Positions 1 through 64,000 of a stretch of DNA of 64,000 nt are shown one piece after another. Under the pieces are notes generated by a model that worked only from the letters and a program-made list of their open reading frames with translations, made no database searches and was not told the DNA's origin. Source of the stretch: Eledone cirrhosa (lineage: Eukaryota); assembly GCA_964016885.1 (NCBI GenBank), contig OZ024740.1, positions 305,722,001-305,786,000 of the forward strand, written 5' to 3'. Made by a program: the position numbers and the translations under genes. Numbering within the stretch: position 1 is the stretch's first letter; each line of letters begins with the position of its first letter.

Positions 1-930
1 GATGGTGATGTTGGTGATGGTGATGGTGATGGTGGCGATGGTGATGGTGATGTTGGTGATGGTGGTGTTGGTGATGGTGGTGGTGGTGATGGTGGTGATG
101 GTGATGGTGGTGTTGGTGATGGTGGTGTTGTTGATGGTGGTGATGGTGATCGGGGTGTTGGTGATGGTGGTGATGGTGGTGTTGGTGATGGTGGTGATGG
201 TGATGGTGGTGTTGGTGATGGTGGTGTTGGTGATGGTGGTGTTGGTGATGGGGGTGTTGGTATTTGTAGTGTTGATAATGATGGTGTTGGCGGTGTAGGT
301 AGTATGAATGGTGGACGGTATTGGTATTGTGGTTAGTGTGGGCGGTTTGAGCGAGGATGTTGATAGTGGTGATGGTGGTGGTGATGGAGGTGGTGATGGT
401 GGTGGTGGTGGTGATGGTGGTGGTGGTGGTGATGGTGGTGGTGATGGTGGTGGTGATGGTGGTGGTGGTGGTGATGGTGGTGGTGATGGTGATGGTGGTG
501 GTGATGGTGGTGGTGATGGTGGTGGTGATGGTGGTGGTGATGATGGTGGTGGTGGTGGTGATGGTGATGGAAGTGGTGATGGTGGTGGTGGTGGTGATGG
601 TGGTGGTGATGGTGGTGGTGATGGTGGTGGTGGTGGTGATGGTGGTGGTGATGGTGATGGTGGTGGTGATGGTGGTGGTGATGGTGGTGGTGATGGTGGT
701 GGTGATGATGGTGGTGGTGGTGGTGATGGTGATGGAAGTGGTGATGGTGGTGGTGGTGGTGATGGTGGTGGTGATGGTGGTGGTGGTGATAGTGGTGATG
801 GTGGTGGTGATGGAGGTGGTGATGGTGGTGGTGGTAGTGATGGTGGTAGTGATGGTGTGGTGATGGTAGTGGTGGTGATAGTGATGATGGTGGTGATGTT
901 AATGATGATGGTGGTAGTTAAGGTGGCGGT
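1..930. repeat. (GGT/GAT)n compound microsatellite
   Basis: Direct inspection. Confidence 0.95.
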
Positions 931-1059
931 GAGAGGTCTCTCATTCGAAGAGAATTTGTCCTCAGGGAGAGAGGCAGCAAGTTGTGTTGAATAATTATAA
1001 TTGCTGTTGAATAAGTTTAGAATCCGTCACAGAAAATCAACAATAAAAACTGGAAACGC

Positions 1060-3270
<2,211 letters not shown>

Positions 3271-3658
3271 ATCTTTCAATTCATTTGCTCTACCCCTCCT
3301 TTCTTTCTCTTTCTGTTGAGAGCAGAGAGATTGTTAACAACAAAAACGTGTTTCTAAGACTGCAAAAGTTGCCTCAAGTATTATAGATCGGAATTGCATT
3401 AGACAAAACATATTCACCGGCAATAGATGAAGTAACAAAAGAAAAGAATAGTACAGAATAGGGTATTAAAATGAAGAAGGAACTATAGATCCTAGATAAA
3501 TAAGCCAAATAAAAGATGAGATTTAGTATACAAGGATATCCGACATCTTGAAATATATTATATATATAAAAGAATACGCAATATATTATATATAATATAT
3601 GATATATTATATATAAAATATCGATTGGTATACATGCGTATACATAATAAGAAGTATA

Positions 3659-3724
<66 letters not shown>

Positions 3725-3729
3725 TATAA

Positions 3730-3890
3730 AGAAACGGGACCCGACGGCTGAGCTCTTGCTGTTTCAACAGCTAGTTTGAGACTGGAACTAGCTGGAACTA
3801 TAATATAGCCATACCATACTCTACTGCCTCAAGTAGCGAGTACTCTGTTGAGTAATGGTCTATTGGAACACACGAAATAAGAGCTCTTGA
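3730..3890 (+). mobile_element. Diverged copy of TA-anchored fold-back family C (see 52511)
   Basis: Contains cccgacggctgagctc and ctctactgcctcaagtagcgagtactc, shared with the 52511 and 39851 copies; follows a (TA)n tract. Confidence 0.6.
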
Positions 3891-4786
3891 GTAACTACAT
3901 AGAATACAATCAAAACGAAAAGGAGACACAGAGGGCAAAAATGATCATTGAGAAGGTCACAAAATAGATTAGTTACCTGACTAATAATGAAACTGAGGTG
4001 AGATTTGATTGGTGCGGTTAGTTTTATTGGCAGCATGAACTTCCCGAACTATAACAATGTCTGCTTCAACACACGGTTTAAATATCAAGAATCAAGCAAG
4101 ACAAATGCAGAAACGATGTACACACACATACACACACATAGAGCCACAGACACACATATATATATACACACATACACACACACACACGCAAACAGAAACA
4201 CACACACACACACATATATATACATACATACAGACTCAGACGCACAGACACATATGCATTCTAAGCACTGATTTAAAACAGATAAGATAAACTTGTTTCC
4301 TTACACACATGCACTGACTTACATATGAGTGTATGTGTATATGTGTATTGAGTACTTTTTATTCCATTTGTATACCCAAACACGTAAGATCTCATAACGA
4401 TTAGTACAGCTTATTCATATGTCTCCTTTGTGTGTCAGTATTATGCAAATTGCTTTTTATATCGTCTGATACCTTATTATTATATTTTTTTAAATTTTAT
4501 TCACTTTTATGTCAGTTTTGTGAAAAAAATTTCAGATCTTTACGAATCAAATATAATCTGCTTAATCCTATGGATAATTTGTATTAAACATTTGAGCTTT
4601 ATACGAAACTCTTGCTTCGAAACGTGCTGCACACTTCTTTGTATTTATGCACAGATTTTTATGATTTAAACATAGTAAAAGACAGAAAAAGATGACTTGG
4701 TACAACGTCAAAAGATTATGTATTATCAGATGAATCAATTATATTAGCATTGAGAAATGAATAATAAAAAATAAAAAAAAACTCAC

Positions 4787-5054
4787 AATCTGCTTCTTCT
4801 TGTGCTCCGCCATCGGCCATTTCTTTCAGTGCAACTGGAACACCCATAAACTGTAGATAGCAGTCACCATACCAGACCAGCAGCTCTGTACCTTGCGGAA
4901 TATCTTTACAAGCTTCATAATAGATTTCTCTGTCGACCTGAATAGCGATGAGATTTTGTTCCTGTGCGTATCTGGCACAATTCACGTACGTCATCCAGTT
5001 CCCAGATGTTCCTCTTCCGTCAATAAAATGACTTAATTTTCCATCTTGAAAAAC
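4787..5054 (-). CDS. PRDM14: PRDM14-like exon, C-terminal half of PR/SET domain
   Basis: Acceptor tttttcAG, donor T|GTGAGT, 268 bp, phase 0/1. Encodes VFQDGKLSHFIDGRGTSGNWMTYVNCARYAQEQNL...ELLVWYGDCYLQFMGVPV; LSHFIDG and WYGDCY are typical of PRDM14. Confidence 0.95.
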
Positions 5055-6367
5055 CTGAAAAATAAGAGACCTAAGAATTAATACCATAATAAAGAGTGAG
5101 GAATAATATTTTCAAAAGTAGCGCCCCTTCTTTATGACTGAACAAGATATTTACCACATAGGGCAGCTCGTCTAACTCATGTAAGCGTAGAAAATGGACG
5201 TTAAACGGCGATGATGACGACGACGAATGAATTAAATCATATTAACTTTAGAATAGATGAACACATAAAACACCTTATAAAACAACTCAAAATGCATTGC
5301 ACCAAACCATAAACTAACCCTAATATATTACGAAAAAGGTTAAAACCTTTTCATCAATAACAAAATTCAAGCCTAAATGTCTGCGATCAAGCCACTGATG
5401 GCTAATGGGATTTGCAAATTTAATTGTAAACGTTGTTTACTTCAAGACTACAACTGTTATATTGGTCGTTCATGTACTATATTCTCTTGCCGGTCACCAT
5501 TCAGTTACAAGAAGGAACAATCGTAATGTATTATATAACGCAGCAACAACCAAAAACTAGATAGGAAAACATTTATAAGCAACACACAGACTTTCAATAA
5601 AAGACAGCCGATTAATTATACTAAAATATACTATGTTAAAACAAACGCACAGATAAAATTCAGTAATCATAAACAAAAACAAACGATCCCATACTGACAA
5701 TGTATAAAACTAAACCAACAGTAATCACATAGACCCTTCCTAGTATAGAGTGTCAGAAAAACACGACAACACAACTTTATCTAGAAGATGAGACAGTGAA
5801 AGTTTAGCAACGTTGATGATGGGTTTGGGAGCTTTTTATTATTTAAAAAATAAAGCTACAAGAAACTCATGCAAAGATTAAAAAAAAACTTAACAAAAAA
5901 TACTACCTGCTCCCACATTTATTAACAGATGAGATTTTAAATATAAATTGTATTAAATATAAGCAGCAGTTTTAAATAGAAAAGAACAACCTCACTGACA
6001 TGACTCAAAGCACATTTCTATTTCGAGACGCTGGACCACGTTACTAACACAACACTATAATATGGTGTGCTTGTAATGTTACCATCTCAAACCAGTTACT
6101 TTAAATTATTATCTGCTAGTTTATTCTTAACGTCCTGTACCGTATAAAACTGCATTAACAAGTCATTCTTGAAAAGCATAATACAAAACAGTAAAATAAC
6201 TACATCAGATGAAACATTAACATTTTTATTTTAGTTTACTACCAATTTTCACGACAATCTGTCTATTAGTAAAAATATAAAAATTTGAATAAACAAACCC
6301 ATTTTTTAGTATTTTCTGCTAAATTATTACAGGATGTTAAGAGTTAGCTGTTCAGACTTACTTGCTT

Positions 6368-6442
<75 letters not shown>

Positions 6443-6884
6443 TCATATAAAGGTACACACACATAGAGACAAACATAATGCTTATACATTTCCAAGGACG
6501 CCTTCTGCACAAATACTTAATTATAAAGTGGGCCTTAGTATGCCTCATGTAATAAGCCTAGAAATTTTAATAAATTATATTTACAATCTTAGTTTCCGAA
6601 ATGGCTATGGTAAAAGATGGTAGGGAAAACAACATCGAAGTTTTGATAAGATAAAGTTAAATATGGAACACAGTGAGAAGTGAGTCTAATCTATAGTATA
6701 TCTATAGTATATATCTAGAGTATATCTATGGGTATATCTATAGTAATACGTTGACAACTCTTATTGCAGGTTCTAACATTTATTAGAAAGGCTGACAAAG
6801 TATATAGGATTTTATGAACGAACACAGCGTAGCCGTTATATATGAAAAGAATGCACACACATATATACACACAAACACGTATAT

Positions 6885-6952
<68 letters not shown>

Positions 6953-7024
6953 GTGTGTGTATATATATATATATATGTATATGTGTGTGTGTGTGTATAT
7001 ATATATATGTGTGTATATATATAT

Positions 7025-7278
7025 AAACGGAAAAAATGAAACGAAATTTCATTTCTCACTCTTAGTACGGATGTTACTTAAATATAAGTATGTACACGTA
7101 CATACATATATGTATACAGACGTACAGTAGTATGTATATATATATACATACATGCACACATATATATGTACGTATGGATTCACCGAACATTTATTATAAT
7201 GCTCGGTGTGTTTGTAAACAAACATCCCGAATTAATCCGTACAGTGTCTAGCAACCATCGTTGCTCATTTGTTCAATA

Positions 7279-7280
<2 letters not shown>
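7025..7280 (-). mobile_element. Partial copy of hammerhead-bearing element A (see 38845)
   Basis: Reverse complement aligns to about 39078-39351 and shares the same terminus into (TA)n. Confidence 0.8.
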
Positions 7281-7333
<53 letters not shown>

Positions 7334-7338
<5 letters not shown>

Positions 7339-7443
7339 AAAAGGGGTCCTGATCCTTTTCCTATTATCCACTCTACTACCCAAAGTATCGAGTACTCTGG
7401 TGCGTTATGGTTCATGTGGTTCCTTACCACACTTCCTTCGTTA
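7334..7443 (+). mobile_element. Short copy of TA-anchored fold-back family C
   Basis: (TA)n-ggaaaagg...ccttttcctat, then the family tail ...accacacttccttcgt-(TA)n. Confidence 0.8.
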
Positions 7444-7566
7444 TATATATAGTTCACTTTCGTTAAATTCTATGAAACTATAGAAGGAAGACTAAACTTG
7501 GTAACGTTCAATTCCATCGACATAGTGAATTCAATCTTGACCCGCATTATAGTTTCAAATGATCAT

Positions 7567-7597
<31 letters not shown>

Positions 7598-7960
7598 TAT
7601 GTAGACAGTCTGTTTTAATCACTTGACATCAAATCATTTCTGTACGTCTGCCTAACTGACAAGCGGTGTCACTTGAAGTTAATCACCCTCTCTAAATATA
7701 TTGCCACTTCAGCCTCTTGAGTCAAGTGTATGTATTTCCACTACCACACACGAGTGATTTGGAATTAGAAATGCTCCGCTGAATGGAAACAACAATAACA
7801 ACAACAAATGTAATCATTGTTTCTAACATAAGTACAAGGTCAACGTTTTCTTTCGATTAAATCGACCTCAGCACTAGGCTGGCATTTTATTTCATTGACC
7901 CCAGAAGAATGAAAGGCAAAGTTGATAGTGGTGAGATTCGAACTTAGATCAGCCTGGGTG

Positions 7961-8020
7961 AAGAAGAAGAAGAAGAAGAAGAAGAAGAAGAAGAAGAAGA
8001 AGAAGAAGAAGAAGAAGAAG

Positions 8021-8050
<30 letters not shown>
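7961..8050. repeat. (AAG)n microsatellite
   Basis: Pure tract. Confidence 0.95.
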
Positions 8051-8051
<1 letters not shown>

Positions 8052-8305
8052 TTTACAAAACCCAATATCGACAAAATTTAAATGTAGGCGGTTTGAAATT
8101 GATTATAAACAAAGTTATATATTAAAGGATATTAGTTCAAGGTGGTTTTTAATGTGGAAATGTACCTTTCTCGGAGAAGTTAAAGTGTTTTAGACTGTAC
8201 AGGCAGAAAGATACAGCGACAACGTTCATAAAGTAAATGATGGTTGCTTAGAGAAGAACATACTAAAAACTAATAATCATTAATGGTGCTCCCATGAAGC
8301 CACTG

Positions 8306-8578
8306 CAGCGGCGTGCAGAGCTCTGGTGATGTCCCGTGGCAAATCTTGATTGTATGCCCCAAAGACTCAAGTATAAGGCCTAATATACTGAGAAATATTA
8401 TGAGAAAGGAAAACATTTTGAATATATAAACACAGATGAAACATGAAATAAACGCTTTATTCGATTTTGATATAAATTACTCAAATTTATTAAGTTCTTT
8501 CCCCCAAATGATGCCCCCATCCAAAAGATGCCCGGGGCCAACGCACATTCGCCCCCCTCCCCCCTCTGCACGCTACTG
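8306..8578. mobile_element. hAT-superfamily MITE
   Basis: TIRs CAGCGGCGTGCAGAG / CTCTGCACGCTACTG; 8-bp TSD agccactg / agccagtg (7 of 8 match). Confidence 0.8.
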
Positions 8579-8629
8579 AGCCAGTGGCATCTTTGTACCA
8601 TAATGAGAATTAAATGAATGAATGTCTCA

Positions 8630-9120
8630 GCTTTCATCATGCTAAAGAACTTCTGGGCATCAAAGAGATCTGTCCAAGAACTAAATTTCGCATCTTCAAA
8701 TCCAACGTGAAGGCGGCACTGTTGTACAGATGTGAAACTTGGAGGACAACAAAGAAGATCCAGACATTCTTCAACCTCTGTCTGGGGCGCATCTACAACA
8801 TTAAATGACTGGAGAAGATCAGAAACGAAGATCTATGGGAGCGAGCGGGACAGGAACCAGTGGCAAAGCAGATTTGGGAGAGGAAGTGGAGCTAGATTGG
8901 GTACACCTTCAGGAAACCACCATCAAACACCACAACCCAAGCCCTAACCTAGAACCCGCAGGGTAAGAGGTCCCGCTGCAGCTGGAGGTGTGACACTGAG
9001 GCTGAATTAAGAAAACTGGAAGTCTACTGGAGTGTCGAGAACAGCCTAGGATCGTGTACGATGGAGGAAGGTCTTCAATGGACTATGCTCCACAGAGCAC
9101 GTTGGGGTTGAATGAATGAA
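8630..9120 (+). mobile_element. RTE-clade LINE, degraded 3' fragment
   Basis: Translates as TKFRIFKSNVKAALLYRCETW...IRNEDLWERAGQEP...RKW.IG..RKP...NPQGKR, with stops; ends in a (GAAT)n tail. Confidence 0.85.
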
Positions 9121-9231
9121 GTGTCTCAATTAACTCAGAAACATTTCTATAGACATGTTTCAGATTACTGTTAATGGGTAAAGATTTCAATTGTATTTTC
9201 GGTTCTTATATTGAGGTAGGAGTAACAGAGC

Positions 9232-9390
9232 TTGCACCGATTGGTAACTTCTAGTACATTTGCCCTAAACAGTTCCAACTATAAATTGCAGCGATTGGTA
9301 ACTTCTAGTACATTTGCCCTAAACAGTTCCAACTATAAATTGCAGCGATTAGTAAATTCTAGTAAATTTGGCACAAACAGTTCCAGCTAT
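9232..9390. repeat. 54-bp tandem repeat, about 3 copies
   Basis: Unit ttgcaScgattggtaacttctagtacatttgccctaaacagttccaactataaa. Confidence 0.9.
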
Positions 9391-10638
9391 ATGATAGATA
9401 TTAAACCAAGTCAGCTAAGTATATATATTAATGGACTGTATTGATGACTTTCTACTATCAGATATGTGACAGCTGACGATTCCACCGATCAGAGGATTAT
9501 CATCACACCAACAATAAAATCACTCAGCTGACTGTCCACAATACAAGCGTTCTACTTACAAGCTGAAAGTCCTCTTAATATTAGATGTCAACTGACTTTC
9601 CTCCCTGTTGTTTGTTTTCAAATCATCACCAGTGTTAATTAACTGTTCTCCAAAAATATTCAGTCTATTGACTGTCTTGCCAACATTAGCTGTTAGCTAA
9701 CTATCGTCACATCATTACTAGCAGTTATTTCACTATCCTCTTAAAACCAAAATATCAGTCAGCTGTGTGTCTTCCCACGAATAGTGGCAGTCGGTATGTT
9801 TTCTTTATCTCAAAGCTAGCAGTCAGCCAGTGATGCCCACCCCCTACACTAACACTTAATAAACAGTTGCAATTCGTCATGGCTGCCCAGTGATTTACCC
9901 AATTAGTTGTTTGCATTAGGGTCAGTGTCGATTAGTTGACCAACCCGCTAAATTAACAAGATCAGTCACAGAAAACTAAATACGAATTCGAATCACGATA
10001 GCAAATACTTCGACCCAAATATCATCGATCGGTTTCTTTCAATCAAAGTTTTGTTTCCCTTTCCTTTTATTAATGAACATCAATAACTAGAGTTTGGCCG
10101 AAATATCAATTAATGACATGTTACTCAAATATTAATGAATGACATCCAGACTAAGAAGAAAAAATGGAGAAGTGAGGATCAACAAATTATACTAAATATT
10201 TAAATTATTTCATACAGCGTTGGTAAGAGTGATTTACATCAAAATAGCTGACTAAATTATCATTTAGAAGTCACTAAGAATAATGAAGACAATTGGGTAT
10301 TTATTATATGAAAGATAGAAAAAGAACAAACACGCCGCTGACGTAGTGTGATTTGCATAAATTTTGTGCTGCAAGTAATGAAAATGTAAACTATTGGATG
10401 TTCGTGTTATGGAAATTGTTAGACATAGTTTAGTGTCACTAAGTCTTGCCATGACTCATCGCAAATGTCGTCTGCTCAACAATGGGTAAATGTTAGAGTG
10501 AAACTTGCTGTTTCGATGAGAATAGTTTCTTTTCCTGTTTTCTCTTTTCACATAAAAATAGTAAACTCAAATATAAAGAAAAACAACTTATGCCATAGAA
10601 AGAGAAAGAAAAAAGGATAAGAACAAAATAAATTATAA

Positions 10639-10733
<95 letters not shown>

Positions 10734-11654
10734 AGTCTTAAGATAAAGGAAAAAGAGACATTAAAAAATAAAGATAAAACGAAACATGCTAAGGAAATTA
10801 AAAGAAATAAATGTAGATGTATAGAGAGATAGATAAAGAGAGGAGGAGGAAGAATAGCGAGAAGGGTGAGAAATAAAAGGAGGGAATGAAATAAAGGAAA
10901 AAGGAAAAAAAGAGAAAGAATTAAGAAAAGGATGGAATATTCTATGTAAGATGTATGTTTAACAACCTTTTTGAATGAGAATCAACTTGGTGACGGCAGT
11001 GTCCAAATAGTAAATACTATTGTTCTATTAACCCCCTTGATTTTTCACTGGTTGGCCAAAGTGCACAGTGCATAATGAAGGAAGAACGAAAAGCGTAATG
11101 TACACAAACGTCGCTAGATGGAGTCGTTGTGGGCATTGCCTTTAAGATGGAGACCAGATGCTCGTGCACACACGGCTGTTTCTTAGCCAGAGTGTATTTC
11201 TTTCACTAACAATTCCTTAATCTGTAAAGTTATCGACCGCTTCAAGTTAGGAGTCAGACTGTTCTAAAACTTCCACTCAATTCAGATGATATAAGAAGAA
11301 TAAAAAGCCAAAGGATGAAAACAGCAAAACAAATAAAAACAACAAAACAATCAATAGTGGAACAGTGGTATTATCATGTGAACAATTTCTCAGAATACAA
11401 GTAGTCAGTGGTATAAGCACAAAAACAAACTATACATACATACCGATACGACTAAGATGTTTGTTAATTTATTCACAGAAAATTTATTTATCTTTTTCTC
11501 TCCCTGCCTCTTCGTTTCCATCCTTGTCATTCTCTTTTCCTCTTTCCCCCATTCTTCTTTCTCTCCTTCCCCCATCTCTATCCCCTTCTCTCTTTCTCTC
11601 TTTCTCTCATCTTTCTCCTTCTTTTTCTCTCTTTCACTCCTCTCACCTCTCTTC

Positions 11655-11723
<69 letters not shown>

Positions 11724-12228
11724 TCCTCTTTTATTTCTTTTCATATAATAAAAAATAAAAAAAACAGTCAAGGTACACAAAACGTGCAGAAGAAAGACGC
11801 TGATGCTGTTTTTTTGGAGACGCTTTTATCAATTCCCAGCATGTCTCTGGAACCTCTATTTATTTCTCGTTATATAGCAACTTGGCAAATCGATATTCAA
11901 AACATCACGGACAAAAAAAAAAAAAAAATAACACAAAAAAAAAAATAGAACTTACTGATAAAATGAAAAATGAAGTAACATTACAATTATAATAACAGTT
12001 ACGAACAACATCAACAACATCAACAACAATTTTAGCTCAATTCTCAACTACTTGTTTGTAAAGTTCTCTAATGGCATTAAATTCATTGTTTGCTCCAAGT
12101 ATCTCGATCCATATATGGTAACGATTGTTAGTGGTCGGCTGATAGGAATGAATGATCGATTGGACAACGTTGACAAATCAATATCTGATATTCATTCAGG
12201 CGCACATACACACACTCTCACGCATACG

Positions 12229-12262
<34 letters not shown>

Positions 12263-12734
12263 GTCACGCATGCGCACACACGGACACACACACATACTCA
12301 CGCACACACACACACACATACCCACGCACACATACACACGTTCTCACCCACACATACACACGTTCTCACGCACACATACACACACACTCACACACGCACA
12401 CGCGCGGACATACACATACACACATACTCATGCACACACGCACACACACACACATATACTCACGCACGGACACACACATACTCACGCACACATACACACG
12501 TTCTCACGTACTCACACACACGTTCTCACGCACTCACACACACACACATACATAATCAATGTAGACAAAGAAAGTAGATTCCATGGTTCTATGAAAATAT
12601 TTCTTACCATTTTCCAGCAGACATTGCAATTGAATCGGCTGTATTTAATTAAAAAGACTGTTTATCTCTGGAGCTAGGATTGGAGTCTTTCACCAACTGT
12701 TTTCTCTTACAAATGTTGATAACAACGACAACGG

Positions 12735-13690
12735 CGATGTTGATGATGATGATGATGATGATGGTGGTGATGGTGGTGGTGGTGATGGTGGTGGTGGTGG
12801 TGATGATGGTGATGGTGGTGATGATGGTGATGGTGGTGGTGGTGATGATGGTGGTGGTGGTGGTGGTGGTGATGATGGTGATGGTGGTGATGATGATGGT
12901 GGTGATGATGATGATGGTGATGTTGATGATGGTGGTGGTGGTGGTGGTGGTGATGGTGGTGGTGGTGGTGGTGGTGATGATGGTGATGGTGGTGATGATG
13001 ATGGTGGTGATGATGATGATGGTGATGGTGATGATGGTGGTGGTGGTGATGATGGTGGTGGTGATGGTGGTGGTGATGGTGGTTATGATGATGATGAGGT
13101 GGTGGTGGTGGTGGTGATGGTGATGGTGGTGGTTATGATGATGGTGATGGTGGTAGTGATGGTGGTGGTGGTGATGGTGACGGTGGTGATGATGGTGGTG
13201 GTGGTGGTGGTGATGATGATAGTGATGGTGATGGTGGTGGTGATGATGGTGGTGGTAATGATGGTGATGGTGGTGGTTGCGATGGTGGTGGTTATGATGA
13301 TGGTGATGGTGGTAGTGATGGTGGTGGTGGTGATGGTGATGGTGGTGATGATGGTGGTGGTGGTGATGATGATGGTGGTGGTGATGGTGGTGGTGGTGGT
13401 GATGGTGGTGGTGGTGGTGGTGATGGTGATGGTGATGATGATGGTGGTGGTGATGGTGATGGTGGTGGTGGTGGTGATGATGATGATGATGGTGATGGTG
13501 GTGGTGGTGATGATGGTGGTGATGGTGATGATGGTGGTGGTGATGGTGGTGATGGTCATGGTGGTGATGGTGGTGGTGGTGATGGTGGTGATGGTGGTGG
13601 TGATGATGATGGAGGTGGTGTTGGTGATGATGATGATGGTGGTGGTGGTGATGGCGATGGTGGTGGTGGTGATGATGATGATGGTGGTGG

Positions 13691-13721
<31 letters not shown>

Positions 13722-13901
13722 GATGGTGGTGATGGTGATGATGGTGGTGGTGATGGGTGGTGATGGTCATGGTGGTGATGGTGGTGGTGGTGATGGTGGT
13801 GATGGTGGTGGTGATGATGATGGAGGTGGTGTTGGTGATGATGATGATGGTGGTGGTGGTGATGGCGATGGTGGTGGTGGTGATGATGATGATGGTGGTG
13901 G

Positions 13902-13932
<31 letters not shown>

Positions 13933-14225
13933 GGTGATGATGATGGTGGTGGTGGTGGTGATGGTGATGGTGGTGATGATGGTGGTGGTGATGATGATGA
14001 TGGTGGTTGTGGTGGTGGTGATGATGATGATGATGGTGGTGATGGTGGTGGTGGTGATGATGATGATGGTGATGGTGGTGATGGTGATGATGGTGGTGAT
14101 GGTGGTGTTGGTGGTGATGATGATGGTGGTGGTGGTGGTGATGATGATGGTGATGGTGATGGTGGTGATGATGGTGATGATGATGGTGACGATGACGACG
14201 ATGATGATGGTGATGATGTAGATGA
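12735..14225. repeat. (GGT/GAT)n compound microsatellite
   Basis: Direct inspection; source of the poly-His, poly-Val and poly-Gly ORFs. Confidence 0.95.
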
Positions 14226-14789
14226 TAAAAAAATGACGATTATCAATAACATGGCGCCACCTTTGCTGCCTCACCTTCTCCACCTATTCCTCCTTGTCAT
14301 CATCACCTTCATCTTCATCCTCCTCCTTACCCATCCCCTCCTCCTCCTCTTCATCAGGATCATCATCATCACTATGATTATGAAGATCATGACCATAAAC
14401 CGCCACAGAGTAAGATACTCTCCCCTGATGTAATCTTTTTTTAAAGACGAAATGTAACAATTTCCTGTGATTTCCTTCTTACAACTGATTTTATTGTCAA
14501 GATTCCTTTTATTTTAGTGCTTCTGGTATTGCTATTGTTGTAGTAGTCGAAGATGATGATGATGCAGATGTTGTTGTTGTCACTGTTATCTTCTTCTTCT
14601 TCTTCTTCTTCTTCTTCTTCTTTATAAAAATGTATTATCTCTCTTTCCTTCCCACTTGTGTAAATGAATCAAGAATATATTCATGTTAAACAACTAAAGC
14701 TATATAACTTCCGCAAAAAAAGGTATATTTGTATCATCGTATGATAAAGGAAATTGGAAAAATGTCGACGTTTATATCTAGAGTATTAG

Positions 14790-15115
14790 TTTCAAATAAA
14801 AGCTTCCAGCTGTAAATCAAAATTTGAACATAAACTTAATTTATGGAAACATTGTGACATTCTCCACATTCTCACCTTGTTTACTTTCATATTTCTGTTT
14901 TAGGAAAAAAAAAAAATGTTAAATGTTTCTACCCTTGAGTTGGCAGAAGGCCAACTGTAGTTGCAGGGGTGATCCTGCCGTTGTGTTTATCTAAATATTT
15001 AAAATACCTCTTTTAAAATCTAAGGTTATTATTTATATTATCACAAGTCGATATAATCGACATTTCCTTTCGCCCAAATTACTGGCCTTGTGCCAATGTT
15101 AGAAAGAATTATTTA
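14790..15115 (+). repeat. About 325-bp segment duplicated in inverted orientation at 18711-19035
   Basis: Near-identical reverse-complement match that includes a SINE 3' end and adjacent non-SINE sequence. Confidence 0.9.
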
Positions 15116-15549
15116 CACTGTCACCTTACCAAAGACTGGCTTCTTAGTTTGTCTTGTTCTGCACTCCTGGCATTATTACTTATTTATACTTGTACATATG
15201 GCGACGTTCAACCGGGATGGGTTAAGTCGGCTCCATCGAAGGAATTTGCGATGCAAATTCATTTCAATTGAGTTTCTTCGGGTAATTGGTTTCACAAGAG
15301 GTGCTCAGCTGTAAATATATGCACTTTAGGATAGTGCAATCCAAACTTTGCATCGGTTATGGCGCCGAGCTCATGCTCTCACACCCAACCTAATTTGGTG
15401 GAGTCAGTGTCACGACGGGGATGCATAGGAAGGGGTCTGACCGATTGGTGATAAGCACAACATATTTGAGCCATATTGTAGGCCAGCTGGAGATCACCCC
15501 AATGCCCAGCTCAGGCATACCGACCCTCAAATTTGATCTTCTGGGATGG

Positions 15550-16500
15550 ATAGTGAAGTCTCAGAATATCTTTGCTGTATCAGGAATATGCTGAACCACA
15601 TATGATATCCATATTTTTTACACATTGACCAGGCCTTGTTATAGCTTTTTTATATTATTTTTAAAGTTAGCTAGCATTTTCACACGCTCATAATATGTGT
15701 GGCACTTTCTCTTTTAGTTTTGTATTTATCTGCACGCTTTTCAATCATTCCCAAAACAGAAGGTTCGTTTCTTTGTTTCTGTTTTTAGTGTCTTCTTTCT
15801 AGCTATATCTATTACCAGATATTTATTTGGTTTGTGCTGTCTAGTTTGGTTTTTGTTGGTCAGAATTCTGTAGGGTTAGGTTTTGTTGTGTTTTGCTATT
15901 TACTTTGTTCGCTTTGCAGGTGTTAGGTCCATCTTTATGGTTTATGTTTTCCATGTTTATACTTGTTTTCAACGTTTATACTTGTTTTCTGTTTGTTATC
16001 TATGTTTTCATTATGTAATGTATTGGTGTTGTATTTCGATATCTGATTTTTTTTTTAAGGTGGATGTATCTTCTGAAGTTAACCAGTCTTTTAGGATCCA
16101 ACGTTACATTTAGATCAGAAGTATTTGGTCTCCTAATATTATACAAAAATATTGTCGAGGCTTTTTTTGAGGTCGGGGAGTAGTGCAGTAAAATATGCAT
16201 TTGAATAGAAACATATTCCCCTCGTGTTCATTTATATCTTCTCTCCTGTATTTTGGAGATTTTTTATTCATATTGTCGTCATTTTGTCGAGGACCGAATT
16301 TGCATGCTCCATTTTTCGTACTTTTCGTGCAATAAATTCAAAATCCACGTTTTCCTTTTAACTATGGGCTCAATGATACATTTTTGTATTGTTTCTCGTT
16401 TATATAGCGAGGAGAGGTGTGAATGGCTCTGGTATTGATATGGCTCGTATTTCGTTAGTTTGTTTACACTGGGGATCCGATCGCCAGCCAATATGAACAT
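15550..16500 (-). mobile_element. Degraded non-LTR retrotransposon fragment, probably R4/Dong-like (RLE type)
   Basis: Frameshifted remnants near 15550-15720: ESATHIMS...WSMCKKYG...AKIF*DFTIH, resembling the HxxxxC...KILWDF region. The upstream boundary is uncertain. Confidence 0.45.
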
Positions 16501-16710
16501 TTGTAATACATTAAATATATACGGTAAAGATCAATAGATTTTACAAGCAAGTCATTGTATTACTCACAAAGATATCCTTTAACATTTTCGTAATTATTTT
16601 TCACTTTGATTCGTTGTTATTCAATCGGTGTTAATGGCTATTTTTCGGAGCAGTCACGTAGCGTTCTCTAGCATTAAACATCCCCAAATGTTCCCTATTA
16701 AACACACTCG

Positions 16711-16755
<45 letters not shown>

Positions 16756-17609
16756 GCTTCTACTATAGGCACAAGGCCAGCAAGTTGGGAGTAAGGGAAA
16801 GTCGATTAAATCAACCCCAGTGCATTACTGGTGCTTCATTGTTAATATTGCTGCTATTGTTATTGCGTTCCAGCTCCTACCTTCGTTCATTATCATCATC
16901 ATAATCGTTATTGTTGTTGTTACTGTTGTCTTTGAAATCATTCTTTAGTCCCCATAACCAACACCTCCACCTATATCACCACCACCAACACCGCCGCCGT
17001 TACCAGCTCACCCCTTCCACCATTTTCCCTCCTATCACCATCACCACCACCATTAGCATCACCACATTCCTAAAAAAAAACCCTCCATCATTATCATCAC
17101 CACTAGCCCCCATCATCATCATCGTCGTCATCATCATCATCGTTATCATCACCGTCACCATCACCATCACCATCATCAATATGAAGATCAACACAATTAT
17201 AATTGACATTGCTTCCGAAGAATGTTCGGATTGTAATGGCAAAACAAGCAATTTGTCGTCCTAGAGTCAAAAATTTAATAACAAAGGTGCAAATCCTCCC
17301 TCGCCCCTCCATTCATCTCAGCACCCACCCTACCCGGGTCTTTCTGTTCTCGCAATCGAGATTGCTACATGAGATAGATGAGCACAAGTGGACTGTCTTT
17401 ACATTCACACCCAATTATATACACAATAGATATCTATTGAGGAAGCTTCAACGACAAGTTGACACACAGATTCTCTTTTCTCACGTCTCAAGGAGTAATT
17501 TGTATAGGGTGGTGGTGGTGGTGGTGGAGCGAATGAGTGAATGAGTGAGAGTGACGGTGAGTGGGAGTGTGTGAGAGTATAAGTGAGTGTGAGTGAGTGA
17601 CTGTGTGTA

Positions 17610-17648
<39 letters not shown>

Positions 17649-17734
17649 GTGAGTGAGTGAGTGAGTGAGTGAGTGAGTGAGTGAGTAGATGAGAACATAA
17701 ATGAGTATGAATGAGTGAATGAGTGACTATGTAG

Positions 17735-17800
<66 letters not shown>

Positions 17801-17865
17801 AAGAAAGAGAGAGAGAGAGTGAGTGAGAGCATTAATGAGTAGGAATGGGTGAATTAGTGACTGTG

Positions 17866-17925
<60 letters not shown>

Positions 17926-18444
17926 TGAGTGAGAGCATTAATGAGTAGGAATGGGTGAATGAGTGAATGTGTAAGTGTGAGTGAGTGAGAATGAGTGTGA
18001 GTGTAGGTGAGAGAGGGAGTGAAAGAGTGAGGGGAAGTAAGCGCTGTCACTACGTGGGATTGTAAATTGCAAGATGGCTTTTTCGCTAAGATCATTCTCT
18101 CTCTCCCTCTAATTTCCCTTGCTCTTTCTTCCCTTTCCCCCCTCTCTCTTCAAGCTTCACCACCACCACCGCCGCCACCACTAATATAACCCAACCTTCC
18201 CTACCCCTCAAACTCCACTACCGATATTTTGACCGTTGTCATCTTTTGATATCAACAACAGGGAACGGATGTCTATTTGGAGTTTTATTTGTTTCTTTCA
18301 ATGTTTGACAAAGACAATCCATGTCAAATCACTGACCCTTGACAACCTGCTGATTTCATGGAAACCGCTGACATTTATCTCTTGAGTCCTTTTTTGTTTA
18401 GGATTACAAATAATAACAACTACAACAGCAACAACAACAAAATA

Positions 18445-19160
18445 ATAATTGTTTCTACTTTTGGCCAGCAAATACCCAGTACATTACTGGTACTTTATTT
18501 TATCGACCCCGTAAGGATGAAAGGCAAAGTTAACCTCGGCGGGATTTGAACTCAGAATGGCAAGGGCCGTAACTCTATGCTGCCAATACTGCCAATCCAT
18601 AATAATGGTTTGTGATTTAGGTACTGCAAGGCCTGCACATTTTTTTTTGGGGGGGGGGGGGGGGAGGGGAAAATCGACTAAATCTACCCCAGTGCATTAC
18701 TGGTGCTTCATAAATAATTCTTTCTAACATTGGCACAAGGCCAGTAATTTTGGAGAAAGGAAAGGTCGATTATATCGACTTGTGATAATATAAATAATAA
18801 CCTTAGATTTTAAAAGAGGTATTTAAAATATTTAGATAAACACCACGGCAGGATCACCCCTGCAACTACAGTTGGCCTTCTGCCAACTCAAGGGTAGAAA
18901 CATTTAACATTTTTTTTTCCCCTAAAACAGAAATATGAAAGTAAACAAGGTGAGAATGTGGAGAATGTCACAATGTTTCCATAAATTAAGTTTATGTTCA
19001 AATTTTGATTTACAGCTGGAAGCTTTTTTTTGAAAAGTTAACCTCGTTGGGATTTGAAAAGTTAACCTCGTTGACATTTGAACTCTGAATGTAAAGGGAT
19101 GTAACTATATGCCGTAAAGTATGTTGTCCGACGCTCTACCGATACTGCCAATCCAGCGAT
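18445..19160 (-). mobile_element. Two tRNA-derived SINE copies; the second is interrupted by the 18711-19035 insertion
   Basis: Contains tactttattttatcgaccccgtaaggatgaaaggcaaagttaacctcggcgggatttgaactcag. Confidence 0.85.
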
Positions 19161-19171
19161 TAATAATAATA

Positions 19172-19721
19172 CTTAATGTTTTTTTTTTATGGAAACCCAT
19201 TAAAGAATTCATTTCTATGTTATTGTTGTTATTATTGGCAGTATCGGTAGAGCGTCGGACAACATACTTCGCAGCATAGAGTTACGTCCCTTTACGTTCT
19301 GAGTTTAAATCCCGCCGAGGTTAGCTTTGCCTTTCATCCTTACGGGGTCGATAAAATAAAGCCCCAGTAATGCACTGGGGTCGATTTAATCGACTGGGGT
19401 CGATTTAATCGACTTTCCCCTCACCCCAAATTGCTGGCACAAGGCCAGCAATTTGGCCAGCAATTTGGGGTGAGGGGAAAGTCGATTAAATCGACCCCAG
19501 TCGATTTAATCGACCCCAGTGCATTACTGGGGCTTTATTTTATCGACCCCGTAAGGATGAAAGGCAAAGCTAACCTCGGCGGGATTTAAACTCAGAACGT
19601 AAAGGGACGTAACTCTATGCTGCGAAGTATGTTGTCCGACGCTCTACCGATACTGCCAATAATAACAACAATAACATAGAAATGATTTCTTTAATGGGTT
19701 TCCATAAAAAAAAACATTAAG
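19172..19721. repeat. Near-perfect palindrome (arms about 267 bp, spacer about 17 bp) made of a SINE plus its flank
   Basis: Arms 19172-19438 and 19456-19721 are reverse complements and share private variants. Confidence 0.95.
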
Positions 19722-20019
19722 GATGGTACAGGAAAAAAACATTGAGTGTATGTGTAAGCGAGTGTGTGTGTGTGTGTGTGTACGGGCGTGTATGGGTGTA
19801 TTTGTGAGTTGTGTGGAAAAAGAGAGATAACGAAAACAAAATAAAGTACCAATAAAATGATAAGGAAGGAAATGCGTCAATAGGGTGGGGTCTCCCGGGG
19901 GTCACTCATGGAAAAAAACCTCGTAGAAAAGCCACAGTTAAGGCAAGTGTCTTCAACAAGATTTATTGCACATCTCCAGCAGCAAAAACGGCAGAACTCT
20001 TCAAACTCTTCCTGCTCAA

Positions 20020-21080
20020 CAAGGACTCATACCTATTCGGCAGCTAAATTGGTGGGGAAAGGGCTCAACTAGCAACGCCATTAACAGCTATCAGAGAAGC
20101 AGTGTTGTATTGTAGTGTGTTGGTAAAATCAAGATGCTTAGAGCAGCACCATATGACCATATTGAGAGAGTGCCCGACGTAAAGAATATGTCGCAAGGAC
20201 AAGGCAGTTTGTGGGCGCGGCAGTACTTTTAAAAAGTGAGGCCCTCGTTCTAAAACATACTATGGTCCACTGTCGCAGCAATATTTCGTTCCTTTCTCGT
20301 CCTATTTAGGGAGCAAACTGGTAAGGGTCAGGATTTCGGGGTGTCCTACCGGAGTTCAATATTTGGTAGATCTAGGCCAGCGTTGGCCAGAGGAGGGGTA
20401 GAGTGATACCTTCCTGGACATAATAAGACCTCAATGGGAGAATTGGTCTGGGATCACTTTAGAAATCCTGCACCGGATCAAAACAGAAATCCTGGAAAAG
20501 ATCCCAAAGCAAATGGAATGGAGCTGCATGTTTCACTTGAGGGCAGAAAACCTCAATGTCCTTTATCATGTGATGTCAAACACATAAGATCTTTCTGTTC
20601 CCATAAAAAAAAAACAAAAAAAAAACAAAACAGAAACACGGGATCGTAGATACCAGGACCAAAACAACACCAACGGACAACAACAACAGCATAATCAGTG
20701 GCAGCATTAATGCCAACAGGAGCAACACCAGCAGTAGCAGCAACGTCACCAATATCAGCAACGCTTTACACAATTGTTCGAGGCGAGCGAGGAGTCGGAG
20801 ACTATCGTGGACTGTAGTCCCCCCCTCGACGGCCTATCGTGAATCTCGATTGAATATGCGGGGGTGTTGCGAAAAGCCGATAACAACAGCGTAAATATGG
20901 ACTGCTCTAAGTGATTGTAGACTTGGCAGATATGCCAGACTTATTTACCGATATCTTGGCAGTTGTGAACTGGAACTGGCAGCAGAACGGGAGAATTACT
21001 TGTTCTGTGAGTAGGGGAATAGTAGAACTGATGAGGAAAGATGCGAACAAGGGGAACATAATTGAAATATTTTCGGCCAA
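20020..21080 (+). mobile_element. Old, internally deleted relative of the Tx1/L1-type LINE at 28661
   Basis: ORF1 remnant ENWSG...LHVSLEGRKPQCPLSCDVKHIRSFC; nucleotides 20765-21080 align to 32030-32390 (for example gtgttgcgaaaagccgataac). Confidence 0.8.
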
Positions 21081-21803
21081 CACCTAGCACATATATATAC
21101 CCATAACACATACATAAATCATATATATTCAACACTAGTTACTAAGACAATGAGCTGTTTGAAATGAGATCTATATTACGTATCTTCTCTGGACCTATTA
21201 AGAACTTAGTGGGAGGGGCTATATTTTATATCTGATACGGGCCTATTGCAAATCTTGCACGGAATAGGTTACAGTCGCTTGAATAGATCCAAACATGTTA
21301 TTAGTCCTTATATCATCGACCCTGGAGGGGTCGGATAAAATATAGTTGAATTTGATCTCAGAATACACTAAATACTGTAAGGTATTTATCTCGTGGTCTA
21401 CCGTTTCTGCTTAGGTCACTGTCCTTCTTTCCACTCACAATAACAGCACCAACAACTGCAGCTGCATCAACAGTGACAAAACAATAACGACAGTGCCTAT
21501 GGCAGTCACAATGATGATGAAAGGGATGATGAGAATCATGAAATGATTATACCGATGATGATGATGTGATGGTTAATAAAGGAGAAATATAAAATATCTA
21601 CAATTGCAACAACAACAGTAATAAATAAATAATGAACTTTAAAATATAATAAAAATCTTAACCGAAAAAGAATGAAGATGTTCGCGCGATTGCTATAAAA
21701 GAATAAGCAGACTTGTTCAAAAACTGGAATAAATACCTACTTAAGCGCGCCACTGAAAAGATGTTGACAAGATGGAGAATACGCTGATATTGATTTTTCT
21801 CAC

Positions 21804-21964
21804 CTCCCACATAAAAGAGTTATCATCATGAGTCTTGATTTCGCTAGTGTTGACAATACGTCCTTTAAACGGGCCAAACCTTGTGCCTTTCGATATGACG
21901 GTATTCGTACAAAAGATACCGTAGTGTACCGCCCCTGCAAAGGTCGTCTGATAGATAGCAAGAC
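21804..21964 (-). CDS. PRDM14: PRDM14-like exon, N-terminal half of PR/SET domain
   Basis: Acceptor ctcttttgacAG, donor GAG|GTGAGA, 161 bp, phase 1/0. Encodes GLAIYQTTFAGAVHYGIFCTNTVISKGTRFGPFKGRIVNTSEIKTHDDNSFMWE, matching the PRDM14 signature (RFGPFxGxxVNxSExKTxxDNSxMWE). Confidence 0.93.
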
Positions 21965-22679
21965 CTGTCAAAAGAGAATGACACATCAGATTAGAAAATG
22001 AAATATTCTCCTTCGTTCATGCTGACATGTTATTTGATCACGAATAAAAGCAAAGAAAAAATAAAATTGTAGACAAATCGATAGCTAGCGTCGGCTAATA
22101 GAATCGCTTATGGAACGCCATTTTGGAGTGTTCTGTACGCTGTTGAGTATATCGACATGTGAGTTAATCATCTTTTAACTGTCTGTCAAGTGAATTGTAT
22201 AATAATCTTTAGTGAAGTACATGAGAACGCCAATTGATTTACTCAGCTGCCATTTCACCCTAGCATGACAGCTAAGATGTTTCATTGCTGCAGCGCAAAC
22301 GATAGCCAATTTCATAATTTTATTTAGTTGGTTTTTAAGCTGTCTTTGCATGAATTAGCTGGATTTTTATGGCAAGGTTAAAGAGACCGAATCTTCAGTT
22401 ACTATCATCCAAATTAACCGGTGTCACCAATATATATAACATTATTGACCAGTAAAAGAATGACTTTTGAGATCGGTTACAAATACACAGTTCATAAGGT
22501 CAATTAAATCTAATAATTATGAAATGTCAACTGTTATCATTGTGATTATTTTAGTAATTCTAGTTTATTTGAGAGCTTTCACAATATACTCTCTAGTCCC
22601 AAATAATAGGGAGTGCTGTAGAATAAGTGTGGGGAGGAATGGGTAATCTTTTTAGGTTGTCTCTATTGATGTTTTAAAA

Positions 22680-22830
22680 AAACAGAATTAGTCGTTTAGT
22701 TTACATATTCAGACCCTGTGTTTTCTCCCCCACCTTATATATCCCAGTCTTCAGTTCAACCAACATATGTTCCAAGTTGAGCATCATTTGTGGAGAAGAT
22801 CATGTCGTCAGCAAAGCGTATATGACTATA
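22680..22830 (-). mobile_element. Reverse transcriptase fragment (RTE-like)
   Basis: Translates as IRFADDMIF followed by degenerate sequence. Confidence 0.5.
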
Positions 22831-22835
22831 TAAAT

Positions 22836-22978
22836 CAGGCATGGGAAACCTTTTTCGAGCAGTGGTTCATAATAAGGTGGGCTGTACTACTAAAAAATTC
22901 AAGGCAATTTTGAAATTAAGCATTCAGAAAACCAAATGGGCTGCATGCGGCTCACGGGCTACAGATTGCCCCTGACTG
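22836..22978. mobile_element. hAT (Charlie-like) MITE
   Basis: Imperfect TIRs CAGGCATGGGAAACCT / AGATTGCCCCTGACTG; 8-bp TSD atataaat / atatatat. Confidence 0.65.
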
Positions 22979-22997
22979 ATATATATATACGCTAGTG

Positions 22998-23180
22998 ATA
23001 ATTGTTTCTACTTTTCGCACAAGGTCAGCAATTACCCCAGTGCATTACTGGTACTTTATTTTGTCGACCCCGTAAGGATGAAAGGCAAAGTTAACCTCGG
23101 TGGGATTTGAACTCAGAACGTAAAGGGCCATAACTCTATGCTGCAAAGAATGGTGTCTGACGTTCTACCGATTTTGTCGA
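22998..23180 (-). mobile_element. tRNA-derived SINE
   Basis: Matches the family consensus seen throughout the window. Confidence 0.9.
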
Positions 23181-23633
23181 TGTAACGAGAATATTATCTC
23201 AGTTTAAAAAAAAAAGACGAAGAGATACGATAAATTCTTATTTCTGAGTGTTAAATATGGAAACGTAAAGATAAAAATAAAAATATATAAATAAACATAA
23301 ATGTATGCCAAAAGGACAATAAGTAAGATTTTCCATGCATCAAAATAATACATATGCTACATACATCGATACAGATATGTTTATGTTGGTTCAAGCGCAA
23401 TTTCTTCAGATGGCCTGTTATTTCAGACTTTACTGTTCAAGATTGAAGGCTTAGAAAGAAAATGGCCGATCAAAACACGTAACTATTTATTTTACGATTA
23501 AGGCTAGACTTACAAATCAATTTTCTTATGGGTATTCAATTTATATATCAGTTTTCGTATGAAAATCCGATTAATAAATTGGTTTATTGATTTAAAAACA
23601 AAAGACCAAATTTGCTTGATCTATCTCCTTCAC

Positions 23634-23691
<58 letters not shown>

Positions 23692-24785
23692 GCCCCCCTC
23701 TTTCTCTCTCTCTCTCAAACACATCCACACTCACAAAAATAAAATTAAATATTAAACATAGGTTACACGTAAAATCCATCGCAAGTAAAATCATTTAGTT
23801 AAAACGTATTCACTTAAGGGTAGAACAATCTTGGGAGAAAATCAATAGGTAGAATATCAAAACCTCCATTATCTCAATCATATTTGGTGTAATATGGTAA
23901 CTCCTGATTGAGTCGTAGGGGCGCCGTTGTGACACATGACGTTTCTTGGGCATCTTAAGCCTGGCGGAGCCCATCTCGTACACCAGATGTCTTCCAGAGT
24001 AGGATAGAAAGGGACAGAGAGGAAATGAGAAAGGGATATAGAGGAAGAATCGACCCCGGTACTAGATAGGTTCTTTTTTTATTGACCTCGAATGGATGAA
24101 AGGCAATTTTGACCCCGGCGGAATTTGAACTCAGAGATCAGAGAGCTGGAATGAATAACACATATCCCTCTATCCGACGTTCTAACGACTCTGTTAATTC
24201 GCCGCCGGTTAACCATATTTACCATCTTGTAAAACTTATTAACTGATCAATGCGTTTTGTTGGCCATAATCCTGTATCATGGAATGTTCAAATGGAATCA
24301 TAAGAATGTTCTTGAAAAAACTATTGTAAAAATTATAAGATTGAGAGAGATAAGATATGAAAGTCAATTTTCAAAGGATTACCAATGTTATAAGATAAAA
24401 ATGCAATATATATATATTTATTTTTCAAAAATATCCATGGATATAGTTATCTGTTATACATAAACATATTATGTGAATTATATTTTACAAACAGAAGTTA
24501 TACAATGATAGAACTAATGATGGAAATATGAAAAAAATGATCAAAACAAAATTAAATAATGAAAAGAGGGGGAAGTGGTAAAGAAGGGCAGATCTACCTG
24601 TATAGGAAAGTAGAGGAAAGGACTATAAATGCTATAAATGAGAGGAAAAGGGGGAAAAAAAATCAAGGAATATTAGGGCACATATGAATATAGAACTATC
24701 AATGAGTGTGTTAATTAATTGATCAAACAATTGGAACACTCATCGTCACGAGGAGGAGCCATTTAGGATTTATTTTACGTATGGT

Positions 24786-24892
<107 letters not shown>

Positions 24893-25035
24893 TCACAGAA
24901 AAAAGAGAATCAGTGTTGCGACGAATGGAATTTATTGGACATATTACAATCGTTTCTCTGGCGACCAGCTAGAAGGCACGATCGATTGATGATCGAACCT
25001 GACTCTAAAAATCGCAAGATCATATATATATAACC

Positions 25036-25135
25036 CGTCGAGGTTAACTTTGCCTTTCATCCTTACGGGGTCGATAAAATAAAGTACCAGTAATGTACTG
25101 GGTAATTGCTGGCCTTGTGCCAAACGTAGAAAAAA
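25036..25135 (+). mobile_element. SINE 3' half
   Basis: gaggttaactttgcctttcatccttacggggtcgataaaataaagtaccag... Confidence 0.85.
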
Positions 25136-25848
25136 AATATATATATATATGCATAAAAATAATACACACACACGCGTACACACTTTCAGTGAGGAAACTT
25201 TCTATACATTTTATGACATTGTTTACAAGCACCCTCATGTATGCAGACCCTCTACATGACCAAGACACCCTGCAAAACCCACACATACACACACAGAGGC
25301 ACACACACACACACACACAGAGGCACACACACACACACACAGAGGCACACACATTAATGTATACAAACACACGCATACATAAACACATTCAAACATGCAC
25401 ACAAACACATACATATGCTGCACAGAAACAAACAAATATGCAGACCCTCACAGTACATACACGAGCAGTATATACACACACATACATACTTACATACAAT
25501 ACACAACTACACATTATTCAAACAGGGGTATTACACACACTCACGGATGTTCGTACGGAAATACACACACACACACACACGCACATACACGTACGCACAC
25601 GCACAAACACATGCACGCACGCACACACGCACGCATGTGCACACGCACGCATGTGCACACACACACACCCATGCACACACGCACGCACTCACACACACAC
25701 GCACACACACACACGCATGTACACACACACACACACACTTGCATATATGCACACACACACACTTGCATATATGCACAGACACACACACACACAGACAAAC
25801 ACACGCACGGACACACACACACACACACGCACGCACACACACACGCAT

Positions 25849-25906
<58 letters not shown>

Positions 25907-26279
25907 GCACACGCACACACACACACACACACACACACGCTGACGACATAATACACAAACGAGATGATGAAGGGTTTGAATTGTGTTGTGTTTAAGACAA
26001 GAAGGGGTGAAGAGTTGCAGTGTTTAGATTAGAACTGTATAAGTGATAATTACTAATTCAGACTGAAGCTACTGTGACAATCGTGGGGGTATTATGGGAA
26101 ATGGAGGTAGTGAGAGGGGGGAAAGTGGGAAAATATTTGACGTTCTAATATAGACTAAATACACTGACCATATCGCCCTTCACAGTTTGCTGCTCTTATT
26201 GTTCTCTACACCGCACCACTATGACGTCGATGACGACAACGACTTCGAATACTAACATCACTATCACTACAACCACCAC

Positions 26280-26860
26280 CACTACTACCACCACCACCAC
26301 CACCACTACAACGACGACAACGACGACGATGTCGACGACCGCCGCCGTCGCCGCTGCTGTTACCCACCACCAAAACCACTACCACCGCCACCACCTCCAT
26401 AACCACCACAACCGTCACAACCACCACCACCACTACAACGACGACAACGACGACGATGTCGACGACCGCCGCCGTCGCCGCTGCTGTTACCCACCACCAA
26501 AACCACTACCACCGCCACCACCTCCATAACCACCACAACCGTCACAACCACCACCACCACTACAACGACGACAACGACGACGATGTCGACGACCGCCGCC
26601 GCCGCCGCCGCCGCGCCGCTGCTGTTACCCACCACCAAAACCACTACCATCGCCACCACAACCATCACAACCACCACCACCACCACCACAAACGCCATCA
26701 CCACAAACACCATCACCACAAACACCACCAGCATAACCACCATCACCACCACCACCACCACAAACGCCATCACCACAAACACCATCACCACAAACACCAC
26801 CAGCATAACCACCATCATCACCACCACCACCACTATCACTACCACCGCCACACTACACCA
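26280..26860. repeat. Triplet-based tandem repeat (about 126-bp unit x3, then about 63-bp unit x2)
   Basis: Repeated gatgtcgacgaccgccgcc...gctgttacccaccaccaaaaccac. Confidence 0.85.
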
Positions 26861-26984
26861 CACCGCAAACGCTGCTCCCCTTACTCTATCACTAGTACCT
26901 TTATAATTCTTTCTCAAAATTCACCAAATGATAAAACCAAACAAGCTTTACCTCTCTCCCTCCCTTCCCCCAACACACACACAC

Positions 26985-27018
<34 letters not shown>

Positions 27019-27249
27019 CACATGAACAATAACAAATAATAATAAAAGACAAAATAGAAATCTATAATGTTATAAAGAAGTAAATGTAAGAAATATAAAT
27101 GAACAAAATGGCGACGTATGGATAAAATGTCTCTTTTACTGATTATTTTAATATTCCCTTTCGCTGTCTTTGTCTTTCCTCTTCTCTATTCATCTCTTTC
27201 CCCCACACCAGTACTTTACTCCGCTATCCTTTCCTCCTTTTTCTATCTG

Positions 27250-27319
<70 letters not shown>

Positions 27320-28578
27320 TTCCTTCTTTCATTCTTTCTTTCTTAATTTCTTTCTCCCCCCTCTCTCCCCTCTCTCCCCCTCCCACCCTTTATTTCTTTC
27401 TCTCTCTCCCTGTTTTTACTTCTCTCTCTCTTTGTTTTTACCTCTCTCTCTCTATGTTTTTACTTCTCTCTCTGTGTTTTTACTTCTCTTTCTCTCTGTT
27501 TTTACCCCCCTCTCTCTCTTTCCCACTGTATTTCTATTTCCTGCTCACATTTCTTTCTGTCTTTCCCCACTTTCCTTCTCATTTTCACCCCCTTTTTCTT
27601 TACTCGTTACTTTTCTTATTTCCTTCTCTTTCTCTTTCCCTATCTCCTTTCCCTTCTCTTTATCTATCTCGTTCCCCACTCTTTCTCTTTCTCATTCCTT
27701 GCTCTTTCCATCTCTCTTCTCTGCATACACCGACTTCCAGTCCGACTTTTCACACGACGACATTAAACAGTGACATACTATCTTCGTAATCAGAGTCTAG
27801 CCTCTTCGCTTCTAATTTATATGCAAAATCTCGCCCATCAATTGTCGGCCATGTTTGAACACTATCAATAGAACTGCATTAATTCTTGTCCAATATCCCA
27901 TTTGATCTCGTCCTAGCGTGATTATCGCCGCTAACATTATACAATTACCCAATGGATGGGCTGTAATTCCTAAATAATTTCGTGCCGTTGCTGACACAAA
28001 TTATACAGAGACAACAATCACGCCATGAGAAGCAGTCCGTCGTCCATTCAATGTTGTGTTGACCGAATCCCAGGTGGTGCCGGTTTTTAGAACCAGATCT
28101 CGTCTCTGCACATTGAATATCCATCGGGCGTTCTTATTATCTCGCCCAGCACAATAAAGTGATAGCGAAAACCGTTATTATTCTCTGTATGTCAGCAAAA
28201 CAACGATTAAAACAACGAAACTAAAAACAAAAATCTAAATAACAAACAAAAATAAAGCAGAAAAAGAAATTTGCATTAAGCGTGGAGTGCTCTAGAAATC
28301 GGAAATATGATAAAACAAGGTAACTTTCTCGTTTCGTTCGCGCTTGGAGAGGTTTCCCCATCTCATTAGCTATGGAACTTAACGTTTACCTTCAGGGAGG
28401 TCTAGGTTTATATAATTCTCGACATAAGTATACATAGATAGCTGTGAAGTCTTTTCATTCAATTGGTACACGATTTAGATATTTAGATGGTATTAGTCTT
28501 GTTGAAGTAGTTGTAATTGTTGTTATTGTTCTAGTAGTAGTAACCGTAGTTGTTGTTGCTCTATTATTATTATTTTTA

Positions 28579-28658
28579 TTGGATTGGCAATATCGGTAGT
28601 GGGTCGGACGCCATGCTTTTCAGCATAGAGTTATGTCCCCTTTATGCTCTGAGTTCAA

Positions 28659-28660
<2 letters not shown>
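28579..28660 (+). mobile_element. SINE 5' half (tRNA-like head, ending at the B-box), split by the LINE insertion
   Basis: ggattggcaatatcggtag...tctgagttcaaat; the SINE resumes at 33704. Confidence 0.85.
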
Positions 28661-28694
<34 letters not shown>

Positions 28695-28908
28695 GGCGAC
28701 TTACGTAGGAAATCGTATTATCGTGAGCTCCGCAAAGGTTTGTTGTTTTCAGTTGTTTCAAATTGCCATTTATGGAAAAATTTTGTTGTTAAGTGTTTAT
28801 AAGGTCACATATATTGCTTTCGGAAAAGGACACTCAAAAAGATTTGGGCCTTGAGCCCAAAATTTAAACTTTTATAATTATCAAACAAAAAATTTATTTG
28901 AAAAAAAC

Positions 28909-30546
28909 ATGGACGACTCACAGCTACACCAAGCTGACAGCCTTCCTCACAAACTAACACTTCACACCAACACCACCATTGTAAATATTACTACGTTTGC
29001 CAACACTAAAAATATAAGCAGTAACAATAATTTAAATTTGTCTCATGCAGACATTCATTTCCCGCCATTACCAAAAACTGCAGGTGTTGAAGCCGCCACC
29101 CTCACCACCACCACAGCGACAACAGAAACAAAAGAAAAAAATAAATTATTATCTCGTGACGTCGAAATGGATTCACCCAGAATCGACTCTTCCACACCGA
29201 ACACCACTGACGCCACCACCACCACCACCACCACCACAACTAAAACTAAAAATAACAATAACCAAAATAACGATAACAACAACATCAACAACAACAATGA
29301 GAATAAGAAAACCACCCTAACTTTTGCCAGAGTAGCAAAAAAGTGCGAAGCAATCCAGGTAACTCAGGAGGAATTAGAAGAAGCCAAAAGAATGGTAAAG
29401 AAAGATGGGTACAGGGTCAGCCTCACCTTCCCATCTAATAAAATGGAGCATCGGAGGATTAACATAAAATCGCACCGAGTGGAACGAGCATCTGAGTCCC
29501 AAATCCAAAAAGCTTTGGGACATGTGTGGGCAAAAAAACCCCACATCAGACGTGGGCAGAAATATGGAATCGTGGACGTGTTCTTTGGAACACCACAGGA
29601 GGCCAGAGAGCACTCCATGGCCCCATTAAGAAATGACGACTTCACACTCGTCCCAAGCTATTGTGTCCAGAGACTCGTGAAGATCAGGGTGACCCACGTT
29701 CCACCGGCCATCGAAATTCCCTGGCTAATGGCTGCCGTCCTCGCCGGCATCGAGGCCAACACCAAAATAATTGAAATATCAAAAGAAAAGCAGGAGAACT
29801 GGTCCGGATCTGGGATGGAGATCCTGATCCAAGCGAACCAAAAAAAGCATTGAGGAAATCCCAGAGGTTATAGACCTCACTGACGGCAGCCACCTCACCG
29901 TAATCGTCGAGGGTAGAAGGCCTAGGTGTGTCGTTTGTGGTGAAGGAACCCACCTAAAGGCTTTCTGCCCTCAGGCTAAAAGGTTGAGGCCACCTCTCTT
30001 ACCCACCCCAGTGACTCAACCATCAACACCACCAGCAGCAGAAATGGCAGCAACAACTGTAGCAGCAACAACCACAGCAACAGTAGAAAAACAAACACCA
30101 CCACCACCCAACGCACCAGAACTAGCACCAGCGCCTACACCATCCACCACGCCACAACCAAAACCAACGCCTGTGGAGGATTTTCCACTCCCCGACCTAT
30201 CGCAACTGGAGACAGATTGTGACGACGAGGAGTGGGAAACGGTATCAGGAAAAAAGAAAAAAAGAAAAAGAAGCCAAAAAAGAAAAAAATCCTCTTCCTT
30301 CCCCCTCCAAAAATCAAAATACAGAAGGAAACAAATAAACTATCAAACAAAAAAGTTAGGACAGCTATGCCACCATCCACACCAGCATCACCAACCCCAT
30401 CACCACAAACACTAACACCATCACCATTAACCCCAACACCACCATCGCCAACACCACAGAAGTCACCAAAAAGCGAAACAGAAACAAACCCACAACAAAC
30501 GCAAACAAAAAAAACAACCAAAACGATACACACTGCACAGCATTAA
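28909..30546 (+). pseudogene. LINE ORF1 (gag-like), frameshifted
   Basis: A +1 frameshift in the A-run at about 29845 restores ...IEEIPEVIDLTDGSHLTVIVEGRRPRCVVCGEGTHLKAFC (CX2CX4HX4C). It continues into a Pro/Thr-rich region and EEWETVSGKKKKRK, with a further shift near 30300. Confidence 0.85.
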
Positions 30547-30858
30547 ATTTGAACAACAACCAACTATTACACTACATCCAACACAACACCAGCATCACAG
30601 AAAAAGACTACACAACACCCCAAAAGTTCACACCACTTCCATACATACAAATCACTCGCATCACACAGAAAACGTACACGACACTAAAACAAAAATTCCC
30701 CAAAGACATCGGAGACTTCCGACAAGCACTCTCCAGGAGGATTTATAAGGACATCCTTCCGGAGGAGGCCACAAGCAGTGAAAAGGAATGAGAAACCATC
30801 CTTCCTCTAAGAGAAGTAAGGTAAGTGGTCTTTCCCATCTTTTCCACTCCATTTCAAC

Positions 30859-33451
30859 ATGACCTCACTCAGAATAGGCAGCATAAATGCGCGTGGCTTG
30901 GGGTCGTCATGGAAGCAGGGCCACCTGCTCAACGACCTCAGCTCACTAAACATAGATGTAGTGGCCATCAGCGAGGCCAGAATCTCCGAAGCACGGGCCT
31001 TCGCACCGATCTTCGGCGGCTACGATGTGTACGCATCTCCCAGCCGTCCTGGATCGGGGGGAGGAGTTGCTGTGCTTTTTCGGAGAGGTTTGGATCTCGC
31101 CATACGGGCCATCTTCCTGGACCCAGAAGGTAAGTTGGTGGTGCTGGACGTGACCAACGGAGGCGGGCAAGCTTTCAGGCTAGTGGCCGTCTATGCCCAG
31201 ACAGGAGCAGGGCGGCCTGATTTCTTCCGGCGTCTGGATACCTTTCTTGGAACGTCCCGCTCTTTAGTGTTAGTGGGCGACTGGAACGAGATCTTAGATG
31301 CACGCTGGGACTGTGTGGGATTAGCGGATAGGGGAGTAGGGTGTAAGAGCCTCACCAACCTGCTCAGGCGTTTTGAACTGTCTGACAGGTACCGATTGGA
31401 TTTCCCGAATGTGCCAATGTGGACTTGGACAAACCGCATAGGGTCATCCAGATCATATCTAGATAGAGTATTTTGTAGGGAAATAGAGAGATCTAGCATA
31501 GGCTGTCCACAATTCAAGATAGTCAGCTATACGGACCACAAATTCGTGATCTGTGTGCTTGACTTAGATAGGCTTCATACACGAGGACCCGGCTACTGGA
31601 AGCTAAACGCGTTATTAACAGCGCGCAAGGCCTACAGAGACCGGATTAGCGAACTAGCTAAGCGGGCGTTGACGGGGGCCATCGTCAACAACAACTGGTG
31701 GTTTGCTCTGAAAAGAGCGATTAGAATAGAGTCCATTAGGTTTAGTAAAGCTTTAGCAATAGAGAAAAATAGAGCAGAGGGAGAACTAGTTAGAAAATTA
31801 GACGAGGCGCTTAGCAAAGGCATCGCAACCAACGTACTTGCGGCGAAATTGGCCCTTGACCAATTCTTCAATGCAAAGCACGAAGGCTGCGTTGTCAGAG
31901 CTAGGGTGCGTGCTCTCAATGGGCCTGAGTGGCGGAGGCGCGTCGTGACAACAAAGCCACGATCCGGTCTTTGGTTGACCACGACGGGCGCATGCTACTC
32001 GATCCCGGGCAAATGTGTGAAGCTTTTCAGCGACACTTCGCTCAGCTGTTCGGGGGCAGCGGCGGGCCGTGTCGAGGGATGGACTTTAGTGTCTACCTCG
32101 ACGGACTGCCGCGGCTCTCGGCCACTGAGGCGGAGTGTTGCGAAAAGCCGATAACAGCCGCTGAAGTACGGGAGGCAATGACTGGCTGCACAAGAGGTAA
32201 AAGGCCTGGTTTGGATGGTCTGCCCTATGAACTTTACAGTCAGATGCCAGACTTGTTCGGAGGCCTTTTGGCGGACGTCTACTGCAATTGGCAACAGAAC
32301 GGGAAAATTCGCAGCTCTGTGGGCCGAGGAGCGGTGGCGCTGCTGAGAAAGAATCCGAACAAGGGGGATAACATAGATAATTTCAGGCCCATAACTCTGC
32401 TAAACACAGAGTTCAAGATTTTGGCCAAGGTGCTAGCAAAGAGGTTGGTGCTTGTCGTTGGTGGTCTGGTGGAAGAGGCCCAGACATGCGCCATTCCCGA
32501 CAGATCCATCCACGACAATCTCCACCTCATGCGATACATCGTAGAGAGGGTAGCTAGGGAACCTGGCACGGATGGCTGGGCATACCGTGGCGGATGATGC
32601 GCAGACACGCGCTCAGGCTACGACATCTCCACCTCTTCCTCGACGGTGATCAGGTGTGGTTGCCGTTTGCTAGACACGTCTTTCCCCAGCTCGTCTCCTT
32701 GACGGAGCTGCAGTCCTGGGTCAAGCGAAGACCGAGAGCGAGCGCTTGGAGACTGGAATGTCTTCAGGCGCTCACAGCCCTCGACCAATCGGGCAATGTG
32801 ATCGGTGGAAACTCCACCTTGGCGTTCTATAGAGGATTAGTGGAGGGGAAGAGCGACGATGTACTTGGAGAAACTCTAGGCGTCGACGAAAATCAACTAA
32901 CCAATCTCTTCGGAAGGACTTTCGGGCCGGGGCCTATGGACAATTTCCAGAAATCCCTGGCCTGGCAGTGCTACCGAGGAGCTTTGCCAGTTCGGGATAA
33001 ACTCTACAGGCATGGAGGTGCCGTCAGCCGGGCATGTCCGAGATACGCACAGGGCGACGAAACCGTCCTGCACGCACTCGTCCAGTGTCCGAGCATTGCT
33101 GACTTGTGGGTTTATGTCGAACACCTGCTGTTACGTGTAGGACGGATCCAGCTATCAGCTGAGTCCATCGTGAGGATTTCCCCGCCCTCTTCCTTTAGCC
33201 GGGAAGGGCAGGCAGTTTTTATCTGTCTGGTGGCCATGGCGAAAGAGATAGTATGGTGGACACGTTTGAAAGGGCTGAAGACGAACACTTACCTCTTCGG
33301 TGATGCCCTGATTAACTTTTTCAAATTTCATTTGAAAAGGAAAATCAGGGTAGAGAGGGAAGTGCTCTCTTCCCAGCATTTTGTTGAAAGATGGGTGAGA
33401 GAAGCAAGTCTGGCCCGAGTGAATGGGCCTACTCTGAGTATGTGTCTGTAA
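30859..33451 (+). pseudogene. LINE ORF2 (APE endonuclease, truncated RT, C-terminal zinc-finger region)
   Basis: APE motifs SINARGL, GDWN, YLDR, TDH and YWKLN; frameshift at about 31920; RT start PGLDG...NFRPITLLNTEFKILAKVLAKRL...SIHDNL. The sequence then jumps at about 32580 to the C-terminal ALPVRDKL..CPRY...ETVLHALVQCP. Confidence 0.9.
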
Positions 33452-33703
33452 ATTAAAGGTGGAAAACTGGGAGAGGGCACTTGCCCTGGTGGTCAGCGTC
33501 ACTGTGGCCTTTTAATGGGCTTTCTCCACAAATGTCCCTCGGAAGTCTCCCCCCCTATTGGGGAATTTTTCATTGTTTTTTTGTTACATCCTCTGTTTTT
33601 GTTTTTTTTACACGCAGAAATGCCCATTTGTACCGTCCTGTATTGTCCTGTACTGTCCTTAATGTCCACTTTATGTAAACCCTTGTGGTTAATAAAGAAA
33701 GCA

Positions 33704-33840
33704 TTTACGATCTGAGTTCAAATCCCGCCGAAGTTGGCTTTGCCTTTCATCCTTACGGGGTCGATAAAATAAAGTACCAGTAATGCACTGGGTAATTGCT
33801 GGCCTTGTGCCTAAAGTAGAAACAATTATTATTATTATTA
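33704..33840 (+). mobile_element. SINE 3' half following the LINE
   Basis: tttacgatctgagttcaaatcccgccgaag...gtagaaacaa(tta)n. Confidence 0.9.
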
Positions 33841-34103
33841 TTCATTTTTGTTGACGTCGTGGTCGTCGCTTCCGACACCAATAGTTCACCTCAACAGCCA
33901 CCGCGTATAATACCTGGTTTATCACTATTGCAGGTTTTGCTTTAACTCTCTCATTTTAAAGCCAATTTGAGCCAATTTTATCTCACTGTTCTCTCTAGTT
34001 TACTTTCACTTTAAAGCCAAGTTTAATATCATCAAAACTTGTTGTTTAATCTGACTTTAAAGTTTCCTTTAATCCCCGCTTATTCTCGTTTATAATTCTT
34101 CCT

Positions 34104-34203
34104 TAATATCACTTTTATCTAAACACCGCTTAATATCACTTTAATCTAAACACCGCTTAATATCACTTTAATCTAAACATCGCTTAATATCACTTTACCT
34201 AAA
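34104..34203. repeat. 27-bp tandem repeat, about 3.5 copies
   Basis: Unit tctaaacaccgcttaatatcactttaa. Confidence 0.85.
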
Positions 34204-34229
34204 CATACATACATACATACATACATACA

Positions 34230-34560
34230 TGATGGCTGCCCCCTCGTTATCGAGTATGGCCATTGCACGATATAACATTATTAATAGTTGTCAATTAATG
34301 TTATCGTGCAATGCCTGTGCGTAAATATTTTTTTTAAAAGTGAGGAAAGACTGTGCACTGAGCCAATCCACTCTCCGAGCGACAGTAGCTATAACCCGAA
34401 AAGAAGAAAATATCAACATCATCGGTAACTACCGAGCCGCAGGTTTTATATCGGAGTTATCCCAGTTTTCTGAGTTGCCTTCTCCTAGAAGAATGCCCTG
34501 ACAAAGGCTAGGGGTCCTTCACTTCCAGTGGTTTAACCACGCGATCGGGTATCCAGCCCG
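34230..34560 (-). mobile_element. Interspersed repeat abutting (TACA)n, with a second copy at about 49035-49410; possibly an RTE-associated non-autonomous element
   Basis: Shared blocks tggctgcc..ctcgtt.tcgagta.ggcca, tgcact.agcca.tcc.actctc and gcagg..ttatatc.gagtt. Confidence 0.6.
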
Positions 34561-34937
34561 ATTATTTCTATGTCCCCGCGCATATATATACATACATATG
34601 CATCCACATATATACATACATTACATACATACATATATACACATGTACATATACACTTTTGGATGGTCGTTGACTCTTATGAGTTCTTCTTCCCTTTGTC
34701 ATACATACATACATACATACATACATACATACATACATACATACATACACACATACATACATACATACATACATACATACATACATACATACACACACAC
34801 ACATACATACATACACACATACATACATATATACATACATACATACAAGTATACATGTATACCTACCTAATTAAATACATATATACATGCATACATAGAT
34901 ACAGTTAGAAAAAGAAAATAGTGTCGGTGAAGCTTAC

Positions 34938-35042
34938 CTTCGGGTAACTCGAGGGCAGCTGAATCTATGTTTGCAATTGTAATATTTTTCTGTACCGGGG
35001 TTGATGGACAGCCTGGCCGACCAGACAGAATCCGTTCTATTC
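34938..35042 (-). CDS. PRDM14: PRDM14-like exon immediately upstream of the PR domain (GIERILSGRPGCPSTPVQKNITIANIDSAALELPE)
   Basis: Acceptor ttccatattgcAG, donor G|GTAAGC, 105 bp, phase 1/1. Splices in frame to the next exon to give ...LELPE-GLAIYQT, paralleling the LQLPE-GLCLMQT junction of vertebrate PRDM14. Confidence 0.8.
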
Positions 35043-35063
35043 CTGCAATATGGAAATAGGGAG

Positions 35064-35115
<52 letters not shown>

Positions 35116-35116
<1 letters not shown>

Positions 35117-35214
35117 TGGGTGTTCCCCCAAAATATATACACACTTCAACAGCATTCTAATAAATATTGCGTACAGGTAATCAAAGTATGTATATATTTT
35201 TGGGGGACACCTTG
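35116..35214. mobile_element. Tc1/mariner-type mini-MITE
   Basis: About 31-bp imperfect TIRs CTGGGTGTTCCCCCAAAATATATACACACTT / AAGTATGTATATATTTTTGGGGGACACCTTG, flanked by TA. Confidence 0.75.
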
Positions 35215-35240
35215 TATATATATGTGTGTGTATGTGTGTT

Positions 35241-35319
<79 letters not shown>

Positions 35320-36138
35320 TATGTGTGTTTGTACAAACAATAACACACATATATGCATTGATACTTATAATAATTCATTTGTAAACATTTACATATATAT
35401 ACTAGTAGAAATGTGTGTACAAACGTATGAAAAAAGAAAACTACAATTTTGACATACAAATGATACGAAATCGCAACGACATATTTCATTTTGCGGTTTT
35501 TAATTTAATACAACGACGATTATTCTCTACAAAATGGTGGCATCCTATTCCAACTTAAAGGAAAGATGTGATATGAACCAGTAATAAGCAGAAACATGAT
35601 TGAAATAGCTCAGCACAGCACCATCGATGAAATTCGAACATGTACGATCTCCGAATTATACGGTTCTTTTAACAGACACTCGGCTACTCTATATTTGATG
35701 TGTTTTTCTGTTCATATGTATATTATCATAAATGCGCAGACGCATTACAAAAAACTAAGCAAGCATAACAGTAACGCACCTATTCCTCAGCAAGCCTACA
35801 CACAAGTAAATCATTGTATATTGGAGTGAATATTTATTTTTATTTGCTTCATATTGAAATACTTTATCAGAAAAGAACTGCGCTTGAAAAATAATGTTTT
35901 CCTTCCGCAAGTAGCCTCCTTGGATCAGACAAAATAGTTTTTCTCAATTGTTTAAACACTGAAAGTAAGCAAAAATCCGGACTCATATACTTTTAAATGA
36001 ACTTAGTAATATAAGACTGGATTAACTCCAATAATGGGATTCCTTTACTAACATAATGAAACTTAAGTATTCTGTGGAAATATATGTCTAATTACCATGT
36101 ATTAAGTAATACACACAAACACACACACACACACACAT

Positions 36139-36171
<33 letters not shown>

Positions 36172-36381
36172 CATATATATTGTGTTAATGTATGTATACA
36201 CATTAACACAATATATATGAAAATTGAAAAATTCCTGAAATAACATGAAAAACTTAAGAAATATTAGGTTTTCTTAATAAAGCACACAACCTCTATAGGA
36301 GAAACGCATTTTTATTTACAACAATAATTTCTATAGAATCAAAAACATAATGTGAACACAGAATTTTGAACATTATTTTCG

Positions 36382-36562
36382 CGGCAGTATCGGTAGAGGG
36401 TCGGATGCCATGCTTTCCAGCATAGTTACGTCCCTTTACGATCTGAGTTCAAATCCCGCCGAGGTTGACTTTGCCTTTCATCCTTACGGGGGTCGATAAA
36501 ATAAAGTACCAGTAATGTACTGGGTAATTGCTGGCCTTGTGCCTAAAGTAGAAACAATTATT
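36382..36562 (+). mobile_element. tRNA-derived SINE
   Basis: A-box-like ggcagtatcggtagag, B-box gagttcaaatcc, and Deu/Nin-like core gcctttcatccttacggggtcgataaaa. Confidence 0.9.
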
Positions 36563-36984
36563 TTCGCATAAGAGAGGATTTAGTGGCAGTTGGGTATGTT
36601 TTACGGTTTTCGGTAACGATCTGTAAAACAATTGTTTCTCAGTTTCATCTTTTGTGAGAATGTTATTTTAATCCTGAATGATTTTAATCCTGAATGATTT
36701 TAATCATTCACAACAACTGTCTTCTCAAGTTTTTCAAGTCTACTTTTGTAACCAGGATCATCCTTTCATGTTGAAGGGTCTTTGTCGAGGAAATCGGTGC
36801 TGATAGAAAATCTCACGAAGAAAGTTTTTGTACCAGGAGTTACAAAAGACGAAAACTCGATGTTTGCAAAAGAAGAAAAGTAATTTTTGGTGCAGAATAT
36901 ACCTCTTCAGTTGATCTGTTTCTTCTTTATCTTCTTCACTTTTGTCTGCTTCCAGCATAACTTGAGCAATATTTGCCTAAACCT

Positions 36985-37520
36985 CTCATTGCTCACCTTT
37001 TCTCATTGTTCTCCTTGCTCTTCTTGGTCTCTTTTTCTCATTGCTCTCCTTGCTCTCCCTTTCTCCTTCCTCTCCTTGCTCTCCATGCTCTCCTTTTCTC
37101 ATTGCTCTTCTGGCTCTCCTTTTATCCTTGCTCTCTTTGCTCTCCTTTTCTCCTTGTTTTCCTTGCTCTCCTTTTATCCTTGCCCCCCTTTCTCCCCTTG
37201 CTCTCCTGTTCTCATTGCTTGCTCCTTGCTCTCCCTTTTCCTTGCTCTCCTTGCTCTCCTTTTATTTTTGCGTCCTTGCTCTCCTTGCTCTCCTTTTATT
37301 TTTGCGTCCTTGCTCTCCTTGCTCTCCTTTTATTTTTGCGTCCTTGCTCTCCTTTTCTCCTTGCTCTCCTTTTCTTATTGCTCTCCTTGTTCTCCTTTTT
37401 TCCTTACTCTCCTTGCTCTCCTTGCTCTCCATGATCTCCTTTTCTCATTGCTCTACTTGCTCTCCTTTTCCCATTGCTCTCCTTACTTTCCTTTTCTCCT
37501 TGCTCTCCCTTTCTCCTTGT
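36985..37520. repeat. (TTGCTCTCC)n-type minisatellite
   Basis: Direct inspection. Confidence 0.9.
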
Positions 37521-37682
37521 ATACATGTACTTGTTTATATGCAAATACAATGAGAAAAGGCAAGCAAGGAGAAATATGAAAACAAGGAGAGTATATATAT
37601 ACATATCATATATATATTTATATATGTATATATATATATATATGTATATATGTATATATGTATATGTATATATATATATGCG

Positions 37683-37735
<53 letters not shown>

Positions 37736-37758
37736 GTATATATACATATATATATATA

Positions 37759-38192
<434 letters not shown>

Positions 38193-38509
38193 TGCTGCTC
38201 TCACAGCGAAAAATAGGTGTTTGCTTTCCCCATTATATTTACTGTCACTTATGCTTCGAATACCAAGAATAAGTCTGAACAAGTTTTTAATTTAAGAAAA
38301 AAATTATATAGGAGATAAACATTTTTTATCTGAATAAAAAATGACTTTCTAGGCGAAAACTTCAAAAATCACGGTCGATGGGGGTCGCCTTGCAATTGTC
38401 CGCTTGAGGTAAAGTTTTGCCTAGATTGTTTTTTTGTTACTTGGAACAAGATGGGAGGCGGGGGGGGGGGGGAGCTAAACTTTTAGAAAATTGAAAAATC
38501 AGGGCCACC

Positions 38510-38547
<38 letters not shown>

Positions 38548-38561
38548 TAAAAACACATACG

Positions 38562-38616
<55 letters not shown>

Positions 38617-38844
38617 CAGTGGAGCGTCTGTGAGGAATAGAAAGAGAGGATTTGTTAGTAAAGAAGTACGAGTGAGGAAATAAAATTTACACTATACTTA
38701 CAAGTATTGAGTGCTCATTCAGTTAATGTTTGAATGTTTTAAGTACTATGGTATTTTAAGTACCCATTCTATTATATAAATATATATCTATATATATATA
38801 TATATATACATACATACAGATATATATATATATATATATATATG

Positions 38845-39345
38845 CATTTAAGTAACTGCCGTACTAAGAGTGAGAAATGAAATTTCGTTTCATTCTATTC
38901 CATTTATCGTTTTCGGTGCGCCCGGCCGACTAAACTCACTCGATATGCAAATTAGGCTGCTCAGCCGTTAATATGCATAAGGAAAGTATATACTTTCAGA
39001 CGTTCAACCATCTGGCAGGAAGGTATACGATGCTGACGATAGCTAATAAGCTTGAAACTAGTACATCGTTCTTGTGTCAGTGTTGAACAAAAAGGTGACG
39101 TGGTTGCCTAAACACTGTACGGCGTAATTCGGGCTGTTTGTTTGTTTACAAACAAACCGAGCATTATAATAAATGTTCGGTAAACCGATACGTGCATATA
39201 TATATGTGTGTGCATGTATGTATATATATACATACTACTGTACGTCTGTATACATATATGTATGTACGTATACATATATGCATACTTACATTTAAGTAAC
39301 TGCCGTACTAAGAGTGAGAAATGAAATTTCGTTTCATTCTATTCC

Positions 39346-39351
<6 letters not shown>
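38845..39351 (+). mobile_element. Element A: 444-bp unit with a 63-bp terminal direct repeat, hammerhead-bearing, in (TA)n (retrozyme or Penelope pLTR-like)
   Basis: 38845-38907 is identical to 39289-39351; internal hammerhead; (TA)n on both sides. Confidence 0.8.
39027..39069 (+). ncRNA. Minimal type I hammerhead ribozyme
   Basis: ACGATG-CTGACGA-T-AGCT-aata-AGCT-T-GAAA-CTAG-TA-CATCGT: 6-bp stem I, complete core, 4-bp stem II closed by a U.U mismatch, palindromic stem III (ACTAGT), GUA cleavage triplet. Confidence 0.85.
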
Positions 39352-39378
<27 letters not shown>

Positions 39379-39381
<3 letters not shown>

Positions 39382-39817
39382 GATATTAAATAAATGGAAA
39401 CTATATTTATAAAACCATATTTATTTCATTATATATATTTCAGGGATATCATATTAAAAATATGTTATGCCTTCTTCAGACAAAATACAATATAAACAGT
39501 CTTATAAATAGATAGATTCGACATACCTTTCAACTTCGACTTCTATTTGAAAAGTTGATTTTCAAATAGAAGTCGAAGTTGAAAGGTATGTCGAATCTAT
39601 CTATTTATAAGACTGTTTATATTGTATTTTGTCTGAAGAAGGCATAACATATTTTTAATATGATATACCTGAAATATATATAATGAAATAAATATGGTTT
39701 TATAAATATAGTTTCCATTTATTTAATATCGTAAATATACTCCAAATACTTGTTGAGTGCTTTTATATCAGATATAAATATTTACTCGTTGTTAACCCAA
39801 CAATTTAAATAAAACTT

Positions 39818-39820
<3 letters not shown>
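39379..39820 (+). mobile_element. Element B: fold-back element with 175-bp inverted arms, 5-nt spacer and a unique tail, in (TA)n
   Basis: 39379-39553 versus 39559-39733 shows one mismatch; tail runs 39734-39820. Confidence 0.9.
39625..39690 (+). ncRNA. Minimal type I hammerhead ribozyme (mirror copy on the minus strand at about 39422-39487)
   Basis: TATTTTGT-CTGAAGA-[AGGCATAACATATT...AATATGATATACCT]-GAAA-TATATA-TA-ATGAAATA: 8-bp stem I with two G.U pairs, 12 of 14 bp stem II, palindromic stem III, AUA triplet. Confidence 0.72.
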
Positions 39821-39850
<30 letters not shown>

Positions 39851-39852
<2 letters not shown>

Positions 39853-40047
39853 CGAAGGAATTGTGGTAAGGAACCAGATGGACCATAACGCACCAGAGTA
39901 CTAGGGTAGTAGAGTGGGTAATAGGAAAAAGTATGACCCCGACGGCAGAGCTCAAGCCGTTTCGACGGTTATTTCTGGACTACAGTAGTCCAGAAATAGC
40001 CGTCGAAACGGCTTGAGCTCTGCCGTCGGGGTCATACTTTTTCCTAT
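39851..40047 (-). mobile_element. Family C fold-back element (63-bp arms plus tail) in (TA)n
   Basis: 39921-39983 versus 39985-40047 inverted; same tail as the 52511 and 7334 copies. Confidence 0.9.
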
Positions 40048-40567
<520 letters not shown>

Positions 40568-41109
40568 CGAGAGGGGGTGAGAGAGAGGGAAAGAGAGTGA
40601 GAGAGGGTGAGAGAGAGAAAGGCAAAGAGAAAAAATGGGTGAGAGATTTTATAAAATATTACGCCCATAAAATAAATATGTATAAACCTCCAGATATACG
40701 TTGCACAGTCTTATATCGGTTTATTGTTGTTGTTATAATTATTCACCTATTTCTTCATGCACTGTCCTCCATGTATCGCCCTTGTGGCAATAGATGAAAA
40801 CATTATCGTTATTCTTATAATGTCTTCTTCTTGACGCCATTTTCATGCTCCAGAAAATAGCATCAATATTATTTTTACTGAAATCATTTTCATTGATAAT
40901 TTCGTATTGTTTATCAGAAGAGACTGAAGGGAGTGGTGCAGGTGGTGGAATTGGTGGAATCGGGTGTATTGTGAGGTGGTGTATTGTGAGGGTGTCACAT
41001 TATTGTTTTAGGCAACATTTATAGCACACACACACACACGTGTCAATACACACTTAGAAACGCATACACATAGACAAAAACACCCTGGGAGAAGCACACA
41101 CACACGTCG

Positions 41110-41203
<94 letters not shown>

Positions 41204-41353
41204 ACGCGCACACACACATGTTTATTTATTTATTTACTAATCCGTTTATATCACTTTTATGACTAGACATCTTTCTCAATTACAACCCTGTTCGATCTTC
41301 TCTCCCATTAATCATGTTTTCTATATTTGTTTTCTCTTTGGTGGTGGTGGCGA

Positions 41354-41388
<35 letters not shown>

Positions 41389-42202
41389 TCAGCAGTAGTA
41401 GTAGTAGTACTAGCTGTTGTTCTTATATTTGTTGCATCAATATCTTTTTTGATAAGTAATTGTCTTTTCATATGAGAAAAAATAATGATGGCGATGATGG
41501 TGATGATGATGGTGATGATGGTGATGACGATGATAAATATCATCACCATCATCACAATCTACAATCATCGCGATTATAATCATCATCATAATCATCATAT
41601 TCATTTTTCTCATTGTCATTGTAATCATCTCATCATCTTCCTACATCTTCTTTGAAATACACCCTGCATTTTAAACTTCGTCGCTACATATATATCTTCC
41701 ATTTAAACTTCTAGAATCAACTTTATTCTTACACATTCTATCTGCTTCTCTCTCATTGTCCATCCAATTCTTACTCCTATTGTCACTCAATCTTACCTCA
41801 CTCAATCTCTTCTTCCCTCCGTATTATCTCACTAATTTTCTCTCTCGCTCTAACTATCCTCGTCTCTACTTACTGTCTTATAAAATATTCCTTCTTACAA
41901 ATTCTTCATTTTCCTCCTCTTTTACATCCTTTGTGAAACTTCTTACTCACTATTGACTCTTTATTTGCCTCTTTCTTATCATTTTACCTCAAAATCATCA
42001 CCCCACATTAGCACCAGCTTATAAAGAACAATGGTGATGTTACATTAATGATAGGCCAAGTCTGTAGTGGCGAGATTCAAACTCAGAACAAGTTTAGTTC
42101 ATTGGATGTTATTTCTTAAGACTTCACAAAAGGAGAACGGCTTAGAGAAGGATAAGGAGAGAAAAAGAAGTAGCTGAATCGATAAGTTATCTAACAATTT
42201 TA

Positions 42203-42530
42203 TGGGCGCAGCATGTTCGAATGGTCAAGACGTTCACCTCGTAATGATTAGGTTCAGAGTTCGATCCTACAACGTTGCATCTCGGGCAAGTGTCATTTAC
42301 CATAACCTCGGGTCAACTCATACCTTGTGAGGGAATTTGGATAGACGCGGACAATTTGGCAGCCCGTCGAATGGACTGTACCAGCAATTTCAAGAGTCAA
42401 CATTGTCACACACCGTGTCATTCTGAATCTGCCTGAAAAGAGTACACATGTCTGTAGAACACTCAGTCACTAAACGTTTGACCCGTTGATCGAACAACTG
42501 ACGGTGGTCCATTCCATCGAGCAACCGGTC
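42203..42530 (+). mobile_element. Second tRNA-derived SINE family, diverged
   Basis: tRNA-like head (tggtcaagacg...gagttcgatcc), then gggcaagtgtc...ccttgtgagggaatttgg. Confidence 0.65.
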
Positions 42531-42859
42531 GTAGGTTGGGTGTTTCGTCTTATGTCTCTGAAAGCCCGTTGCTATATGGTTTCGTCGTATTCCATAATAA
42601 AATTAAATTCCATATAAAAATTAGTAGTTTTGGTTTCCTTGTTGGTGTATTTCAATTTATTGTTGGTCCTGGTCATTTTCCAATCACACCAATCAACATA
42701 TACAATGCCTACATAACAACAAACAGTACAGAATAACCGCTAAAAACTAGAATATTCTCACTCATTTATCTTTTGGTTTTTGAGAAATATTCTGGAGACT
42801 AAGAAACCATTATTAATAGGATAGAGGTTCCATCATTGATACGATTAGCGATGTGGAAT

Positions 42860-43225
42860 AGACCTCCGTCGATTTCGACGATCAGTATTCCAGTTGTTTG
42901 ATCTTCGGAACAACCTTCTCATTTCATTAAAGTGTACATGTCTTAGCATCAACAGACACGTGTAGCCTTACTATAATTCTCAGGGAGATTACACTTGATA
43001 CGTGATAGAGTGAGACAAGGATGGGTCTTCGAATTACAGATGCAGTCCATCCGACGGGCCTCCAAACAGTTTCCGTCAACCCAATTTCACCCAGAAGGCA
43101 TGGGTCGATCCGAGGCTATGTTAAATTCCACTTGTCCAAGACATCGCGAAGTGAGATCGTGTAGTGAGATCGAACCCTGGACTTAATGACTGCGAAGCGA
43201 ACCTCTTAACCATTGGGCCATGATA
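42860..43225 (-). mobile_element. Second SINE family, inverted copy
   Basis: Reverse-complement similarity to 42203-42530, including B-box ggttcgatc. Confidence 0.65.
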
Positions 43226-43567
43226 CGTTCAAACCTGAGTAACGGCAGTAGAATCAAAGGGAGGTAAAGAAAGAAGAATGAAAAGAAGTACACAAGCAAA
43301 AATAGAGATGCCAAATGTACGAATTTAGTTTAGTTGCATCTAACATATTGAACAGGAAAATAGAGGGGCAGTGTTAGATGGAAAATGGAATTGATATATT
43401 ATCATTTACATGCACTACCCCCCACCCCCACTTCATCCTACTTCTACCTTCCTTCTCTCTCTTACACACACATATACACACACACACACACATACAGACA
43501 CACAACTTAATGATCACACACTTTTAGGTAATTTGAATCCCGATAAAGAGGCTCTCTTTCTGTCTCT

Positions 43568-43641
<74 letters not shown>

Positions 43642-43766
43642 ATGTATATATATATATATATGTATGAATATATGTATGTATGAATATATCTATGTATGTA
43701 TATATATATATGTATGAATATATGTATGTATGAATATATCTATGTATGTATATATATATATGTATG

Positions 43767-43797
<31 letters not shown>

Positions 43798-43891
43798 GCA
43801 TAAATATATATATATATATGTATATATATACATATATGTATATATGTTTATATATATATTTTATTTATGTATGCGCATGTATATGTATACG

Positions 43892-44011
<120 letters not shown>

Positions 44012-44875
44012 TATGTTTATATATGTAAACACACACACACACATATATATATATATACGTGCAATGACGTGCTCACAAACTCTAGTCCCCCCCTCTCTCT
44101 CTCTCTCTCTCTCTTACTCTCTCATCTCCACTTTATATTAATTATTTTTCTCGGATTATTTCCAGCTACACACTTTCTTGTACAAATAATTCCCAGAAAC
44201 TTCATTTTCATATTCCATTTTATTAATTATTATTATCTTTCTCATCAGTATTATTGTTATTATTATTATTACTATTATTTTAAATAAGTGGTTGTACCCT
44301 TCAGCTCTAACAATTGTATATTATAGCCCTTGGGCTAAGGAATATCGCCTTTTCCTTTCAATTATTCACAGCTTCTTCGTTTCCTCAAATCCTTACAGTG
44401 GTCGCACAACACTACACATAGACAACACACACATACACACACATACACACACATAGACAACACACACATACACACACATACACACACATAGACAACACAC
44501 ACATACACACACATACACACACATAGACAACACACACATACACACACATACACACACATACACACACATAGACAACACACACATACACACACATAGACAA
44601 CACACACACACACACACATACACACGCATAGACAACACAGACATACACACATACACACCCATACACACCCATACACACCCATACACACACATACACACAT
44701 ACAGTACATAGACACATATATGCATGGCATGTCCACAGACACATACTCGACCCTCCACATATATACAAAGGCATAGATACATACAGACACAACCCCGCGT
44801 TTATACAGGCACCCAGTCTCACATTTACACGTCCACACACACTTTCATATAACCCTTCAACACAAACTCTGTCTA

Positions 44876-44928
<53 letters not shown>

Positions 44929-45034
44929 GACACACACACACACACCCAGATATATACCCATACAACCACGCACACATGATTACACACTCTTCTCCATCTC
45001 TTTCTCCCTCTATATCTCCCCCCCCCTCTCGCTC

Positions 45035-45095
<61 letters not shown>

Positions 45096-46307
45096 ATATC
45101 TATCTCTTTCTCCCCCCCCTCTCCTTCACGCACACATACACAGCCACATATATATCCACACAACAACGCCAGTATACTCTCCCTCAACTCTCATCTTTTT
45201 CACATACTCACATATTATAGATGGCCAAAATCAGTGATTATTAATTAAAGCAGTACCGATGTACCGTTGGGTAGTTATTAACAGAACTTTAGACAAGCAT
45301 CTCATTCGAAAACAAATATCCATCTACACGAGGAAACTGTCTCATGGGTTCGTGGGGTCACTACTGAAGATTTCCACCGCTTGAGCCATTTAAGAGATGA
45401 ATTCCCTTTAGTGTCTATTTATGGGGGTGGAGGAGGGATGGATCTCAATATGGTCATTTGACCTGCTTGAAATATTAGCTAAGTTTCCCTCAAGCCACAT
45501 TCATAAAAAAAGGGTGAACGCATTGAATAATGTTTCCCTAGTACATTGAATAAAAATAATGGCTGCTCACTCCTGGAACGAACTTCGATGATAGGTCTAT
45601 TGGATCAACAATAACAACAACAATAACAACACAGCACAACAGACAAATCTAAATAAATGATTATTTCTAACATAGACACAAAATCAGAAATTAGATCGCC
45701 CCCTGTTTATTTTATAGAACTCAAAAGGGTGAAATGAAAATTGGGTTCGGTGGGATTTGAACTTAGAACATAAAGATCTGGAACAAATAGTGCAAAGAAT
45801 TTTGTACGGTGCTCTAATGATTCTGTCAATTTAAAGAATAACAACACTTTGCAAACTGACAGAACTCACACTGCTTAATGTATTCAGTGCTTTACGCTGT
45901 TTGATAGACTGGACTATTGAGAATGAAGTGTTTTGCCTTCAGATAAAATATGACATATTGTCAGTATCTGTACTCGACAAAAAGAACCACAAACTGGCAA
46001 TTCAGCTGGTAGTGAAATGGCCAAGAGGATAAGGTTTTGATTCAGCTGATTGTTAGTCGTGAGTTCCAATAAACTTCATTTCTGGACAGAACTCTGTAGT
46101 CATCCTTGCCTCATTTCACCGCAATTTATCCAGGGGGGTATTTATCTACATCTCAATGCAATGTCACTAAAACATTACACCCTATTCAGCATTGCATCAG
46201 CTCACCTAGGTGTCGGGAAGTTAAACCAGGTGGTGGCTTAACCCTACCCCCTTCCCCCTTCCATTAACAAGAATGATTCTTCCATGAGGGTCCTTCGTTG
46301 TCATATA

Positions 46308-46490
46308 AATAATTGTTTCTACTTTTGGCACAAGGCCAGCAATTACCCAGTACATTACTGGTACTTTATTTTATCGACCCCGTAAGGATGAAAGGCAAAG
46401 TTAACCTCGGCGGGATTTGAACTCGGATTGTAAAGGGACATAACTACGCTGGAAAGCATGTCTGACTCTCTACCAATACTGCCAATTCAT
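46308..46490 (-). mobile_element. tRNA-derived SINE
   Basis: Matches the family consensus. Confidence 0.9.
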
Positions 46491-47541
46491 CGCATATAAA
46501 TAATATTAATGTGCTGCTGATAAATTGAACCTCCTCTCAGAATGACTCCTGGTTTGTGCTCCTCCCCTTTGAATATATTCCACATGACTAACTACACTGA
46601 CGATGGGAAGAAGGCAATAACTAGCGATCTATCCAGGGGGCGTTTATTTTTCAATGTGGTATTCCTGGAATATTACATTATATCAAACATTGCTTTAGTT
46701 AACTTAGCTGTGGAGAATATATACGAGATAATTTCGGTTGTTAACTTGTAATAGACTGGCGATCTATCCAGGCAGTGATTTTATCTCATAGCCGTTTAAC
46801 ATAATATAAACAGAGTTAAGCAATGGCTCTTAGAAACTCTGGTGAGGTGGGTGGTGGTGGTGTTAGGAAATGTTTATTTATACTACATTACCCAACCGCA
46901 ATTACAGTTGCGACTATATCAAGAAGATACTTGTGCTAAAATTGGAATTAAGGGAAATGTTATTGTACAACATCTGCCGATGTTTCTAATTACCACAACA
47001 CGTCGATTAAAAGAGACAACACTATAGTCTATAATCTCATCACGGAGGTTTAAATGACGATATTGCAATCGCCCAAGGCAAAGCCTGGGAACCAGTGGAG
47101 GGAAAGATGTTTTTTTTACCTCACTCTAGATAACTATGATATTGAAGCTAGTCACAGATATTAAGTGGTTATTGCTACTAAGGTGTAATTGCATGAAATG
47201 TTTGACTCCTTTCACTTGCAAGATCTTTTCTCATATTCTGGCATTAAAAGACAAAGAACGCTTTGTTTTTACACCATGAAGCCTGACTGCAGCTAAATAA
47301 AGCTCCTTGGTGGGTGAACACGTCATTGCAAGCAAATCTGAACAACAACAACAACGACAATAATTGTTTCTACTTTAGGCACAAGGACAGCAATTCTGGG
47401 TGGACGGGAAAATCGACTGGTTCTTTATTTTATCGACCTCGGAAATTCTCTTCAGCGGGAATTGAACTCAAACTACAAAGAGCGGCAACTAAATACCGAA
47501 AGGCATTTCTTCCGATGGTCTAACATTATTTCATCTGCACC

Positions 47542-47731
47542 AAAGGGCGGTGGATTGGCAGTATCAGTAGAGGTTCGGACGCCATGCTTTGACGTATAGA
47601 GTTACGGCCCTTGCCATTCTGAGTTCAAATCTCGCCGAGGTTAACTTTGCCTTTCATCCTTATGGGGTCCATAAAATAAAGTACCAGTAATACACTGGGT
47701 AATTGCTGGCCTTGTGCTAAAAGTAGAACCA
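47542..47731 (+). mobile_element. Full-length tRNA-derived SINE with a 17-bp TSD
   Basis: attatttcatctgcacc at 47525-47541 and 47732-47748. Confidence 0.93.
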
Positions 47732-48693
47732 ATTATTTCATCTGCACCTGGTATACAACACAAAGCCGGCCACGATGGCATTTTTTTTTACTAAGATTCT
47801 ATATAGACAAAAGCTAAATAATTCACTCAGGCATTTGCTCCCGTGTATCTGCCTTGTCTTCACTTTATCGCCTTTGGTGGAAATATTTATGTGTAGGGCA
47901 GGCCAAAAAATGAATGACACAACTGGTGTAAATTCTTGACAACCGATTAACTGTTTACAACAGAAGTTCTTTTAGTTCTTTGAACAATTTACATCACTGC
48001 ATTTCTAGTAGTTTTGCGAAGCAAGGGTAATTTCGTATTTCTAAATGTCAGTAATCTAAGTGGTAGGCCAACGATGTCTTTTGCAAAATTTGATAGGAAA
48101 CAGACGAACTTCGGATATGGGACATTTAGATAAAAGACCGGTGTCAATATGTTACAAAAGCATATGTGTTTCTTCATGAAACTGTCATGCATATTGGTTC
48201 CTTGTGCACTTCAAAGAACAGTTGGGGGTCAACCTTCACCGATACGTGGAATGAGATCTCCCACACCGGATGAGAAAGAGCATATGACAATATGTGTTTT
48301 ACTTTTAAAACTGAGAACGGAGCGAAGAGAGAAGCTTAATCAGTACGTCACAATTTTGCTCATAGACTTGTCCCACAGTATTGGAACAAGGGATTACGAG
48401 AGTCACCATAAAATACATCGAAGATGACGTTGAACTTTGGTTCATTGTTATTTTCGTGTCACAGTATGGACAGATGATCAGCACTGAAGCAACATTTCAC
48501 GATATGTGGACGGTGGATATCTTTATAAATATAATAACCCTCTTGACCTAAACGGGTGCTTATAACTTTATCTGATTTAAATCAAGATCATGGCCGTTTA
48601 TATTTAGTTATTTTCTTGGGGTTAATTCTCGTTGTAAACTTACAATGGTAGTGTTGTATTGCAATATATTAGATAGAAGTAGAACACACACAC

Positions 48694-48790
<97 letters not shown>

Positions 48791-51070
48791 AGAGAGAGAA
48801 AGAGAGAGAGAATATATGAATATATAGAAATATATATACTTTTATATACATACATCATACATACATAGATTCATATGCACATACATATATACTATATACA
48901 TGCAAAGGTACGTGCATGCATGCATACATACATACGTACCTACGTGCATACATACATACGTACATACATACGTACGTACGTGCATACATACATACGTACA
49001 TACATATACACATACATACATACGTACGTATATACATGGTGGCTGCCAACTCGTTTTCGAGTACGGCCACTACTTTATATCCATGTAGGAGAACCCCTAC
49101 CGATGCGCTGAACGCGTGTGACTTTTTAGTCCAGCCAGCGACTTGAAAACTCTGGTACAAACACTACACTTGTGAGAATTATTGACACATAGTGCTGGGC
49201 CCATGGTACCATGTGATGACAAGTGCAGAGAGATCTTCAGATATAAAGCAATGCCTGTACTGTGAAGCTTTTATAGTGAGCAAAGGCACTGCACTAAGCC
49301 AGTCCCACTCTCTTAACCAAGATGATATTTACCAAAAAGAAGAACAAGTCAACATCTTTGGATACCATCAGGGTTGCAGGTGTTATATCAGAGTTTTCCT
49401 TCTCCTACGTATGTATATACATACACACGTACATACATATATACATACGTATATACATACATACGTACATACATATATATACATACGTACATTGATTAAC
49501 GACACAGAAATACATGTATTTCGTATTCTTACACGGTCAATGAGGAAGCTGTGATATGAACACAGCTTAAAGTTCTCACAGTACGAATATGTATGTTTAT
49601 TATGCATAAACATATAGTGTATGCTTCCATATACGTCTCTATACATAAACATATACGTAAATATACACATTCTGACACATAGCTGTAGTTGTGTAATTTC
49701 ATGTAATTAATGATTTATACCTCTATTGATCATATATATATATGCATGCATGCACACATAATTACAAACACATAGATGCATATAAACTCACATACCTACA
49801 TGTATATAGATACATGCATGTATACACACATAAATAGATACAAGCACACATATACATATATACATATAGACATGCATAAATCCATCCATCCATACATACA
49901 TGCATGCATACATACATACACACACATACATACGTGCACACACGTATACATACATAAATATTTACATACATAGATACATAAATACATACAAACATACATT
50001 ACTTAGATACATAAATCTACATATATATGTATACATTCCCATATACATACATACATACATACATACATACATACATACATACATACATACATACACGCAT
50101 GCATGCCTGCATGCCTGCATACATATATACACACATACATATATGCATACATGCATACATACACAGATATACGTACACACATACATAAATACATCCATAC
50201 ATACATACCCATATCCATACATACATATATATATATATACACACATCCATACATACATACATACATTCATACATACATGCTTACATATACACATACATAC
50301 ATACAAACATACATATACATATATATATGCATACAACAGCAATAATAACTATTGCAATGATCTAATGTGATAGACAAATTTACAAACTGTTTCGTTTCGT
50401 TTTGTTATTTTTCCTATGTTCGTTGTTTTATGTGGTTTGTTGTTTAGCTGTTTAAATCTGTGGTTTATTACGTGAGTGAGCATATAGTGCGGTCTAGTGT
50501 GTGAAGACGGGAGAAGTGAACTGTAAAACATCTTGGCGATTTTTCGGTTGAAATTCACCTGCAGTGTTAAACGGAGCAGATAAACGGCTGCCATTACTGA
50601 ACTTCGTGACGGTGCAATGGAGCGTCCTTTCTCATACTTTCATCTCACGCACGGTCGGCTGCGAGTGCTCACTCGAATATTTCTCTAACTTTTTCCCCCA
50701 CACCGTCGACATCGCCGTCGACACCGTGGTCGACATGAATGCCATCATTACCATGTATGATCATCCTCATCATTGTAGTCATAGTAAATTCCACTATTAC
50801 GTCTTCTTCTTCTTCTTCTTCTTCTTCTTCTTCCTTTCCCCATCCCGAATTACTCCCCCCCTCCTCCTTCTCTCCATCTCCTCCCACCTTCTCACCTTCC
50901 CCTCCCCCTGATCACTACTCTCACCGCTATCACTACAATCCTCTTACGGTTGACCCCCCCCCACTACCACTGCCACGTTCCAGCTATCTTCATTCACATT
51001 TTCCTCCTCCCTTCTTATACACGCCCCTCCTCCTCATCCTCACCCCTCCTCCTCCTCCTCCTCCTCCTCC

Positions 51071-51121
<51 letters not shown>

Positions 51122-51459
51122 GTAGCAGCAATATTCATATCAATACTGTTTACACGACTCTCCTCCTCTCCTCTTCTTTCCACTATTCACTAATTTCTAT
51201 TTTTTTTAAAATCCATCACCGCTCCTTCGTTTCCTTCTCCTGATCCTCATTATCATCAACACGGTCCTCCTCCTCCTCCTCCTCCTCCTCCTCACCACCA
51301 CCACCACCAGTTGTTTAACAGAAGTATCACTAGCCACAGTCTCAACTTCCCAGATATTTGAGAATGTCTTAATGATTTTTCACTCGATTAACTTTTGGAG
51401 ACGACGGATGATTATTCTTCTTATAGTAAATACTATAAAACATATTATAAATATATTAT

Positions 51460-51805
51460 TAACATCTTCTAAACATAGCATAAACATGGCGTAGACATGG
51501 TATAAACATACCAACATCTTCTAAACATGGTATAAACATGGCATAAACATACCAACATCTTCTAAACATGGTATAAATATGACATAAACATACCAACATC
51601 TTCTAAACATGGTATAAATATGGCATAAACATACCAACATCTTCTAAACATGGCACAAACATGGTATAAACATGGCATAAACATGGCATAAACATGGCGT
51701 ACACAGGGCATAAACATACCAACATCTAAACATGGCACAAACATGGTATAAACATGGTATAAACATACCAACATCTTCTAAACATGGTATAAACATAGCA
51801 TAAAT
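51460..51805. repeat. Minisatellite of AAACATGGYAT and AAACATACCAACATCTTCT subunits
   Basis: Direct inspection. Confidence 0.9.
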
Positions 51806-51850
51806 GATGTATGTATGTAGTTATGACCTGTCCTATGATTTGGCGAAATT

Positions 51851-52470
51851 CAAACTTAATAATTTTCTGGAGAGCGACCGGTATTTGAAGAGTTTGGCCT
51901 CCTCAGCCCGACGTGCAGCAGAACCTGGGTTAGTCGTAGACTGCACCAGGTTGCGGCTGGAGAAAGTGTCGGTGCAAGTGGCATCCCAGACGAGGGATTT
52001 GCCACCGCGGAACGGGAAGATGGTCATGCCATCTGGCCTTATGCCGTCCCCTCGGTCCAGCCTCACCGGCTCGAGCTGGGAAGGGAAGCCTGCAGCGTCC
52101 AAGCCATGCTTTATGACCTCGTTGAGGGCAGCATGGCGTGGAAGGCGGCCGGGACTGTGGCGACAGGAGAGCGGGTGGCGGCCGAAAGAGTCCACGGTAG
52201 ATCCACAACGACATTGGTGTGCGGTTGTATCCTTGGCAGTGGAGACTTCTGGTGTCTTCGGCCCTAGGGCTACCGCCCTACTCACAACCACAGGCGCTGA
52301 GCTGGCCAGCCGCAGGTGTGAGCATCGGTGGAATGGCTTTTCCAGCGCGTCTCCCTTGCCGTCCTCCGGGGAAACGCTTTCTGAATTCTGTCCGCCGGGT
52401 CTGTGGCAAGGCCACCAATATGATTGACTGACTTGTCATTTTATCAGTCAGATGTTCTAATGATTCTATA
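51851..52470. mobile_element. CRE-clade non-LTR retrotransposon 3' end with a 5' inversion
   Basis: Minus strand 52224-51851 encodes CRCGSTVDSFGRHPLSC..RH..LNE..LEP..RPDG..LVWDATC..KY (zinc finger plus restriction-like endonuclease). Plus strand from 52225 encodes LAVETSGVFG...WLFQRVSLAVLRGNA. Confidence 0.85.
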
Positions 52471-52471
52471 T

Positions 52472-52510
<39 letters not shown>

Positions 52511-52515
<5 letters not shown>

Positions 52516-52728
52516 AACGAGTAGGACCCCGACGGCTGAGCTCAAGCCATTTCGACGGCTAATTCTGGACTAAAATTTGGACTAATTTAGTCCAGAAATA
52601 GCCGTCGAAACGGCTTGAGCTCAGCCGTCGGGGTCCTACTCGTTCCTATTACCCACTCTACTACCCTAAGTATTGAGTACTTTGGTGCGTTATGGTCCAC
52701 CTGGTTCCTTACCACATTTCCTTCGTTA
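52511..52728 (+). mobile_element. Family C fold-back element in (TA)n
   Basis: Inverted arms 52511-52574 and 52586-52649, then the tail to cttccttcgt-(TA)n. Confidence 0.9.
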
Positions 52729-53069
52729 TATATATATATATACATTAATAGTTTTCGTATACTGTTTCTGTTTTCCCAGTACCTGACTGTAATTTTCTTA
52801 GTGTGGTCAGAGCAAGAATTGTTAAAAACTAGGTTTGTCAGCTTACCAAGCAGAAAGTTGAAATTATTTTATTTTGGGAGAATGAGGTGTATATTGTAGA
52901 AGTAACCTAGGACACTAACTACCCGGGCGTCGGCTCTGAGTTTAAGCTTGATATAAGAATTATACTTCGTTTTAATATCAATGAAGGATCTACTTTATTT
53001 ATTTCATGGAACAGAGACATGGAGGCTATGAAGTTTATGTCTTTTCTAAGTGTATTCGTGATGTAAGCA

Positions 53070-53920
<851 letters not shown>

Positions 53921-54384
53921 GATATATATATATATATATATATATATGAAAAAATGGGGAGAAGAATACTGCAGGTTGCACATGGATAACATGTTATAAA
54001 ATGAGTCCCTCATCAGTGATTTGCCAACGATCATAGATATTTCATTGCATTATATATCTATATATATATAGAGAGAGAGAGAAAGAAAGAGAAAGCGAGC
54101 GGGGGACGGAGGCAGCTTTCAAAAGAAGGAATGCTTTCAAACGTTGACAATCGATTGCAAATTTTGAAAGGAAAGGAATAATCGAATGGACCCTTCTAAG
54201 ACATTACTGGCATTTATCTTCTAAACATAAAAATGAAAGACAACTCCAGTTGGATTCGAATTCGGAAAGTAAAGGGACTTAATTAAATGATACAACACAT
54301 TTAGTGTGAAACTCCAAGGTCTAGGAAAGAAAGAAAGAATATATTTATTAAGAATACATCTTTTGATTGTACACAAGGACATAT

Positions 54385-54706
54385 TATTAGCTTTGCCGTA
54401 AGAATGAAAGGCTGAGGTTAACTTTGCCTTTCATCCTTACGGGGTCGATAAAATAAAGTACCTGTAATGCACTGGGTAATTGCTGGCCTTGTGCCAAAAG
54501 TAGAAACAATTATTATTAGCTTTGCCTTTCATCCTTACGGGATTGATAAAATAAAGTACCAGTAATACACTGGGTAATTGCTGGCCTTGTGCCAAAAGTA
54601 GAAACAATTATTATTAGCTTTGCCTTTCATCCTTACGGGGTCGATAAAATAAAGTACCTGTAATGCACTGGGGTCGATTTAATCGACTCTTCCCTCCCCC
54701 AAATTG
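54385..54706 (+). mobile_element. Tandem array of SINE 3' halves (x3)
   Basis: Repeated tttgcctttcatccttacgg...gtagaaacaattattattagc. Confidence 0.85.
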
Positions 54707-54728
54707 ACACGCATGCACACACACAGAG

Positions 54729-54830
<102 letters not shown>

Positions 54831-54934
54831 GAGCACGCACCCACACACACCCCTGAGCACGCACCCACACGTATTTCTTAATGTTATGCACACGAATACA
54901 CACATAATAAACCAATCAAAGTAGAAGCTTCTAG

Positions 54935-55120
54935 ACAGTCACACTTCGTGCTAGAAAAAGCAGCCAAATCTTACATAACATCTTAGAAGACTCATTGAGT
55001 AATGTAGTTCTTGATATAGAATGTCTGGGAAAAAGATGGGATGGTCATGGCTGGAACACCTCTATCAACATGCCTGTTTGATCAGGTCTGATATGAGAAC
55101 AACAACAACAACAACAACGA
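54935..55120 (+). mobile_element. Old SINE-like family 3' portion with an (AAC)n tail; related copies at about 45450-45630 and 62240-62420
   Basis: Shared gcagccaaatct...tggctggaac...gatca blocks. Confidence 0.5.
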
Positions 55121-55922
55121 ATGTATATTTAATGAGCTGAATAGAAAAGTTATTAAAAACTAGAGGATGAATTGAACATATATCACTTAATTAACGCCCG
55201 AGTACATTACCACAACGTATTAGTCCGATCACCAATACATAAGTTTATGCACGCACAGTCAAAGACATTCCATTATAATAAATTTCCAGAATTTTCTATG
55301 CAGGCTATATAGAGCTATTCATTGTGTAGAGTAGATCAAAACCTATTCAGAAAATGGCATCTTGACCAAATAAACTGCAGCTGTTTACGAAAAAGATTCG
55401 ATAAAGTATAAGTATTAAAATGATGGATTGAAAAGAACCATATAATATACAACGTGAAAGAGGGTAAACTCATTGAAAAGAGTTCATTCGAAATCGTTCG
55501 AATGAGCATAGTAGTCGAACATGACTGGAGGGTGAGAAAATCACCAAAGCAGATGATAGCGCAATGTTACGTAGTGATGTTGTTATGTACAGTAAATGGC
55601 GACTAAAACTACACGAAGCTTCAATGCTTATTGAGAAAGCAGTGTTATCATTGTTTGTGGTCAGACTAGAGGGTGTGTATTTTTACACATACATCTATAA
55701 TGATTTACACATACACTTCGGAACATAAACATACAAAGCACATGCCCATGTGCACGTTCACAAACATATTGTATGTAGAAGTGTGTATGTATGTGTGTAT
55801 TCTTTACGTTCATACATATATATTATACAAGTATGTATTTGTGCTTGTGTCTGTACGTATCTATGTGAGTGAGTATGTGTGTGTGTGCGCGTGTGCGTGT
55901 GTGTGTATGAGCATGCGAGTGC

Positions 55923-56016
<94 letters not shown>

Positions 56017-56483
56017 ACATGTGATTGAGTGTGTGAGTGAATGGCGAGTTAAAATAAACATGGGTTCACAAGAAAGAGGAGGAACCAAAGAAAGATTAAA
56101 AGCAAAAAGCCAGAAGAAAGATGAGAGGAAATGATAGGGAGACAGAGAGGAAAGGATGTGAGGTGGAAAAAGTAGAGAAAGAAGCTGATGATATTAAAAA
56201 TGATGGTGTTGGTGCTGATAACAATAACATTGATGATGATGGTAATGGTGATGATGATAGTGATAATGGAGTTGGTGACGTTGGTAGTGTTGGTGGTAAG
56301 AAGGATAAGTTTCAAGAAGAAGGTGTTGAATTAAAGAAGGAAATGAAAGAACGATTAAATGTATTATAGCGAAGGACGAAAGGAAACAACATGTAGATGA
56401 AGCATTGTGTATATTAATGGAGGTGATAGCACAAAGGTTGGTATGATGGTGGTGATAGTAGTGGTATATATATACATATATAT

Positions 56484-56900
56484 ACGTTTGTAAATGTATA
56501 ATAAAGCCAAAACAATGCAGGTATGGACATAGAATAAAGAATGCAAATGCAAAAGATATTGTTGACAATTAGTCTTTTACCTTAGATTTGTTTAAATGTC
56601 CTTAATTTTCGAGATAATATCTCTTCTTCGGATGGAAGTAAAGCGGTTAAACCAGTGTTCTAAATAGCTTGCCAAGTCAAGCGGTTTAACCGCTTTACTT
56701 CCCTCCGAAGAAGAAATATTATCTCGAAAATTAAGGACATTTAAACAAATCTAAGGTAAAAGACTAATTGTCAACAATATCTTTTGCATTTGCATTCTTT
56801 ATTCTATGTCCATACCTGCATTGTTTTGGCTTTATTATACATATACAAACGTTTATACCTCATTACACAATGCTTCAAGTGAACTATAACTTCCTCCATA
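56484..56900 (+). mobile_element. Element E: fold-back element with 170-bp arms, 29-nt spacer and a unique tail, TA-rich flanks
   Basis: 56484-56653 versus 56683-56852 inverted; hammerhead-like core variant at 56702-56736. Confidence 0.88.
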
Positions 56901-57223
56901 CATATATATATACATATATATATATGGGTTGATTCTACTGACATGGCTATACAATTGAGGCTTGTCTGCATAATTGCAAACGAATCGAATGTTATCATTA
57001 ATATTCGAAAAACTCAGATTACATTTATTGTATTCAGCCATGTAGAGCGAAAATATTTTCTTTTTTTAAAATTTACATATATATATGTCTATACACACAC
57101 ACACACAGTCACACACACACACAGACACACACACACAGTCACACACACACACAGACACACACACAGACACACACACACACACAGACACACACACACACAC
57201 AGAGACACACACACACAGACACA

Positions 57224-57571
<348 letters not shown>

Positions 57572-57573
57572 TT

Positions 57574-57610
<37 letters not shown>

Positions 57611-58089
57611 CATGGTGTTTCAGAAAACAGATAGGACTGGGGTCTCAAAAAAATATTGAACAGTCAGCTGACGATGGCCATGCACCACCTGCCTCACGCG
57701 CTCAACGTTAGCCTCGGTCCTGTTCGTTGAATGCCTTCCACTTCTAATGTCATCTTCCACCTTTTGTGCCACTCGAAAACCCAAGAACGCAAGATCGACT
57801 TAGCTCCGTAGACTTATTGTAGTATTCCGAGTACTTTCTGGGAGTTTTCCCCAGCTGACCCAGAAACTTCAGGCTGGTTCGTTGGTCTTTGCCTATGGCT
57901 CGATCACCTAAAATCGAGGAGCTAGTTGTTAAGAAAAGCACGTGAAAAAACAGAATGGCTGCAGAAAGCTGAGATCGCAGTTATATACTTCCTAGCTATT
58001 ACGTGACACGGTGAGATAACCCGTTAATCCATACCTCACTAATAGCTCACACAGTACACTAAGTCCTGTTACTTTTCTGACACACTTTG
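57611..58089 (-). mobile_element. Internally deleted mariner transposon
   Basis: About 28-bp imperfect TIRs (CATGGTGTTTCAGAAAACAGATAGGACT versus reverse complement CAAAGTGTGTCAGAAAAGTAACAGGACT) with TA flanks; HTH remnant DQRTSLKFLGQLGKT...VYG...VFEWHKR. Confidence 0.85.
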
Positions 58090-58396
58090 TATATATAAAT
58101 GTGTCTACTATTGCTACAAATGCACTGTGATACTTGCTGTCCTTGTGCCAAAAGTAGAAACAGTTATTTAATGTCATCAGATTGACTTCCTTAGTTTGTG
58201 CTCCTCAGCTTTGAATATATCTTTGAGACATATTCCACATGACTAACCACACTGACGATGGGAAGTTAGCTATAACTAGTTAGTTAATTAGTGAATTATA
58301 GAAATAATCGATTAATTGAGGTTTAGAGAAATATCTGAAGTCCATACATATTATCTTTTCCTTCATTCTGCTACTCTTCCTCTTCCTCCTCTATAA

Positions 58397-58461
<65 letters not shown>

Positions 58462-58564
58462 TTAACAACTAAAACCATTGCTATCATTATCATCATTAGT
58501 TAGGCACACACAAAAACAAAAATAGCACTATAGTCTCACCATCAGTATCCCCAACGTCACTGTG

Positions 58565-60996
58565 CTAACCACCACCACCACCACCACCACTATAAATAAC
58601 ATCACCACCACCACCACCACCACTATAAACGAGAACAGCACCACCACCACCACTATAAACAACATCAGCACCACCACTATAAACAACAACAGCACCACCA
58701 CCACCACTATAAACAACATCAGCACCACCACCACCACTATAAACAACAACAGCACCACCACCACCACCACTATAAACGAGAACAGCACCACCACCACCAC
58801 TATAAACAACATCAGCACCACCACCACCACTATAAACAACAACACCACCAGCACCAGCACCACTATAAACAACAACAGCACCACCACCACCACCACTATA
58901 AACGAGAACAGCACCACCACCACTATAAACAACAACAGCACCACCACCACCACCACCACCACTATAAACAACAACAGCACCACCACCACCACCACTATAA
59001 ACGAGAACAGCACCACCACCACTATAAACAACAACACCACCAGCACCACTATAAACAACATCAGCACCACCACCACCACTATAAACAACATCACCACCAC
59101 CACCACCACCACCACTATAAACAACAACAGCACCACCACCACCACCACTATAAACAACATCAGCACCACCACCACCACTATAAACAACAACAGCAGCACC
59201 ACCACCACCACTATAAACAACAACAGCACCACCACCACCACTATAAACAACATCAGCACCACCACCACCAATATAAACAACATCAGCACCACCACAACCA
59301 CTATAAACAACATCAGTACCACCACCACTATAAACAACATCAGCACCACCACCACCACCACTATAAACAACAACAGCACCACCACCACCACCACTATAAA
59401 CAACAACAGCACCACCACCACCACTATAAACAACATCAGCACCACCACCACCACTATAAACAACAGCACCACCACCACCACCACTATAAACAACAACAAC
59501 ACCACCACCACCACTATAAACAACATCACCACCACCACCACTATAAACAACAACAGCACCACCACTATAAACAACATCACCACCACCACCACTATAAACA
59601 CATCAGCACCACCACCACCACTATAAACAACAACAGCACCACCACCACCACTATAAACAACAACAGCACCACCACCACTATAAACAACACCACCACCACC
59701 ACTATAAACAACACCACCACCACCACCACCACTATAAACAACAACAGCACCACCACCACCACTATAAACAACATCAGCACCACCACCACCACTATAAACA
59801 ACATCAGCACCACCACCACCACCACTATAAACGACAACACCACCACCACCACCACCACTATAAACAACAACAGCACCACCACCACCACTATAAACAACAC
59901 CACCACCACCACCTCCACTATAAACAACAACAGCACCACCACCACCACTATAAACAACAACAGCACCACCACCACCACTATAAACGACAACACCACCACC
60001 ACCACCACCACTATAAACAACAACAGCACCACCACCACCACTATAAACAACAACAGCACCACCACCACCACTATAAACAACAACAGCACCACCACCACCA
60101 TAAACAACATCAGCACCACCACCACTATAAACAACATCACCACCACCACCACCACTATAAACAACACCACCACCACCACTATAAACAACAACAGCACCAC
60201 CACCACCACTATAAACAACAACAGCACCACCACCACCACTATAAACAACAACAGCACCACCACCACCACTATAAACAACAGCAGCACCACCACCACCACT
60301 ATAAACAGCACCACCACCACCACCACCACTATAAACAACAACAGCACCACCACCACCACTATAAACAACACCAGCACCACCACCACCACTATAAACAACA
60401 ACAGCACCACCACCACCACCACTATAAACAACAACAGCACCACCACCACCACCACTATAAACAACATCAGCACCACCACAACCACTATAAACAACATCAG
60501 TAGCTCCACCACCACTATAAACAACAACAGCACCACCACCACCACTATAAACAACATCAACACCACCACCACCATAAACAACAACAGCACCACCACCACC
60601 ACTATAAACAACAACAGCACCACCACCACCACCACTATAAACAACACCACCACCACCACCACCACTATAAACAACACCACCACCACTATAAACAACAATA
60701 GCACCACCACCACCACTATAAACAACATCAGCACCACCACCACCACCACTATAAACAACATCAGAACCACCACCACCACTATAAACAACAACAGCACCAC
60801 CACCACCATTATAAACAACATCAACACCACCACCACTATAAACAACAACAGCACCACCACCACCACTATAAACAACAACAGCACCATCACCACCACTATA
60901 AACAACATCAACACCACCACCACCACTATAAACAACATCAGCACCACCACCACCACTATAAACAACATCAGCACCACCACCACCACTATAAACAAC

Positions 60997-61029
<33 letters not shown>

Positions 61030-61208
61030 ATCACCACCACCATCACTATAAACAACATCAGCACCACCACAACCACTATAAACAACATCTGTAGCTCCAC
61101 CACCACTATAAACAACAACAGCACCACCACCACCACTATAAACAACATCAACACCACCACCACCACTATAAACAACATCAGCACCACCACCACCACTATA
61201 AACAACAA

Positions 61209-61239
<31 letters not shown>

Positions 61240-61260
61240 ATCACCACCACCACCATCAGC
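58565..61260. repeat. 2.7-kb minisatellite, unit about 27-36 bp, ACTATAAAC-AAC-A(A/T)C-AGC-(ACC)n
   Basis: Direct inspection. Confidence 0.95.
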
Positions 61261-61758
61261 AGCATCACTAACACCACCACCACCACCACCACCACCACCA
61301 CCACCACCACCAAGACCTCCACCACCGCCACCACAGACAGCCCTCGCCGCCACCACCATCACTACCACCATCACCACCACCACCACCATCACTAACACCA
61401 CCATCAGCACCGCTCACTACGAACACCAACAGCAGCAACAACAACAACAACAACACTAAGACCAACAGCAACGGAACAGCGCTAACCCAGCGTAAAAATA
61501 TGCGGGTAATATTTTGATGATGGGTAAGACAGTAGGAGGAAGACGAGAGGAGTAGAAAGAGGTGAAGGGTGATAGTGTTTTAGTCTCGTCTGCCCTTTGA
61601 CTGGCGACCATTTTCATAGAAGCCAGTTGCCAAGGATTAGCAATGTCGTTGGAACGTGTGTTGTTAAAAATACCAGCTTGTCTTTTGACCTAATCTTTGC
61701 CACACTCGACCCTAAGAGGATTTTGTATACCACTACTACCACCATTATTCTCCCCATT

Positions 61759-61837
<79 letters not shown>

Positions 61838-62788
61838 CATACACACACACACACGCGCGCACATGTACACACACACATGCACACACACACACACACACGC
61901 GCACACACACATGCACATACACACACACATACACACACACGCACGCACACAGGCATATACACACAAACACACTCGCACACACACACACACACACATGCAC
62001 ACACACATGTGCACATACACACACACATACACACACACACTCGCGCACACACACATGCACACACACACCCACCCACACACATGCACACCCACCCACGCGC
62101 ACATACACACACACACGCACACAGACACACACATGCACACACACACATGGACACATGCACACACACACACACACACACACACAGAACAGCAGCAACTGCA
62201 ACAACAATCGTAACAACAGATGGTGAAGCAAGCTTCTAAGTGGTTGATCAAACAGGTAAACATAGCAGCCAAATCTCCCTTAAATCACACTCTACCGCCA
62301 TGAACAAGTGACATTCAATAACGTGGTTCTCTGCACATAAGAACAAAAAGAAAGTGTGATCACAGCTAGAATCCTTTTGATCATAAGTGCTCGGTCACTG
62401 CTGACCTGAAGCTAAAAACACCACCACCTCCATGCCAACCACCACTATCACCACCATCACCATGGCGACCACCATCACCACCACCACCGGCCGCCGCCGC
62501 CACCACCACCACAACCACTACCACCGCTACCACCACCATGCCAACCACCACCACCACCACTACCACCACCACCACCACCACCACCACCACCATCATCACC
62601 ATGCCGACCACCACCACCACCACCACCACCACCACCTTCTGAGATATGTCTTGTCGTAGCCATCAAAACCAGGCGGAACCCACCCTTCATCAGATCGAAC
62701 TGCTGTTGCTTTCTTCCATTGTGTGTGTGTGTGAGAGAGAGAGAAATAGAGAGGGAGAGTGAGCGAGAGAGAGAAAGAGAGAGCGAGT

Positions 62789-62823
<35 letters not shown>

Positions 62824-62923
62824 TGTTTGAGAAAGAGAGTGAGATTCTGTGTTAAAGTGAGAGATAGAATCTGTGTGTGTGAAAGAGAGTGTGTGTATGA
62901 GAAAGAGAGGGAGGGAGAGAGTT

Positions 62924-62983
<60 letters not shown>

Positions 62984-63089
62984 AGGTATATATTATCTCG
63001 CCGAGATTTGAAGTCAGAGCACAGAGAGTCAGAATGAATATGGTAAGGTATTCCATCTGACCCTCTAGCAATACCTTAGGACGTAAAAA

Positions 63090-63858
63090 CAAGTTATTTA
63101 AGCACAAAGCCAGCAATTTGAGGGACAGGAGAAAGTCAATTTAAATCGACTCCAGTACTTCATTGGTACTTTATTTTATCAACTGTGAAGAACTAAAGGG
63201 CAACGTTGACCTTGGCCAGATTTGAATACCGCAAAGTATTTGTGTGACGCTCTAACGATTAAATCAACCTCAGTGCGTTACTGGTATTTTATTTTATAGA
63301 CCCTGTAAGGATGAAAAGCAAAGCTAACCCCCGGCGGGATTTGAACTTAGAACGTAAAGTGCCGCAACTCTATGCTGCAAAGCATGTTGTCCGACACTCT
63401 AACGATACTGCCAATCCACCGCTCTGATGCAACTAGATAATGGTTTCTTATATAGGCACAAGGCCAGCGATTTGGGGGAGGGGAAAGTCGATTAAATCGA
63501 CCCCAGTGCGTGACTGGTACTTTATTTTATCGACCCTGCAAGGATGTAAGGCAAAGCTAACCACGGCGGGATTTGAACTTAGAAAGTAAAGTGCTGCAAC
63601 TCTATGCCGCAAAGCATGTTGTCCGATGCTCTTACGATACTGCCAATCCAGAGCCCTGATTCAACTAAATAATTGTTTCTACTTTTGGCACAAGGCCAGC
63701 AATTACCCAGTGTATTACTGGTACTTTATTGTATCGACCCCGTAAGGATGAAAGGCAAAGTGAACCTCGGCGGGATTTGAACTCAGACAATAAAGGGCCG
63801 TAACACTTTGCTGCAAAGCATGGCGTCAGACCCTCTACCGACACTGCCAATCCACCTA
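63090..63858 (-). mobile_element. Cluster of four head-to-tail SINE copies
   Basis: Family consensus repeated at about 63090, 63260, 63437 and 63668. Confidence 0.88.
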
Positions 63859-64000
63859 AATAATACAGACCATTTAGTGCAGCGCTCTCTGGTATCTTCT
63901 ATGTAGATACTCTTATTTAAGAAATCACCACCACCACCGCCAGCACTATCAACGTCATCGTTATCGCTGCTGCAGTCGCCGCCATCTTGTTGTTGTTGTC

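Follow-up and report, generated by a model that had tools for sequence, protein, structure and literature searches.

Non-LTR retrozymes have been described in coral, Mytilus and axolotl (Cervera and de la Pena 2020, PMC7229834; Li et al. 2026, 10.64898/2026.07.22.740005), and newt satellite 2 combines a hammerhead with cleavage as a dimer (PMC7229834). Penelope-like elements (PLEs) leave partial tandems, an inverted 5'-truncated copy and a tail that is often present at a single end, and they insert into (TA)n targets (PMC8557442, PMC3846280); the tail is the interval between two internal reverse-transcription start sites (PMC11167929). In the PLE that was studied in vitro, unprocessed RNA is the main template and the start sites are alike on both strands (PMC11167929). 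A 2020 study proposed that PLEs move animal retrozymes via circular RNA (PMC7229834), and the support for this link added in 2026 consists of co-occurrence and pseudo-LTR (pLTR) homology (10.64898/2026.07.22.740005). We found neither a report of a cephalopod retrozyme nor a description of tail/tail-less pairing in retrozymes in the literature (Repbase and Dfam lay outside this search), and hammerhead and retrozyme terms are absent from a supplement of PMC13282606.

The locus described here lies in a window of 64,000 nt from Eledone cirrhosa, by which we mean the whole stretch of DNA that was analysed. The copy at 38845..39351 (plus strand) comprises 1.14 units of a tandem non-coding element of 420-490 bp (family F1); it is 5'-truncated at unit position 1 and ends at the tailed 3' end. 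As the first-pass annotation had it, this is a non-coding island between two (TA)n tracts: a (TA)n-rich target tract lies on the left (38773..38843), the (TA)n target tract on the right (39349..39380) is common to this copy and the next insertion, and no ORF of ≥150 aa overlaps the element, the ends of which are not LTR-like. The hammerhead and an octamer are followed by a TA/CA-rich, self-complementary part of the unit (39190..39288, plus strand), which varies in length among copies and folds as a long hairpin. Downstream of it is a Penelope-type tail (39289..39351, plus strand; hairpin at ~39318-39339), reaching the family's main fixed 3' end (putative reverse-transcription start site 1), while 39289..39294 (plus strand) mark the family's second, tail-less fixed 3' end (putative start site 2).

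An internal copy of the tail segment occupies unit positions 1-63 (38845..38907, plus strand). It is identical to 39289-39351 over 63 nt with a period of 444, exactly as had been annotated, and the repeat does not extend leftward. The annotation had also taken these 63 bp as a terminal redundancy; the repeat is exact, but it is specific to the window copy and corresponds to the Penelope tail rather than to a terminal repeat proper, because a PLE tail is the segment between two internal reverse-transcription start sites (PMC11167929). The 63-bp overlap reflects the point at which the window copy stopped. This copy holds one hammerhead only (Li et al. would class it as a monomer) and alone would therefore be unable to release a circle of unit length; the locus is probably an ordinary daughter copy and a dead end.

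The type I hammerhead motif (39027..39069, plus strand) has a stem I of 6 bp (ACGATG/CATCGT), the core CTGACGA, GAAA and a GUA triplet, with predicted cleavage after A39063. Stem II consists of 4 bp above a basal U.U pair, and the palindromic stem III (ACTAGT) is predicted to need a dimer. A motif scan bore out the annotated hammerhead as complete, with its palindromic stem III and GUA site, and gave 0 matches in 30/30 locally shuffled windows. The Rfam hammerhead covariance models, which had been suggested as a check, gave no match at E values of up to 10, and Rfam returned only microRNA-like chance hairpins; the ribozyme call therefore rests on motif and covariation. Core and stems, whose decay among copies, together with a lack of cleavage, the first-pass annotation had named as evidence against its proposal, are conserved and covary. 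The 31-nt hammerhead core has 10,046 exact occurrences in the 3.0-Gb genome (control, 0). Across 15 recurrent hammerhead variants, picked from 102 seen in three related families (F1, F2 and F3), both partners change in 6 of 13 pairs and 95% of the alignment cells are paired, vs. 23-48% in slid controls; because the variants are related, the pair changes represent few events, not 33. The hammerhead thus appears to be under selection, preserved by compensatory change over ~40% divergence. Folding predictions for the circular monomer give stems I and II a probability of 0.6-1.0, and self-cleavage of the transcript is a prediction.

The perfect octamer that had been annotated, ATGCAAAT (38945..38952, plus strand), is there; however, the 64-kb window contains this 8-mer 9 times, counting both strands, so that its presence alone is at chance level. 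It lies within a block that is retained among families at ~59% identity (F1, F2, most of F3 and an old relic). The block is mutated in every unit of one F3 insertion, and a promoter role for the octamer is therefore only putative. Newt satellite 2 has an octamer-containing promoter. The relic (L415:516-669, minus strand) is an old, decayed relative of the unit that has kept the octamer block and lost the hammerhead core.

A genome search for copy start and end points and for tandem arrays, as proposed in the first pass, found fixed 3' ends, variable 5' ends and tandems. The F1 sample consisted of 143 loci after removal of 10 duplicates: 79 in genome order (taken from the first 100 core matches on contig 1), 31 reached via a 63-mer anchor, 30 best matches and 3 incidental loci. 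The 40 best copies share 97-100% identity over 351 nt, and F1 comprises several haplotype groups that differ by roughly 5-15%. Each unit has two fixed 3' ends, at positions ~63 and ~3 (~60 nt apart), mostly leading into (TA)n. Among the 121 segments of the 79 genome-order loci, the tail forms the end of 49 and the tail-less site that of 50, with 22 ending elsewhere; genome-wide, there are 2,426 exact tail-plus-(TA)4 ends. The 5' ends are spread over the whole unit, and an apparent pile-up at the second start site (22/223) was mostly an alignment artefact involving a private variant in the reference unit. Head-to-tail tandems reach 4.6 units in the genome-order loci and 6 or more in L131. An inverted arm is present in 30/79 genome-order loci, and the inverted F1 pairs from all sets (n = 62) include 41 that combine a tailed with a tail-less end, 3 of the same type and 18 with an unclassed end. 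When F1 and its sister families are pooled (two samples), tail/tail-less pairs outnumber same-type pairs by 75 to 3. Family members carry the PLE insertion signature: the 3' tail is optional, there are two fixed 3' ends, 5'-truncated arms occur in inverted orientation, and tandems are partial. We read the F1 copies as PLE-type insertions because their ends, inversions, tandems and (TA)n targets have all been described in PLEs (PMC8557442, PMC3846280, PMC11167929). Contigs of runs X1, X4 and X5 contain many variants in organism A, and 5 low-depth contigs from the same runs in organism B (3 at 90-95% identity, 2 at <90%) provide a hint only.

Family F2 (463-465 bp) was reached through its similar tail hairpin and is colinear with the F1 unit (local score 146 vs. 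a shuffled maximum of 40; ~59% identity). A pattern excluding F1 and F2 gave 5,466 matches (control, 8), and among the 100 listed, 97 represent a single core, that of a third family, F3, which is 95% alike to F2; the F2/F3 tail is 69 nt long. Inverted insertions accounted for 38 of 60 fresh tail-anchored F2/F3 loci, with 34 tail + tail-less pairs, 0 tail + tail pairs and 4 unclassed. One F3 insertion carries 18 identical whole units across both arms. Single inverted F3 insertions with 18 or more near-identical units of 467-468 bp are located at G000:C1:30831844-30840875 (L261) and C1:56387565-56398028 (L263, L264), and in these one end is tailed and the other tail-less. In 8 sister-family loci, 5' ends that seemed to lie at the cut site proved to be parsing artefacts. 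A putative fossil of RNA editing, first seen as a sense-strand excess of A>G over T>C in F3 (11 vs. 2; F1, 5 vs. 3; F2, 3 vs. 0), was rejected after it failed to replicate in an analysis set beforehand on 60 fresh loci (55 usable), which gave 2 A>G vs. 3 T>C among unique variants and 8 vs. 4 when recurrent variants were included. One-unit variants of F2/F3 show more G>A than C>T on the sense strand (83 vs. 38); this difference is weak with whole units only (15 vs. 10) and unexplained.

Copy number, ends, inversions, tandems, read-through, homogeneity and covariation, all read from sequence, lead us to a retrozyme with PLE-type insertion: the window element is probably (at a rough probability of 0.7) an animal non-LTR retrozyme on which a PLE acts in trans, using a predicted circular RNA as template. 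The first-pass annotation had offered a retrozyme or a solo pLTR as candidates. The family data support the retrozyme, while the sequence upstream of the unit is never a shared ORF or 3' UTR, as a solo pLTR would have it. An ordinary solo pseudo-LTR would be a 3' fragment left by an autonomous PLE, with the ORF-bearing copies of that PLE unsampled, and the tail, inversion and (TA)n targeting would be typical of it; a genuine solo pLTR adjoins the element at 39373-39821. At the 223 5' ends, however, the unit is preceded by a further unit, an inverted arm or unrelated DNA, so that longer copies extend into further units, and the 61 non-family upstream flanks include 1 shared pair. PLE coding sequence lies ≤700 nt from 8/223 5' ends. 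At 3/223 (L058, L087 and L041), retrozyme arms abut 5'-truncated ORF fragments, which could be counted in favour of a solo pLTR, yet these fragments belong to three different PLE families; the junctions may represent template switches or chance adjacency. The search for copies abutting an RT plus GIY-YIG ORF, also suggested at the outset, was negative, in that none of 130 PLE-ORF-anchored loci (~11 families) has the unit as its own pLTR; the matches of an F1 + F2 profile to these loci are separate copies of the element. Because no copy sits downstream of a shared ORF, we do not regard F1 as a solo pLTR, an origin that we consider very unlikely. We give almost no weight to a dispersed satellite or SINE-like repeat that was spread by DNA-level recombination or a LINE and carries a vestigial hammerhead: tandem arrays with higher-order patterns and microsatellite-like DNA in the unit would suit such a repeat, but two fixed internal 3' ends, the lack of poly(A), strict tail/tail-less pairing and covarying ribozyme stems would be unexpected.

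PLEs with RT and GIY-YIG domains, hammerheads of their own, ~60-nt tails and (TA)n targets are abundant in the genome (Pfam confirmed both domains in 1/3 proteins tested, and the other two were assigned by inspection). No autonomous partner or driving PLE for the retrozyme was found among the ~11 PLE families in the 130 loci; it may be unsampled, because each partner search scored 150 of 10,000-57,000 candidates. In the window, the neighbouring palindrome at 39373-39821 has 181-nt arms with one hammerhead per arm (cores at 39479, minus strand, and 39633, plus strand) and resembles, at ~90%, the 3' end of a PLE family that is young and has open frames of 745 aa; it is a true inverted solo pLTR, the right arm of which has a longer tail. 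Three PLE families (L121-L139) apparently have hammerhead-like motifs in their 3' UTRs, with U3-A8 replacing C3-G8 and a palindromic ACCGGT stem III (by eye). Two more short inverted-repeat elements in (TA)n, at 39918-40046 and 37815-37940, are likely the ends of other retroelements, and the former matches repeats elsewhere in the genome. A broken LINE-like element with ORF1-like, endonuclease-like and RT-like frames (by inspection) is present at 28855-33451 (plus strand).

For the spread of the retrozyme, multi-unit loci would be transcribed and paired hammerheads (dimer-assisted) would excise unit-length RNA, with ligation giving a circle. A PLE RT-endonuclease would nick both strands of a (TA)n tract, and cDNA would begin at two sites that lie ~60 nt from each other and serve one strand each; a cDNA would go round the template between 0.1 and more than 10 times. 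Next, the pair of cDNAs would be joined together, yielding an inverted insertion, or one would join the target, as in the window copy (1.14 turns). The insertions would thus be fossils of two-primer rolling-circle reverse transcription, in which a PLE dimer, after nicking the two strands of a (TA)n target, would prime each strand at its own start site on a single circular ribozyme RNA and go round it up to 20 times; we advance this account tentatively and put it at somewhat less than an even chance. If true, it would account both for the spread of animal retrozymes and for the restriction of PLE tails to a single end in inverted insertions, and a family this young and abundant would lend itself to in vitro tests of it.

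Several observations bear on the nature of the template. A gap at the predicted cut site occurs in 3/217 passes. None of 30 tail-ended F1 arms stops at the cut (15 pass it), nor do any of 59 F2/F3 arms (48 pass it), and because cDNA arms never stop there, a cleaved linear monomer is not the template. Discordance at 23 diagnostic sites, with indel columns left out, is 5.6% within tandems vs. 45% between loci; the units within one insertion share a haplotype, which argues against template jumps between unrelated RNAs. In the 55 fresh loci, 11/15 insertion-private variants are found on both arms. Identical units together with private variants on both arms look like the expected residue of repeated copying of one circle, although assembly may have partly homogenised identical long arrays. 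Read-through around a circular or multimeric RNA of ~444 nt, which the first-pass annotation had deduced from the window copy, is upheld by the family data but not by that copy itself, and it is compatible with an uncleaved multimer as much as with a circle.

The same observations have to be weighed against a PLE-mobilised non-autonomous element whose template is a linear, uncleaved multi-unit transcript, with long arrays derived from long source arrays and later unequal crossing-over, and with a hammerhead that is dispensable for insertion. Hammerhead mutants of an Anolis PLE are unaffected in insertion in vitro (PMC11167929), and there are non-autonomous tandem PLEs that lack canonical hammerheads (MRC1, PMC8557442). 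A linear template would also suit the few tandems that switch haplotype away from the cut site (4/84 tandem pairs are >30% discordant) and the periodic variant patterns: L141 (G000:C1:19314800-19316800) shows perfect ABAB alternation of 422- and 420-bp units that differ in 15 columns, one arm of L263 has a period of 3, and L268 has partial patterns. These periodic arrays could reflect multimeric circles, or duplication or unequal crossing-over after insertion. In Xenopus, 8/9 retrozyme dimers are without cleavage in vitro (10.64898/2026.07.22.740005). Copying of a linear template with 5' truncation only shortens arrays, yet single insertions hold 18 or more identical units, with private variants on both arms, and a dispensable hammerhead sits poorly with its preservation by compensatory change; we regard a linear template as unlikely.

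Compared with metazoan non-LTR retrozymes (PMC7229834, 10.64898/2026.07.22.740005), the element read here as a retrozyme likewise consists of non-coding tandem units that each bear one type I hammerhead, occurs in thousands of copies from monomers to multimers, is low in GC and is accompanied by PLEs; a U.U pair at the foot of stem II has also been described for axolotl HHR_Amex2. The F1 unit (420-490 bp) exceeds the 170-400 nt given in PMC7229834 and falls within the 51-972 bp of 10.64898/2026.07.22.740005. Non-LTR retrozymes accumulate as unit-length RNA, both linear and circular, and F1 is predicted to do so. A parent pLTR is reported for 24/57 Xenopus retrozyme families (10.64898/2026.07.22.740005), whereas none was found here, and the tails, two fixed 3' ends and inverted arms found here have no counterpart in the accessible text of PMC7229834 and 10.64898/2026.07.22.740005. 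Newt satellite 2 (PMC7229834) likewise has a tandem unit and a type I hammerhead with a weak palindromic stem III; F1 differs in its dispersed PLE-type insertions, and the promoter parallel is only putative.

With endonuclease-bearing PLEs and their pLTRs, F1 has in common the optional 3' tail at one end, the inverted 5'-truncated arm, partial tandems, (TA)n targets, a hammerhead with palindromic stem III and two start sites that bound the tail (PMC8557442, PMC3846280, PMC11167929, PMC4209133). Unlike PLEs, it has no ORF, and the unit is the whole element. Its stem I, with 6 bp, and stem II, with 4 bp, are of the canonical type, whereas PLE pLTRs have the minimal type with a long stem II. Tails of ~60 nt in F1 and 69 nt in F2/F3 compare with 30-40 nt in described PLEs, and other PLE families of the same genome also have tails of ~60 nt. 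The non-autonomous PLEs of Chlamys, such as MRC1 (PMC8557442), are similarly multicopy, head-to-tail and PLE-moved; the MRC1 type shares 3' sequence with an autonomous partner and mostly lacks canonical hammerheads, whereas the F1 hammerhead is conserved and its partner was not found. To the proposed PLE-retrozyme link, F1 adds evidence from junctions, namely the tail and inverted-arm signature of PLEs on retrozyme copies. The near-strict pairing of tailed with tail-less ends constrains the mechanism of PLE integration, and the young sister family, with its insertions of 18 identical units, offers a clean substrate for a test of circular vs. linear templates.
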